NCBI GenBank assembly: GCA_963775425.1 | Contig: CAVZJB010000011.1 | Coordinates: forward strand, 416,001-480,000 | DNA: 64,000 bases | Origin: an uncultured delta proteobacterium | Lineage (GTDB): Bacteria; Myxococcota; UBA727; VGSZ01 | Direction of reading: 5' to 3' | In this document: positions 1 to 64,000 of the stretch, piece by piece | How the letters are laid out: each line of letters opens with the position of its first letter | Numbering within the stretch: the stretch's first letter is position 1 | Position numbers and translations under genes: made by a program | Notes under the pieces: model-generated | The model's input: the letters and a program-made list of their open reading frames with translations, nothing else | Database searches by the model: none | Told to the model about the DNA's origin: nothing

Positions 1-770
1 AGGGTCTGCGCGAAGCGGCCGGCCTCGGGGAGCCCGGCGAGCCCCAGGAAGCCGGCGGTCCACGCGAGCACGGTGCCCCGCTGCGTGGCCTCGACGACGC
101 GCCCCCGGGCGTCGACGCGCGCGGGGAAGCCGTGGGGCCCCGCGCGCAAGGCGTCGATGCGCGCCGCGAGCGCGCGGCCCGCCGCCGCGCTCCCGCCGTC
201 GTCGTGGGGCGCGCCGCGGTGGCCCGCGCGCAACGCGCCGTGCAACACGAGGCCGGACGCGGCGAGGGCGTGGTCGCAGGGCCAGGTGCCGCCGCGGAAG
301 GACTCGAGCCAGCCGCTCTTCGACGCGGCGAGGTCCTCGACGAGGGAGCCCGCCAGCGCGTCGAAGAGCTGCGCGCGCGGGGGCGTGAGCCCGTCGACGC
401 GCGCGAGGCCAGCGAGCATCGCCAACAGGTAGCCGCGGTAGAGCACGCTGCGAGGCACCGAGCGCGCGTCGCCCGCGCCTGCGCCGAGCGCGCGCTCCCC
501 CGTGTCTCGAAACGGCCGGCGGGCGCGGGGCGAGAGGATGTCGTCGACGAGCGCGTGCAGCGCGGCGACGCGGGGGGCGCGCGCCTCGCCGGCGAGCACC
601 TCGTCGACGAGCACGAAGCTCGCGTAGGCGTCGCAGGCGGCCTGGGCTTCGATGAACGGGTGCTTCCGGTCGTCGAGCAGCCGGGGGGCGCAGCCGGCCT
701 CGACGTCGTGGGCGAGCGCCAGCCCGGGGGCCGCGGCTAAGGCGAGGAGCGCGACGAGCAGCATCCTCAT
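1..770 (-). CDS. Secreted hypothetical protein, partial (runs off left edge); weak resemblance to linalool dehydratase/isomerase-like (alpha/alpha)6 proteins
   Basis: Not in ORF track (no stop in window). Manual translation from ATG at 770: MRMLLVALLALAAAPGLALAH (signal peptide)...SVLYRGYLLAML...WLESFRGGTWPCDHALAASGL. Confidence 0.6.
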   Translation of the reverse strand, partial: MRMLLVALLALAAAPGLALAHDVEAGCAPRLLDDRKHPFIEAQAACDAYASFVLVDEVLAGEARAPRVAALHALVDDILSPRARRPFRDTGERALGAGAGDARSVPRSVLYRGYLLAMLAGLARVDGLTPPRAQLFDALAGSLVEDLAASKSGWLESFRGGTWPCDHALAASGLVLHGALRAGHRGAPHDDGGSAAAGRALAARIDALRAGPHGFPARVDARGRVVEATQRGTVLAWTAGFLGLAGLPEAGRFAQT

Positions 771-909
771 GCAACAGCCGGCGGCGGTGACGCAGTCCCG
801 GCGTCGGGCGCCCGGGGGCGCGTCCGCCGCCGGGAGCGAGCCGAATCCGGCCTCGGATCAGGCACTTGGGGGTTGCGGACGTCGTCCGCGGGGGCGAACC
901 TTCCTGCAT

Positions 910-2874
910 ATGACGCTTCCCCGTCTGCGCCTCGGGATCGCGGCCGCCATCGCCTTCGCCGCCGCCGCCGGATGCAATTCGTGCTGCTACGACCCCGTGA
1001 GCCCGACGGGCAAGCCGCCCGCCTGCAGCCCCGACAAGACCTGCGACGACGGCGACGCATTCCGCTTCGGCGCCTGCGTCCCCGGCGGCTGCGAGACCGA
1101 CGCCGACTGCTGCCCGGGATCGCGCTGTCGCGCGGACATCAACAGTTGCTTCCCCGTGCTCCTCGACCCCGAGTTCGCCTGCGACCAGAACAGCGACTGC
1201 GACGATCCCGCGCAGCGCTGCATCCCCACCGTCATCGGCGACCGCGACCCCTTGCCCACCTGCGTCTACGAGCTGTGCAACGGCGACGCCGACTGCGGCT
1301 TCGGCCGCGCCTGCTACGAGGGCCGCTGCGTGCAGGACGCGCCCTGCGAGGGCAACTGCCCCGACGGCACCGCGTGCGACGTCATCACCGGCAAGTGCGC
1401 CCCGTTCCCGAGCGGCTCCGACGGCTGTGACAAGACGTGCGCCGACGGGCAGCTCAAGGTGTTCAGCGATCCCGCGTCCATGTCCGGCGAGACCTGCTGC
1501 GCGCTGTCGTGTCGTTGCGACGGCCTGCCGCCCATCGTGCCCACGCGCTTCGGCCGCTACAGCCGCGTGGTGTTCGCGTCCGATCAGGTGCTGGTGTCGG
1601 CGTACGACGCGCAGTTCGGCGATCTCGTGCTCGCCCACTTCAAGCCCGACGGCAGCTTCGCGCGGCTCGACTACCTCGATGGCGTGCCCGGCGGCGCCGC
1701 CGTCACCGCCGACCCCGCCGGCCCCCGCGGCGGCGTCAGTGAGCCCGGCCAAAACGTCGGCACGCACACGTCCATCGCCGCCGACGCCCAGGGCAAGGTG
1801 CGCATCGCGTACCATGACGAGGACGGCAAGAGCTTGAAGGTCGCCATCCAGCAGGACGACGGCAGCTTCAAGACCTACTTCCTCGACGGCGGCGACGCCG
1901 ACGCCAACTTCGGACAGTTCACGGACATCGCCGTCGCCTCCGACGGCACCATCTACGTGAGCTACCTCGCGCACAACGCCGAGCTCGCCGGCTTCACCGG
2001 GCGGAGCACGGGCGTGAAGCTCGCCAGGAGCAACAACGCCAACCCGCAGTCGGCGGTGGACTGGACGTTCTCCGTCGTCGACGCGCGCCCCATGTTCGAC
2101 CCGTGCAACGGCGCGTGCAACGCCGACCAGGCCTGCGTGCTCAACGGCGGCGCCGGCCAGTGCCTCGCCACCGCCGCCGGGTGCAACCCCTCGTGCAGCT
2201 CCACGCAGACGTGCGTCGACACCGGCGCCGGCGTGCAGTGCCTGGCCCCGGTGCTGCCTCCCGAGAGCCCCGACGTCCCCCGCGCTCGCGGTCTGTACAC
2301 GTCGGTCGCGCTCGACGGAGACACGCCCATCGTCGCCTACTACGACGCCATCGACGGCGACCTGCGCGTCGCCCCCGGCGGCACGAGCCCCGTGGTGCTC
2401 GACGGCGACGGCCAGGGCGGCCACAGAAGCGGCGACGTCGGCCGCTTCCCGACGGTGGCGCGCATCGGCCAGAACCTCACGGTGGTCTACGAGGACTTCG
2501 GCCGCCACGAGGTGCGCGCGTGGCAGGGGTCGGCGGCGGAGCTCGGCAGCGGCGGCACGTACACGCTGGTCGACCGCGGCCAAACCCCGGGGCAGTCGGG
2601 CAAGCAGTTCGTCGGCGCCGGCGCCCGCCTCGCCAAAGGCGTGAGCACCCCCGTCGTCGTCTACCAGGACGCCTCCAACCTCGACCTCAAGCTCGCCGAC
2701 TTCGACGGCACCGCCTGGGTGCCGAGCACGCTCCTCACAGACGGCGCCCACGGCTTCTACAGCGACATCGCCGTGCAGAGCGGCAAGGCGTACATCGTCA
2801 GCGTCGAGGCGCAGCTCGACGAGCGCGGCGTCGAGGCGTCGCGGCTCGGCCTCACCGTGCAAAACGCCCCGTGA
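910..2874 (+). CDS. Cys-rich lipoprotein with C-terminal beta-propeller-like region
   Basis: ATG 910 gives MTLPRLRLGIAAAIAFAAAAGC (lipobox); many Cys-rich modules; repeats like HTSIAADAQGKVRIAYHD and YTSVALDGDTPIVAYYD. Confidence 0.75.
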   Translation: MTLPRLRLGIAAAIAFAAAAGCNSCCYDPVSPTGKPPACSPDKTCDDGDAFRFGACVPGGCETDADCCPGSRCRADINSCFPVLLDPEFACDQNSDCDDPAQRCIPTVIGDRDPLPTCVYELCNGDADCGFGRACYEGRCVQDAPCEGNCPDGTACDVITGKCAPFPSGSDGCDKTCADGQLKVFSDPASMSGETCCALSCRCDGLPPIVPTRFGRYSRVVFASDQVLVSAYDAQFGDLVLAHFKPDGSFARLDYLDGVPGGAAVTADPAGPRGGVSEPGQNVGTHTSIAADAQGKVRIAYHDEDGKSLKVAIQQDDGSFKTYFLDGGDADANFGQFTDIAVASDGTIYVSYLAHNAELAGFTGRSTGVKLARSNNANPQSAVDWTFSVVDARPMFDPCNGACNADQACVLNGGAGQCLATAAGCNPSCSSTQTCVDTGAGVQCLAPVLPPESPDVPRARGLYTSVALDGDTPIVAYYDAIDGDLRVAPGGTSPVVLDGDGQGGHRSGDVGRFPTVARIGQNLTVVYEDFGRHEVRAWQGSAAELGSGGTYTLVDRGQTPGQSGKQFVGAGARLAKGVSTPVVVYQDASNLDLKLADFDGTAWVPSTLLTDGAHGFYSDIAVQSGKAYIVSVEAQLDERGVEASRLGLTVQNAP

Positions 2875-2883
2875 CGTGAGCGC

Positions 2884-3585
2884 GTGACGAGCAAGAACAC
2901 GCGCGCTCAGCTCCTCTTGCCGCTGCGCAACCGCGCCGCCTTCCTCGATGCGCACTTCGATCGGGGCGACGGTGGGCTGTTCGTCCCCGGCGAGGTCGAC
3001 GTGGAGCTCGGCGACGACGTCGACGTCGAGCTGCACTTCACCGAGGAGCAGGTGCGCTTCCACATCCGTGCGCGCGTGAAGTGGAAGCGGTCGCAGGCGG
3101 GCCGGCGCTCCATCCCGCCCGGCGTCGGCATCGAGTTCCTGCCGTCGGAGCAGCGCACGGCGGCGCAGATCCTCCGCTTCGCCGAGGGCAAGGAGAGCGT
3201 CGCCCACAGGGAGCGCGACCGGCGCTACACACTCCACGTCGACGTCCGCATGGATCACCGGGGGCAGGAGCTCACCGGCGTCACCGACGACATCAGCGAG
3301 GGCGGCTGCTTCGTGATCACCGACGTGAACCTCGAGGTGGGGACCGAAGTGGAGCTGCGGCTGCGCGCGCCCGGCTCGCTGTTCGGTTGGCTGACGCTCC
3401 CCGCGTTCGTGACGTGGCGGCGGCAGCAGTCGGGGCGCGACGGCATGGGCCTCGAGTTCCGCTTCACCACCGATCGGCAGCGGGCCAAGGTGAAGCGGAT
3501 CGTGCACGTGCTCAAAGAGCGGATGTTGCGGGACGTCCGCGTCAAAGTGCCGCGGTTGCCGTCGACGCCGCCGACCTCCACGTAG
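2884..3585 (+). CDS. Tandem PilZ-domain protein (myxobacterial TIGR02266-like)
   Basis: GGLFVP...PPGVGIEF in domain 1; RERDRR (RxxxR) and DISEGG (DxSxxG) ...GMGLEF in domain 2. Confidence 0.8.
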   Translation: MTSKNTRAQLLLPLRNRAAFLDAHFDRGDGGLFVPGEVDVELGDDVDVELHFTEEQVRFHIRARVKWKRSQAGRRSIPPGVGIEFLPSEQRTAAQILRFAEGKESVAHRERDRRYTLHVDVRMDHRGQELTGVTDDISEGGCFVITDVNLEVGTEVELRLRAPGSLFGWLTLPAFVTWRRQQSGRDGMGLEFRFTTDRQRAKVKRIVHVLKERMLRDVRVKVPRLPSTPPTST

Positions 3586-3696
3586 CGGCGCCGCCGACTT
3601 CGCTGGACAGCTTGGGTGCGCCGCGTTATGCCGCCGGCAGCCACCATGGTTGACATTCGAGTCAATCACGAGGTCCACGGAACGGACGGAGCGCGT

Positions 3697-4443
3697 ATGA
3701 AGTTCCTCGTCACCTGCAAGCGAGTCACCGACTTCGAGGCCAAGATCAAGCTCAAGGCGGACAAGAGCGGCATCGAGACCAGCGGCGTCAACATGATCAT
3801 GAACCCCTTCGACGAGATCGGCGTCGAGGAGGCCCTGCGGCAGAAGGAGAAGCACCAGGGCGAGGTCGTGGTGCTCACCATCGGCACGTCCGACGCCATG
3901 ACGCAGATCCGCAGCGCGCTCGCCATGGGCGCCGATCGCGGGATTCTGGTCAAGAGCGACGACGCGCTCGACTCCTTCGCCGTCGCGCGCGTGCTGCAGA
4001 AGGTGGTGGAGAAGGAGAAGCCCGACGTCGTCATCATGGGCAAGCAGGCCATCGACGACGACAGCAACCAGGCCACGCAGATCCTCGCCGAGCTGCTCGG
4101 CTGGGGCCAGGCCACCTTCGCCAACACCGTCACCATCGACGGCGGCGCCGCCACCGTGGTCCGCGAGGCAGACGGCGGGCTCGAGACCGTCAAGTGCGAG
4201 CTCCCGTGCGTCATCAGCACCGACCTGCGCTTGAACGAGCCGCGCTACGCGTCGCTGCCCGGCATCATGAAGGCCAAGAAGAAGCCGGTGGAGGAGCTCG
4301 ACGCCAAGTCCCTCGGCGTCGACATCGCCCCCCGCGTGGTCGTGAAGGCCTTCGAGGAGCCCGCGCAGAAGACGGCCGGCCAGAAGGTCCCGGACGTCGC
4401 CACTCTCGTCGAGAAGCTCAAGACCGAAGCGAAGGTGATCTGA
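3697..4443 (+). CDS. etfB: Electron transfer flavoprotein beta subunit
   Basis: MKFLVTCKRVTD, MNPFDEIGVEEAL, GKQAIDDDSNQ, DLRLNEPRYASLPGIMKAKKKP. Confidence 0.95.
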   Translation: MKFLVTCKRVTDFEAKIKLKADKSGIETSGVNMIMNPFDEIGVEEALRQKEKHQGEVVVLTIGTSDAMTQIRSALAMGADRGILVKSDDALDSFAVARVLQKVVEKEKPDVVIMGKQAIDDDSNQATQILAELLGWGQATFANTVTIDGGAATVVREADGGLETVKCELPCVISTDLRLNEPRYASLPGIMKAKKKPVEELDAKSLGVDIAPRVVVKAFEEPAQKTAGQKVPDVATLVEKLKTEAKVI

Positions 4444-4444
4444 C

Positions 4445-5395
4445 ATGGCAACCAATCTCGTCGTCGTCGAGCATCAAAACGGAAAGCTCGCCAAGGCCAC
4501 GCTGTCGGCCGTCGCGGCCGCCGGCAAGGTCGGCGGAGACGTCCACGCCCTCGTCCTCGGCAAGGGTGTCGGCGACGTCGCCGCCGCCGTCGCGCCCTAC
4601 GCCAAGACCGTGCACGTCGCGGAGCACGCGGACCTCGAGCACCGCACCGCGCAGTCGTGGGCCAAGGTCACCGCGGACGTCGCCAAGGCCGTCGGCGCCA
4701 CCCACGTGTGGGCGGCGGCCACGGGCGCGGGCAAGGACTTCATGCCGCGCGTGGCCGCCCGCCTCGACGCGGCCATGGCTTCGGACATCTCCGCCGTCGT
4801 CGACGAAAAGACGTTCAAGCGCGCCATGTGGGCGGGCAACGTCATCGGCACCGTCGAGCTCACCACGGCCACCAAGGTGATCACCGTGCGGCCCACCGAG
4901 TTCGCTCCCGCCGCCGCCGGCGCCGCGGGCGCGGTGCAGCCGGTGGCGTCCGTGGACCCGGGCGCGTCCAAGATGAGCTTCGTGAAGTTCGACGCGGTCG
5001 AGAGCGACCGCCCGGCGCTGACCGACGCGCGCGTCGTCGTCAGCGGCGGCCGCGGCGTCAAGGGCCCCGAGGGCTTCAAGAACGTCATCGAGCCGCTGGC
5101 CGACGTGCTCGGCGCCGCCATCGGCGCGTCGCGCGCGGTGTGCGACGCCGGTTGGGTGCCGAACGATTGGCAGGTCGGGCAGACCGGCAAGGTCGTCGCG
5201 CCCGAGCTCTACATCGCCGTCGGCATCTCCGGCGCCATCCAGCACGTCGCCGGCATGAAGGGCAGCAAGTGCATCGTGGCGATCAACAAGGACGCCGAAG
5301 CGCCAATCTTCCAGATCGCCGACTACGGCCTCGTCGCCGACCTCTTCAAGGCGGCGCCGGAGCTCACCGAGGCCTTGAAGAAAGCCAAGGGTTGA
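4445..5395 (+). CDS. etfA: Electron transfer flavoprotein alpha subunit
   Basis: [59 protein letters not shown]. Confidence 0.95.
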
Positions 5396-5451
5396 GCGTC
5401 GTGGTGCGGGGGCTTGTCCCCCGCGCGCGCGCGGCGCGATAGATTCGGCCA

Positions 5452-5775
5452 ATGACCGACGGCTTCGAAAGACGCGACTCCCTCCGGCGCTACGCCCCGG
5501 TGAAGCTCTCGCCGCCCGACGGCGGAGCGCTCGTCGAGACGCGCGGCATCGTGTCCTTGCGCGGCGTGTTCCTCGAGGGGGCGCAGGCGCTGCCGTCGGC
5601 GTGGGGCAACGCCCTCATCGGCGTGGAGGCCGACCTCGGCGGCCCGGCGCTGCTGAAGGCCGTGTGCCTTGTGGCGCCGCCCGAGGCCGGGCGCGGAGGC
5701 TTCCTGCTCACCTGGAAGACGCTCGACTTTGAAAACGAGCGCGAGCTCGCCCGCTACCTCGACGAGACGCGCTGA
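5452..5775 (+). CDS. Small degenerate PilZ-like protein
   Basis: ERRDSLR (RxxxR), IVSLRGVFL, C-terminal ERELARYLD. Confidence 0.5.
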   Translation: MTDGFERRDSLRRYAPVKLSPPDGGALVETRGIVSLRGVFLEGAQALPSAWGNALIGVEADLGGPALLKAVCLVAPPEAGRGGFLLTWKTLDFENERELARYLDETR

Positions 5776-5894
5776 CGAGCCTGGCGGCGTGACGACATCC
5801 ACGGCGGAACCACGTTGTCGCTGACGACGACGATGTGCCCCGCCGCGAATGTCTACGCCGCGCGCCTTCGGCGCCTCTCTCGCATCGCCGGCCG

Positions 5895-6554
5895 TCATGC
5901 CTCTCGCGTCGCGACGGATGCGCGCTCTCCCTCGGGCGCAGCGGCGAGCGCCGCCAAGGACTCCGCGAGCGCGACGGGTCCCTGGGCGACGAGCCACGCG
6001 GGCTGCTCGCCTTCGACGTCGACGACGAGGAAGCGCGAGCCCTCCGCGTGCATGCCCTCGATGCGCGCGAACGGAACGCTCCAGCAAGACAACTGCACGT
6101 TGAAGCGATGCGGGCAGAAGGCGAGCCGGCGCGTGGTGACGACGGCGCGTCCGCCGCGCGCTTCGCCGCGCAGGAAGTGATTCGCCGGTTGGGACGACAG
6201 GATCTCCTCGCCCCGCTCGAGCGCGAGCTCCGGCTTCGCGGCGAACGCGCGCACGGTGAAGAAGATCGGCCCGACGACGAGGACGGCGACGCCGAGGCCG
6301 AGGAACGCGGCGAAGGGGATGACGGCGGCCACCGGCATGGGCGCGCGCCCCGGGGCGTGGGTGGTCAGGAGGATCCACGCCCACCCCGCCGCGCCCGCGG
6401 TCCCGGCGACGACGACGGGCCAGCGCGACACGAGGAAGAAGAGCGTGCCGACGGCGACCTTGGGCGCGAGCCGCCCCGCGGCCTGGCGCATGAGCACGCC
6501 GAGCCCGATGAGGAGGCCGACGAGCTGCAGCAGGTGGATCTGGGCCGGCGTCAT
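5895..6554 (-). CDS. Membrane protein with C-terminal GRAM/PH-like domain
   Basis: 3-4 hydrophobic segments followed by ANHFLRGEARGGRAVVTTRRLAFCPHRFN. Confidence 0.55.
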   Translation of the reverse strand: MTPAQIHLLQLVGLLIGLGVLMRQAAGRLAPKVAVGTLFFLVSRWPVVVAGTAGAAGWAWILLTTHAPGRAPMPVAAVIPFAAFLGLGVAVLVVGPIFFTVRAFAAKPELALERGEEILSSQPANHFLRGEARGGRAVVTTRRLAFCPHRFNVQLSCWSVPFARIEGMHAEGSRFLVVDVEGEQPAWLVAQGPVALAESLAALAAAPEGERASVATREA

Positions 6555-6572
6555 CGCTCCCACATCCCGCGC

Positions 6573-7013
6573 TCACCGCGGCGGCGCAACGACGTCAGCG
6601 GCCGGCTTGCGCCAGGCAGCCTTGTCCTCGTCGTAGACGAGGCCGGGATCAGGGGGCTCGAGGTGGCGGTGCCAGCCCTCGCGGAAGCAGGTGCGCCCGT
6701 GGTGCGGATGTGGGCCGAAGAACGCCCACGTCTTTCGTGTGTCGACGTAGCCCTGCGGCGTCTTCACGAACGCGTCGGCGGGTGAGGGTGGGTACTCGTG
6801 CGCGTGCGGCTGCGCGACCTCGCAAACGTCGCCGCCGTAAGCAAGCGGTCTTCCATGCGGCCCGGCGTAGGTCCACGTCGGTGGACCGCTGGGAACGCCG
6901 CCGTGATGAACAGGAGCGATGCCACAAGCCGTAAGCGTGGCGACGACGACGAGCAGGGCGATGCCACACACAAAATTGTCTCGGGTGTGCGGGATGATTG
7001 AAGACTCGACCAC
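6573..7013 (-). CDS. Small His/Pro-rich lipoprotein, hypothetical (start uncertain)
   Basis: LLVVVATLTAC lipobox; two similar YAGPH...C...PHAHEY / FFGPHPH...C...WHRH repeats. Confidence 0.55.
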   Translation of the reverse strand: MVESSIIPHTRDNFVCGIALLVVVATLTACGIAPVHHGGVPSGPPTWTYAGPHGRPLAYGGDVCEVAQPHAHEYPPSPADAFVKTPQGYVDTRKTWAFFGPHPHHGRTCFREGWHRHLEPPDPGLVYDEDKAAWRKPAADVVAPPR

Positions 7014-7022
7014 CGTTCTGGC

Positions 7023-8246
7023 ATGACGGTGTTCAGCGCACGGCGCAACCCCGCGTGCCCCGGAGTCTGGATGCCTGTTCCCGTCGTCGTCGCCGCCCTC
7101 CTCATCAGCGGCGCTCCTTCTCTGCGGTCAGAGCGCCGCGAGGATCCCGCGGATGTACGGGCGACAAGATCGCCCCTGACCTTCGATGCCGCCGAGCCGC
7201 GCTGGTCCGCGGTGATCGATCACGCAGCGGCGCCGGCCCGCGTGCGCGATTGCCTCGAGCTCTTCAAGGCGCGGGTCACCGTCGACGACGCGCTCTACCC
7301 CGAGGCGCGCGTGCTCGCGTGGGCGGCGGGCACCACCCGCGATGCGCCCCACAGCGAGGGCCTCGTCGCCCCCATCCAGGGCGTGCGCGCGCTGAACGCA
7401 TTCGTGTCGGCGCCACGTGAGTCGCGCGAGCTCGTCGAGAGCCTGCTGCGCGCCGCGCGCTCCGACGGCGAGCGCGCGGTGATCTTGAAGGCGTTGGCGG
7501 CGCGGGAGATGGCGCTCGGCTCGCCCCGGTTCGCGCCCGAGATGCGCACCGTGGCGCAGCAGATTCGGGGGCGACCGCTGCCGTGGCTGCTCGAGGAGAC
7601 CACGGGCTACGGCGCTTCCTTCGGCGACGGCGTCCGCCAGAGCTTCAAGGACTCGTGCATGCCCGCCATCAAGCTCGTCGCAGAGGCCGAGCTTGATCCG
7701 CTCGCGGCGCTGCGCGTGCACGTCGCCGGCTACAGCACGCTCGTCGAGCGTCAGGACCTGGAGTCGTCGGGGGGTGTCGCCGTGCCGCGCGGCGATCCGC
7801 GCTTCGGGCGCGGCACAGCGGACCACGGGCTGCTGCTGAAGCTCGGCGCGGACCTCGACGCCAAGACCGAGATCATCGCGGGTGCGTTGCGCGAGGACGA
7901 CCTCGACCACATGGAGAAGCTCCTGCGCGAGGGCATCGATCTCCCGCTGCGCATCGCCACCCGCGACGACACCGTCGCCCACTCGGTCATCGCCGTCGAC
8001 GCAAAGCGGGAAGCCGGTCGCCGGCTGTTCCGCGTGCACGATCCATGGACGGGCAAGTCGTCCTGGCTCACCGACGACGCCGTCCTCGGCTTCGGCCTCG
8101 TCCCCACCGATCGCGGCGAGCCACGCCACGTCACCCACGCGTACCTCTACGAACCGTGGACCCCGGGGATGCAACCCGACACATCGCCGGCGTTGGCGTC
8201 CTCGTCGCCGCCTGCGAGCGAGCAACGCGCCTCGGGCTCGCCGTAA
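7023..8246 (+). CDS. Hypothetical protein with putative papain-like (C39-like) cysteine peptidase domain
   Basis: RQSFKDSCMPA (Q..C), AHSVIAVD (H), FRVHDPWTG (D-P) in papain-fold order. Confidence 0.5.
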   Translation: MTVFSARRNPACPGVWMPVPVVVAALLISGAPSLRSERREDPADVRATRSPLTFDAAEPRWSAVIDHAAAPARVRDCLELFKARVTVDDALYPEARVLAWAAGTTRDAPHSEGLVAPIQGVRALNAFVSAPRESRELVESLLRAARSDGERAVILKALAAREMALGSPRFAPEMRTVAQQIRGRPLPWLLEETTGYGASFGDGVRQSFKDSCMPAIKLVAEAELDPLAALRVHVAGYSTLVERQDLESSGGVAVPRGDPRFGRGTADHGLLLKLGADLDAKTEIIAGALREDDLDHMEKLLREGIDLPLRIATRDDTVAHSVIAVDAKREAGRRLFRVHDPWTGKSSWLTDDAVLGFGLVPTDRGEPRHVTHAYLYEPWTPGMQPDTSPALASSSPPASEQRASGSP

Positions 8247-8276
8247 TTGTTCGGTCGCCTGTCGGCGACCGAACAA
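8247..8276. terminator. Perfect 13-bp stem hairpin after the 7023-8246 gene, possible terminator
   Basis: TTGTTCGGTCGCC-TGTC-GGCGACCGAACAA. Confidence 0.5.
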
Positions 8277-8367
8277 ATACAGCCAATTTTTTGCGTTCGT
8301 GGCGCTCGGCCCGCACCATGGAGCCACTTGTCGCCGGCCGGCACCGGTCGACAGCGGAGGTCGCCTC

Positions 8368-11541
<3,174 letters not shown>

Positions 11542-11619
11542 CGAATCGAACGCGCGCCGCGCATGCGCGTGAGGAAATGCACTTGCGGCGACCCCGGGGG
11601 GCGGGTGACGGTGCCGTCG

Positions 11620-12342
11620 ATGCTCAGCTTCGTCGTCCTCCTCGCCGCCGCGTCCCCTGCGCCGCCGCCCTCGGGCGGCGCGCTGCGCGTCGTTGCCTTG
11701 CCGTTGCGCGACGACGGCGCCGGTCCGGGCATCACCAACGCGGCCACCAGCCTCACCGCCGTGGCGCTGTCGAAGGTTCAGGGCTTCAACGTCCTGTCCG
11801 GCGACGACGTCAGGGCCGCGGCCGACGTCGATGCGCAAAAGCAGCTCGTCGGCTGCGACGAGGCGGGCTGTCTCGCGGAGATCGCGGAGGCTCTCGGCGC
11901 GGACCGCATCGTCCACGGGAACGTGGCGCGGCTCGGGGACACCATCGTCGTCACGCTGAGCCTGTTCGACGCGAAGAAGGGCGTCGCCCTCGGGCGTGGG
12001 ACCGTCCAGGCGCGCGACGAAGCCGACCTCCCTGCTGACCTCGACGCCGCCGTCCAGCGGCTCGTCGGCGGCGGCGGCGCCACCGTCAGGTCGTCCGCCG
12101 CGGGCGCCGTCGACTGGCTCCTCGTCGGCGGCCTCGCCGGCGCGGGCGTGGGCGTGCTCATCGCTGGCGCCGGCGCGGGCCTGTCGTGGGCCGACCGCGG
12201 CACGCTCACCGACCCCGCCACCAGCGGAGACGCCAAGGCCTCGGCGCAGGCGAGCCGGCCGACCTGGGGCGTCGTGGCCGTCGCCGGCGCCGTCGTCACC
12301 GTGGCGGGCCTCGCGGCGGCCGCCGTTTCCTTCGTCGAGTAG
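11620..12342 (+). CDS. Secreted TolB-N/CsgG/FlgO-like domain protein with C-terminal Gly/Ala-rich hydrophobic hairpin (partner family)
   Basis: Signal peptide; RVVALPL; GCDEAGCLAEIAEALGADRIVHGNVARLG; two C-terminal hydrophobic segments. Confidence 0.6.
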   Translation: MLSFVVLLAAASPAPPPSGGALRVVALPLRDDGAGPGITNAATSLTAVALSKVQGFNVLSGDDVRAAADVDAQKQLVGCDEAGCLAEIAEALGADRIVHGNVARLGDTIVVTLSLFDAKKGVALGRGTVQARDEADLPADLDAAVQRLVGGGGATVRSSAAGAVDWLLVGGLAGAGVGVLIAGAGAGLSWADRGTLTDPATSGDAKASAQASRPTWGVVAVAGAVVTVAGLAAAAVSFVE

Positions 12343-12350
12343 GAGTCGCC

Positions 12351-13865
12351 GTGCGCCCCGTTGTCCTTCCTCTCGTCCTCACCGCGCTGCTGCCGCTCTC
12401 CGCCTGCTTCCTGTTCGACGATGTCAGCCTCGCGTGCGCCGGCGACGACAACTGCCCCGCGGGCGACACCTGCTCGTCGGGCACCTGCGTCGCCGCCGCC
12501 GGCGACGAGGGCGAGGGGGAGGGCGAAGGGGAAGGCGAAGGAGAGGGAGAGGGCGAAGGAGAGGGCGAAGGAGAGGGCGAAGGAGAGGGCGAAGGCGAGG
12601 GCGAGGGCGAGGGAGAGCTCTGCCCGGACAACACCTGCGGCGACGGCTGCCACGACGTGAGCGAGCAGTGCGACGACGGCGCGGCCAACAGCGACCTGAT
12701 CGCCAACCGCTGCCGCACCGACTGCACGCTGCCGCGCTGTGGCGACGCGGTGGTCGACGCGGGCGAGGCGTGCGACGAGGGCGCCTTCAACACCGACACC
12801 GAGCTCGGCGACGTCTGCCGCACCAACTGCGTCTTCGGCGACGCCTGGTCGAACGCCCCCACCGACGGCGCGCCCGGCGCGCGCACGGGGGCGGCGTCGT
12901 TCCTGAGCGGCAACGGCGTCGTGGTGTGGGGCGGCGACAGCGACAAGGACGGCGCGCGGCTCGACCTCGACACGCTCACGTGGCAGCCCATCGCCGACGG
13001 CCCCACCGAGATCAGCGTCGGCACCACCGCCGTCCTCGGAGACAAGCTCTTCGCGTTCCGCGGCGGCGTCCGCGGCACGGAGCCGGCCGGCGGCATCTAT
13101 GACGCGAGCACCGATACGTGGCACACGCTGCCGTCGACGGGCGCGCCGTCGGACCGCGTGCGGCCGAGCGCGGCGTTCCTCGACGCGAACACCGTCGTGG
13201 TCTTTGGCGGCAGCGCGGGCATCAGCGTGCTGATGCTCAACGACGCCTTCATCTACGACGTCGCCGGCGACCAATGGTTGCCGTTCACGCCCAACGGCAC
13301 GCCGCCGTCGCCGCGCCGCGACGCGGGCGTCGCCGTCGTCGGCGGCGACCTGTTCATCTGGGGCGGCGTCACCGACAGCGACACCTCCGCCACCACCAAC
13401 ACCGGCGCCCGCTTCGACCACACGCAGAACCGCTGGGTCGACATGACGACGACGGGCGCTCCCGCGCCGCGCACCGCGCCCACCCTGGTGCCGCTGAACG
13501 ACGGCCGCGTCGCGGTGCTCGCCGGCAGCATCGGCGACGGCTCCATCGGCGGCCTCGACGCCGCCATCTACGATCCCTCGAGCGACACGTGGTCGCCCAT
13601 CGCCGATCCCGTCCCGTGCCTTGGTTCCCGCAGCCCGGTCGCCCTCGTCGGCGACGAGCTCATCGCGCCGCTGTCGTGCAACGCGACACCGGGCGGCCGC
13701 TACTCACTGTCCGCCCAGACCTGGCGAGACACCGGGACCACCGGCGCGCCTCCCGGTCGGTTCTTCACCAACGCGGTCGTGACCCCCCGCGGCGTGTTCG
13801 TCTTCGGCGGCACCGCCCAGAACTTCTTCACCCAGACCGACGTCGGTGCGTTCTACGAGCCTTGA
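12351..13865 (+). CDS. Lipoprotein with (GE)n linker, myxobacterial Cys-rich repeats and Kelch propeller
   Basis: GTG after AGGAG; LLPLSAC lipobox; E(GE)18; CGDG..EQCDDG..N..C repeats; Kelch motifs VWGG, VFGG, IWGG with YD..TDTW. Confidence 0.8.
   Translation: MRPVVLPLVLTALLPLSACFLFDDVSLACAGDDNCPAGDTCSSGTCVAAAGDEGEGEGEGEGEGEGEGEGEGEGEGEGEGEGEGEGEGELCPDNTCGDGCHDVSEQCDDGAANSDLIANRCRTDCTLPRCGDAVVDAGEACDEGAFNTDTELGDVCRTNCVFGDAWSNAPTDGAPGARTGAASFLSGNGVVVWGGDSDKDGARLDLDTLTWQPIADGPTEISVGTTAVLGDKLFAFRGGVRGTEPAGGIYDASTDTWHTLPSTGAPSDRVRPSAAFLDANTVVVFGGSAGISVLMLNDAFIYDVAGDQWLPFTPNGTPPSPRRDAGVAVVGGDLFIWGGVTDSDTSATTNTGARFDHTQNRWVDMTTTGAPAPRTAPTLVPLNDGRVAVLAGSIGDGSIGGLDAAIYDPSSDTWSPIADPVPCLGSRSPVALVGDELIAPLSCNATPGGRYSLSAQTWRDTGTTGAPPGRFFTNAVVTPRGVFVFGGTAQNFFTQTDVGAFYEP
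12507..12617 (+). repeat. Coding (GE)n dipeptide repeat with mixed codons
   Basis: GAG GGC GAG GGG GAG GGC GAA GGG GAA GGC GAA GGA... Confidence 0.9.
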
Positions 13866-13925
13866 GGCCGTTGTCCCTGCGAAGCGCCGCGGGGCTCCCC
13901 GACGCGTCGCCGCGAGCTCCACGCG

Positions 13926-14438
13926 TCAGCGGTAGTCGCGCGGCTTGTAGGCGTTGGGCCCGTTGGCGGGCAGCACGAACGGGACCACGCCGGAGTACAG
14001 CTCGTTGCCGCGCTCGTCCTTGGCGACGAAGCGCGCGACGTGCTCGCCGGGCAGGAAGTGCGCCTTGGCGAGGCTCCGATAGATGAGGCCGAAGGTCACC
14101 TGCGGCATCTCGACAACGGCGGCGTCGGACGCGGCGCCATGGACGAACGGCAGCCGCACATTCTGCTTGGTGAGCAGCCACGACGTCGCCCTCTTCCACG
14201 GCGCGAGCTTGCGCTTCACGTCGAGCGTCCAGGTGATGGTGTGGCCGACCAAGCTCTTGTCGACGGTGATGCCGTCGACGCGGAACAGATAGGCCTTCTC
14301 CCCGTACCAGTGCGTGTCGGGGTGCGTGCGCGCCTCGAGGAGGCCCACCGAGAGCTTCGCCGGCGGCGGGGCGCCGGCGCGCGCGGCGCCGCCGAGCGAG
14401 AGAGCGACGATTGCGGCGAGGAGGAGGGCGGTGCGCAT
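13926..14438 (-). CDS. Secreted hypothetical protein
   Basis: MRTALLLAAIVALSLGGAARA signal peptide; coding-like codon usage. Confidence 0.6.
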   Translation of the reverse strand: MRTALLLAAIVALSLGGAARAGAPPPAKLSVGLLEARTHPDTHWYGEKAYLFRVDGITVDKSLVGHTITWTLDVKRKLAPWKRATSWLLTKQNVRLPFVHGAASDAAVVEMPQVTFGLIYRSLAKAHFLPGEHVARFVAKDERGNELYSGVVPFVLPANGPNAYKPRDYR

Positions 14439-14520
14439 GGTCCGCGGGTTAGCGAGCGCGTCCGTCGTCCACAATCAGAAAACCGGGGACGCCGCCGAAC
14501 GTCGTGGGCGTCGTCATCGG

Positions 14521-15225
14521 TCAGGCGTCGGTTTCACCGCGGGCGCGAATGAGCTTCGGCGGTGTGCCTCCCCAGATCTCGCGCGCCGGCAGCGTCGACG
14601 CCTTCTTCATGATGGAGCCGGCGGCGAGCACGGCGCCGTCGCCGAGGACGCAGCCGGGCATCACCTTCGCCCCGGTGCCGACCAGCGCGCCCTTGCCGAT
14701 GCGCACGGGGCGCATCTTCATCTTGCCGCCCTCGAGGATGTGGCCCTGAACGACGCAGTCGCCGCCGAGCACGGCGTCGTCCTCGATGGTGACGAGGTCC
14801 CACTCGTAGACGTGGATGGTGTTGATGCTCACGCGCCTCCCGATGTGCGCGCCCATCATGCGCAGGTAGAGGTTGAGAAACGGCGTCCCCTTCCAGTGCT
14901 GAAGGAAGAGCACGTTCGCCCAGTTGGTGAGCGCGCCGGTGGTGCCCCAGCCGACCACGGGCCAGGAGAACAGCGGCCACTCGCCCTCGCGGGGGCGATA
15001 GAAGACGAGCCACTTGTAGGCGACGCACAGGAGCACATAGCTCCAGCCCCACACCCCGTAGAGGAACGGCACCGACGCCACCGCCCACATCGTCGACGTC
15101 CAATACTGGATCCACACGAACGCGAACCAGCAGGGCAGGAGCGCCAGGCCCGAAAAGGCCGCACACAGCGAAAAGACGACGATCCCGCCGGCCCAACGGC
15201 CGAGGTCGATGACGAAGCCGGGCAT
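14521..15225 (-). CDS. Membrane-anchored hexapeptide-repeat acyltransferase
   Basis: N-terminal TM helices; LRMMGAHIGRRVSI, VTIEDDAVLG, VRIGKGALVGTGAKVMPGCVLGDGAVLAAGS. Confidence 0.8.
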   Translation of the reverse strand: MPGFVIDLGRWAGGIVVFSLCAAFSGLALLPCWFAFVWIQYWTSTMWAVASVPFLYGVWGWSYVLLCVAYKWLVFYRPREGEWPLFSWPVVGWGTTGALTNWANVLFLQHWKGTPFLNLYLRMMGAHIGRRVSINTIHVYEWDLVTIEDDAVLGGDCVVQGHILEGGKMKMRPVRIGKGALVGTGAKVMPGCVLGDGAVLAAGSIMKKASTLPAREIWGGTPPKLIRARGETDA

Positions 15226-15286
15226 GTTTCACACCTCCGTGCGCACCGCGCCTCGGGCGAAGCAAGGACTATACTCGCGGCCGACG

Positions 15287-16927
15287 ATGAGCCCCGCCCC
15301 CGCTCACGCGGCGCCCGCCGCCCCCGACGGCGACGACGCGCTGCCTCGCCCGTTCGGTCCCTACTTGCTGCTCGCGCGCCTCGCGCGCGGCGGGATGGGC
15401 GAGGTGTTCCTCGCCAAGCACGGCGGGCTCCAGGGCTTCGAGAAGCACTGCGTGGTGAAGAGCCTGCGCGGCGACCTCGCGTCCCACGGCGAGTACGCGA
15501 ACCGCTTCGCGGAGGAGGCGCGCGTCGTCGTGCATCTGTCCCATCGCAACATCTGCTCGGTGTTCGACGTCGGTCGCGCCCAAGGCCAGCTCTATGTGGC
15601 CATGGAGCACATCGTCGGCGCCGACCTGCGGATGGTGACCTCGCGCGCGCGGATGACGCCGGCGCTCGCCGTGCACGTGATCTCCGAGGTGCTCGAGGCG
15701 CTCGACTACGCCCATCGCTTCGTCGACGCCGAGACCGAGCAGCCGCTCGCGCTCGTGCACCGCGACGTATCGCCGCACAACGTGCTGCTCGGGTGCGAGG
15801 GCGACGTGAAGCTCATCGACTTCGGCATCGCCACCAGCGCGCGGCTCGGCCCGGTCACCGACGACGGCACGGTCCTCGGCAAGCTCACGTACATGTCGCC
15901 GGAGCACGCGCGCGGGGACGCCGTCGACGGCCGCTCCGACGAATACGCCGCGGCGGTCCTGTTGACGGAGCTCCTCACCGGCGCCCCGTTCACCGACGGC
16001 CTGAGCCGCGAAGAGGCCTGGCGCATTTCGGGCCTCGGCGGTCATCGGCCGGAGCAGTTTTCGTCCATCGAAGCCGAGCTGCGCGCGGTCCTCGATCGTG
16101 CGCTCCAGCCGAGCGCGGAGGTGCGCTTCCCGACGTGCTCGGCGTTCGGCGACGCCATCGTGCAGTGGGCGCGCAAGCACGGCCACGTCGCGGACGCCCG
16201 CGACGTGCGTCGCATGATGGCCGGCATCTTCCCCGGCCTCGACGCCGAGACGCGCCACTTCGTGCGCGGCTTCCACGAAGTGCACGCGCCGTCGCTGGAG
16301 ACGGCGGTGAAGACGCCCGGCTTCGAGACCATCGCGACCACCATGATGATGGCGCCCACCACCGTCGGTGAGCACAGCGCGCCGCCGGCGAGCACCCCGG
16401 ACGTCCCCGGGACCCTGCCGGGCACCTCGGTGCTGCCGCCCGCGCGCACCTGGCTCCCGCGCGTGGCCGCCGGCGCCGCCGTCGTCCTCGCCGCCGCCGT
16501 CGGCCTCGCGGCGGGGCTCGCGCTCGATGGTCGCCGCGCGGCCGACGACGGCGAGCGTGTCGTCGCGCTACCCCCGTCGCCGCTGCCGCACGCGCCGCTC
16601 TCCGCGGACGCGGCCGGAGCCGCCGCGGCTGACCCCGACGCTGGCGCCGGCGCCGACGACGCGGTCGACGCCGCCGCGCGCGCCGACGACGACGACGACG
16701 CAGGCAAGGCCAGGGGGGCCCACGCCGGGGTGCGCCCCCGCAAGCGCGGCGCGCGCATCGACGCCGACACGCGCCGAACGCTGACGTACCTCAACGGCTG
16801 CGTGGGCGTCGTGACCTGCGCGCCGGGCGTGCTCGAGTGGAGCCGGCGCCACCTGAGCGGCCCCGAGCGCGATCAGCTCGCCGACGCCGTCGCCGACTGC
16901 GCGCAGAAGTGCCGCCTCAAGCGGTGA
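15287..16927 (+). CDS. Membrane Ser/Thr protein kinase
   Basis: LARGGMGEVF, VVKSL, HRDVSPHN, DFG, GKLTYMSPE; TM helix; C-terminal 4-Cys domain. Confidence 0.9.
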   Translation: MSPAPAHAAPAAPDGDDALPRPFGPYLLLARLARGGMGEVFLAKHGGLQGFEKHCVVKSLRGDLASHGEYANRFAEEARVVVHLSHRNICSVFDVGRAQGQLYVAMEHIVGADLRMVTSRARMTPALAVHVISEVLEALDYAHRFVDAETEQPLALVHRDVSPHNVLLGCEGDVKLIDFGIATSARLGPVTDDGTVLGKLTYMSPEHARGDAVDGRSDEYAAAVLLTELLTGAPFTDGLSREEAWRISGLGGHRPEQFSSIEAELRAVLDRALQPSAEVRFPTCSAFGDAIVQWARKHGHVADARDVRRMMAGIFPGLDAETRHFVRGFHEVHAPSLETAVKTPGFETIATTMMMAPTTVGEHSAPPASTPDVPGTLPGTSVLPPARTWLPRVAAGAAVVLAAAVGLAAGLALDGRRAADDGERVVALPPSPLPHAPLSADAAGAAAADPDAGAGADDAVDAAARADDDDDAGKARGAHAGVRPRKRGARIDADTRRTLTYLNGCVGVVTCAPGVLEWSRRHLSGPERDQLADAVADCAQKCRLKR

Positions 16928-17009
16928 AAGGCTGACGAAGAAATGTTGCTCGTAGCAGCACTCGGCGAAGCCGCCCACAAGGTGGCTCGCCGCGCGGAGT
17001 AGTACGTGG

Positions 17010-17136
17010 CGAGGCACGTCGGCGCGCAAGAACCGCTGCAGGTTGTGAGGAAACGGCGGGTCCGAGCGGTGTTGTGATCCCGCTATCAGCGCACGTGGCG
17101 GGTTCGTGCGGGTCGTGTGCGCGCCGACGTGCCTCG
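17010..17136. repeat. 19-bp perfect inverted repeat flanking ~90 nt
   Basis: CGAGGCACGTCGGCGCGCA (17010-17028) / TGCGCGCCGACGTGCCTCG (17118-17136). Confidence 0.8.
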
Positions 17137-17261
17137 ATGCGACGTCGGCGCGGACTTCAGGCGGTGAGCTTCGCGAGGTTCTGCAGCAGGTTGAAGGCCA
17201 CGGCCTGGGTCTTCAGCTTGGGCGCTCGGAATCAGCGAAGGCTAGACAACGTCGCCACCGC

Positions 17262-17350
17262 CGGAGCGGAAAGGAGCGGAGAGCTCGGCGCCCCGGCGCT
17301 CAACTCGGCGCGCGTCTTCGTCGCCGAGCTCGGAGCTCCTTTCCGCTCCG
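17262..17350. repeat. Long hairpin (16-bp + 10-bp stems, GGA/GGA internal loop)
   Basis: CGGAGCGGAAAGGAGC-GGA-GAGCTCGGCG ... CGCCGAGCTC-GGA-GCTCCTTTCCGCTCCG. Confidence 0.8.
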
Positions 17351-17517
17351 CCGTGTGGCCGGAGCACCGTCCCCTTCCGGGTGGCTCGGATCAACGGTCC
17401 ATCGGAGCGCAGCCGCCACGAGCCTGGGAGCCGCGAACGATCGGACGCGGCCGCTCCAAAACAGGACACCCCGGACGCGCGCGGGGGCGGCGCCCGGGCA
17501 TCTCGTAGTGTCGCCGC

Positions 17518-18069
17518 GTGCCGAACGTCCGCGGTGTCTTGTTCCTCGATTACGTGCGGATGATCCGCTCGCGCAAGGATCTCGAGTGGTCCTCGTGCAT
17601 CACCGAGGAGGATCGCCCCTACGTCGTCGCGCCCGTCGACCCGGAGACCTGGTACCCGATGGCCGTGTTCGAGCGGCTGGGCAACGCCATCCTCAAGCTG
17701 ATCGCGTACGACGAGATGGAGCTCGTGCGCGCCTGGGGCTACCACTCCGTCGACACGCTCTGTCGCAGCGAGCCGAACCTGCTCGCGCCCGGCGACACCG
17801 TCGAGACGCTCACGCGCTTCCGCGTGCTGCGCTCCACGTTCTTCGACTTCGAGGCCCTGCAGATCCCGCTGCTCCACGTCGACGAGGCCGACATCGTCAT
17901 CGCGTACGGCATGGGCTCACCGGCGGAGGAGGCGGCGTCGTGGCAGACCCTCGGCTTCTTCCAACGCCTGCTCGAGCTCGCCGGTGCCACCGACGTCACC
18001 GCGTCCTTCGATCAGCGCGTGTGGGCGGGCGATCCGCGCACGCTGCTGCGCATCACGTGGACGCCGTAG
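17518..18069 (+). CDS. DUF2378/TIGR02265-like myxobacterial protein (V4R/HNOB-like fold)
   Basis: VRGVLF, WYPMAVFERL, GFFQRLLELAGATDV, ends RITW. Confidence 0.55.
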   Translation: MPNVRGVLFLDYVRMIRSRKDLEWSSCITEEDRPYVVAPVDPETWYPMAVFERLGNAILKLIAYDEMELVRAWGYHSVDTLCRSEPNLLAPGDTVETLTRFRVLRSTFFDFEALQIPLLHVDEADIVIAYGMGSPAEEAASWQTLGFFQRLLELAGATDVTASFDQRVWAGDPRTLLRITWTP

Positions 18070-20251
18070 GCAGCCGCTCGGCCACCAGCTCGGCGATGTC
18101 CTTCACCTTGATCTTCTCTTCCACGTCGAGGGTCTTGGTGCCGTCGACGATCATCGACTTGCAGAAGGGGCACCCGACCGCCACGGTGGTGGCCCCCGTC
18201 GCGATCGCCTGCTTGGTGCGCTCGACGTTCACGCGCTCGCCGATGTGCTCCTCCATGAACAAGCGGCCGCCGCCGGCGCCGCAGCAGAAGCTCGACTTCT
18301 TGCTGCGCTCCATCTCGGTGTTCTTGACGCCGATCTTTACGAGCGCCTCGCGGGGCGCGTCGAACTCGCGGTTGTAGCGCCCGAGGTAGCAGGGGTCATG
18401 GAAGGTGACGTGCTCCTTGAGCGCGCTCTTGGTGTCGAGCGGGATCTTGCCGTCCTTCAAGAGCTCTTCGATGAGCTGCGTGTGGTGCATGACGTCGTAG
18501 TGGACGCCGAGCTCGCCGTACTCGTTCTTGAGCGAGTTCATGCAGTGCGGGCACGTGGTGAAGATCTTCTTGAACTTGTACTGCCCGAGCGTGGCGATGT
18601 TCTCCTGGGCGAGCTGGTTCCACACCGCCTCGTTGCCCATGCGGCGGGCGGGGTCGCCGGTGCACTTCTCCTCGCAGCCGAGGATGGCGAAGTCGACCTT
18701 GGCCGCCTGGAGCACGCGCACCAGCGCCTGCTGCACCTTCTTGGCGTTGTCGTCGGTGGCGCCGGCGCAGCCGACCCAGAACAGGTACTGCACCTCGCGC
18801 TCCGTGCCGACGCTGGCCATGGTGGGGACGTCGAGGCCCTCGGCCCACTCCTCACGCTTGTCCTGGCCCATGCCCCAGGGGTTGCCCTGGCGCTCCATGC
18901 CTTTGAACGCGGCGGTGAGCTCCTTGGGGAAGTCGGACTCCATCATCACCAGGTGCTGGCGGATGCCGATGAGGCTCGCGGGCACGGAGTCGATGAGCAC
19001 CGGGCACGCCTCGAAGCACGCGCCGCAGGTGGTGCAGGCCCAGGCGTCGTCGACGTGGATCTGGCCGTCGATGGTGGTGTAGGTGCCGTCCTCGCGGATG
19101 GCCTCCTTGGGCACCTCCTCCTTGCTGATGAGCGGGAAGAGCTCGAGCGCCTCCTCCGCCTCCTTGTTGCGGGCGATGGCCCGGCCGTAGGAGTCGCGCA
19201 GCGCGTAGAGCTGCGGGCCGTTCTTCTTCAGGAGGTTGATCTTCTCGTCGTGCAGGACCTTCTTGGGCTTGAGCGGCTTGTGCGTGAGGTGCGCGGGGCA
19301 GACGTTGTTGCAGCGCGCGCACTCGGTGCACGCGAACGTGTCGAGCAGGGTCTTCCAGGGGAGCTCGGTGATGCGATCGATGCCGTATTTCTCCGCGGTC
19401 TCGAAGTCGATCGCCGGGGGAACGCCGAGCGGCCGCTCGCCCTTCTTGTGCACGTGCTGCCGCCACCCGTAGCTGCCGGTGCGGAAGAACCAGGTGTTGG
19501 GGCCGGCGAACACGAGGTGCATGTGCTTGGACATCGGGATGTACACGCCGAAGCCGAGGAACACCGCGACGTGCGCGAACCAGAACGTCCAGTAGATGGC
19601 GTCGACGGCGCCGACGGGCAGGTTGGACATCCACATCGCCATCAGCGACGTGAAGGGCTGGGAGCGCGCGAACACGAACGCGTAGCCGGACTCGCGCACG
19701 TGCATAGCGCCCTGAAGCATGAAGAACGTCACGTAGAGGCCGAGGATGAAGTAGAGGATGATCTCGGCGTCGAGCGAGCGCGGCACGAGGCGCTTGGGCG
19801 GAAACAGCAGGCGTCGCGCGATGGCGATGGCGGCGGCGACGAGGACGATGGCCGCCATGGCGTCCTGGCTCACGTGGTAGAGCTTCTCGAGCGGCATCGG
19901 CAACAAGACGCCGTACGAGAAGGGGTGGACGCCCCACGTCTGCAGGAAGTCGGTGAGCCCCTCGAGGACGATCTCGGTGTGCCCGGCGCCGAGGACGAGG
20001 AAGCCGTAGATGAAGCACATGTGCAGGAGGCCGGAGACCGGGTCCTCGAGCGTCTTCCTGTGACCGAGGACGATGGAGCCGACCATCTTCCAGCGCGCCG
20101 CTTTGTGGTCGGTGTGCTTCTCCTCGTGGGCGCCCATGTTGATGAACGCGCTGATGCGGCCGAGCCGCTGGAACATGAAGGCGAAGGCGCAGAGCACCGC
20201 CGCCAGCGTGATGGTCGAGTGAAGGATGAACCACATGGCGCTTCGCGTCAT
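18053..20251 (-). CDS. FadF-like membrane Fe-S oxidoreductase (TM domain + 2x[4Fe-4S] + two CCG domains); probable ETF:quinone oxidoreductase
   Basis: TM N-terminus with SKHMH; CTECARCNNVCP; CTTCGACFEACP; CPHC; HDPCYLGR; CCGAGGG; CPFC. Start may be 20236. Confidence 0.85.
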   Translation of the reverse strand: MTRSAMWFILHSTITLAAVLCAFAFMFQRLGRISAFINMGAHEEKHTDHKAARWKMVGSIVLGHRKTLEDPVSGLLHMCFIYGFLVLGAGHTEIVLEGLTDFLQTWGVHPFSYGVLLPMPLEKLYHVSQDAMAAIVLVAAAIAIARRLLFPPKRLVPRSLDAEIILYFILGLYVTFFMLQGAMHVRESGYAFVFARSQPFTSLMAMWMSNLPVGAVDAIYWTFWFAHVAVFLGFGVYIPMSKHMHLVFAGPNTWFFRTGSYGWRQHVHKKGERPLGVPPAIDFETAEKYGIDRITELPWKTLLDTFACTECARCNNVCPAHLTHKPLKPKKVLHDEKINLLKKNGPQLYALRDSYGRAIARNKEAEEALELFPLISKEEVPKEAIREDGTYTTIDGQIHVDDAWACTTCGACFEACPVLIDSVPASLIGIRQHLVMMESDFPKELTAAFKGMERQGNPWGMGQDKREEWAEGLDVPTMASVGTEREVQYLFWVGCAGATDDNAKKVQQALVRVLQAAKVDFAILGCEEKCTGDPARRMGNEAVWNQLAQENIATLGQYKFKKIFTTCPHCMNSLKNEYGELGVHYDVMHHTQLIEELLKDGKIPLDTKSALKEHVTFHDPCYLGRYNREFDAPREALVKIGVKNTEMERSKKSSFCCGAGGGRLFMEEHIGERVNVERTKQAIATGATTVAVGCPFCKSMIVDGTKTLDVEEKIKVKDIAELVAERLPTAST

Positions 20252-20257
20252 ACCCGG

Positions 20258-20806
20258 CTAGCGGGCAACGCGCCACCAGGTCAGCGCGGTGAGGGTGAGC
20301 GCGTTCTGCAGCTCGCCCGTCCGGAGCGCGTCGTCGACGGCGTCCACGGCGAGCGTCTCCACCTCGATGTCCTCGGTCGGGTCGAGGTCCTGCGCGGCGA
20401 CCTTGCGGGCGCCCTCGACAAGCACCGTGGCGCAGCGGTTGTTCATGAAAGCGGGGTTCGGCCAGACGGCGCCGATGATGCGCGCGGGCTTGTCGGGTGC
20501 GGGGGCGTAGCCCGTCTCCTCCTTCAGCTCGCGCAGCCCGGCGGTGAGCGGGTCTTCGTCGCGCTCGACGAGCCCCGCGGGCAATTCGAGGGTGAAGGCG
20601 CGCGCGCCGAAGCGCCACTGGCGCACGAGCACCAGCTCGTTTCCCTCGGTGACGCACACGACGTTCACCCAGTCCGGCGCCACCAGCCGGTCCACCGTGA
20701 CCGGCTTGCCCGACTTGGGGTTTTTGACGACGTCGGAGCGCACGGTGAAGACCCGGCGCCGGTCGGGGACGCCCTCCTCGAGCTCATCCCAGGGCAACAG
20801 CGGCAT
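20258..20806 (-). CDS. NUDIX hydrolase (ADP-ribose pyrophosphatase-like)
   Basis: LELPAGLVERDEDPLTAGLRELKEETGY Nudix box. Confidence 0.9.
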   Translation of the reverse strand: MPLLPWDELEEGVPDRRRVFTVRSDVVKNPKSGKPVTVDRLVAPDWVNVVCVTEGNELVLVRQWRFGARAFTLELPAGLVERDEDPLTAGLRELKEETGYAPAPDKPARIIGAVWPNPAFMNNRCATVLVEGARKVAAQDLDPTEDIEVETLAVDAVDDALRTGELQNALTLTALTWWRVAR

Positions 20807-20845
20807 GCGGCGCAACCTCCCACGGATCTGTCCGACAATGTAGGT

Positions 20846-21181
20846 GTGACTCCCACGGAATCGTTCTTCACGAAAGACCTCCCCGCCCTGATCGTCCGGG
20901 AGCTGTCGCGGTTCCGCTCGTCCCGCGGGACCCTGGCGTTCTCCTGCGCCGGCGAGAAGTTCACGCTCTGCCTCGGCGACGCCGCCGCCCCCGTGGTGCC
21001 CGGCTTCCTGCGCAGCGCCGACGTGAAGCTGTGGTTCACGGGAGACGCCTTCGAGCGCTTCCTGGCCGGCGAGATCGTGCCGGGGCAGGTGCGCGTGCAG
21101 GGGGACGCCGAGGTGCTCGAGCGCTTCGGTCGTCTGCTCATGCCCGCCGCCAGCTCGCTCTCCGTTCGCTTCGCCGCCTGA
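20846..21181 (+). CDS. Small SCP2 sterol-carrier-like protein
   Basis: 3' part of the 17984 shadow ORF; ADVKLWFTGDAFERFLAG...GQVRVQGDAEVL resembles SCP2 fold. Confidence 0.5.
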   Translation: MTPTESFFTKDLPALIVRELSRFRSSRGTLAFSCAGEKFTLCLGDAAAPVVPGFLRSADVKLWFTGDAFERFLAGEIVPGQVRVQGDAEVLERFGRLLMPAASSLSVRFAA

Positions 21182-21192
21182 AAGGAACAGCC

Positions 21193-22062
21193 ATGCCCCG
21201 CATCGCCAAGCACGACGTCAACGCCGCCCTCGACCGCATCGCGCAGAACATCCGCGACGCCGCGGGCAAGGACGGCATCACCTCGCGCAAGGACATCAAG
21301 GCCAAGCTGCAGACGATGTCCGGCACCGAGAAGCGCCTGACCGACATGTTCTATCGCTTCGTCGATCACCGCGACGCCAAGCCGGGGGCGCGCATCACCG
21401 GCTCCGACATCGCCCGCGGCTCCGACTACGCCAAGGAGCACCTGGTCGCCAAGTACGACGTCAACCACAATGGGCTCTCGCACGAAGAGATCGAGAGGAT
21501 GTCGGTGACGGGGCAGCTCGCGGTGAAGCTCGCCGCCGAGCTCAAGGGCGTGGAGCTGCCGAAGCCGACGCCGACCTCCGCGCTGGGCAAGCTGATCAAC
21601 GAGGCGGCCAAGGGCGCGGACTACATCAGCGAGAGCGACTCCACGCCCGCGTACGTGGAGACCCCGCTGCCGGCGGGGCAGGCCATCACGGGCGACCTCG
21701 TGATGCAGCGGTTCGCCACGCAGCTCGAGAAGGCCTTCTCGTGGGACGGCAGCCCCGTCGACCTCGCCGACTTCACCACCGAGGTGGCGTCGCCGGCGGA
21801 GTCCGCCAGGTTCTTCGACGACATGGTGGTCCCGTACGACCCCGGCGACCCGTTCATCGTCGACAACAGCAAGGCGTGGGCGAAGCTCAAGAAGGTCTTC
21901 GACGACAACATCACGGACCTCACCGTGGTGCGCGTCGGGCCCCGCGACGAAATGGACCGCACGAAGATGGCGCAGAGCCAGGGCGCCTACGAGTACTACC
22001 TCGTCGGCCGCAGCGCCGACGGCAAGCTCGCCGGCGTCACCTTCGAATCCGTCGAAACCTGA
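21193..22062 (+). CDS. Protein with N-terminal EF-hand-like region and C-terminal nuclease A inhibitor (NuiA)-like domain
   Basis: ATG after AAGGA; DVNHNGLSHEEI; YISESD...LKKVFDDNITDLTVVRVG...YLVGRSADGKLAGVTFESVET. Confidence 0.65.
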   Translation: MPRIAKHDVNAALDRIAQNIRDAAGKDGITSRKDIKAKLQTMSGTEKRLTDMFYRFVDHRDAKPGARITGSDIARGSDYAKEHLVAKYDVNHNGLSHEEIERMSVTGQLAVKLAAELKGVELPKPTPTSALGKLINEAAKGADYISESDSTPAYVETPLPAGQAITGDLVMQRFATQLEKAFSWDGSPVDLADFTTEVASPAESARFFDDMVVPYDPGDPFIVDNSKAWAKLKKVFDDNITDLTVVRVGPRDEMDRTKMAQSQGAYEYYLVGRSADGKLAGVTFESVET

Positions 22063-22099
22063 GCGCCGTGGCTCGCTCGTCCGCCGCCGGACAGGCGCG

Positions 22100-22873
22100 T
22101 CAGCGGGGGAGGGTCATGACCTCGGCGCCGTCGTCGGTGACGACGAGGGTGTGCTCGAACTGGGCGGAGAGCTTGTGGTCGCGGGTGACGGCGGTCCAGC
22201 CGTCGTCGAGGACCTCGACCTCGTAGGTGCCGACGTTGATCATGGGCTCGATGGTGAAGACCATGCCCTTGGCGAGACGCTCGCCCTTGCCGCGCCTGCC
22301 GTAGTGCGGGACCTGCGGCGCGGTGTGGAAGACCCGGCCGATGCCGTGCCCGACGAAGTCGCGCACGACCGAGAAGCCCTGGGCCTCCGCGTACTCCTGG
22401 ATGGCCGCGCCGATGTCACCGATGCGCGCCCCGGGACGGACCACGGCGATGCCGCGGCGCAGACACTCCTCGGTGACGTCGACGAGCTTCTTGGCGAGCG
22501 GCGACGGCGTCCCCGCGAAGAAGGTCTTGGACGTGTCGCCGTAGTAGCCGTCGACGATGGGCGTCACGTCGATGTTGATGATGTCGCCGTCCTTGAGCGT
22601 GAGCTTCTTGGTGGGGATGCCGTGGCAGACCACCTCGTTCACGGACGTGCAGATGGACTTGGGGAAGCCGTGGTAGTTGAGCGGGCCGTTCTTGTAGCCC
22701 CGCGCGCGGGTCCACTCGACGGCGGCGTCGTCGAGGTCGAGGGTGGTGACGCCCGGCTTCACCAGCGTGCCCAGGTAGGTCAGCATTTCGGACGCGCCTT
22801 TGCACGCCGTCCGCATGGCCTCGATCTCGGAGGCCGACATCAAGGTGATGGTGTCCCGGTTCTTCGCGTCCAT
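22100..22873 (-). CDS. map: Methionine aminopeptidase type I
   Basis: FPKSICTSVNEVVCHGIP, DIINIDVT, GYYGDTS, GHGIG, FTIEPMIN, SAQFEHT. Confidence 0.95.
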   Translation of the reverse strand: MDAKNRDTITLMSASEIEAMRTACKGASEMLTYLGTLVKPGVTTLDLDDAAVEWTRARGYKNGPLNYHGFPKSICTSVNEVVCHGIPTKKLTLKDGDIINIDVTPIVDGYYGDTSKTFFAGTPSPLAKKLVDVTEECLRRGIAVVRPGARIGDIGAAIQEYAEAQGFSVVRDFVGHGIGRVFHTAPQVPHYGRRGKGERLAKGMVFTIEPMINVGTYEVEVLDDGWTAVTRDHKLSAQFEHTLVVTDDGAEVMTLPR

Positions 22874-22933
22874 CCCGCATGTGTACCGTCTCGGAGGCGT
22901 TGCGAAAAGCGCTCCGTGCGGCAGCATCCCGGG

Positions 22934-24562
22934 ATGCGCGCGCGCATCGCTCTCGCCGCCTCCGTGGTGCTCTCTGTCGTCGTGGGCTGTCCGGCTCCGA
23001 AGTCCGTGAAAACGGGCTTCCGCGAGGCCCTGTTTCCCGCGGACTTCGCGTGGGGCACGGCCACCGCGGGCTGGCAGGTGGAGGGCGACAAGGGCGTGAA
23101 CGGCCCCGTCGACTCCAACTGGTCCCGCTGGATGGCCATGGGCAAGGCCAAGGGTGAGCAACAAAACCCCGACGGCAACGGCTTCTTCGACCAGTACGAC
23201 GGCGACGCCCAGCGCGCCGCCGACCTCGGCCTCGACTCGTTCCGGTTGAGCGCGGACTGGTCGCGCCTCGAGCCGCAGCCCGGCGTGTTCGACGACGACG
23301 AGCTCGATCACCTCGTCGACGTCCTCACGTCGCTCCGCTCGCACGGGCTCCGCCCGGTGCTCACGCTGTGGCACTGGACGGTGCCCACGTGGGTGCAGCA
23401 GCCCGACGGCAGCGACCCGGCCGGCAAGGTCGATCGCATGGCCACCGACGACCACACCGTCGTCGACGACTTCGACGCCTTCGTCCGCCACGTCATCCCG
23501 CGCGTGAAGGATCAGGTGGACACGTACACGGTGCTCAACGAGCCGCTCACCATGGTGGTCGTGGGCTACGTCGACGGACAGTTTCCGCCGGGCGCCGGCC
23601 TCGACTTCCACAAGGCCACGCAGTTCGGCGTGAACCTCATGTACATGCACGCCCGCGCCTACGACATCATCCACGAGCTCGACGACGTCGACGCCGACGG
23701 CGACGGCGTCCCCTGCAGCGCCGGCGTGACCATGACCGCCAACGACATCTACCCGGAGAACCCGGACTCCGCGCAGGAGCAGCTCGCCGCGGACAGCATG
23801 AACTACGTCTACAACGACTGGTTCCTGCAAGGGCTCGTCAACGGCGACGTCGACCTCGACCTCAACGGCTTCATCCAGGACAACGACGTCGCGGGCGACC
23901 CGGCGCTCAAGGGGCGGCTCGACTTCATCGGGGTCCAGTACTACGGCCCCGTGAAGGTGAAGGAGGAGCCGTTCCTCGACGACACCGCGCCGCTGTACGG
24001 GCTGCCGCTCACGGACGTGAAGGACTACACCGTGCCGGAGGAGACGCGGCTGCCGCACAACGGCATGGGCCGCGAGATCGCCGCGAGCGACTTCGCCGCC
24101 ACCCTCGACCACTACGCGACGTGGGGCCTCCCGCTCATCGTGACGGAGAACGGCACCACCACGAACCACCGGCCCCCCGACGACTACGCCACGCCCGACG
24201 TCCCCTTCGAGCCCGACGAGGACCAGGCCGCGATGTACCTCGTCACGCACATCTGGGAGGTCGGCCGCGCGCTCCACCGCGGCCTCGACATCCGCGGCTA
24301 TTTCCACTGGACCCTTGCGGACAACTTCGAGTGGGTCGAAGGCCGGCGGCAGCGCTTCGGCGCCTACTCCGTCGACTTCACGGACCCCACGTACCCGCGC
24401 ACCAAGACCAAGATGGGCCAGGCCCTCGAGGACATCGCGAAGGCCGGCGGGGTCACCGAGGACATCTGGAACCGCTACGTCCTCGACCGCTTCCCGACGG
24501 ACACCACGCACAAGGGCGTCGGCGCGACCACGAGCGAGCCCGTCGTCGGCGCCCTGAACTGA
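22934..24562 (+). CDS. Glycoside hydrolase family 1 lipoprotein
   Basis: VVVGC lipobox; FPADFAWGTATAGWQVEG; TVLNEP (acid/base); IVTENG (nucleophile); GYFHWTLADNFEW. Confidence 0.9.
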   Translation: MRARIALAASVVLSVVVGCPAPKSVKTGFREALFPADFAWGTATAGWQVEGDKGVNGPVDSNWSRWMAMGKAKGEQQNPDGNGFFDQYDGDAQRAADLGLDSFRLSADWSRLEPQPGVFDDDELDHLVDVLTSLRSHGLRPVLTLWHWTVPTWVQQPDGSDPAGKVDRMATDDHTVVDDFDAFVRHVIPRVKDQVDTYTVLNEPLTMVVVGYVDGQFPPGAGLDFHKATQFGVNLMYMHARAYDIIHELDDVDADGDGVPCSAGVTMTANDIYPENPDSAQEQLAADSMNYVYNDWFLQGLVNGDVDLDLNGFIQDNDVAGDPALKGRLDFIGVQYYGPVKVKEEPFLDDTAPLYGLPLTDVKDYTVPEETRLPHNGMGREIAASDFAATLDHYATWGLPLIVTENGTTTNHRPPDDYATPDVPFEPDEDQAAMYLVTHIWEVGRALHRGLDIRGYFHWTLADNFEWVEGRRQRFGAYSVDFTDPTYPRTKTKMGQALEDIAKAGGVTEDIWNRYVLDRFPTDTTHKGVGATTSEPVVGALN

Positions 24563-24577
24563 ACGGGCTCGGCCGGG

Positions 24578-25279
24578 TCAGTCCTCGAGATACCGCGGCA
24601 GCTCCGCCACCGGCGTCTCCCGGGGGGCCTCGCGGAGGAAGCGGGCGAGGGCGCGCTCGATGGCGTCGAGGCCGTGGCCGTCCTCAACGAGGCCCATGAG
24701 CTCCTCGAGCACGTCGTCGGGCGACGCCGCGCGGCCGGAGGCCAGGAAAGCGTGGGCGAGCTCGGCGATCCCGCGGGTCCCCGGGGCCGCCCGCGGCGCC
24801 GGGGCCGCCCGCGGCGCCGGTGTCGCCCGGGCCCCAGGCGCCGCAGGCGCAGGCGCAGGCGCAGGAGGGAGCGTGCGGGCGCGGGCGTCGGCCCCGCGCG
24901 GCGTCAGGCGGTAGAGGGTGCCCGCGCGGCTGCGATCGACGAGGGCGACGCAGCCCTTGTCCACGAGCCCGGCCAGGGCCTTGCCGAGGCGGAGCTGGCT
25001 CATGCGCACCCGGCGCTCGAGCTCCGCCCGGGACACCCGGCAGCAGTCCAGCTCCGCCGCCGCCGCCAGCCGCCACAGGTGCAGGAACACCGCGAATTCC
25101 TCGGGCTCCAGGCCCAGCGCGAGCCGGTCGAAGACGTCGAGGGGCACGGCGACGAAGTCCCGGTGCACCACCAGGCGCTTCGGGGCCGCCGCGGGCTCCT
25201 TGCGCAGGGCAGCGCTCCCCGGGATGGCCGTGTAGCCTGACCGGTGGGTTTTCACACCCCATGAATACCATGGGGTCAT
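24578..25279 (-). CDS. Winged-HTH hypothetical protein
   Basis: FAVFLHLWRL...CRVSRAELERRVRMSQLRLGKALAGLVDKG...GTLYRL; start uncertain. Confidence 0.55.
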   Translation of the reverse strand: MTPWYSWGVKTHRSGYTAIPGSAALRKEPAAAPKRLVVHRDFVAVPLDVFDRLALGLEPEEFAVFLHLWRLAAAAELDCCRVSRAELERRVRMSQLRLGKALAGLVDKGCVALVDRSRAGTLYRLTPRGADARARTLPPAPAPAPAAPGARATPAPRAAPAPRAAPGTRGIAELAHAFLASGRAASPDDVLEELMGLVEDGHGLDAIERALARFLREAPRETPVAELPRYLED

Positions 25280-25306
25280 CGGCGCACAAGGCGCCGCGGG
25301 GGCCGC

Positions 25307-26101
25307 TCAGAACGCGAAGTAGTCGCGCTCCTGGACTTCGTACATGTAGACGTTCTCGACGCCGATGAGGAAGGCCTCGGAGAGCGGCCGTTCGATCTCG
25401 CGGATGGCCTTGCCGGCGCCGCCCGCCTTGAGGGCCGCGTACTGGCCCCGGGCGCCCTTGCCGTGAAACCGCGCGGCCGCCTGGTTCAATGCCTGCGGCG
25501 ACGAGCCGTCGGGGGCGCGGACCAGGGCCTCCTGGATGTGGATGTCCGGGTCGACCGCCAGCGCGACCTCGTAGTTGCCGCCCTTGAAGCCCGGGAGCTT
25601 GGTGAACACGACATAGCCGACCTTCTTGTCCGGCTTGAGCTTGTCGCGCTCCTTGGCGTTCCTGGCCGACACGAAGGCGAGGCCTTTGTGTCCCATCTTG
25701 AAGAGGGTGAACACGCGGAGGTCCGCGAGCGCCGACGACGCGATCCTGGCCTGGTCGGTGAGCCGCTTCTGCGCGTTTTCGTCGAGCTTCTCGTCGGAGA
25801 CGAGCACGGTGTCCGCGCCCATCAAGAGGTCCTGGAGGTCCGTGTTCTTCGCCTTCAGCGCCGCCAGCACGTCCCACCGGTCGAGGATGTTGTCCGAGGT
25901 GACGCGCGGGAAGTCGCGCTTGCCGCTTCGGATGAGGGCGACCGCCTCGTCATCGGACACCGCGTTCAGCCAGGCGCCGTCGACGCGCGCCTCGGCGCCG
26001 GCCTTCTCGAGCAGCTTCTGGCCGTGGAGGACGTCGCCGACCAGCGGCTGCTCCTCGGCGACGGGGACGGCGAGGGCGAGGGCGAGGGCGAGCAACATCA
26101 C
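25307..26101 (-). CDS. Secreted protein with cytochrome c-like N-terminus lacking CxxCH and FMN-binding-like C-terminus
   Basis: Signal peptide; GDVLHGQKLL...SDDEAVALIRSG...DRWDVLAALK; GYVVFTKLPGFKGGNYEVALAVD. Confidence 0.5.
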   Translation of the reverse strand: MMLLALALALAVPVAEEQPLVGDVLHGQKLLEKAGAEARVDGAWLNAVSDDEAVALIRSGKRDFPRVTSDNILDRWDVLAALKAKNTDLQDLLMGADTVLVSDEKLDENAQKRLTDQARIASSALADLRVFTLFKMGHKGLAFVSARNAKERDKLKPDKKVGYVVFTKLPGFKGGNYEVALAVDPDIHIQEALVRAPDGSSPQALNQAAARFHGKGARGQYAALKAGGAGKAIREIERPLSEAFLIGVENVYMYEVQERDYFAF

Positions 26102-26970
26102 TTCTTCCCCAGGATGCGGCGGCCGCCGTGGGCGGCTTCGGCGTCGGCAGTGTTCTTTTGCTCCTCGTCGAAGTCCGGCGGCGGCCAGACCCCGACGTGC
26201 AGCGGGAAGCTCACGTCGAAGCTCTTGTGCCTGAGCGTGGTCCCCGCGACCGCGATCTCGTACTTGCCGTTGTTCTGCGGCGTCATGTGAAAGCCGTAGC
26301 GCCCGGGCGCGTCGAGCGGGTGGAGCGCGTAGCGGAGCTTTGCCCCACGCCCCGGCGCAGACACCGTGGCCACGAGCCCCTCGATGTCCCGCTGCGGCAT
26401 CAGCTTGCCGTAGCGCGGGTCCGCCACCTCGAGCTTCTCGTTGATGTCGACGCGAACGGCGATCAGGCCGTCCTTGTGGACGGCGCCGGGCTCGATGGCG
26501 AACGACAGCGCCAACGCCCCGGACTCGCGCGTGATCTGGCGGACCTTCTTGGCGGCGGCGAGCTGCTGGTCACGGACCTCGAGGCGGTGGCGCTCCTGGT
26601 CGGCCTTCTTCTGCTCCTTCAGCTTCCTTTCGGACTCCGCCTTCTTCTTCTCCGCCTCCTCGGCGGCCTTCTCGGCCTTGTCCTTGGCCTCGGCGTCCTT
26701 GGCCTGCCGCGCCTTCTCCTCGGGGCTCTCCTCGAGGATGTCGCCGCCGGCGGGCTTCTTTTTGTCCTTCTTGTCGTCCTTCTTCTTGTCGTCCTTCTTC
26801 TTGTCCTCTTTTTTCTTGGCCGCCGGCGCCGGCGCCGTCGACGGAGGCGGGCCGGCGTCGGTGGGCTCGTCGGAGGGAGCGCCGATGATGTGGCGCTGGG
26901 CGAGGGCGGCCGGGGCGACGATGCCGGCGACGACGAGGGCGAAGAGGGCGGCGGAGGCGAGACGTTTCAT
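26098..26970 (-). CDS. Secreted hypothetical protein (Lys/Asp-rich linker, coiled coil, Ig-like C-terminal domain)
   Basis: MKRLASAALFALVVAG signal; KKKEDKKKDD repeats; HPLDAPGRYGFHMTP. Confidence 0.65.
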   Translation of the reverse strand: MKRLASAALFALVVAGIVAPAALAQRHIIGAPSDEPTDAGPPPSTAPAPAAKKKEDKKKDDKKKDDKKDKKKPAGGDILEESPEEKARQAKDAEAKDKAEKAAEEAEKKKAESERKLKEQKKADQERHRLEVRDQQLAAAKKVRQITRESGALALSFAIEPGAVHKDGLIAVRVDINEKLEVADPRYGKLMPQRDIEGLVATVSAPGRGAKLRYALHPLDAPGRYGFHMTPQNNGKYEIAVAGTTLRHKSFDVSFPLHVGVWPPPDFDEEQKNTADAEAAHGGRRILGKK

Positions 26971-26977
26971 CGGGACC

Positions 26978-27829
26978 TCACTGGCAGGTGGACGACGCAC
27001 GCGCGTCTTCCATCGCGAAGCGCACCGCGAAGCCCTCCGGGGAGCGGGCGAGGAAGTAGGGGCGGCCGTTGACGAAGAGGTAGGGGGTGAACTCGACGCC
27101 GAGGCGCTTGCCCTCGGCCTGGCTCGCGTCGACCTTGTTCACCACGGCGGGGTCCTTCATGTCCTTCATGAAGCGATCGACGTCGAGGCCGAGGGCCTTG
27201 GCGTGGCCCTTCAACAGGTCGTCGGACAGGAGGTCCTGGGTGGCGAAGATGGCGTCGTGCATCTGCCAGAACTTGCCCTGGCGGCCCGCGGCCTCGGCGG
27301 CGATGGCGGCGGTCCGGGCCATGGCGTGGAACGGCAGGGGGTAGTGCTTGTACACGAGCTTCACGTCGGGGTGCTGCTTCACGAGCTCGTCGAGGAGGGG
27401 GGCGGCCGCGCGGCAGTGTTGGCACTCGAAGTCCGCGTACTCGACGACGGTGTACTTGGGGTTGCTCGATCCCTTCCAGGCGTAGCCCTTGGTCTCGATG
27501 CTCTTCTTCTTGCCGGCGAAGCCCCCCGTGAGCTCCCGGGTGACGGACTCCTGGAGCTGGTCCGGCGTGACGCCGTCTTCCAGGTTCCGGACGATCCAGC
27601 GACCGAGGAGGACGGCAGGCTTGCAGTGCGTGCCCTCCTGGAGGCACTGGCCGAAGCTCTTCGGGCAGTCGCAGGGGCAGATCTCGTCGTTGGCGACCTT
27701 GGCGAAGAAGGCCTTGCCGACGGGGTCGAGGCGGCTGGTGTCGACAGCGGGGAAAGAGGTGAGCGAAGAGACGGCCCTTTCGTCCGGGGCCGCCACGGCC
27801 AGTAGCGCGAGGATCACAAGCTTCGACAT
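26978..27829 (-). CDS. DsbA/thioredoxin-domain periplasmic protein
   Basis: EYADFECQHC, KHYPLPFH, QGKFWQMHD, GVEFTPYLFVNG; N-terminal CPCDC..C..C. Confidence 0.85.
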   Translation of the reverse strand: MSKLVILALLAVAAPDERAVSSLTSFPAVDTSRLDPVGKAFFAKVANDEICPCDCPKSFGQCLQEGTHCKPAVLLGRWIVRNLEDGVTPDQLQESVTRELTGGFAGKKKSIETKGYAWKGSSNPKYTVVEYADFECQHCRAAAPLLDELVKQHPDVKLVYKHYPLPFHAMARTAAIAAEAAGRQGKFWQMHDAIFATQDLLSDDLLKGHAKALGLDVDRFMKDMKDPAVVNKVDASQAEGKRLGVEFTPYLFVNGRPYFLARSPEGFAVRFAMEDARASSTCQ

Positions 27830-27930
27830 GTGCGGGGTCCTATCACCCGAAACGTCCGACGGCGAGGCACGTTGCCGGGTCCCTTGCGCCTCGGTGGGAG
27901 TGTTCCGTATCGTCGAAGCCGCTGCGATCC

Positions 27931-28884
27931 ATGGCGAAAAGCGAATTCGGCGATGACTATGAGAAGACCACTGTCCTTGGCGTCAAGGACATTGAGATCT
28001 TCACGCCTGGAAAATCAGGTGCGCGCTCCGCGTACCTGATCGTCATCAACGGAAAATCCGTCGGCAAGATGTTCAAGCTGTCGGCGGACACCGTCGTCAT
28101 CGGCCGCGCGCCCACCAACGAGATCCTCATCGACGACGAGGGCGTGTCCCGCAAGCACGCCTACGTCGAGCGCGCCGCCGCCGGCCTCGTGCTCGTCGAC
28201 GGCGAGATGATGGCGGGCGGGGGCATCAAGCCGTCCACCAACGGCGTCTTCGTCAACGGCGCCCGCGTGGAGCGCCACCTGCTCGCCGACGGCGACAAGG
28301 TGCAGCTCGGCTCGTCCACCATCCTCAAGTTCTCGTTCCAGGACGAGGTCGAGGAGCGGGCCCAGAAGCAGATCTACGAGATGGCCACGCGCGACGGCCT
28401 CACCGCCGCGTACAACAAGAAGTACTTCGCGGACCAGCTCAAGACCGACTTCGCGTTCTACCACCGGCACATCGAGCGCCCGCTCAGCCTCGTGCTGTTC
28501 GACATCGACTTCTTCAAGAAGCTGAACGACGGCTTCGGTCACCAGGCGGGCGACTACGTGCTGAAGAGCCTCGCCGCCATCGTCCAGAAGGCGCTGCGCA
28601 CCGAGGACATCTTCGCCCGCTACGGCGGCGAGGAGTTCGGCATCATCCTGCGCGACACCGACGGCGAGAAGGCCTACATCATCTGCGAGCGCATCCGCCG
28701 CAGCATCGAGAACTTCCAGTTCACCTACGACGGCAAGCGCCTCCCGGTCACCATCTCCATGGGCGTCGCCACCCTCGCGTCGCAGAACTACCAGAACCCC
28801 AAGGCGCTGGTGAAGGCCGCCGACGAGTACCTGTACGCGGCCAAGCACAACGGCCGAAACCGCACCGAGAGCGCCCTCATTTGA
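27931..28884 (+). CDS. FHA-domain diguanylate cyclase
   Basis: IGRA..VSRKHA..STNGVFVNG (FHA); DIDFFKKLND, RTED I-site, ARYGGEEF. Confidence 0.9.
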   Translation: MAKSEFGDDYEKTTVLGVKDIEIFTPGKSGARSAYLIVINGKSVGKMFKLSADTVVIGRAPTNEILIDDEGVSRKHAYVERAAAGLVLVDGEMMAGGGIKPSTNGVFVNGARVERHLLADGDKVQLGSSTILKFSFQDEVEERAQKQIYEMATRDGLTAAYNKKYFADQLKTDFAFYHRHIERPLSLVLFDIDFFKKLNDGFGHQAGDYVLKSLAAIVQKALRTEDIFARYGGEEFGIILRDTDGEKAYIICERIRRSIENFQFTYDGKRLPVTISMGVATLASQNYQNPKALVKAADEYLYAAKHNGRNRTESALI

Positions 28885-29537
28885 TGCGCGCCGCCGCGGC
28901 GCTGGTCTCCCTCGCGCTGCTCGGGTGCGCGCCCGCGGGCGAAAGGGAGCGCGACGCGGGCGAGGGCGGCGAGGGCGAGGGCGAGGGCGAGGGCGAGGGC
29001 GACGCGCCGACGCCGTGCACCGGCGACCCGGACTGCGGCATCGACGAGCTGTGCTTCGCCGACGCGCGCTGCGGCGGCGCCTGCGTCCCGCTCCTCGACG
29101 AGGGCGCGGCGTGCGACGCCGGCGGCCCGCTGAACGCCACCTGCCAGGTCGTCGCGGGCGCGTGCGCCGCCGGCCTGAGCTGCGTCGCCCTGGACGTCGC
29201 CGACCTCTGCATCGTGCCCGGCGTCGTCGGCGCACCCTGCACCGGCGGCGCCGACTGCGACAGCGGCATCTGCGGCACGAGCGGGCTCGGTGAGCCGCTG
29301 CGCTGCGCTCCGAACGACTGCGCGCACGACGGCGACTGCGTCGACGGCGACGTCTGCATGACGCAGCGCGACTGTGGTCGCACCTGCGTCCCGCCCGCTC
29401 CGTTCGCGGCGCAGTGCAGCTACTTCGTGCAGCCCGAGGACGCGTCGTGCGTCGAGACGCGCGCGTGCGCCGCCGGCCTCGAGTGCGTCACGACCACAGG
29501 CGTCGACTCCGCGATCGGCTCCTGCGCGCTCCCGTAG
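28884..29537 (+). CDS. Cys-rich lipoprotein with (GE)n linker
   Basis: LALLGC lipobox; GEGGEGEGEGEGEG; dense Cys modules; start overlaps DGC stop (TGATG). Confidence 0.75.
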   Translation: MRAAAALVSLALLGCAPAGERERDAGEGGEGEGEGEGEGDAPTPCTGDPDCGIDELCFADARCGGACVPLLDEGAACDAGGPLNATCQVVAGACAAGLSCVALDVADLCIVPGVVGAPCTGGADCDSGICGTSGLGEPLRCAPNDCAHDGDCVDGDVCMTQRDCGRTCVPPAPFAAQCSYFVQPEDASCVETRACAAGLECVTTTGVDSAIGSCALP

Positions 29538-29538
29538 C

Positions 29539-29614
29539 GAGCGGCCGCGGTCAATTGCGACCGGAGGGAGCGGCCGCGGTCAATTGCGACCGGAGGGAGC
29601 GGCCGCGTTCAATT
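29539..29614. repeat. Tandem 29-bp REP-like repeat (2 full + 1 partial copy)
   Basis: GAGCGGCCGCGGTCAATTGCGACCGGAGG at 29539-29567 and 29568-29596, partial at 29597-29614. Confidence 0.85.
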
Positions 29615-32600
29615 CGGGATGCGGTTGCCGTGGCACAGACGGCACGTCGAGGGGTTCGACATGCGGCTCTCCCGGTGCGGGAAGGTCCACTTGGACGTGT
29701 ACGTGGAGCCGGTGGTGACCACCGAGAGGCCCGTGGGCGGGTTGTGGCACTGGTAGCAGTCGACGCCGGCGAAGTGGTTGCCGCAGGCGAAGCCGCCGGG
29801 GCAGTTGTTGCTGTTGACGGTGATGGTGTCGCCGCCCTTGCGGGTCACCAGGCTCGTGATCGTGAAGGGACGGGTGTCGCCTGCGCCGCCGGACGTCGTC
29901 GTCGAGCCGTTCCACACGGTGCCCACGAGGTTGCTGCCGGCTTCGTGGCAGGCCGCGCAGTGGTTGTTCTCGACCGAGCTCGCGTGGTCGTAGCCCTTGG
30001 CCTGCTTGCCCCCCGCCGACGACGCGTGACACGCGGTGCAGGCGTTTGCGCCCGGGTCCGGGTGGGGGAGGTTCGCGACGGCCGCCTCCGTCGTCCCCGC
30101 GCTCGTCGCCGGCGGCGCCGGGACCGTGAAGCCGCCCACGGCGATGAACGCCGGGTAGCCGCCCTCGGCGCCGAGCCAGTTGGGGTTGTTGGCGCTGCCG
30201 GTGCCGGGCCACGAGTGGCAGGCGGAGCAGTCGGTGGAGCCGGACTGGTTGGTGAAGCCGCTGTGGTCGAACGAGAACGACGATCCCGGCTTCACGTTCA
30301 GGTGGCAGTCGCTGCAGCGGGCGGTGGTGCCGTTGGTCAACAGCGGGCTCTGCGCGGTGAAGCTCGTGTGGAACTTCGCCTGCGCCCACTCCTTGCCCTG
30401 GACGCCGCTCACCGTCGAGGGCCCGGACTGCGTGTGGCAGAAGTTGCAGTCGTGCGCGCTGACGTTCAGGTCGGTGTGGATGATCTGGTCCTTGGTGCCG
30501 GCGGCGATGCCCGTGGTGGAGTCGCTCGCCGCCGACGTCGTCGTCGTGGAATTCGTCAGGCCCGTGGGCAGGTTGTTGCGCGTGCCCGCGGTGGCGCCGT
30601 TGCCGTTCTGGGTGCCGTGGCAGACGTTGCACGAGGTGACGTTGGCGGTGACCGCGTGAAACGGCGTGGCCCGGTTGAAGTCGCTCCTGGTGACGTCGGC
30701 GGCGTGACACTGCGCGCAGTCCTTGCCCACCACGAAGCTCGCCCCGTGGTTCATCCATTGCGCGCCGTTGGTGGACGTGCCCCCGAGCGGCAGGGTGTAC
30801 GCCACCGTGCTCTGCGTGGCCGCCGCCGGCGACGAGCCGCTGTGGCAGTCGATGCACGCCGTGGGCTGCGGCGACGCCGACGCGTGGAAGGTCCCTCCCG
30901 ACCAGCGTGACGACGTCAAAGGCGTCTGCGTGGCGCGCCCGAGCGCCGCCGTGTGGCAGGTGCGGCAGTTCTGGAAGGGCATCTGGCCGCTTCTGTGCTT
31001 CATGGCGAACAGCGCGCCGCTCGCCTTGTCCGCGGCGGCGGCGTCGGCCATCAGCGAGTAGTGGCAGGTGGTGCAGTCGGCGGGGACCGCGGCGCCGATG
31101 TTCGCGTGGAATTCGCCGTCCGTCCACGCGCCGCCGGGATCGGTGTGGCACACCGCGCACTCGATCTGCGAGACGTTGTTGACGCTCCTGCCGCCGATGT
31201 TCACCGACGTCGTGAACGTCGCGCTGTGGTCCATGGGCTGGAGCTCACCGGCCGTGCCCTGCACGATGTTCGCCGGGCGCATCTGCGCGTGGCAGTCGAG
31301 GCACGCCGTGGGCTGCGCCAGCGGCGTCACGCCGCTCGTGGGCGTGCTCTGGAAGTTGTCGAACGACGCGTGCAGCAGGCCGTCCGCGAACGACGTCACG
31401 GTGCCGCCGGTGTTCTGGTGGCAGTGGAAGCACTTGGTGGAGTCCGGGTTGGCGGCGGGGCCGGCGTTCAAAGACGAGGGCAGCGCCGCCGACGTGTGCA
31501 GCATGGCGTTCGGCAGCGTCGCCTGCGACGACGACGTCGACGTCACGAAGTTCTTGGCCCCCGAGCGCACCAGGGTGATCTCGTTGAGCGCCACGAACTG
31601 TCCGGGTGACGACACCAGCGTGTCGCCCGGGTACGAGATGCCGCCCTGCCAGTCGCCGCCCGGCAGCGAGCCGGTCGAGGGGCTCAGGAGGTGCCGGTAC
31701 GCGCCCGAGGCCACCGTGGCCGCGTGGCAGCCGATGCAGTCGCCGGTGCCGTCGGTGGCGTGGTCGAAGCCGAGGAGCGCGGCGCTGTTGGCGACGACGC
31801 GGTCGGCGCGCTGCGCGGTGTGGCAGACGATGCACGTCGAGCTCGCCACCGTGCCTGCCGCGTGGGAGAAGTCGCCGCCCGCGAACGTCTGGTTCACGCC
31901 CCACGCCGCGCCGGCGCCGGGCCCGTTGTGGCACAGGACGCAGTCCTGTCCGTCGCCGTGGCCGAGCCCCAGGCTGTTCGTCGTGAAGTCGAACGGCGCG
32001 TCGGCGAACCCGGGATCGGTCCAACCGTTGGTGGACGTCGGGCGCTCACCGTCGTGGCAGGGCAGGCACGTCGACGGCGTGGCGTCGCCGACGTTGTGGA
32101 AGCGGCCGCCGGAGAACGAGGTGTACGAGCCGCCGCCGTGGCAGGTGATGCAGTCGGTCAGGGCCGCCGCGGTGGTGTGATCGAACGTGACACCCGCGGG
32201 CAGCGACGCCGCGCTCGCGTGCGTGAACGTCGTCGCCGGGCGCGAATTGGCGTGGCAGTCGATGCACGACCCGGGCTGCGGCAGCGAGGCAGCGTCGAGC
32301 GAGTCGTGGAACACCGTGGGCGTGTCGCCCGCCGCCCACGTCGTCGCCGGCGACTGCACCGTCGGCGGCACGTGGCAGACGCTGCACTCGACCGGGACGA
32401 GCGCCGTCGTCGTCGGCGCGTCGTTCACCCACGCGACGGCGTCGTGCTTCATCTCGCCCGAGGCGGGGTTGCGCGGCGGATCGGTGGCCGTGGGGCCGAC
32501 GAAGCCGGTGGGCATGGACGTGAAGTGGCACTCCGTGCAGCGCGTGGGCTCGGCGATGAAGAGGTTCTCGAGGGAGGAGTGGAATTCGCCGGGGTAGTAG

Positions 32601-35600
32601 TTGACGGTGTCGCTGTGGCAGTTGGTGCACGTGTTCATCACGGCCACGTCGACCTGCGCGGTCAGGTGGTCCATCGGCATCGGCATGGTCTCGGTGACCG
32701 CCTGCAGGCTCTCGATGGAGGTGACGGTGTACGTGGGGATCTGCGCGTTCACGTCGATGGAGCGCAGCGGGTCGTTGACGAGGTTGGCGGGGAGCAACCC
32801 GTCTTCGCCATGGCACAAGGTGCACGTGGCGGGGTTGTTCATGCGGCTCTCGTCGTGGTCGAAGTCCCAGGCCGCCGCGTACGCCGCGCCCGTCGTGGTG
32901 GTCGCGATGCTCCCGGCCGCGGGGGTGACGTGGCACGCGGTGCAGTCGGTGCCGTAGAAGTGGTTGACGACGTCCACCGTCAACGACTGTCCGGGGTACG
33001 CCGGCGTCGTGATGGTCATCGTCGCCACCGTGAACGGCCGCGTGTCTCCGGCGCCGGAGGCGAGGTCCGTGGCGTTGTTCCACGGGGTGCCGACCAGGTC
33101 GCTCCCCGACTCGTGGCAGCTCCCGCAGTGCGTCTGGATGAGCGACGAGGCGTGGTCGTAGGCGACGGCGTTCCTGCCGCCGGTGGCGTTCGCGCCGTGG
33201 CAGGTCTCGCACGAGGTCCCCGTGGGCACCGTCGGGTGCGGCAGGTTGGCGATGCCGGGCTCGATGGTGGTGGCGTTGTCCGCGGGCGGCTGCGGCACGA
33301 GGAAGCCGCCGACGCTGATGAGCTGCGGGAAGCCGCCCTCGGCGCCGAGCCAGTTGGGCGCCGACGGCGTGCCGGTGCCCGGCCACGAGTGGCACGAGGC
33401 GCAGTCCTGCGTGCCGGCCTGGTCGGTGAACGCGGTGTGGTCGACGACGTAGCCGGGGCCGGGCTTCACGTTGACGTGGCAGTGGCTGCAGCGCCCGCCG
33501 CTGCTGTTGAGGATGAGCGGGCTGCTCGCGGTGAAGCGATCGTGGAACGTGGCCTGCGCCCACTCCTTGCCCTGCGCGGCGCCCGACGGCGCGGGGCCCG
33601 CCTGCGTGTGGCAGAAGTTGCAGTCGTGGGCGCCGACGTTGGCGTCGCCGTGATCGATCTGATCGCGCGTGCCCGGCGCCACGCCGGTGGAGGCGTCGTC
33701 GGAGGCCGTGGACACCGCGGTGGTGTCGACGACGCCGGCGGGCATGTTGTTCCCCGCGCCGGGCGCGCTGCCGACGCCGTGACACTCCTTGCACGACGTC
33801 ACGCCGACCGACACCGACGCGTGGAACGGCGTCGACGTCGAAAACGCAGCCGGCGACGGCACCGCGTCCGCCGCATGGCAGCTCGCGCAGTCCTGCCCCG
33901 CCACGTAACGAGCCGTGTGGCTCATCCACTGCGCGCCGTTGTCCGCGGTGCCGCCCTGCGCGAGCACATAGCTCACGCCGCTCTGGGTGAGCGCGGACGG
34001 CTCGCCCGCGCCGTGGCACTCCTCGCACGTCGACGGCTGCGAGGCGGCGCCGGTGTCGAGCCCCGCGTGAAGGGCGCCCCCGGACCACCGCGCCGCCGTG
34101 GCCGGCGCCTGCGCGGCGTTGCCGAGCGCGGCGGCGTGGCAGGTCTGGCAGTTCTGGAACGGGATCTCCGCCGACGCGTGGTGCATGGCGTAGTCGGTGC
34201 CGGAGGCGACGTCGGCCTGCGCGGTGTTCGCGACGGTCGGGTAGTGGCAGAGGGTGCAGTCGGCGGGGACGGCGGCGCCGATGTTCCTGTGGAAGGCGCC
34301 GTCGGCCCACGTGTCGCCCGGGCTCGCGTGGCAGGTGCTGCAGTCGATCTGCGAGACGTTCGAGACGCTCACGCCGCCGATGTTCACGGGGCTCGTGAAC
34401 GCCACCGAGTGATCCATGGGGATGAGGTCGGAGCCGGCGTGCTCGACGATGTGATCGGGCGACCTGTGACAGTCCGCGCAGTGGCTCGTCGGCTGCGGCA
34501 GCGGCGTCACCGCGCCGCCCGGCGTGGCCGTGAACGCGTCGAGCGCCGGGTGGTACTGGCCGTTCACCAGCGACGTGACCGTGCCGTTCGTGTTGGTGTG
34601 GCAGTGGAAGCAGACGCCCTCGTCGGGGTTGGTGGGGCTGCCCGGGTCGAGCGCTGCGGGGAGCGCCGCCGACGTGTGCAGCATCTGGTTGTAGATCGTG
34701 GCCGTGATGGACGTGGTGCTCGTGACCAGGTTGTTGGGTCCCGAGCGCACGAGGCTGATCTCGCTGACCGTGAAGAACTGGTCGAGCCCGCCGATGGGCA
34801 CGTCGCCGGGGTACGTGACGCCGCCGGACCAGTCGCCGCCGGGCAATTCGCCGGTCGACGGGTCGAAGTAGTTGTCGAAGCGCGCGGTGGTGACGCTCGC
34901 CTGGTGGCAGCCAAAGCAGTCGCCCGTGCCGTCGTTTTGATGGTCGAAGCCGAGGAGGGCCGCCGCGTTGCCGACGCCGATGACGAGGTCGGGGCGCTGC
35001 GTGCTGTGGCAGGCGATGCAGGACTGGTCGACGGCGGTGCCGGGGGCGTGGGGGTAGTCGCCGCCCTGCCAGTTCTGGTCGACGCCGAAGGTGCCCGAGC
35101 CGGGGCCCGCGTGGCAGAGCACGCAGTCCTGGCCGGCGCCGTGGGTGGCGGCGGCGTTGCCGGTGAAGTCGAAGGGCCGGTCGCGGAAGCCGGTGTCGGC
35201 CCACGCCGCCGTCGACGTCGGCCGCTCGCCCTCGTGGCAGGGAAGGCACGACGACGGCACCGCGTCGCCCGCGTGGTGGAACCGGCCGTCGGCGAACGAC
35301 GTGTGTGAATCGCCGGCGTGGCACGCGGCGCAGTCGCCGCGCGCGGCGGGCGCGGCGTGATCGAAGACGACGCCTGGCGGCAACGACGCGTTCTGCGCCG
35401 TGAACGTCGTCGAGGGGCGCGAGTTGGCGTGGCAGTCGATGCAGGAGTCGGGCTGGGGGACGGCGGCGGCGTCGAGCGAATCGTGGAACACCGGCGGGCC
35501 GTTGGCGGTGGCCCACGTGGCCGCCAGCGTCTGCGACGGCGGCGTATGGCACAGGCCGCACTCGGTGGGGACGAGGCCTGACGCGGTGGGCGCGTCGGCG

Positions 35601-36487
35601 AGCCAGGCCACCGCGTCGTGCTTCATCTCACCCGAAGCCGGATCGCGCGGCGGGTCGACGGCGAGGGGCCCGACGAAGCCGGTGGGCATCGACGTGAGGT
35701 GGCACTCGGCGCACTGCGTGGGCTGCGGCTTGAACAGCGTGCCGAGCGACGAGTGGAGCCTGCCCGGGTAGTACGTGGCGGTCTCGGCGTGGCACGCGGT
35801 GCAGTCGAGCATGGTCTCGGCGTCGATCTGCGACGTCGCGTGCTGCATCGGCATCGGCAACGTCTCCACCGTGGGGGTGACGGCCGCGATGGACGTGCCG
35901 GCGTAGCGGGGCAGGAGCGCGTCGACGTCGACGTCCGCGAGCGGATCGGACGCGAGACCCGGCGGGAAGGCGCCGACCTCGGTCCAGTCGGTGGTGGAGA
36001 AGTGGCAGGCGCCGCAGTCGGCGCTGCCGCGGTCGGGGTGCGTGAAGCCCGCGATGGGCAGCGCGGCGAACGCGGCGCCCTCGTCGTGGCAGGTGGCGCA
36101 TTGGTTCTGGCCGCTCGCGTGATCGAAGATCGGCCGCTGCACGCCGCGCGCGTGGCACGCGTAGCAGTCCACGCTCTCGTACGCGTAGTCGCTGACGGTC
36201 TCGTGCAGGAGGTTCGTGGCGACGGGCTCGTGCTCGTGGCACGAGACGCAGTTGAACTCCTGGAAGGTGTCGCTGTTCGTGTGGCACTGCGCGCAGTCGA
36301 CGGCGTGCGGCCCGCTGTCGATGGGGAAGTACGACTTCGAGTGCTCGGCGATGGTGAGCCCGGCGAACACGGGTTTGCCCGGGTCGGTCGGGCAGCCCGC
36401 GGCGAGCGCGGTGATCGCGAGCGCGGCGAGCGCCGGCAGGAACCCGGCCCGCGTGATCTCCCGTTCATGGATTCCGGCCTTGCGCAT
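29609..36487 (-). CDS. Giant multiheme c-type cytochrome lipoprotein (53 CxxCH; 5 + 24 + 24 architecture)
   Basis: Signal peptide ending LAAGC; 53 CxxCH motifs counted by hand; ~1050-aa internal duplication (e.g. TSMPTGFVGP..DPPR.PASGEMKHDAVAW occurs twice). Confidence 0.9.
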   Translation of the reverse strand: MRKAGIHEREITRAGFLPALAALAITALAAGCPTDPGKPVFAGLTIAEHSKSYFPIDSGPHAVDCAQCHTNSDTFQEFNCVSCHEHEPVATNLLHETVSDYAYESVDCYACHARGVQRPIFDHASGQNQCATCHDEGAAFAALPIAGFTHPDRGSADCGACHFSTTDWTEVGAFPPGLASDPLADVDVDALLPRYAGTSIAAVTPTVETLPMPMQHATSQIDAETMLDCTACHAETATYYPGRLHSSLGTLFKPQPTQCAECHLTSMPTGFVGPLAVDPPRDPASGEMKHDAVAWLADAPTASGLVPTECGLCHTPPSQTLAATWATANGPPVFHDSLDAAAVPQPDSCIDCHANSRPSTTFTAQNASLPPGVVFDHAAPAARGDCAACHAGDSHTSFADGRFHHAGDAVPSSCLPCHEGERPTSTAAWADTGFRDRPFDFTGNAAATHGAGQDCVLCHAGPGSGTFGVDQNWQGGDYPHAPGTAVDQSCIACHSTQRPDLVIGVGNAAALLGFDHQNDGTGDCFGCHQASVTTARFDNYFDPSTGELPGGDWSGGVTYPGDVPIGGLDQFFTVSEISLVRSGPNNLVTSTTSITATIYNQMLHTSAALPAALDPGSPTNPDEGVCFHCHTNTNGTVTSLVNGQYHPALDAFTATPGGAVTPLPQPTSHCADCHRSPDHIVEHAGSDLIPMDHSVAFTSPVNIGGVSVSNVSQIDCSTCHASPGDTWADGAFHRNIGAAVPADCTLCHYPTVANTAQADVASGTDYAMHHASAEIPFQNCQTCHAAALGNAAQAPATAARWSGGALHAGLDTGAASQPSTCEECHGAGEPSALTQSGVSYVLAQGGTADNGAQWMSHTARYVAGQDCASCHAADAVPSPAAFSTSTPFHASVSVGVTSCKECHGVGSAPGAGNNMPAGVVDTTAVSTASDDASTGVAPGTRDQIDHGDANVGAHDCNFCHTQAGPAPSGAAQGKEWAQATFHDRFTASSPLILNSSGGRCSHCHVNVKPGPGYVVDHTAFTDQAGTQDCASCHSWPGTGTPSAPNWLGAEGGFPQLISVGGFLVPQPPADNATTIEPGIANLPHPTVPTGTSCETCHGANATGGRNAVAYDHASSLIQTHCGSCHESGSDLVGTPWNNATDLASGAGDTRPFTVATMTITTPAYPGQSLTVDVVNHFYGTDCTACHVTPAAGSIATTTTGAAYAAAWDFDHDESRMNNPATCTLCHGEDGLLPANLVNDPLRSIDVNAQIPTYTVTSIESLQAVTETMPMPMDHLTAQVDVAVMNTCTNCHSDTVNYYPGEFHSSLENLFIAEPTRCTECHFTSMPTGFVGPTATDPPRNPASGEMKHDAVAWVNDAPTTTALVPVECSVCHVPPTVQSPATTWAAGDTPTVFHDSLDAASLPQPGSCIDCHANSRPATTFTHASAASLPAGVTFDHTTAAALTDCITCHGGGSYTSFSGGRFHNVGDATPSTCLPCHDGERPTSTNGWTDPGFADAPFDFTTNSLGLGHGDGQDCVLCHNGPGAGAAWGVNQTFAGGDFSHAAGTVASSTCIVCHTAQRADRVVANSAALLGFDHATDGTGDCIGCHAATVASGAYRHLLSPSTGSLPGGDWQGGISYPGDTLVSSPGQFVALNEITLVRSGAKNFVTSTSSSQATLPNAMLHTSAALPSSLNAGPAANPDSTKCFHCHQNTGGTVTSFADGLLHASFDNFQSTPTSGVTPLAQPTACLDCHAQMRPANIVQGTAGELQPMDHSATFTTSVNIGGRSVNNVSQIECAVCHTDPGGAWTDGEFHANIGAAVPADCTTCHYSLMADAAAADKASGALFAMKHRSGQMPFQNCRTCHTAALGRATQTPLTSSRWSGGTFHASASPQPTACIDCHSGSSPAAATQSTVAYTLPLGGTSTNGAQWMNHGASFVVGKDCAQCHAADVTRSDFNRATPFHAVTANVTSCNVCHGTQNGNGATAGTRNNLPTGLTNSTTTTSAASDSTTGIAAGTKDQIIHTDLNVSAHDCNFCHTQSGPSTVSGVQGKEWAQAKFHTSFTAQSPLLTNGTTARCSDCHLNVKPGSSFSFDHSGFTNQSGSTDCSACHSWPGTGSANNPNWLGAEGGYPAFIAVGGFTVPAPPATSAGTTEAAVANLPHPDPGANACTACHASSAGGKQAKGYDHASSVENNHCAACHEAGSNLVGTVWNGSTTTSGGAGDTRPFTITSLVTRKGGDTITVNSNNCPGGFACGNHFAGVDCYQCHNPPTGLSVVTTGSTYTSKWTFPHRESRMSNPSTCRLCHGNRIPN

Positions 36488-36612
36488 CGTCCGCTCACCG
36501 TATGCGAGGACCGCGCCGCGTCACCATCATTCGCTGCGCACGAGACACAATTCGACGTCGTGACGTGCGCCGGGTGGGCGCGCCCGCGTGCGCGCACACC
36601 CCCCGCACACCC

Positions 36613-37474
36613 TCACTCGGCGACCTTCTTCTCGCCTGCCGCGATGCGCACCGGCAAGGTGTTCTCCGGACGCGGCAGGGGACAGGTGGCGAACGGCGTG
36701 AACGCGCAGGGCGGGTTGTAGGCGCGGTTGAAGTCGAGCGTGACCTTCCCGTTGCGGGGTGCGTCGGCGGAGAGGAAGCGCCCGGCACCGTGGGTCTCCG
36801 CCGGCGCCGTGGCGTCCTTGAACACGAAGAACAGCGCGCCGTCCTCGTCGACGGGCTCGAGCGTGACGGCGTGGCCGTCCACGGAGAAGTGCGCGCGCCC
36901 CGTGGCGAAGGCCTCCTGCGCCGGGCCGTGCGCGCTCGGGATCATGAGGCGCAACTTGTCGGCGCGTCGCCTCGATGACCCAGCGCTCGTCGACGGGGAA
37001 CGCGTCGATGCCGGGGAACTTCGTGCGGCGCTCGCTCCGTGCGTCCCACTCGCGGATCGCGAGCTGCCCGGTGCGCTCGATGAGCGCGACGGTCTTGTCG
37101 CCGAGGTGGAGCGTGTCCGGATGGCCGCTCGCGTCGCTGTGGAGGACCACCTCGCCGACGGGCTTGCCGTCTTCGGTGTAGCCGTCGCTCTCGCGCGCCG
37201 CGAGCGTCACCTGCGGCGCGCCGTCGACGGTGGCGAGCGTGAGCACGCCGGGCAGGCCGGGGACGGCGTTGTCGCCCGGGCGCAGCCATTGCAGCGCCAC
37301 CAGCGCGAGCCATCCGTCCGGCTCCTTCAACCGCTCGATGCGCTCGTCGTGCCACTTCTGCCACGCGGCGACGAACGGCGCGGCCGCGCGCGGCGCCGCG
37401 GGAGGGGCGTCCTTGTGGCACGCGCCCGAGAGCGCGACGGCGGTGACGACGGCGAGGGGGACGACGGCGCGCAC
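36613..37474 (-). pseudogene. DUF1684-family lipoprotein, frameshifted near 36955-36970
   Basis: N-half (ALSGAC; ERLKEPDGWLALVALQWL; FPVDERWVIEA) and C-half (FFVFKDAT..ETHGAGRFL..LDFNRAYNPPCAFTPFATCPLP..N.L.V.I.AGEK) are in different frames. Confidence 0.75.
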
Positions 37475-37487
37475 GACGGCAGCCCGC

Positions 37488-38288
37488 TCACGCGGAGCGG
37501 CGTCCGCCCTGGCGGCGCTCGACGTCGACCTTGGACTGGTGCCCGAGGAACTCGGTCTCGAGCTCCTGCGTGGACTGCCGCGTGCGCTCGGCGAGGTCGC
37601 CGATCTCGCGCGCGACGACGGCGAAGCCGCGACCGTGCTCGCCGGCCTGCGCGGACAGGATGGACGCGTTGAGCGCGAGCAGGTGGATGCGCTTGGCGAT
37701 GCTGCGGATGATCTTCAAGAAGTCGCTGACCGCGCGCTGGCGCTCGCTCTGGATCTGATCGGCGAGCGCGATGATCTCGGCCTCGATGGACGACAGGCCG
37801 AGGAGCGCCGCGTTGCCCTCGCTCGCGGGGACGCCGCACAGGATGACGGCGACCGGGTCGCCGCCGACGAGGACGGGCTTGGCGTTCACGAGGAACCTGC
37901 GCTCACCGAGGTCCGCGCTGCCGCCGAACGTCTCGCCGCGCATGAGGCAGACCGTGGCCACCTCGCGCGGGAGCGGCACCGAGGCCAGGTCGCCGGCGAA
38001 GGAGGCGCTGGCGGCGACCGCCTTCTCCTGGAGGAAGAGCAGGGCCATCAGCCCCGCGCTGTCCGCGGAGAGGTTCAACAGCTCGCGGCCGATGGGCCCC
38101 GACAGCGAGCGCCCTCCCACGGCGAGGCCTCGGTCGTCATGGACGAGGCTGCCCTCGCGTCGAAGGAGCGCGAGGAAGAGGTCGCAGGTGCGGTCGGCGC
38201 GCTCGACGACCTGATCGCGCGCGAAGGCCTCGAGGCGGGCGGTGAGATGCTCATGGAGCTGAACGTCGGGCACGGCGGAAGAATACAC
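37488..38288 (-). CDS. Short soluble methyl-accepting chemotaxis-like protein
   Basis: [36 protein letters not shown] hairpin tip; no TM helices; Cache-like N-terminal part. Confidence 0.75.
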
Positions 38289-38348
38289 CGATGTAGGGTG
38301 GGGTGGGGTCGGGCGAAGCGATCAAAGACAGCGAGGCACGGAGAGCCG

Positions 38349-39632
38349 ATGATCCTCGATGTGCGGTCCCTCGCCCTCGCCCTGATCCTGTCCGCGCTCC
38401 TCGGGGGCTGCCAGCTCTTCTTCGGCGTGACCCCGTGTCGCCACAACGAGCCGTGCCCGGGCGGCGAGGTCTGCGACACCGGCGCGGGCATCTGTCGCTC
38501 CATCAGCGCGCTCCCGCCCGACGCCGGCGATCCTGGCGAAGGCGAAGGCGACCCGGGCGAAGGCGAAGGGGAGGGCGAAGGAGAAGGGGAAGGCGAAGGC
38601 GAAGGCGAAGGGGAGGGAGAGGGCGAAGGAGAAGGCGAAGGCGAAGGCGAGGGAGACATCACGCCGGTCATCCCCGCGGTCTGCGGCAACAACGTCGTCG
38701 AGCCCCCCGAGGAGTGCGACGACGGCAACCGCACGAGCGGCGACGGCTGCTCCTCCACCTGCCACACCGACACCAGCGTCACCGAGCAGGAGCTCAACGA
38801 CGAGCCGCAGGGACAGCAGGTCACCGTGGCGAGGACGCAGTTCGACATGCTCGGGCAGGTGGAGATGTTCTTCGACTCCAACGCCAACCAGAACGTGTCC
38901 GAGTACGACGGCTTCTGGCTCACGTTGAACAACCCGGCCGTGGTGCGCCTCGAGACCTTCGACCAAAACAACGCCGACGACTGCACCGGCGCCGCCGCCC
39001 ACTGCCTCGCCCTGTACGACAGCTCCGTCGACGGCGCCAACAGCCAGGCGCAGTTCGACGCGGCGTGGCTCCGGGGCGCGGCGCAAAACGGCGTCGGCAA
39101 CTGCGCGGGGATGACGGAGAACCTCGCCGCCGGCGACTACTGGGTCGAGATCACCGAGTGCGACTTCGACCAGCCGATCCCGAGCTACCGGGAACAGATC
39201 GCCGCGCTCGCCGATCGCGGGCCGGAGCACGAGCCCGACAACGACCGCGCCCACGCCGACCGCTCCGCCGCCGACGGCCGCGACGTGTCGATGTCGGGCA
39301 GCATCGGCAGCGCCGACGATGTCGACGTGTACGCCGTCGACGTGCCCCCCGGCCTCGGCCTGCGCGCCGAGGTGGTGCCGGTGACCTCGAAGAGCGAGTG
39401 CGACGCGTTCAACGCGCGCCTCGCCGTCCTGGACGCGAGCGGCACCGAGGTGGCGAGCCACGGCTCGGCGCTGTACGCGTGCGCCTCCGGCGACGGCACC
39501 GGCGCGGCGCCGCGCGACCCCTCGCTGCACAACGGGACACAGACGGCGCAGACGTTCTACGTCGCGGTCGCCAAAGGCTCGTCGGGCTTCACCGGCGCGC
39601 TGCCGTACCGCATCGCGTTCACGGTTCGCTGA
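38349..39632 (+). CDS. Lipoprotein with (GE)n linker, myxobacterial Cys-rich repeat and two PPC-like beta-sandwich domains
   Basis: LLGGC lipobox; long GE run; CGNNVVEPPEECDDGNRTSGDGCSSTC; EQELND, EHEPDND...GSIGSADDVDVYAV. Confidence 0.8.
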   Translation: MILDVRSLALALILSALLGGCQLFFGVTPCRHNEPCPGGEVCDTGAGICRSISALPPDAGDPGEGEGDPGEGEGEGEGEGEGEGEGEGEGEGEGEGEGEGEGDITPVIPAVCGNNVVEPPEECDDGNRTSGDGCSSTCHTDTSVTEQELNDEPQGQQVTVARTQFDMLGQVEMFFDSNANQNVSEYDGFWLTLNNPAVVRLETFDQNNADDCTGAAAHCLALYDSSVDGANSQAQFDAAWLRGAAQNGVGNCAGMTENLAAGDYWVEITECDFDQPIPSYREQIAALADRGPEHEPDNDRAHADRSAADGRDVSMSGSIGSADDVDVYAVDVPPGLGLRAEVVPVTSKSECDAFNARLAVLDASGTEVASHGSALYACASGDGTGAAPRDPSLHNGTQTAQTFYVAVAKGSSGFTGALPYRIAFTVR

Positions 39633-39682
39633 CTCAGCGACCGGAGGAGCGGCCGCTCGGATCGGCGACCGGACGGACCTCG

Positions 39683-41467
39683 TCACGGGCACTGATCGAG
39701 GCACCAGTCGACGTCGCCGTCGAGCGCCTTCAGCTCCTCCGCCGACATCGTGCTGAGCTGCGCCGCGCGCCGCAGCACGGAGCCGGCGCACGTCGGAGCG
39801 GGGCGGCACGCGCGCAGGGCGCGCACCCGGTCGCCGAAGAGCACGGGGCGCTCGTGCGGGTGCGGCGGGTTGTCCGGCGCCGGCCGCGCGTGGTGCACGT
39901 GGTGTCGCACGTGCTCGACCGGGGCGGGCGTCGCGCTGCCGGCGTCGGCGAGGGGCATCCCGCCGGTGCCGCCGTCGCTGCTCGCGGCGAGGGCGGTGGC
40001 ATCGGGGGCGGTGGCGTCGGGGGCGGTGCCGTCGGGGGCGGTCGCGTCGGGGTTCGGGGTGCCGGCGGGAACGACGCCGGGGGTGTCGACGCCGGTGGGG
40101 CCGGCGGCGTCGGGGGGGACGGCGGGAACGTACGGCGCCGGCCGCGCGACGACGGCGGGGGGGCGCAGGGCGACGATGGCGGCCGCGGTGACCGTGCACG
40201 TGGCGAGGACGGCGGCGGCAACGGTGGCGATGGGCGTGAACGCGCGGCGCCGCGGGATGGGGGCGGGCGCGCTGTGGGTCACCGTCGTCGTCGGAATCGA
40301 CACGGGCTTTTGCAGCGCGCGCATGCGGCGGACGGGCTGCTCGATGGTCTGGACGGCGTCGTCGTCGGCGGACTCGTCGTCGTCGACCATGTGCACGCCG
40401 ACGATCTGCGACGCCGTCACCGCGTCGGCGTCGAACGCGAACGTGCCCTTGACCGGCGTGTCCTCGACGGCGGTGCGCGCCCACAGGGCAGCCGCGTGGA
40501 ACGACGTGGGCTCCTGCAACAAGAGCGCATGCGCGCGGCGCTCCTCCTCCTCCTCGCCGCCGAACAAGTCGGTGAGGAGCTGCCGCAGCGCCTCGGAGGA
40601 CCCGCGCGTCGTCGACGCCGCGAGCACGGACTCCTTGAGCTCCTGCGCCGTGGGCCGCTGCGCGCGGTCGACGGCGAGGCCCTTCTTCAAGGCGTGGCGC
40701 AGCGGCTTCGGCAACTCGAGCAGCGCCGGTGGCCGCGGCTTGGTGCCCGAAGCGACGTGAACGAAGATGGCCTCGAGCGGCTTGTCGCCCCAGAACATCC
40801 GCCCCGACAGGAGCTCCGTGGCGACGATGGACGCCGCCCAGACGTCGGTGGCGGCATCGACGGGCTCCGCGCGCGCCTGCTCCGGCGACATGTAGCGGAC
40901 CTTGCCGATGGCCTGGCCCGCTTGCGTGAGCTCGCGCTTCACCGTTGACCGCGCGATGCCGAAGTCGATGAGCTTCACCTCGCCCGCGAAGCTCACCATG
41001 ACGTTGTGCGGGCTGATGTCCCGGTGGACGATCTTCAGCGGCTCGAGGCTGCGCGGGTGGCGCGCCTGGTGGACGAACGAGAGCGCGTCGAGGAGCTCGC
41101 TGATGATGTAGAGCGCCGCCTCCTCGGGGATGCGCACGCCCTGGCGCTTTGCTTTGCGCAGCACCGACTGCAGGTCGCGGCCGGCGACGTGCTCGACGGC
41201 CATGTAGGCGGTGCCCTCGGCGCGGCCGACGTCGATGACCGAGGCGATGTTTCTGTGCGTGAGGAACGACGTGGTGCGCGCCTCGTCGAGGAAGCGCAGC
41301 AGGAGCGTGTCGTCGGCGCCGAAGCTGCCGCGCACCGTCTTGACGACGCAGAGGCGCTCTCCTTCGCCGAGCTTCTGGTGGGCGAGGTACACGTCGCCCA
41401 TTCCCCCCGACGCGAGATGCCGGAGCAGCAGAAAGGGCCCAAGGGGGCGGGGGAGCTCGATCGACAT
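39683..41467 (-). CDS. Membrane Ser/Thr protein kinase
   Basis: LASGGMGDVY, VVKTV, HRDISPHN, DFGIA, GKVRYMSPE; TM; C-terminal 4-Cys domain. Confidence 0.9.
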   Translation of the reverse strand: MSIELPRPLGPFLLLRHLASGGMGDVYLAHQKLGEGERLCVVKTVRGSFGADDTLLLRFLDEARTTSFLTHRNIASVIDVGRAEGTAYMAVEHVAGRDLQSVLRKAKRQGVRIPEEAALYIISELLDALSFVHQARHPRSLEPLKIVHRDISPHNVMVSFAGEVKLIDFGIARSTVKRELTQAGQAIGKVRYMSPEQARAEPVDAATDVWAASIVATELLSGRMFWGDKPLEAIFVHVASGTKPRPPALLELPKPLRHALKKGLAVDRAQRPTAQELKESVLAASTTRGSSEALRQLLTDLFGGEEEEERRAHALLLQEPTSFHAAALWARTAVEDTPVKGTFAFDADAVTASQIVGVHMVDDDESADDDAVQTIEQPVRRMRALQKPVSIPTTTVTHSAPAPIPRRRAFTPIATVAAAVLATCTVTAAAIVALRPPAVVARPAPYVPAVPPDAAGPTGVDTPGVVPAGTPNPDATAPDGTAPDATAPDATALAASSDGGTGGMPLADAGSATPAPVEHVRHHVHHARPAPDNPPHPHERPVLFGDRVRALRACRPAPTCAGSVLRRAAQLSTMSAEELKALDGDVDWCLDQCP

Positions 41468-41600
41468 CGGCGCTGCTACGAAGATAGCGCGTCGGCGTCT
41501 CGTACATCGCCGCAGGACCGCGGCGGAGATCCTCCCGACGTCCGGTGCCGGCCGGCAACGGGATCCGCGCCGGCGCCGCGTGTAGCATGAGGCGCCGGCC

Positions 41601-42470
41601 ATGTTGGCGACGACCCTGACCCTGACCGCGCTCCTCGCTGCGAAGACCGTGGCCGTCGTCGACCTGTCGTCGCCGAAGTCGCCGGCGGTGGCCGAGGCTT
41701 TCCGCAAGATCCCGCCGCTCAAGTCCGTGGCCATGCCCACCGGTCGCACCAACGCCGCCGTCAACGACGCCGAGAGCCTCGGGCTCATCTGTAGCGTCGA
41801 CGACGGGCCGTGCCTCGAGAAGCTCATGGTGCTCATCCGCGTCGACGAGATCGTGGCGTTTTCGGCGGCGGCCTCGACGGTGGCGGTGGTGCACGTGATG
41901 GGGCAGGGCAAGGCCCGCCGCGCCCGCGTCAAGGCCAGGTTCTCCCCGGCGGCGACGGCGAAGGCCGCCTGGGCCGCCCTCTCCGCCCCCGAGGCGCCCG
42001 ACGCGCACGGCGACAAGGGGCCCGGTGACGACGGCCACAAGGGGGGGACCGGCGACGGGCCCGGCGACAAGGGGATCGGCGACAACGGGCCCGGCGACAA
42101 CGGGCCCGGCGACACGGGCGGCGACAAGGGGATCGGCGACAAGGGGATCGGCGACAAGGGGATCGGCGACAAGGGGATCGGCGACAAGGGCGGCGACAAG
42201 GGGCCCGGCGACACCGGCGGCGAAGGGGGCGTGTCCCCCGCGCTCGCCGTCGCCATCGGGGGCGGCGCGCTCGGCGTCGCGTGCGGCGCGGCGACCATCG
42301 GGCTCTACGCGGACCTCGCGCGGCAGGCGAACGCGGCCAACGAGGGCACGGCGCCGCTGCCCGAGAGCTTCGAGACCACCGCAGGAATCACGTGGGCGCT
42401 CGCCGGGTGCACGGCGGTGTCCGGCACCGCGGCGATCATCGGCGCGGTGCTGGCGGCGACGGCGCCGTAG
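41601..42470 (+). CDS. Secreted partner-family protein with GDKG(I/P) pentapeptide repeats and C-terminal hydrophobic hairpin
   Basis: Signal peptide; KTVAVVDL; CSVDDGPCLEKL..IRVDEIV; two C-terminal hydrophobic segments. Confidence 0.6.
   Translation: MLATTLTLTALLAAKTVAVVDLSSPKSPAVAEAFRKIPPLKSVAMPTGRTNAAVNDAESLGLICSVDDGPCLEKLMVLIRVDEIVAFSAAASTVAVVHVMGQGKARRARVKARFSPAATAKAAWAALSAPEAPDAHGDKGPGDDGHKGGTGDGPGDKGIGDNGPGDNGPGDTGGDKGIGDKGIGDKGIGDKGIGDKGGDKGPGDTGGEGGVSPALAVAIGGGALGVACGAATIGLYADLARQANAANEGTAPLPESFETTAGITWALAGCTAVSGTAAIIGAVLAATAP
42008..42220 (+). repeat. Coding 15-bp tandem repeat (GGCGACAAGGGGATC and variants)
   Basis: Four consecutive perfect GGCGACAAGGGGATC copies (42120-42179) flanked by GDNGP/GDKGP variants. 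Confidence 0.85.
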
Positions 42471-42475
42471 GCCCT

Positions 42476-43051
42476 TCAGGCCTCGTCGGGCTCGCTCGCC
42501 TCTTCTTCTTCTTCGGCGGGCGCCTCGGCCTCGGCCTCGGCGTCGGCGTCGGCGGCGGCCTCGGGCTCCTCCTCGGCGGCTGCGGGCTCGGGCTCGACCT
42601 CCGCGGCGACGATGACCTTCACCTGCGCGGCGACGTCGGCCTCGAGGCGCACGTCGACGGTGTGCACGCCGAGGGTCTTGATGGGCTCCGCGAGCTTGAT
42701 GTCGCGGTGGTGGATGTTGTGGCCGATGGCGTTGAGCGCCTTGGAGATGTCGCGGCTGGTGATGGAGCCGAAGAGCTTGTTCTGCTCGCCGATCTTGGCG
42801 GTGATGGTCACCTGCACCTGCGCCATGTCTTTCGCCTTCTTCTCGCTCTCGCTGCGGAGCAGGCGGCGCTTGTGCTCGATGACCTTCTTCTGGTGCTCGA
42901 AGAAGGTGACGCGCTTGGGCGAAGCGGGGAGAGCGAGGCCCTGGGGGACGAGGTAGTTGCGCGCGTATCCGGGGCGCACGTTGACGAGCTCACCGACGCG
43001 GCCGAGGTTGGGCACGTCGCGGGCGAGGATCACGGGAACATTCTGGGCCAT
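42476..43051 (-). CDS. rplI: 50S ribosomal protein L9
   Basis: VILARDVPNLGRVGELVNVRPGYARNYLVPQG, KLFGSITSRDI, PIKTLG. Confidence 0.95.
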   Translation of the reverse strand: MAQNVPVILARDVPNLGRVGELVNVRPGYARNYLVPQGLALPASPKRVTFFEHQKKVIEHKRRLLRSESEKKAKDMAQVQVTITAKIGEQNKLFGSITSRDISKALNAIGHNIHHRDIKLAEPIKTLGVHTVDVRLEADVAAQVKVIVAAEVEPEPAAAEEEPEAAADADAEAEAEAPAEEEEEASEPDEA

Positions 43052-43138
43052 GTGTCTCTCCTGTGCCGCGCGCTCCGAAACGGAGAGCCGCGGCGAATGA
43101 CGCTGCGTACGCAGCGCCGGAATGATGAACGGGCGCGA

Positions 43139-43657
43139 CTACTCGCGGTCGCGGAAGTCGTCGTGGCTGTCGTCGTCGCCGCCGCCGCCGCGGTGGCCGC
43201 CGCCGCCGAACTCGCGGTCGTAGCGGTCGTAGCCGTAGCGGTCCTCGTTGTCGTCGTCGAAGCCGCGGCGCTCGCGCTTCTCTTCGCGCTCCTTGACGAC
43301 GGGGGGCTGCAGCACGTCTTCCTCGGCCTCCTTGGAGGCGGGGTCCACGCTCGGATCGATGAGCACCGTCTGGCGCAACATGATCGTCTCCTCGATGGCG
43401 AGGGTGCGCTCGTACTCGGCGACGATGCCGGGCTTTCCGAGGTAGCGGTGGTGGACGAACATGCCCTTCTGCTGCTTCTGGCGCTCCCAGGCGAGCTTGC
43501 GGCGGCCCCAGTTCGTGATCTTGAGGTGCTTGCCGCCTTCGCGCTCGACGATGCCCTTCATCTTGGTGATGAAGGCGATGGCGGCGGTGTCTTCGACATC
43601 GGGCTTGATGACGTAGATGGTTTCGTATTCACGCAGGTGGGCGGCGGAAAGGGACAC
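43139..43657 (-). CDS. rpsF: 30S ribosomal protein S6 with long charged C-tail
   Basis: REYETIYVIKPD, WGRRKLAW, ERTLAIEETIMLR; GTG start inferred. Confidence 0.9.
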   Translation of the reverse strand: MSLSAAHLREYETIYVIKPDVEDTAAIAFITKMKGIVEREGGKHLKITNWGRRKLAWERQKQQKGMFVHHRYLGKPGIVAEYERTLAIEETIMLRQTVLIDPSVDPASKEAEEDVLQPPVVKEREEKRERRGFDDDNEDRYGYDRYDREFGGGGHRGGGGDDDSHDDFRDRE

Positions 43658-43883
43658 GACGAACCTCGAAAATGAGATCGAGGCACATAGCACCCCGCGC
43701 GGCCCTGGCAAGGCGCTTCTGCCGTCCCGGGGCCGTCCCGGGGCGGGGGGGCCGGTTCGAGGGGCCGTCGGTCATGCGCCCGTCGCCGCTTCACCGGATG
43801 CGAGAAAGCAGCTCCCATCGGCCAGCGGGTCGAAACGCAGATGAGCGGATCACACCGACACAGACATACGTGGAGGTGCTCCG

Positions 43884-44825
43884 ATGACGGCGATCGAGGT
43901 CGACACGTGCAAGCCCAGGCCCGCCGCCTTGACGGCGTCGGCGGCGAAGCAAGCGGAAGCGAAGGCCCCGCCCTCGTCCGACGCGGCCGCGCGGGCCAGC
44001 GAGGCCGCCCACGCCCTGTGGGCCTCGCACGCGCCGGCGGCGTCGCGCTCGGCGCCGCCGCTTCCGCGCGCCGCCGCGCGGCCGTCGTCGTCGAAGCTCG
44101 ACACGCTCCTGGCGGCGCACCCGGAGATCAAGACCAACCAGGACCTCATCAACCACTGCTACCGAGACGGCGGCGGGACCTGGGACGGGGCCTCGAAGGT
44201 CGCCAGGCGAAGCGGCGTCACGCTCAACGAGCTCGTGAAGGATCGCCACGGCGACGTCGCGACGACGGCGTCGCGGCACCGGACGACGCAGCCGGAGCGG
44301 CCGCCGGCCTCCGGGCCGGCGCGCACGGAGGCGCCGTCGGCGCCGTCGGCACCGTCGGCACCGTCGGCACCGGAGCACGCGGGCACTGCGCGCGAGGTCC
44401 GGCCGTACCGGCCCGTCGACGTGCAGAAGCTCCAGGACGCGTTGCCGCCGCAGGCGAAGGCCCTGGCGCAGACGTTCGCCGACGCGGGCAAGAAGTACGG
44501 GGTCGATCCGGTCGTGCTCGCGGCCATCGCGAAGCACGAGACGGGCAACTTCACGTCGAGCGCGTTTCGCAACAAGCACAACGCCATGGGCGTGTCCGGC
44601 AGCGGCGGACCCAAGCGCTTCGCGGACGCCGCAAAGAGCATCGACCAGATGGCGCGGCTCCTCGGCTCGACGACGTCGGGCCCCTACCGGGGCTGCCGCA
44701 CCGTCGCCGACGTCGGCCGCGTCTACGCCCCCGTCGGCGCGGGCAACGACCCGCACCGCCTCAACGGCGGCTGGCCCGCCGGCGTCGCCCGCTACGCCGA
44801 CGAGCTCGCCGCCCGGGTGCGCTGA
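43884..44825 (+). CDS. Lysozyme-like/glucosaminidase (GH73-like) domain protein without signal peptide
   Basis: GGAGG RBS; AGKKYGVDPVVLAAIAKHETG, NKHNAMG, VGRVYAPVGAGNDP..LNGGW. Confidence 0.7.
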   Translation: MTAIEVDTCKPRPAALTASAAKQAEAKAPPSSDAAARASEAAHALWASHAPAASRSAPPLPRAAARPSSSKLDTLLAAHPEIKTNQDLINHCYRDGGGTWDGASKVARRSGVTLNELVKDRHGDVATTASRHRTTQPERPPASGPARTEAPSAPSAPSAPSAPEHAGTAREVRPYRPVDVQKLQDALPPQAKALAQTFADAGKKYGVDPVVLAAIAKHETGNFTSSAFRNKHNAMGVSGSGGPKRFADAAKSIDQMARLLGSTTSGPYRGCRTVADVGRVYAPVGAGNDPHRLNGGWPAGVARYADELAARVR

Positions 44826-44918
44826 CGAGCGGCGTCGCGAGCGCCGGCCGGCCCCCCCGCACCCGTTGTGACGCGGCGCATCGTGAGCCGGGGCGCGGGG
44901 CATGTAAAAGGAGCGCGG

Positions 44919-45707
44919 ATGCTCGTCGTCGTCGCTGCCGTGCTCGCCGTCGCCGCTCAGGCGCCGCAGCCCGCGTACCGGGTCGGCAGCGCCACCAACC
45001 GCGTGGCCATCCTTCCCGTGCGCTGCGAGCGCGACCTCGACCCGTCCTTGTGCGCCGCCCTCGGCGAGTCCGTCGCCGTCGAGGTCGCGCACGATCCGCG
45101 CCTCGACGTCGTCAGCCCGCGCGACATCGACGTCCTCCTCGGCGCGCAGACCGTCGCCGATCTGTCGAGCTGCGAGCGCGACGACTGCTTCGCGCGCCAG
45201 GACTTCACGCGCATCGACGCCTCGTACCTGCTCGCGCTCGCCGTCGGCCGCATCGGCGACGAAGCGCGGCTCGTGATCCGCGTCGTCGACCTCAAGCGCG
45301 GCGCCGTCATCGATCGCGATCAAGGCTCGGCGCCCGCCCACGACGAGCGCGCCATCGAGCGCGCGTCCCGCGCCCTCGTCATGGGCGTCCTCGTGCGACG
45401 CGGCCTCGCCCAGCCGCCGGTGACCACGCGCGAGGAGCAGGGGCTCGGCGGCGTGTTCTGGGCGGGCCTCGGCTCCACCGTCCTCGGGGCGGCCGCGCTC
45501 GGCGGCGGCGGCTTCCTCGGCGTGCAGGCCTTCACCCAGACGCGCCAGATCACCGATGACGTCGACGCCGGCGCCCTCGGCCGCGCCGGCTTCGACCAGC
45601 AGGCGAGCGCCGCGCGCCAGAGCGCCCTCGGCTCCGACCTCCTCGTCGCCACCGGCGGCGCCCTCGTCGTCGCGGGCGGCGTCATGATGATCGCGGGGGC
45701 CCTGTGA
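44919..45707 (+). CDS. Secreted TolB-N/CsgG/FlgO-like partner-family protein with C-terminal hydrophobic hairpin
   Basis: RVAILPV; SCERDDCFA..RIDASYLLALAVGRIG..RLVIRVVDLKRG; paralogous to 11620-12342. Confidence 0.6.
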   Translation: MLVVVAAVLAVAAQAPQPAYRVGSATNRVAILPVRCERDLDPSLCAALGESVAVEVAHDPRLDVVSPRDIDVLLGAQTVADLSSCERDDCFARQDFTRIDASYLLALAVGRIGDEARLVIRVVDLKRGAVIDRDQGSAPAHDERAIERASRALVMGVLVRRGLAQPPVTTREEQGLGGVFWAGLGSTVLGAAALGGGGFLGVQAFTQTRQITDDVDAGALGRAGFDQQASAARQSALGSDLLVATGGALVVAGGVMMIAGAL

Positions 45708-46948
45708 CGCCCGCCCGCGGCACGCTCGCGGCCGCCGTCGTCGCCGTGGGCGGGGCCTTCCTCGGCGGCGGGTGCTCGCTGTGGGTCGACGGCGAGCTCA
45801 CCGCCGCGTCGTCGAAGATCGGCGACGGTGGCGAGGGCGAAGGCGAGGGTGAAGGCGGGGGCGAGGGGGAAGGCGAGGGAGAGGGCGACACGGATCCCGC
45901 GTGCGAGGACCGCGAGCGCCTCGTCGTCGTCACCAAGGATCCCGAGGATCCGCTGCACGTCTACAGGCTCGTCGCCGGCGGCATCGTGCCGCTCGCGCCC
46001 ACGGGGTTCGTGCCGCCCGACGGCGCGCTCGTCGACGAAAACGGCGACAGCGCCGCCAACATCGAGGGCGCCGCCTTCGAGAAGGACGCCGCGGGCACGC
46101 TGTTCTTCCTCGTCGACAGCAGCCGCTTCTACGCGGTGGACCCGTCGACGCTCCTGCAGCTCGAGGTGCGTACGCCCGAGAAGGCCGTGCGCGCCACCGG
46201 CTTCAGCTCCATCAACGGCGTCACCGCCACCCCGCGCTTCGTCATCGCCGCCGGGCTGTCGGGGCTGGCCGGGCTCGACCGCCAGGGCGCCGTCGCCTCC
46301 GGCACCGTCGACCTCGGCTCCGGCGGGTTTCACAGCGCCGTCACCTTCAAGAACGCCGGCGTCACCTTCGTCGCCGCCAACAGCGAGTCCGGCTACCAGG
46401 TGCTCGCCACCGCCGACGAAAACGGACAGCCCGCGGCCGCCGCCGGCGCCGACGACGACACCCGCTTCGGGAGCTTCGGAGGCTCGCAGGCGCGCCGCGG
46501 CCTCGCGTACGACGCCGTGACCGGCTCGTTGTTGCTCGGCGACGACGACAGCGTCATCGTGCCCAAGGCGCCCGGCTTCGCGCTGCCGCCGGCCACGTCG
46601 GACTACGCGCTGCCGAGCGGCTCGTTCGTCAGCGCGCTCGGCGCGCGCGGCGGCAAGGGCTACGTCGCCACGGAGAGCGGGGACGTGTTCGAGATCGATC
46701 TCGCGCAGGATCCGCCGCAGACGGTGGAGGTGTCGTCGTGGGACACCCTGACGACGGCGGGCATCCCGCAGCAGGTGCTCGTGGGCTGCAAGCGCGTGGT
46801 GCTCGTGGTCGGCGGCTTCGGCGGCCCCACCATCTTCCAGTACGCCCGAGACACGCTCGAGCCGTTCGGCGGCGGGCCCGAGGTGCACGACATCATCGAC
46901 GCCCTCCTCGTCGACAAGGCCGACCTCGCCCTCGCCGGCGATCTCTGA
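45704..46948 (+). CDS. Lipoprotein with (GE)n linker and beta-propeller-like domain
   Basis: FLGGGC lipobox; GEGEGEGEGGGEGEGEGEG; RGLAYDAVTGSLLLG; start overlaps upstream stop (GTGA). Confidence 0.7.
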   Translation: MTPARGTLAAAVVAVGGAFLGGGCSLWVDGELTAASSKIGDGGEGEGEGEGGGEGEGEGEGDTDPACEDRERLVVVTKDPEDPLHVYRLVAGGIVPLAPTGFVPPDGALVDENGDSAANIEGAAFEKDAAGTLFFLVDSSRFYAVDPSTLLQLEVRTPEKAVRATGFSSINGVTATPRFVIAAGLSGLAGLDRQGAVASGTVDLGSGGFHSAVTFKNAGVTFVAANSESGYQVLATADENGQPAAAAGADDDTRFGSFGGSQARRGLAYDAVTGSLLLGDDDSVIVPKAPGFALPPATSDYALPSGSFVSALGARGGKGYVATESGDVFEIDLAQDPPQTVEVSSWDTLTTAGIPQQVLVGCKRVVLVVGGFGGPTIFQYARDTLEPFGGGPEVHDIIDALLVDKADLALAGDL

Positions 46949-46972
46949 GGGCGAGCGGCGGCGTTCAGCCGA

Positions 46973-47530
46973 TCAATTGATCTCGGTGTCGTCGATGCCC
47001 TGGGCGCGCAAGGCGTCGAGCACCTGGGTCTCGCCGGTGCGCTCGTAGCGGTCGACGAGGCCGAGCACGCGCTTGTCGTCGACGGGCTCGCCGAGGCTCA
47101 TGGCGGTGAGGAGCTCGACGAGCTCGCGGAAGCGGTCGGACAGCTCGGCGAACAACGCCGACGACGACGCCGCCGTCGGCCGCATCAGGCCGGCCACGGA
47201 GGCGTAGGCGCTGCCGCCCATGGACACGTAGTACTCGACGCTGTTCACCGCTTCGCTGAAGAAGCCGGTGAGGTAGAGCGACTGATCCCCCATGTGCTTG
47301 TAGATGCGGACGGCCTCGCCGGCCTCCGCGTCCTGCGCGCGCGAGAAGAGATCGGCGAGCACCGGCCGCTCGCCCGGATCGGTGCCCGCGTAGACGTTCT
47401 CGCTCCGGATGAACTCGACGAGCAGGTTCACCAGATAGACCTGCGCCGTTTCACTCACGCGGACGGACGTCTTTTTCATCGCGCTCGTCAGCGCGTCCCG
47501 AAAATACTCACGGCTCGAAGCGACCAGCAT
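46973..47530 (-). CDS. Conserved hypothetical protein divergent from groES
   Basis: [40 protein letters not shown]. Confidence 0.7.
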
Positions 47531-47593
47531 CCGTTCGGCTCCTTCTCATGCCGATTCTATCAAGCGTGCGGAACCCTGCGAAATCGTGACCCC

Positions 47594-47651
47594 TTGACGG
47601 CTCGCTGCCGGGGGATACGTTCCGCTGGCACTCGGACCGGTCGAGTGCCAA
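47594..47651 (+). promoter_or_regulatory. sigma70-like promoter and CIRCE (HrcA operator) upstream of groES
   Basis: TTGACG (47594) ... TACGTT (47616); CTGGCACTC-N9-GAGTGCCAA at 47625-47651. Confidence 0.85.
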
Positions 47652-47663
47652 CAGGAGTTTTGC

Positions 47664-49620
<1,957 letters not shown>

Positions 49621-49639
49621 CGCCCGCGCTGCGATGAAC

Positions 49640-49674
49640 GAAAGGGCCGTCCTTCGGGGCGGCCCTTTCCTTTT
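49640..49674 (+). terminator. Rho-independent terminator of groESL
   Basis: GAAAGGGCCGTCC-TTCG-GGGCGGCCCTTTC followed by CTTTT. Confidence 0.85.
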
Positions 49675-49747
49675 GGGGCGCGCGCGGACATGCTGGTAAA
49701 ACCGTTGGCACCCCGGACGGGGGTCCCAGGGGAGACGAGGGCAAGCG

Positions 49748-50485
49748 ATGGCGGCGACGAAGAGCTCTGAACGGCGGGACGGGCCGCGCATCGATCTCCG
49801 TCTGCGGGTTCGCTTCGAGGGCGGCGACGCCAAGGGCGAGGCCGAAGCGAGCGACGTCTCTCCCAAGGGCCTCCGGCTCGAGAGCGACAAGCCCGTCGCC
49901 AAGGGCACCCAGCTCAAGCTCCACGTCGACGCCGGCGAGGTCGAGGAGCTGCAGGCCATCGGCGAGGTCACCTGGTGCCGCGAGCGCCCCTCGCCCACCG
50001 GCAAGACCATGTACGACGTCGGCGTCGCCTTCGAGAGCGACTGGCTCGCGCGCGACCGCGGCCCCCTCGGCTCGGCGCTCGCCCGCATCTTCGCCATGAA
50101 CTCCTACGAGCCGGCGCGGAGCTTCGAGCGCACCCCGGTGTCGTTGAAGGCCACCTCGGCCGCGCCGTCTCTCGAGCTCGAGGTCGGCAACGTCTCCATC
50201 GGCGGGATGCAGATCCGCAGCAAGGGCCCGCTCGGCGAGAACCTCAAGGCCGGCACCGGCGTCGTCGTCGACATCGACGCCGAGGGCGGCACCCGCTCCA
50301 TGCGCGGCAAGGTCGCGTGGGTCGCCGGCCAGCGTGCCGGCGAGCTCCCGCCCGCGAGCCCGCGCATGTCGGACTCCTTCGGCGTGGAGTTCCCGGACAT
50401 CAGCCCCGAGGACCGCGCCCTGCTCGAGCGCATCCGCACCGGGCAGACGGACCCCGACAAGATCACGGTCGCCCTCGATATGTAG
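49748..50485 (+). CDS. Tandem PilZ-domain protein
   Basis: RRDGPR + DVSPKG; RSFER + NVSIGG; FGVEF. Confidence 0.8.
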   Translation: MAATKSSERRDGPRIDLRLRVRFEGGDAKGEAEASDVSPKGLRLESDKPVAKGTQLKLHVDAGEVEELQAIGEVTWCRERPSPTGKTMYDVGVAFESDWLARDRGPLGSALARIFAMNSYEPARSFERTPVSLKATSAAPSLELEVGNVSIGGMQIRSKGPLGENLKAGTGVVVDIDAEGGTRSMRGKVAWVAGQRAGELPPASPRMSDSFGVEFPDISPEDRALLERIRTGQTDPDKITVALDM

Positions 50486-50501
50486 CGCCGGTCGCGCCGG
50501 A

Positions 50502-50948
50502 TCAGGCGGGGACGGCGGCGCGTTCGTCGGCGCCCACTTCGGCGGAGCCGTCGACGGTGATGGTGCCGTCGTCGGCGATGGTGACCTTGAAGTGCTGCAG
50601 CGGGTTCGGCGCCGGGCCGTTCAGCACGCTGCCGTCGGGGTTGTAGGCCGAGCCGTGGCAACCGCAGTGGATGGTGCCGTCGGCGTCGACGGTGCCGTCG
50701 GGGCCGCTGGTGTCGCAGCCGAGGTGGGTGCAGATGGCGGTCATCGCGTAGACGCCGCCGGCGTCGCGGCCGACGAGGACGCTGGCCTCGGGGACCTGCT
50801 TGACGTCGCCTTCCGCGAGGTCCGAGACGTTGCCGGCTTCGATGGGACCCGACGGCGGACCCCCACACGCGAGCGGCAGCCCGCCGACCGTCAGGCACCC
50901 CGCCCCCGCTCCCATCACCTTCAAAAACACGCGCCGCGTCGTCGTCAT
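50502..50948 (-). CDS. Tat-exported Rieske [2Fe-2S] protein
   Basis: TTRRVFLK Tat motif; CTHLGC; CGCHGSAY; GPAPNPL. Confidence 0.9.
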   Translation of the reverse strand: MTTTRRVFLKVMGAGAGCLTVGGLPLACGGPPSGPIEAGNVSDLAEGDVKQVPEASVLVGRDAGGVYAMTAICTHLGCDTSGPDGTVDADGTIHCGCHGSAYNPDGSVLNGPAPNPLQHFKVTIADDGTITVDGSAEVGADERAAVPA

Positions 50949-51095
50949 CGTGAGGCTCTCCACGTCAGGAAGGAGGCAGCATAGTGCAACCCCGGCGCCG
51001 AGGCGAAAACGGCACCATCGGTCACGATACGGCGACGACGACTCCGGCGCGGGTACGGGCTTGTGTCGGGGCCCACGAAAGACAAGAACGCGGGG

Positions 51096-52091
51096 ATGGA
51101 GAACCTTCGCGCGCGCATCATCGGGACCGGCGGCTGGTGCCCGCCTCGCGTGGTCACCAACGCGGACATGGCCAAGATCGTCGATACGAGCGACGAGTGG
51201 ATCCGCACCCGCACCGGCATCGTCGAGCGCCACCTGATCGAGAAGGAGGGCGACCTCGCCTCGACGGAGATGGCCGAGCCGGCGTGTCGGGCCGCGCTCG
51301 AGAGGGCCGGCGTCTCGCCGCTCGACATCGACATGATCGTCGTCGGCACCGTCACGCCCGACCTCCGCCTCCCCTCCGCCGCGTGCCTGCTCCAGGCAAA
51401 GCTCGGCTGCAAGAACGCCAGCGCCTTCGACGTCGTCGCCGCCTGCGCCGGCTCGCTGTACGCGCTCACCGTCGTCGACAAGTTCATCCGCACGGGGACC
51501 GTCAAGCGCGCCCTCGTCGTCGGCGTCGAGACCATGACGTCGATCACCAACTGGAGCGACCGCAACACCTGCGTCCTCTTCGGCGACGCCGCCGGTGCCA
51601 TGGTCGTCGAGGCGGCCCCCGCCGACGGCCCCGGCGTCCTCGACACCGCCATCTACTCCGACGGCACGGCGTGGGAGCACCTCTACATCCCCGCCGGCGG
51701 CAGCAAGACGCGCATGACGCAGGAGCTGCTCGACGGGCAGGCCGATCGCATCAAGATGAACGGGCGCGAGGTCTACAAGATCGCCGTGCGCGCGCTCGTG
51801 GACGCCGCCGAGAAGATCCTGAAGAAGAACGGGCTGACGTCGTCGGACGTGAAGCTCGTCGTGGCGCACCAGGCGAACATCCGCATCATCGAGGCCGTGG
51901 CCGAGCGCGTTCACATCCCCATGGAGCGCTTCGTCATCAACATCGATCACTACGGGAACACGTCGTCGGCGTCGGCCCTGGTCACCTTCGATGAGGCCGT
52001 CCGCGACGGCCGGATGAAGCCCGGCGACCTCGTGCTCATGCTCGCCATCGGCGCCGGCATGGCGTGGAGCGCCATCCTCTACCGCGCCTGA
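51096..52091 (+). CDS. fabH: 3-oxoacyl-ACP synthase III
   Basis: DTSDEWIRTRTGI, AACAG (Cys), LFGDAAGA, HQAN, GNTSSAS. Confidence 0.93.
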   Translation: MENLRARIIGTGGWCPPRVVTNADMAKIVDTSDEWIRTRTGIVERHLIEKEGDLASTEMAEPACRAALERAGVSPLDIDMIVVGTVTPDLRLPSAACLLQAKLGCKNASAFDVVAACAGSLYALTVVDKFIRTGTVKRALVVGVETMTSITNWSDRNTCVLFGDAAGAMVVEAAPADGPGVLDTAIYSDGTAWEHLYIPAGGSKTRMTQELLDGQADRIKMNGREVYKIAVRALVDAAEKILKKNGLTSSDVKLVVAHQANIRIIEAVAERVHIPMERFVINIDHYGNTSSASALVTFDEAVRDGRMKPGDLVLMLAIGAGMAWSAILYRA

Positions 52092-52149
52092 GCGACCCGC
52101 CGCGGGCCGCGTTCGAGCGGGCGTGCGACAGGGTTGGTAGGCTCTCCGC

Positions 52150-53550
52150 GTGGAGTCGCTCCTCCGCGCCTCGCTCGCTACGTTCGCGGCGCTCTCGATC
52201 CTCGGGGGGCTCTCGGCGTTGATGAAGATCGAGCCGCCGCACAGGCTCGACAAGCTCTTCGTCATCGTCCACCACGCCTTCGCGCTCCTCCTCGCGGTCG
52301 CCGCGCTGCTCGCGGCGCGCGTGGGCGGCGGCGACGGACGCGCCCTGTTGCTGTCGGCTGCGGCGCCGCTCCTGGTGCTGTGTCTGCAGGACGTCGTCAG
52401 CCCGCGCGTCGCGCTCCTCGGCGTCCCGCTGTTCGCCACCGGCGTGCTCGCGCAGGTGCTGGTGCTCGTTCACGCGATCCCCGCCGAGCTCGTCGGACCG
52501 ACGTGCGCGGGCATCGGCGCCGGCTCTTGCGCCGCCGGCGCGGTCGCCTGTGTCCTGCGCCGCCGCAGAGACAGGACCCCGAGGGTGCGGGCGCTCCTCG
52601 GCGCGCAGGCGCTCGCGCTGACGCTGGCGGTGGTCGCGGCGCTCCTCGGGTTCCTGCCCAACGACGTCGGCGCGTCCGCCTGGGCCGTCGGCCTCGGCAC
52701 CGCGGGCGCCGTCGCCACCGCCGCGCGGCTCGCGCCGCGCGCGCCGCCCGGGACGCGCGAGATCCTGAGCGGCGCCGTGGTCTTCTCGCTGTTGCTCGCG
52801 GTCGGGTCGGCGGCGTCGCTGCCGATCGCGGAGTCCTTGATCGCCGCGGGTTGGGCGGCGCAGGTGTCGGTGGCGGTCTTCGCTCTCGTGCGCGCGTCCG
52901 TCGACGTCGGGCGCGCCACGGCGCTGCCCCCGCGCGAGCCACCGCTCGACGTGGCGCTGCCGTCGGCGCAGGCGCTCGGGGCCATGGCGCCGTTCCTCGA
53001 CGACGCCATCTTGCGCCGGCCGGGACGCCCGCGCGTGATTGCGCGCGTCCCTGCGCGCCGGCTCCTCGACGCGGCGCTCGATCGCGCGCGCGGCGCGCAG
53101 CCCGCCCTGCGCGGCCGGCGCGAGGACGTCCTGCGCGTCGACGTGGTGGGCAGCGAGGTCGACGTCGACGTCGACGGCGACCCCGCCGACCTCGCCGAAG
53201 CGCTGTGTGCCGTCCTCGACAACGCCTTTCGCGCGCGCGTGGAACACCCCGACGTGCGGGTGGAGGTGCACCTGCGCGGCAGCCCCGCCGCGGTCACCTT
53301 CGAGATCTCCGACGTCCTGCCGGAGGGCGCCGAGCCCGCCCCCGGCGCCGGCATCGCCGACGCCGACGCCCCCTTCATGCACCCGCGCGCCGACGTCGAC
53401 CGCCCCGGCCTCGGCGTCTCCCTCGCCCGCGCCCGCGTCCTCGTCGAGCGAAACGGCGGCAAGCTCCTGACGCGCAGCTCCGCCGACGGCTCCACCGTGC
53501 AGGTGACGATGCCGCGCCGGATCCAGAAGGGCGCCGTGGGCCACGCGTAA
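52150..53550 (+). CDS. Multi-TM membrane protein with degenerate HATPase domain (no recognisable H-box)
   Basis: Multiple TM helices; LAEALCAVLDNAFRA (N-box), GLGVSLARARVLVERNGG (G2). Confidence 0.6.
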   Translation: MESLLRASLATFAALSILGGLSALMKIEPPHRLDKLFVIVHHAFALLLAVAALLAARVGGGDGRALLLSAAAPLLVLCLQDVVSPRVALLGVPLFATGVLAQVLVLVHAIPAELVGPTCAGIGAGSCAAGAVACVLRRRRDRTPRVRALLGAQALALTLAVVAALLGFLPNDVGASAWAVGLGTAGAVATAARLAPRAPPGTREILSGAVVFSLLLAVGSAASLPIAESLIAAGWAAQVSVAVFALVRASVDVGRATALPPREPPLDVALPSAQALGAMAPFLDDAILRRPGRPRVIARVPARRLLDAALDRARGAQPALRGRREDVLRVDVVGSEVDVDVDGDPADLAEALCAVLDNAFRARVEHPDVRVEVHLRGSPAAVTFEISDVLPEGAEPAPGAGIADADAPFMHPRADVDRPGLGVSLARARVLVERNGGKLLTRSSADGSTVQVTMPRRIQKGAVGHA

Positions 53551-53720
53551 CATCGCGCGCCCGCCGAGCAGACGGCGCGTCGTCGTCGTCCGGCGCACGT
53601 GCGCCGTCACGGTGAGGGGACTGCGATCCGGTTCTCGCGCCGCTGTGGCGGCGCGGGGCATGCGAGCCTCCGATCCGGCTCGTAGATCACGCCGACGGGC
53701 GCAACGCGATCCCCCCGCCC

Positions 53721-53846
53721 CGCGGTGGTCGCGGCCGCCGGTGCGCACGAGAGCCCTCCACACCGCTGCGAAGTCGCCACAGCGACACCGCTGCATCTTC
53801 CGCTTCGACGTCTCGGTGTCAGCGCACCGGCGGCGGGACCACCGCG
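53721..53846. repeat. ~25-bp near-perfect inverted repeat flanking ~75 nt
   Basis: CGCGGTGGTCGCGGCCGCCGGTGCGC (53721-53746) / GCGCACCGGCGGCGGGACCACCGCG (53822-53846). Confidence 0.75.
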
Positions 53847-53887
53847 CGTGCCGGCACTGACCCTTTTCCGCTGTGCGGATCACTTCT

Positions 53888-55186
53888 CTAGGGGTCGTCG
53901 ACGGGCGCGCGCTTCGCGCTCGGGTCGAGGCGCCGGCTGAGGAGGGCGCGGACGGCGTCGGTCGGCGCCGCCGCCAGCGCGCGCTCGCGATACCGGCGAC
54001 ACGTCTCGGCGTGGCCCGCGCGGCGATGGAGGTCGGCGAGGACCGCGTCCCAGAGGTAGGAGGCCTCGAGCCAGCGCGGAGGCGCCACGCCGTCGAGGAG
54101 CGCGAGCGCGGCTTCCACGCCCTGCCACTCGGCGACGGCGACGGCGCGGTTGAGCGCGTGAAGGGGCGACGGCGCGGCGCGCTCGAGCATGGCGTAGAGA
54201 TCGGCGATCTCCTTCCAGCGCGTGTCCGAAAACGACGGCGCGAAGCAGTGCTCGGCGGCGATGCCCGCTTCGGCGTGATAGCGCGAGAAGGTGCCGCCGC
54301 TCGCGGAGCGCGCGAGCCACGCGGCGCCGACGCGAATCCGGTCCTGGTCCCACAAGCTTCGATCCTGCTCCTCCAACAGCAGGAGGGCGCCGGCGCCGTC
54401 GACGCGGGCGGCGAAGCGCGCGGCGTGCAGGTGCATGAGCGCGAGCAACGCGAAGGTCTCGGGCGTCGCGCCGACGGGGTGCTCGGCGAGCAGCGTCGCG
54501 AGGCGCACCGCTTCGTCGCACAGCTCGTGCCGGAGCGCCGACTCCGCGCGCGCGCTCAGGTAGCCCTCGTTGAACAGCAGGTAGAGGACCTCGTGCACGC
54601 TCGCGATGCGCGTCGGCAGCGCGTCGAGCGGGAGTGAGGTGCGGCGCTCGACGGCGGTGCTCCGCAGCCGCTCGCGCGCGCGCTGCAGCCGCTTGTGCAC
54701 GTTCGCCTCGGTGGTGAACAGGCGCAACGCGATCTCCCCGGTGGAGAACCCGCACAGCGTCTTGAGGGCGAGGACCAGCCGCGACTCGCGCGGGATCTCT
54801 TCGTCGCAGCAAACGAAGAGCATGCGGAGCAGATCGTCGCGGACCTCGCCGGCGTAGTGCGCGGACGCCGGCGGCGCATCCACGGCCGCCATGCTCGCCA
54901 GCTCGGCCGCCGCCCCCTCGAGGATGCGCTTCCTGCCCGCGTCCTGTCGCAGCGCGCCGACGAGGTGGTTGCAGGCCACGCGATAGAGCCACGCGCCGGC
55001 GTCGTCGGGGACGCCCTTCGCCACCCACGCGCTCAGCGCCGCCGCGAGCGCGCTTTGCACCGCGTCCTCGACGAGCTCGATGTGCCGCACCCCGACCTTG
55101 CGCGCGAGCTGGGCCGTGAGCCTGCCGTACGCGTGGCGGAAGAAGTGCTCGACGAGCCCGGCCGCCGGGCCCTCGTCGCCGGTCAC
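53888..55186 (-). CDS. ECF sigma factor with C-terminal extension (DUF6596/TPR-like, YciI-associated type)
   Basis: VEDAVQSAL..W...GVPDDAGAWL; DDLLRMLFVCC; LYLLFNEGY; QDRSLWD; LNRAVAVAE. Confidence 0.85.
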   Translation of the reverse strand: MTGDEGPAAGLVEHFFRHAYGRLTAQLARKVGVRHIELVEDAVQSALAAALSAWVAKGVPDDAGAWLYRVACNHLVGALRQDAGRKRILEGAAAELASMAAVDAPPASAHYAGEVRDDLLRMLFVCCDEEIPRESRLVLALKTLCGFSTGEIALRLFTTEANVHKRLQRARERLRSTAVERRTSLPLDALPTRIASVHEVLYLLFNEGYLSARAESALRHELCDEAVRLATLLAEHPVGATPETFALLALMHLHAARFAARVDGAGALLLLEEQDRSLWDQDRIRVGAAWLARSASGGTFSRYHAEAGIAAEHCFAPSFSDTRWKEIADLYAMLERAAPSPLHALNRAVAVAEWQGVEAALALLDGVAPPRWLEASYLWDAVLADLHRRAGHAETCRRYRERALAAAPTDAVRALLSRRLDPSAKRAPVDDP

Positions 55187-55569
55187 ATCTGCGCGCCGGC
55201 CATCTCACGCACCTCGATGCGCGCGCCCGGTCCGCTCGGCATCTCCTGCGCGATGCGCACGGCCTCCTCGATGCTGTCCGCGGACACGATCATGAAGCCG
55301 CCGACGACCTCCTTGGCCTCGACGAACGGCCCGTCGCTCACGCCCGCGGCGCTCACGAGCTTGCCGCCGGACTTCAGCTTGTCGCCCCAGTCCACGATGT
55401 TGTCCTTGAACTTGTCCTTCCAGGCGTTCCACTTCGCGAACATCGCCTGCATCTGCTCCGGCGAGGGAGCCGGCGAGGGAGCCGGCGAGGGAGCCGGCGA
55501 CGGCGCGGGCCCGGCTTGGCCCTGGGAAGGCGGGCTGCGATGGAGAAACAGGTACTTGTGGCTCGGCAT
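55183..55569 (-). CDS. YciI/DGPF-domain protein
   Basis: SDGPFVEAKEVVGGFMIVSADSIEEAVRIA, IEVRE; APSP repeats. Confidence 0.85.
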   Translation of the reverse strand: MPSHKYLFLHRSPPSQGQAGPAPSPAPSPAPSPAPSPEQMQAMFAKWNAWKDKFKDNIVDWGDKLKSGGKLVSAAGVSDGPFVEAKEVVGGFMIVSADSIEEAVRIAQEMPSGPGARIEVREMAGAQM

Positions 55570-55759
55570 GGTCTCCTCCGTTATCCCCTTCGACGCGCGA
55601 GGGCACCCGGTCTGGACACCCACCCGTACGAATTTTCCTCTCTCCTCGCTGCGCCGCCCTCCGGTCTGCACTGTGCGAGCGCAGGAGGCGGCCGCCGGTG
55701 ATTTGCGGCCGCGGCCGAGCGACCCTTGCGCCGAGGCGTGCTCCGTGTAGCGTCGGCGC

Positions 55760-56821
55760 ATGATCGACGTCGTCGAGCTCACGGAGTCGCTGTGCTCCAT
55801 CCCGTCCGTCACCGGGGACGAGGCCGCCGCCGTCGACGACGTCGCCGCGCGCCTGAAGAAGCTCGGCGCCACGGTCACGCGGCAGCGGGTGCCCGACCAG
55901 GGCGAGGACAAGGCCGGCCGCGACAACCTCCTGGCGGTGCCCGCCGGCGCCGCCGCGCCCGAGCTGCTCTTGACCACGCACCTCGACACCGTGCCGCCGT
56001 TCCTGCCGCCCAAGCGCGTCGTCGCAGGCGGCGTCGAGCGGCTCACCGGCCGCGGCGTCATCGACGCCAAGGGCATCGCCGCGGCCATGATCGCAGCGTG
56101 GCAGACCCTGGTGGCCGCGGGCGAGACCCGCGTCGGCCTCCTGTTCGTCGTCGGCGAGGAGACCAACAGCGACGGCGCCCGCGCGGCCGCCGCCGGCTTC
56201 GCCCCGAAGGTGAAGCACTTCATCGACGGCGAGCCCACCGACGGCGTCCTCGTGCGCGCCATGAAGGGCGTGCTCGCCTTCGAGCTCGACGTCGACGGCG
56301 TCGCCGCGCACAGCGCGTACCCGGACGCCGGCAAGAGCGCCGTCCACCAGCTCATCGACGACCTCGCCCGCCTGCGCGCGGAGTCCTGGCCCGCCGACGA
56401 CGACGTCGGCGAGACCACGCTCAACGTCGGCGTGCTCGAGGGCGGCGTCGCCGCCAACGTCCTGGCGCCCCACGCGCGCGCCGTCTGCGTCATGCGCTGC
56501 AGCGCCGACGCAGACGCCCTCGAGGCGCGCATCCGGGGGCTGTTGTCGCCGTCGACGTTGATGGCGGTGCGCACGAAGAGCGGCCCGCAGCGCCTGGTGA
56601 CGCTGCCGGGCGAGGCCACCAAGGTGGTCGCGTTCGGCTCCGACGTGCCGCACCTCTCGCCGCTGTGCGCCGCCGCCGGCGGCCCGCTGCTCGTCGGGCC
56701 CGGCTCCATCCTCGACGCGCACACGTCCCACGAGGGCGTCGCCGTCGCCGACCTGCGCGCGGCCGTCGACGCGTACGCTTCCCTCAGCCGCCGCCTTCTC
56801 GCCGCCGGAGACGCCCGATGA
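55760..56821 (+). CDS. M20 family metallopeptidase (ArgE/DapE-like)
   Basis: [30 protein letters not shown]...AHT..E; coupled to dapD. Confidence 0.85.
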
Positions 56822-57756
56822 CCTCGCCCCTCGCCCCGCCCCTGCGCCCCGGCACCGTCGACGGCGGGAGCGTGCCCGACAAGGCGCGCGTCGACGCCGT
56901 CATGGCCGAGCTCGCACCGTTCCTGGACCTCGACGCCGCCGCTCTCATCGCCGACGACACCGCGCGCAACGCGCGCACCGCGTTCCGGCACTTCCTCGGG
57001 CTCCTCGAGGTGGGCGCCGTGCGCGCCGCCGGTCCCGTGGGCGCGGGCAAGGACGGCGCGCCGCGCTGGGAGGTCGACGCGCGGGTGAAGCGCGGCATCC
57101 TCTTTGGCTTCAAGCTCGGCAGGCTCGTCGAGCTCGGCGACGCCGCGCTGCCGTTCGTCGACAAGGACACCTACCCGGTGCGCGGCTTCGCCCCGGCCGA
57201 TCGGGTGCGCGTGGTCCCCGGCGGCTCGTCCGTGCGCCGCGGCGCGCACGTGGCGCCGAGCGTCACCATCATGCCGCCGGCGTACGTCAACGTCGGCGCG
57301 TTCGTCGACGAGGGCACGCTCGTCGACAGCCACGCGCTCGTCGGGAGCTGCGCGCAGATCGGCAAGCGGGTTCACCTGAGCGCGGCCGCGCAGGTGGGCG
57401 GTGTGCTCGAGCCCATCGGCGCCGTCCCCGTCGTCATCGAGGACGACGCGTTCGTCGGCGGCAACGTCGGCGTCTACGAGGGGACGCTCGTGCGCACGCG
57501 CGCGGTGCTGGCCGCCGGCGTGGTGCTCACCCGCTCCACCAAGGTGTTCGACGTCGTCAACGAGCGGGAGATCTCCGCCACGGCCGACGCGCCGCTCGAG
57601 ATCCCTGCCGGTGCGGTGGTGGTCCCCGGCTCGCGTCCGGCGTCGGGCGCGTGGGCCAAGGAGCGCGGGCTGCACGTCGCCACGCCGCTCATCGTGAAGT
57701 ACCGCGACGAAAAGACCGACGCCAAGGCGAGCCTCGAGTCCGTGCTGCGCGCCTGA
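56818..57756 (+). CDS. dapD: Tetrahydrodipicolinate N-succinyltransferase
   Basis: [63 protein letters not shown]. Confidence 0.92.
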
Positions 57757-57835
57757 GCGCCGTCGCCGCGGCTCCTCACACGCGCGCTGCCGGCGGGGGC
57801 GGACGGCGCGTGTTGTTACAGATGAGCGAAGAGCG

Positions 57836-60589
57836 ATGACGAAGCCCCTGCCCCCACGGCCCGAGGCGCCGGACGACCAGGCGCTCGTCGACGCGCTGGC
57901 GGGGCAATACGTCGTCGTCGCCCCCGACGTGCAGCTCACGGTCATCGCGGTGAGCGAGGCATACGCGCGCCTCGTGAGGTCCCGCCCCGAGGCAATCATG
58001 GGGCGGGGGCTCCTGGAGGTGCTCGCCGAGGATCTCCAGGACCGCGGCGCCTCGGTGGCGGACAGCATCGCCCGGGCGATCGAGTTGCGCGCGCCGGACG
58101 AGATGCCGCCCGAGCGCCGTGAGGATGACGGCGAGGAGCGCTGGCTTCGCGTGATCAACGCGCCGGTGCTCGGGGCGGACGGCGCGGTCCGCTCCGTCAT
58201 CCACCGCGTCGAAGACGTCACGTCTTGCGCGCGCAGGAGCGACGCCGGGATGGAGGCGCGCGCGAACGCGGTCGCGCAGATCGGGATCTGGTGGTTCGAC
58301 GTCGAGAACGACACGCGTCGCTGGTCCGACGAGCTCTACCGGATCTTCGGCGTCGCGCGAGGGACGGCGCTCAGTTGGGAGCGCCTCCTCGAGTGCGTCC
58401 ACCCCGATGATCGTGCGCAGCTCGCGCGCCTCCTGCCGGAGGCGAAGGGCGGTGCGACGATCGACTCCCAGTACAGGATCGTCGTCCGCGGTGAGACGCG
58501 CTGGGTGCGCGCGCGCACCGAGGTGCAGCCGGGCCCCGGGGGCATCCGCGTCGGCACCGTGCAGGACATCACCGATCTCAAGCGCGCCGAGGAGGACCTC
58601 GCCCGCGAGGAGGCGCTCCTGCGCAGCTTGTTCGAGGGAACCCCTGACGGGGTCTTCGTCGCCGACGGCGACGGCAACTACATCGACGTCAACCCCGCCG
58701 CGTGTCGCTTGCTCGGGTACTCCCGCGATGAGCTGCTCACCATGAACGTCAGGCAGCTCGTGGCGCCGAACGAGCTGCCGCGTCAGACGAGCCTGGTCGA
58801 CCGCCTGCGCGGCGGCGCGTTGGACGTCTCCGAGTGGCGCTTGAAGAAGAAGGACGGCACGTGGCTGCCGGTTGAGCTCAGCGCCAACGCGCTCCCCGAC
58901 GGCCGCCTGCAGGGGCTGGTGCGCGACATCACCGAGAGACGCCAGGCCGAGGACCGCCTCCGGCTCTCCGAGGAGAAGTACTCCGGCATCGTGTCCATGT
59001 CGGTCGACGCGGTCATCTCCATCGACGAGGACCAGCGCATCACCCTGTTCAACCAGGGCGCCGAGGCCATCTTCGGGTGGGCGCAGCGCGAGATCCTCGG
59101 GCAGCCGATCGACGTGCTGATCCCCGGGGCGCTCCGCGCGCTTCACCGAGAGCACATCGATGCTTTCGCTCGCGGCCCCGCCGCGTCGAAGCGGATGGGC
59201 GACCGAAACACCCCGATCGCCGGGAGGCGCAAAGACGGCGAGGAGTTCCCCGCCGACGCGGCCATCTCGAAGATCGACGTCGGCGGGCGACGCGTGCTCA
59301 CCGTGGTGCTCCGCGACGCCACCGAACAAAGGCGCGTGGAGCTCGAGGAGCGCTTCCTCTCCGAGGTCGGCGCGGTCCTCGCCAACACCCTGGACTTCGA
59401 CGACACGGTCGCGAGCATCGTGCGCCTCGCGCTCGACCTCGGCGACTGGAGCTTGCTGGTGGCGCTCGACGACGACGGCGGCATCCGCCGCACCGCGGTG
59501 TCGGCCGCGGACCCCGCGCGGCAACCCGCGGCGGACGCGCTCCGGAGCCTCCCCATCGGTCGCGGGCAGCCTCACCTCGGGCGCGAGGCGCTGTCGTCCG
59601 GGCGCCCCCACATCACGGTCTGTCGCACCGCCGAGCAAGTCCGCGACATGTTCCCCGACGACGAGCGCCGGCGGATCATCGAGGCGCTCGGCCTGGCGTC
59701 CGTGATGGAGGTGCCGCTGTTCGCCCACGGGCGGCTCGTGGGCGCGCTCGTGGTGGTCTCGGCTTCTCGTGTCAGGCGCTACGCCGCGACCGAGTTGCAC
59801 CTGCTCGACGGCCTCGGGCAGCGGGCGGCCCTGGCCCTCGAGAACGCGCGCCTGTACCACGCCGGGAAGGTGGCGCTCGAGGATCGCGACAGCGTGCTCG
59901 GCATCGTCGCGCACGACCTGCGCAACCCCCTCAACGCCATCCTGTTGGCGACGCAGGTGCAGGCCATGCGCGGCGCGGCGGGCGGGGGCCGGTCGGGCGA
60001 GACCATCAAGCACGCGGCGGAGCGGATGAACCGTCTGATCCAGGACCTGCTCGATGTCCGCCGCGCCGCCGCCGGCGGCCTCTCCCTCTCGCGCGAGCGC
60101 GTGGCACCGCGCGCCGCGTGCGAGGCCGCGGCGTCGGCGCAGCGACAGCTCGCGGAGGAGGCAGGGGTGGAGCTCGCCGTCGTCGCGCCCGCCGCCCTGC
60201 CGGACGCCTGGGGCGACGCCGGGCGCCTGTCGCAGGTGTTCGACAACCTGCTCGGCAACGCGCTCAAATTCACGCCGCGCGGAGGCCGCGTGACGCTCTC
60301 GGCGGCGCAGGAGGGGGACCACCTCTTGTTTCTGGTCGTCGACACGGGCCCCGGGATCCCCGAGGAGGTCCTCCCGCACGTGTTCGACCGTTTCTGGCAG
60401 GCCAAGAACGCCGACCGTGCGGGCGCAGGCCTCGGCCTCGCCATCGCCAAGGGGGTCGTGGAGGCCCACGGCGGTCGGATCTTCGTCGACAGCGTGCCTG
60501 GCCGAGGCGCCACGTTCGGCTTTACGATTCCGATCGCGCCGCGGTCCTCGTCGACGACCGGCGCCGAGCCGCCGCTCTCCGGCCGCTGA
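57836..60589 (+). CDS. Cytoplasmic multi-PAS/GAF sensor histidine kinase
   Basis: Several PAS domains (VHPDDR, DVNPAAC, FNQGAEAIFG), GAF, H-box AHDLRNPL, NLLGNALKF, DTGPGI, GLGLAI. Confidence 0.92.
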   Translation: MTKPLPPRPEAPDDQALVDALAGQYVVVAPDVQLTVIAVSEAYARLVRSRPEAIMGRGLLEVLAEDLQDRGASVADSIARAIELRAPDEMPPERREDDGEERWLRVINAPVLGADGAVRSVIHRVEDVTSCARRSDAGMEARANAVAQIGIWWFDVENDTRRWSDELYRIFGVARGTALSWERLLECVHPDDRAQLARLLPEAKGGATIDSQYRIVVRGETRWVRARTEVQPGPGGIRVGTVQDITDLKRAEEDLAREEALLRSLFEGTPDGVFVADGDGNYIDVNPAACRLLGYSRDELLTMNVRQLVAPNELPRQTSLVDRLRGGALDVSEWRLKKKDGTWLPVELSANALPDGRLQGLVRDITERRQAEDRLRLSEEKYSGIVSMSVDAVISIDEDQRITLFNQGAEAIFGWAQREILGQPIDVLIPGALRALHREHIDAFARGPAASKRMGDRNTPIAGRRKDGEEFPADAAISKIDVGGRRVLTVVLRDATEQRRVELEERFLSEVGAVLANTLDFDDTVASIVRLALDLGDWSLLVALDDDGGIRRTAVSAADPARQPAADALRSLPIGRGQPHLGREALSSGRPHITVCRTAEQVRDMFPDDERRRIIEALGLASVMEVPLFAHGRLVGALVVVSASRVRRYAATELHLLDGLGQRAALALENARLYHAGKVALEDRDSVLGIVAHDLRNPLNAILLATQVQAMRGAAGGGRSGETIKHAAERMNRLIQDLLDVRRAAAGGLSLSRERVAPRAACEAAASAQRQLAEEAGVELAVVAPAALPDAWGDAGRLSQVFDNLLGNALKFTPRGGRVTLSAAQEGDHLLFLVVDTGPGIPEEVLPHVFDRFWQAKNADRAGAGLGLAIAKGVVEAHGGRIFVDSVPGRGATFGFTIPIAPRSSSTTGAEPPLSGR

Positions 60590-60650
60590 CGCTCGGCGGG
60601 GAGGAACCCGCGGCGGCTTCGGGCATCGAAGACGAACGAGAGGGAATTCC

Positions 60651-61235
60651 ATGACCATGAATGACATCGCAGTGATCGGCGGCGGCCCCGCGGGCGCCAG
60701 CGCCGCCGTCTTCCTTGCGCGCGCCAAGCTGTCCACGCTCGTCCTCGACGCGGACCAGGGCATCACCCGGCGGGCGCAGCTCGACAACGCGCCCGGCTTC
60801 CCCGAGGGGATCACGGGGCCGGCGTTCGTCGACAAGGGCCACGAGCACATCAAGCGCGCGGGCGCCACGCTGGTGAAGGCCAAGATCGCCTCGCTCACGA
60901 AGAAGGAGGACGGCTTCTTGCTCACCGCCGAGGGCGGGGAGACGTTCGAGGCCAAGCAGGTGCTCCTCGCCACGGGCGTCGGCGTCGACCTCGCCAAGCA
61001 GGCCGGCGTCGACGTGAAACCCGCCACCGAGCCGCGCATCAAGGAGATCGTCGCCGTCGACGGCGAGGGCCGCACCAACGTCGCCGGCGTCTGGGCCGCG
61101 GGCACCGTCGCCGGCGTGAGCGTCCACGTCGCCGTCACCGCGGGCGACGGCGCGCGCGTGGCCATCAACATCGTGAGCGCCCTGCGCGGCCAACGCCACG
61201 TCGATCACGACGTGCTCCCTGCGCCGCAGACGTAG
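60651..61235 (+). CDS. Short FAD-dependent thioredoxin-reductase-like protein
   Basis: DIAVIGGGPAGASAA, VLLATG, TNVAGVWAAG; lacks NADPH domain and CxxC. Confidence 0.75.
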   Translation: MTMNDIAVIGGGPAGASAAVFLARAKLSTLVLDADQGITRRAQLDNAPGFPEGITGPAFVDKGHEHIKRAGATLVKAKIASLTKKEDGFLLTAEGGETFEAKQVLLATGVGVDLAKQAGVDVKPATEPRIKEIVAVDGEGRTNVAGVWAAGTVAGVSVHVAVTAGDGARVAINIVSALRGQRHVDHDVLPAPQT

Positions 61236-61349
61236 CGAAGCGGCGCGGGCTGCTCCCTGGCGCGGGCCCGCCGCCGCGCTCTGGACGTGTGCGTCGCGCG
61301 CGGGGCGCGGGCGTTGCGCTTTGCGCGGGGATCGGTCGAGGCTCGTGCG

Positions 61350-62015
61350 ATGACCCCGGCGCCTCCCGCCCTCGAAGCGCGCGGCCTCACCGTGCGCTTC
61401 GACGGCCGCCCGGTGCTGGACGGCGTGGACTTCGCGCTCGCCGCCGGCGAGATCGCGGTCGTCGAGGGGCCGTCGGGCTGCGGCAAGAGCACCTTCCTGC
61501 GCGCGCTGGGCACGCTCCAACCCGTCGACGCGGGCACGCTCGCCCTCGGCGGTGCCCCCGCCGCGGGGATCGCGCCGCCGGCGTTCCGCGCGCGCGTCGC
61601 GTACGTGCCGCAGACGCCCGTGATGTTCGCCGGCAGCGTGGCCGACAACGTGCGCGCCGGACCGCGGCTGCGCGGCGTCAGGCTCGGCGACGACGACGTC
61701 GCGCGCCTGCTGTCCCGCTCCGCGCTGGCGCCGTCCATGGCGTCGCGCGCGGCGGGCGAGCTGTCGGGCGGCGAGAAGCAGCGCGTGGCCATCGCGCGCG
61801 CGCTGGCCAACGAGCCCGGCGTCATCTTGTTCGACGAGCCGACGTCGGCGCTCGACCCTGAAGCGAGCGCCGGAGTCATCGAGCTCGTCAAGCGCTGCGC
61901 CGCCGGCGGCTGCGGCGTCGTCGTCGTCACCCACGCGCGCGAGCAGGCGCGCGCGCTCGGCGGCACCCGCTACGCGTGCGAAGGCGGCCGCGTGACGAGG
62001 ACGGAGCCTGCATGA
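61350..62015 (+). CDS. fetA: ABC transporter ATP-binding protein (FetA/YbbL-like)
   Basis: GPSGCGKST, LSGGEKQR, FDEPTSALD; adjacent to fetB-like permease. Confidence 0.75.
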   Translation: MTPAPPALEARGLTVRFDGRPVLDGVDFALAAGEIAVVEGPSGCGKSTFLRALGTLQPVDAGTLALGGAPAAGIAPPAFRARVAYVPQTPVMFAGSVADNVRAGPRLRGVRLGDDDVARLLSRSALAPSMASRAAGELSGGEKQRVAIARALANEPGVILFDEPTSALDPEASAGVIELVKRCAAGGCGVVVVTHAREQARALGGTRYACEGGRVTRTEPA

Positions 62016-62806
62016 GCTACGTCCACATCCCGCTCTGGCGCCTGCTCATCGTGCTCGCGCTGGTGCTCACGGCGTCTTTGGCGGTGTCCTGGCGCGCGGG
62101 GCTCGGCCTCGGCAAGGAGCTCGCCATCGGCGTCGCCCGCGGCGCCGTTCAGCTCCTCGCCGTCGGCTACGTCCTCGTCGTGCTCTTCGCCCACGATCTG
62201 CCCGAGTGGGTGCTCTTGATGCTCACGGTGATGCTCCTCGTGGCCGCGTGGACGAGCGCGCGCCGCGTGGAGAGCGGCCCGCCCGTCGCGGTCCTCGTGC
62301 CGCGCACGTGGCTCGCGATCTTCCTCGGCTCGGCGACGGCGCTGGTGCCGGTGTTCGCCCTGGTGGTCACGCCCGATCCGTGGTTCGGCGCGCGCACGGT
62401 GGTGCCCATCAGCGGGATGATCGTCGCCAACGCGATGAACGTCGTCGCCCAGGTGAACGAGCGCCTCTTCGCTACGGCGCGGGCCCAGCGCGCGGAGATC
62501 GAGCAGTGGCTCGCGCTCGGGGCCACGCCCAAGCAGGCGCTCGCGAAGCCCGTGCGCGACGCCGTGCGCGCCTCTTTGATCCCCACCATCAACGGCCTGC
62601 TCACCGTGGGGCTCGTGTCTTTGCCCGGGATGATGACCGGTCAGATCTTGAGCGGTGTCTCCCCCGACGACGCCGTGCGCTACCAGATCGTCATCCTCTA
62701 CCAGCTCGTCACCGTGGCCTCGGTCTCGGGCGGCACCGCCGCCTGGCTCGCGCGCCGCGCCCTGTTCACGCCCGGCGACCAGGTGCGCGCCCTCGGGCCG
62801 AGGTGA
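62012..62806 (+). CDS. fetB: ABC transporter permease, UPF0014 (FetB/YbbM)
   Basis: RGAVQLLAVGYVL, PISGMIVANAMN, LALGATP, GLVSLPGMMTGQILSGVSP..AVRYQI. Confidence 0.88.
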   Translation: MSYVHIPLWRLLIVLALVLTASLAVSWRAGLGLGKELAIGVARGAVQLLAVGYVLVVLFAHDLPEWVLLMLTVMLLVAAWTSARRVESGPPVAVLVPRTWLAIFLGSATALVPVFALVVTPDPWFGARTVVPISGMIVANAMNVVAQVNERLFATARAQRAEIEQWLALGATPKQALAKPVRDAVRASLIPTINGLLTVGLVSLPGMMTGQILSGVSPDDAVRYQIVILYQLVTVASVSGGTAAWLARRALFTPGDQVRALGPR

Positions 62807-63044
62807 GCTCGCCCGCCGCGTCCGCGTCTCGGGCGCCGCCCTACGCAGCGCGGTTTGCAAATCGTCGCACCGTGCGCGTTTCGAACCCATTCGCGACGCC
62901 GGCGTGGGAAGCGCGCCGCTGTGCTCGGCCTTCGCAGCGCCTTCGTTCCTCGTGCCCTCGATCTCTCTCCCATCGCCCGCGGCCCATCCCCGGGGCCGGG
63001 ATTCCGGGGGTTGCCGCGGGCGCGCGGCCTCGTAGCATCCAGGC

Positions 63045-63539
63045 ATGCGCAGCCTCGCCTTCGCCCTCGTCGCGCTCGCCCTGGCGAGCTGTACCCCGCC
63101 CGAAGCCAAGGCCGCCGATGGCCGTTACGTCACCCAGGCGCTCGGCGGCATCGCGATGATCCCCTGGGAGCAGGCCCAGGGCGACTTCACGCAGCTCGCG
63201 CAGCCGGGGGCGCTCACGTTCGTGGAGCTCGCCGGCGTCCACTGCGGCGGCTGCAAGAAGAACATGCTGACCTTCAAGAAGCTCGCGCACGTCCGCCATG
63301 ACGTCGCCATCCGCGTGGTGATGTTCCCGCCGGACGTCTGCGACGACCGCACGACGCCGGAGTGCCGCCAGGCGCAGCAGTGGAGCCGGCAGATCGGCGG
63401 TTGCTACACGCCGACGGTCTGGGCCTTCGCCCCCGACGGCAAGCTGATCGCCCGCGATGACACCTGCAAGGACTCGCGGCCGGGCGCCGGCTTCTTCCAC
63501 GCCTTCGCTGCCCGTGAGCTGAAGCAGTCGGCGAGCTGA
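63045..63539 (+). CDS. Thioredoxin-like lipoprotein
   Basis: LALASC lipobox; HCGGCKK (CxxC); YTPT cis-Pro loop. Confidence 0.6.
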   Translation: MRSLAFALVALALASCTPPEAKAADGRYVTQALGGIAMIPWEQAQGDFTQLAQPGALTFVELAGVHCGGCKKNMLTFKKLAHVRHDVAIRVVMFPPDVCDDRTTPECRQAQQWSRQIGGCYTPTVWAFAPDGKLIARDDTCKDSRPGAGFFHAFAARELKQSAS

Positions 63540-63581
63540 CGCCACGGGAACACGTAGACCTGTGGAAACCACAGGGTGTGA

Positions 63582-64000
63582 TTACCTGGGCCGTTCGAAG
63601 ACCACGAGGTGGCTGAAGCCACGCAGCAGGAAGCCCTCCCGCGCCGCCTGGAGCGTCCCCGGACCCCGCTCGAGGGCCTTGCCGTGCCGGATGATGGCGG
63701 CGTGCTCGATCATCTCGAGCCGGTGGTCCTCGGCGAGGGTGGCGAGCTGGAGCCCGAGGGGGTGGAACGCGCGCTTGCCGGCTTTGGCCTGGAGGACGTC
63801 GCAGACGAACATGGCGAGGACGCCGTCGGGGCGCAGCACCCTGCGGGCCTCCTTGATGACGTCGCCCATGGCCTGCCCCCAGGAGCCGTCGGCGGCGGAG
63901 AGCTTGCCGATGCAGGCGGGGTCGTCGGAGTAGCGCAGGTTGTCCGCGTAGGGCGGGTCGAAGAACACGAGGTCGACGCTGCGGTCCTGCAGCGGGAGCT
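63582..64000 (-). CDS. SAM-dependent amino-methyltransferase (DPPY), partial, extends past right edge
   Basis: LPLQDRSVDLVFFDPPY...EARRVLRPDG. Confidence 0.7.
   Translation of the reverse strand, partial: LPLQDRSVDLVFFDPPYADNLRYSDDPACIGKLSAADGSWGQAMGDVIKEARRVLRPDGVLAMFVCDVLQAKAGKRAFHPLGLQLATLAEDHRLEMIEHAAIIRHGKALERGPGTLQAAREGFLLRGFSHLVVFERPR

Follow-up and report, generated by a model that had tools for sequence, protein, structure and literature searches.

The 53-heme gene and its surroundings

The window, a stretch of 64,000 nucleotides analysed as a whole, carries on its minus strand an intact open reading frame (29609..36487) that starts with ATG, has a GC content of 0.97 at third codon positions and encodes a protein of 2292 aa. 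The gene and its parts are as follows:

29609..36487, minus strand: whole gene, ending in the stop codon 29609-29611, for a c-type multiheme lipoprotein of 2292 aa with 53 CxxCH motifs
36488..36612, minus strand: 125-nt spacer 5' of the start codon; GGTGAG lies a few bases ahead of the ATG
36392..36487, minus strand: signal peptide with lipobox LAAGC, aa 1-32 (predicted lipidated Cys32 at nt 36392-36394)
35957..36391, minus strand: 5-heme head, aa 33-177 (CxxCH at aa 65, 80, 108, 130 and 158)
32792..35956, minus strand: 24-heme unit 1, aa 178-1232, in three blocks (aa 178-561, 9 hemes; 562-1050, 11 hemes; 1051-1232, 4 hemes)
29612..32782, minus strand: 24-heme unit 2, aa 1236-2292, in three blocks (aa 1236-1621, 1622-2108 and 2109-2292)

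A regex count gave exactly 53 CxxCH motifs, in agreement with the hand count of the first-pass annotation; 1000 shuffled versions of the protein contained 0.28 motifs on average and 3 at most. The hemes are irregularly spaced, 15 to 102 residues apart. Five motifs precede a long internal repeat in which aa 178-1227 align collinearly with aa 1236-2287 (56.7% identity over 1069 columns), and the arrangement already proposed, a 5-heme head followed by two collinear 24-heme copies, was recovered with matching borders. The predicted lipoprotein signal was likewise found, charged residues and a hydrophobic stretch leading to LAAGC with Cys32, and the richness in Thr, Ser, Ala, Gly and Pro amounts to 50% of all residues. 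We rejected an assembly artefact as the origin of the repeat, because the two units are only 57% identical and because 14 homologues from other assemblies contain exactly 53 motifs in identical order. A promoter scan returned 0 sigma-70-like sites, and terminator-like sites were no more frequent than expected by chance.

The gene is surrounded by a broken DUF1684 gene, an MCP-like ORF, an FHA-GGDEF gene and kinases. Pfam scans of the window detected no MtrB-type porin, quinol dehydrogenase or maturation gene, as had been noted from the sequence, and PF11854 (MtrB/PioB-type porin) had no match in the source genome, which is 94.6% complete. This genome does encode barrel homologues of another family, predicted to have 22 strands, at two loci (C11:178287-179909 and C4:378048-379769), the nearest being 266 kb from the 53-heme gene; both loci are already adjoined by their own lipoprotein cytochromes. 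The genome check for cytochrome maturation suggested by the first-pass annotation found an adjacent System II pair, ResB (contig C3:493343-494623, 202.9 bits) and CcsA/ResC (C3:495005-496114, 84 bits). For type II secretion, a GspL-type match exceeded the family cut-off and a GspK match, whose control was unspecific, lay below it. A Gly-Glu-repeat lipoprotein gene occurs near the 53-heme gene and near other cytochrome loci; this link was dismissed as chance because the genome contains 278 such tracts.

Heme ligands, domain matches and predicted structure

When 75 full units were aligned, 24 non-motif histidine columns proved to be conserved per 24 hemes; conservation reaches at least 99% in 22 of these columns, six of the 24 have the context M-x-H, and there is no conserved extra cysteine. 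The spare histidines reported before, often as M-x-H, are present in numbers that fit bis-His ligation. Judged from its sequence, the 53-heme protein is an electron carrier and no enzyme, because each unit combines 24 conserved spare histidines for 24 hemes with the lack of any catalytic-type site. That it might instead be a catalytic multiheme enzyme, for example of the NrfA, HAO or octaheme reductase type, appears very improbable. NrfA and octaheme nitrite reductases do give weak local profile matches (E 1e-5 to 1e-3), but these span only 60-200 residues of heme-packing motifs. The heme lacking a distal histidine, or the CxxCK site, that marks NrfA, HAO and the octaheme reductases has no counterpart here: every heme of the unit has its conserved spare histidine, regex searches of the 2292-aa protein gave zero CX3-4CH and zero CxxCK, and no other variant motif is present. 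Nor does the duplication of whole blocks, 9 to 24 hemes at a time, suit an active-site fold.

Heme-domain families were the only Pfam families matched by the protein. PF22113 (MtrC/MtrF domain II/IV) covered 11 stretches (E 3.4e-63, 212.8 bits for a cut-off of 30), a search of the genome placing nine of its matches within the ORF, and PF14522 (c7) covered 6 stretches. When a profile of the family was compared with solved structures, local matches were obtained to MtrF, MtrC and UndA (MtrC/MtrF/UndA-type structures 3pmq, 6qyc, 6r2q_C and 3ucp) and to GSU1996 (3ov0, E 6.6e-10). Profile positions 53-187, which we assume to correspond to the head, matched the pentaheme region of MtrF (3pmq residues 191-337, E 2.4e-11) and also MtrC (6qyc, 6r2q_C). 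OmcS, OmcE and OmcZ were not among the best 60 matches listed in this PDB profile search, and phmmer gave no match to MtrC/MtrF/OmcA/UndA-type cytochromes, identity being too low. We propose that each 24-heme unit consists of about five pentaheme-like modules. An AlphaFold2 model of unit 1, built on a 37-row alignment, reached a pLDDT of 63 and a pTM of 0.43; at this low confidence it consists of beta-hairpins with no barrel domain. Searches with this poor model gave 7 rows in Foldseek against the PDB, all with E of at least 7, and a best Z of 2.5 in VIA-align wide, so that no known fold was matched. The model is too poor to read surface exposure or a linear shape from it, and we therefore infer both.

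A modular family and its gene neighbourhoods

The 53-heme protein belongs to a small, unnamed and uncharacterised family found in one bacterial phylum, where it is present in 26 of 301 sampled genomes. Its members contain 29, 38, 49, 53, 69 or 77-78 hemes and enlarge by whole in-register blocks of 9, 20 or 24 hemes. Relatives with one, two or three whole units have 29, 53 and 77 hemes, so that the idea of a length set by duplication of the 24-heme unit stands, with extra 9- and 20-heme blocks to be added to it. No relative of 4012-5000 aa was found, such a search being weak evidence. A simple heuristic recognised a lipobox-like N-terminus in 57 of 68 family proteins; two of these calls were false, and several of the misses are truncated N-termini. 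Mean pairwise identity across the family is 25% for the head vs 44% for the core blocks; the head is the least conserved region, which gives no support to the idea of a conserved docking surface. Phylogenies of the units (FastTree on 75 units, IQ-TREE on 34 rows), together with an AU test, indicate that the 53-heme form originated twice.

The first-pass annotation had also stated that the gene is not part of a standard porin-cytochrome operon. This is true of its own locus and does not extend to the relatives: 13 of the 26 family-holding genomes have a family gene and the gene of a predicted outer-membrane beta-barrel no more than about 10 kb apart, the gap being below 1 kb in 6 genomes and 3.8-10.2 kb in 7 more. 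Members with one unit (29 hemes) are typically encoded directly 3' of a 22-strand barrel gene; for the two-unit genes examined (n = 5), no barrel gene was found in the available flanks. The clusters begin with a membrane-anchored Fe-S flavoprotein (Fer4 + Pyr_redox_3) and also encode periplasmic 10- and 20-heme cytochromes. At one such locus (L013), the order is flavoprotein, 20-heme cytochrome, 10-heme cytochrome, a 555-aa protein and a 29-heme family member. The 555-aa protein is modelled with a pLDDT of 80 as 22 strands, has a C-terminal Phe, and gave 255 Foldseek matches at E<=0.001, the top matches listed being outer-membrane beta-barrels except for one engineered protein. The barrel gene is present in all 26 family-holding genomes vs 44 of the 275 others, counts that come from related genomes and are thus not independent; the total of 70 barrel genomes includes one unpublished genome, G195.

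Place of the protein among electron-transfer systems

The family resembles the Shewanella decahemes MtrC, MtrF, OmcA and UndA in its predicted N-terminal lipid anchor and bis-His hemes, in its PF22113 pentaheme homology and, for the relatives, in a gene that adjoins those of a barrel and of a periplasmic cytochrome of decaheme size. The protein encoded here differs from them in having 53 hemes instead of 10-11, and their two split beta-barrel domains are unmatched. Members of the MtrC/OmcA/MtrF family have an acylated N-terminal cysteine and reach the cell surface through a type II system. For MtrC, OmcA and MtrF, the available part of PMC7096707 describes split beta-barrel domains I and III flanking 10 or 11 hemes in a staggered cross; this four-domain plan is not that of a protein with 53 hemes in 2292 aa. 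The barrel of the relatives, predicted to have 22 strands and unmatched by MtrB_PioB, is of another family than the Mtr barrel. The clustering with a barrel and a periplasmic cytochrome seen in Mtr and Pcc conduits is absent at the 53-heme gene and present in the relatives, which, like the Geobacter Pcc clusters (OmcB), combine a porin-like barrel with multiheme cytochromes of two kinds, one periplasmic and one a lipoprotein, but which add the Fer4 + Pyr_redox_3 flavoprotein and a 20-heme cytochrome. In the accessible sections of PMC4245776, Pcc clusters are reported in Anaeromyxobacter and described as having no outer-membrane cytochrome gene.

Long single chains of concatenated small heme modules are also found in the c7 polymers of GSU1996 type and in the 27-heme cytochromes of Desulfuromonadia, the latter proposed, in the text available of PMC11492766, to be wires that arose by duplication. 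The regular triheme period of GSU1996 is not found in our protein, whose repeat unit is 24 hemes. A true c7-type polymer with regular spacing is encoded elsewhere in the source genome (contig C11:175753-178287); we rejected this 29-heme lipoprotein as a paralogue, given its regular c7 spacing and an identity of 25% reached locally. OmcS, OmcE and OmcZ are made of soluble 4- to 8-heme subunits that polymerise head to tail and are not known to carry a lipid anchor. The family would share with them long-range transport over stacked bis-His hemes outside the cell, as proposed here, but its length would come from one covalent chain, and the lipobox argues against the polymerising type.

These results suggest the following mechanism. 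After export, hemes would be attached by the System II machinery of the genome, and the mature chain, probably lipid-anchored at Cys32 and with bis-His ligation of every heme, would consist of a 5-heme head like the pentaheme domain of MtrC/MtrF followed by two 24-heme extension units. The family would most likely be the outward-facing cytochrome of a porin-cytochrome conduit, composed in relatives of the Fe-S flavoprotein, the 20- and 10-heme periplasmic cytochromes, the 22-strand barrel and the 29-heme member. On balance, and by a modest preference, we regard the 53-heme protein as a non-catalytic, all-bis-His lipoprotein that serves as the doubled-length outward cytochrome of such a conduit and is encoded apart from the conduit genes. 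It would sit on the outer surface, dock to a conduit encoded elsewhere and carry electrons across tens of nanometres, linking the outer membrane to acceptors or donors outside the cell. Several observations speak against this reading: the 53-heme gene stands alone, far from the nearest barrel gene; both barrel loci of the genome already have lipoprotein cytochromes of their own; the two-unit genes examined show no barrel gene in the available flanks; and the head, the proposed docking end, is the region that varies most.

The isolation of the gene, unlinked to any pore gene in the source genome, would also agree with a lipoprotein that has no surface exposure and faces the periplasm, its anchor lying in the inner membrane or in the inner leaflet of the outer one. 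Such a protein would act as a wire across the periplasm or as a capacitor that stores electrons and buffers those of respiration. We hold this placement to be rather unlikely, although a lipobox alone does not confer surface exposure and 53 low-spin hemes would mean 53 electrons stored per molecule; a function in storage has been suggested for cytochromes of very large size (PMC11495043, available part). It is countered by the head, which resembles the pentaheme domain of the surface cytochromes MtrC and MtrF, and by the relatives, whose clusters already encode 30 periplasmic hemes and place the family member after the barrel gene, a slot occupied by outer-membrane cytochromes in known porin-cytochrome clusters (PMC4245776, in the sections at hand). 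If the protein does lie at the outer surface, electrons might flow inwards, the donors being for example Fe(II) minerals, humics in reduced form, prey or partner cells. Chains of bis-His hemes can run in either direction, and the sequence fixes none; homologous porin-cytochrome systems work both ways (MtoAB, PioAB). We nevertheless consider inward flow improbable, as the clusters of the relatives start with an Fe-S flavoprotein of the pyridine-nucleotide-disulfide oxidoreductase type, which suits export from cytoplasmic donors, though it is compatible with the reverse.

The heme chain rises by roughly 0.7-1 nm per heme in solved cytochromes and, if the chain is linear, the 53-heme protein, a single polypeptide, would reach outwards from the outer membrane by 35-50 nm. 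Heme number by itself sets no record, because 112 motifs have already been reported: the range of 6-10 hemes that the first-pass annotation gave for known cytochromes of this type is too narrow, surveys listing 27, 45, 49, 53, 69 and 112 motifs (available parts of PMC11492766, PMC7399161 and PMC11495043). The 112 CxxCH motifs occur in a Paludibaculum genome, and heme number varies among homologues in Burkholderiales and Anaerolineales (PMC11495043, PMC7399161, as far as available). Our protein shares with these giants the tens of hemes per chain, the predicted secretion and the variable heme number among homologues, and differs in belonging to other taxa and apparently to other families. The concept of cytochromes as single-chain wires has been published before; the available text of PMC11495043 and PMC7399161 gave no mention of the 5 + 24n architecture, of the 9/20/24-heme blocks or of the link to barrel clusters.

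More speculatively, and with less than even probability, the family may be a natural set of covalent, length-graded wires, in which a variable 5-heme anchored end would carry a rod lengthened by 9, 20 or 24 hemes, and in which the doubled forms, located outside the conduit operon, may serve several conduits in trans. A length of 53 hemes reached twice independently would point to selection on reach. Most work on long-range biological electron transport has dealt with polymerised filaments and with surface cytochromes of 10 hemes; the 29-, 53- and 77-heme variants of one protein constitute a natural matched length series, which would allow conductance, redox cooperativity and reach to be compared between chain lengths within one covalent molecule. 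Beyond this, the family draws attention to a porin-cytochrome system in a phylum whose electron-transfer routes are little characterised; the parts of this system are a membrane Fe-S flavoprotein, periplasmic cytochromes of 10 and 20 hemes and a barrel of a new family.

Architecture and heme ligands of the 53-heme protein

The 53-heme gene (29609..36487, minus strand) is a single open reading frame of 2292 aa with an ATG start, and its third-codon-position GC of 0.97 matches that of the real genes around it. The N-terminus (MRKAGIHEREITRAGFLPALAALAITALAAGC...) shows charged residues and a hydrophobic segment, and its lipobox contains Cys32. Regex counts over the whole protein gave exactly 53 CxxCH motifs and no CX3-4CH or CxxCK; in 1000 residue shuffles CxxCH occurred 0.28 times on average and 3 times at most. 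The protein contains 109 Cys (106 within the motifs), 123 His and 27 Met, and A, T, G, S and P make up 50% of its residues. A head with five motifs (aa 65-158) lies ahead of a tandem duplication, identified by self-alignment, in which aa 178-1227 and aa 1236-2287 share 56.7% identity over 1069 columns and carry 24 motifs each. Heme count, copy borders and composition had all been given correctly in the first-pass annotation. Each 24-heme copy, hereafter a unit, is divided into three blocks, laid out in the same way in unit 2 as in unit 1.

Blocks of unit 1
aa 178-561: block 1, 9 hemes
aa 562-1050: block 2, 11 hemes
aa 1051-1232: block 3, 4 hemes

Heme ligands were analysed on an alignment of 75 full-length units from the family of relatives. 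Conserved positions were 48 Cys, 24 motif His and 25 further His columns, one of which falls inside a CxxCH, leaving 24 spare His per 24 hemes; 22 of these 24 are at least 99% conserved. These numbers fit the earlier suggestion that spare His act as distal ligands. Six of the 24 per unit are held by a conserved M-x-H whose Met is 87-100% conserved (aa 214-216, 288-290, 602-604, 691-693, 768-770 and 855-857 in the numbering of family protein P0001); the Met might serve, for example, heme packing or alternative ligation. No Cys outside the motifs is conserved in the 75 units. The family consensus of the head also shows several conserved non-motif His, six by hand count, for its five motifs. The pattern fits hemes that would all be bis-His, low-spin and of the electron-transfer type. 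A catalytic role was rejected, since the pattern leaves no candidate active-site heme; matches of the family profile to NrfA-type reductases were local, at E 1e-5 or weaker, and involved heme-packing motifs alone.

Pfam models matched the protein over 11 stretches for PF22113 (MtrC/MtrF domain II/IV, E 3.4e-63) and 6 for PF14522 (c7-type), together with class III cytochrome c, and the NCBIfam match was to the DmsE decaheme model alone, below threshold. No solved structure was matched by phmmer with the 53-heme protein. The family profile gave local matches to MtrF (3pmq, 2.4e-11), dodecaheme GSU1996 (3ov0, 6.6e-10), MtrC (6qyc, 6r2q_C), UndA and HmcA. The MtrF/MtrC match falls at profile positions 53-187, presumably the five-heme head. 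MtrC/MtrF and the 53-heme protein have the pentaheme domain in common. Membership of the MtrC/MtrF family was ruled out because the four-domain ten-heme plan is not followed, and a GSU1996-type c7 polymer because a triheme period is absent. Two long beta-hairpins (unit residues 9-33 and 388-425) are among the elements best predicted in the AlphaFold2 model of unit 1, which is of low quality (pLDDT 63, pTM 0.43); the hairpins coincide with the starts of blocks 1 and 2.

Heme-number series and duplication history of the family

Among 5.8 billion proteins searched, 67 relatives were recovered, 1260-4011 aa long; a search among proteins of 4012-5000 aa gave none. Of those that carry a name, nearly all are called 'hypothetical protein' and a few bear generic cytochrome c labels. 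The source of the relatives is metagenome bins with labels such as Myxococcaceae, Archangiaceae, Anaeromyxobacteraceae and Myxococcales. Clustering at 50% shows a small family, with 268 clusters at E<=1e-3 and 118 at E<=1e-30 out of 1.84 billion, many clusters being fragments.

Heme numbers in the family
26-29 hemes, ~1260-1340 aa: 29 hemes in 8 proteins, 28 in 6, 26 in 20
exactly 53 hemes, ~2230-2310 aa: 14 homologues
77 hemes: 3346 aa
78 hemes: 3124 aa
intermediate counts: 38, 49, 57, 69 and 73

Block structure was read with an HMM of the unit (model positions 1-1073). Whole units occur once, twice or three times per protein, in line with the previous proposal that length is set by duplication, and sub-blocks also repeat alone (model positions 2-388, 9 hemes, and 2-883, 20 hemes). 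All repeats are head to tail and in register. An extended, modular rod would be expected to accept blocks in register at several break points, and the chain may be such a rod.

In a FastTree phylogeny of 75 units, one clade (support 100) comprises both units of the 53-heme protein and of P0003, P0004, P0006 and P0009. It is separate from a second clade (support 98) uniting first and second units of 12-13 other two-unit proteins, mostly with 53 hemes; this second clade also includes P0022, P0023, P0030 and, from P0007, the first unit. In the 77-heme protein, the first unit was duplicated once more to give the third. The two clades recur in an IQ-TREE tree of 34 units (support 99 and 88), and an AU test, whose groups were named after the first tree was seen, rejects the topology that one ancestral duplication would be expected to produce (log-likelihood difference 179.7, p 1.5e-18). 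Early gene conversion between the units within each lineage would yield an identical tree picture; under either history, the 5+24+24 form is no isolated case.

Genomic setting and barrel-cytochrome clusters

No electron-export genes are linked to the 53-heme gene within the window.

Neighbours of the 53-heme gene
36613-37474 (-): DUF1684 lipoprotein gene, directly upstream, reading in two frames
37488-38288 (-): MCP signalling-domain ORF, upstream, 266 aa, partial domain match alone (E 8e-19)
26981-27982 (-): DsbA-like thioredoxin-fold gene, 1.6 kb downstream, same strand
downstream: FHA-GGDEF gene

The N-terminal part of the DUF1684 gene lies in ORF 36527-37474 and the C-terminal part (E 1.6e-33) in ORF 36613-36954; the two frames point to a frameshift or sequencing error. 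The 266-aa ORF, in which no sensor or transmembrane part was recognisable, could encode a truncated or soluble chemoreceptor-like protein. The DsbA-like gene is not conserved beside family members in eight related loci, which leaves a role in maturing the 106 heme-binding cysteines without support. Farther neighbours in the window include Ser/Thr kinases, ribosomal proteins, FtsK, ETF and GroEL.

The genome itself (8.26 Mb, 18 contigs, 94.6% complete) encodes adjacent ResB and CcsA, that is System II, which answers the call of the first-pass annotation for maturation genes. It gave no MtrB/PioB match, and one GspL-type match exceeded its cut-off. Eighteen open frames carry at least 4 CxxCH, the 53-heme gene being the sole family member among them. 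The same genome contains 278 Gly-Glu tracts (at least 6 dipeptide repeats, maximum 49), about one per 30 kb and two of them in the window (12507-12614 and 38556-38651); the ones seen in translated ORFs here directly follow a lipoprotein-type N-terminus and a Cys-rich stretch, and one window ORF matches myxo_disulf_rpt/DUF4215. Gly-Glu-repeat proteins are a very large expansion here. The taxonomic order of the window's genome groups such 8-Mb genomes with a family of 21 genomes of 0.3-3.4 Mb, an unusually wide size span.

Eight related loci from reference genomes were compared. Four have, near the family member, homologues of a flavoprotein of ~750 aa with a 4Fe-4S dicluster and a Pyr_redox_3 domain, whose homologues in the window's genome begin with a hydrophobic helix; three of these four (L010, L011, L013) also have a 20-heme and/or 10-heme cytochrome. 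The order in L013 is flavoprotein, 20-heme, 10-heme, 555-aa protein and 29-heme family member, on one strand throughout, and L010 keeps this order, its 555-aa gene being interrupted by a frame break. Relatives of the 555-aa protein number 58, with no Pfam domain and no informative name; its own C-terminus ends in GG-x-F. Its model (31-row alignment, pLDDT 80) predicts a small N-terminal domain and 22 beta-strands. Foldseek returned 255 matches at E<=0.001, and the top matches listed were, except for the engineered 9j9p, outer-membrane beta-barrels (MOMP, FimD/PapC ushers, Occ porins, Cir). Mtr and Pcc conduits have the same arrangement of periplasmic multiheme cytochrome(s), porin-like barrel and lipoprotein multiheme cytochrome; the Anaeromyxobacter Pcc clusters are described as a porin and a 12-heme periplasmic cytochrome without an outer cytochrome gene (PMC4245776). 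The flavoprotein-cytochrome-barrel clusters may form a complete route of electron export, entered through an unusual flavoprotein module.

Of 301 genomes sampled in the phylum, 26 carry the cytochrome family (17 of 137 genera; 2 of 38 genomes of the window's own class) and at least 70 the predicted barrel, including unpublished G195. All 26 cytochrome holders have the barrel versus 44 of 275 others, bare counts because related genomes are not independent. The two genes lie less than 1 kb apart in six genomes (G214, G235, G247, G252, G255, G260), 3.8-10.2 kb apart in seven (G137 at two loci, G176, G196, G208, G227, G262, G291), far apart on one contig in the window's genome (266 kb) and G197 (684 kb), and on separate contigs in 11. 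The earlier statement that this is not a standard porin-cytochrome operon therefore stands for the window but not for relatives, a barrel lying within 10.2 kb of a family member in 13 of the 26 holders. Five sampled genomes have whole-unit duplications (G000, G031, G145, G228, G273), and no barrel gene was found beside their two-unit genes in the available flanks. In G273, flavoprotein, 20-heme and barrel genes cluster on a 311-kb contig where the barrel is not followed by a family member, and the 53-heme gene is on a separate 552-kb contig. That two-unit genes are the ones unlinked to the barrel is suggestive only, because the contigs are short for three of the five; an expanded 2483-aa member lies 4.6 kb from the barrel in G137.

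In the window's genome, clusters at C11:166924-179987 and C4:372511-382267 share with L010, L011, L013 and L016 the plan of membrane-anchored flavoprotein (~750-960 aa), cytochrome(s) (30-heme, or 20-heme plus 10-heme), predicted 22-strand outer-membrane barrel of an unnamed family and lipoprotein multiheme cytochrome. Next to each of the two barrel homologues lies another lipoprotein cytochrome.

Cytochromes beside the barrel homologues
C11:175753-178287: 29-heme c7-type polymer
C4:379682-382267: 8-heme ORF

Proposed function

Heme spacing in solved cytochromes is roughly 0.7-1 nm per heme, at which the 53-heme chain could reach 35-50 nm. We propose that the protein would be exported by Sec, receive its hemes from ResB/CcsA, be lipidated at Cys32 and be transferred to the outer membrane, where, by analogy with MtrC and OmcA (PMC7096707), it may be exposed on the outer face. 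It would then work like the outer-membrane cytochrome of a porin-cytochrome conduit, taking electrons from a putative barrel-threaded periplasmic cytochrome and conducting them through its 53 bis-His hemes to acceptors at a distance, or the flow would run the opposite way. This outer-membrane mechanism is weakened because the gene is isolated in its own genome and because conservation is lowest in the head (mean pairwise identity 25%, compared with 44% in blocks 1 and 2 and 28% in block 3, calculated without Cys and His over 24 one-unit proteins). The main rival explanation is a periplasm-facing wire or electron store.

Very large cytochromes and heme-number variation among homologues are already published: 112 motifs in one cytochrome of a Paludibaculum bin (PMC11495043), 45- and 49-heme proteins and differing heme numbers among homologues (PMC7399161), and Desulfuromonadia cytochromes with 69 and 53 motifs alongside a predicted 27-heme single-chain wire (PMC11492766). 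No description of this family, its 5+24n plan or the barrel cluster was found in the available text of the multiheme and porin-cytochrome literature searched, whose supplementary tables may list members. The chief value of the family is that it forms a natural length series.
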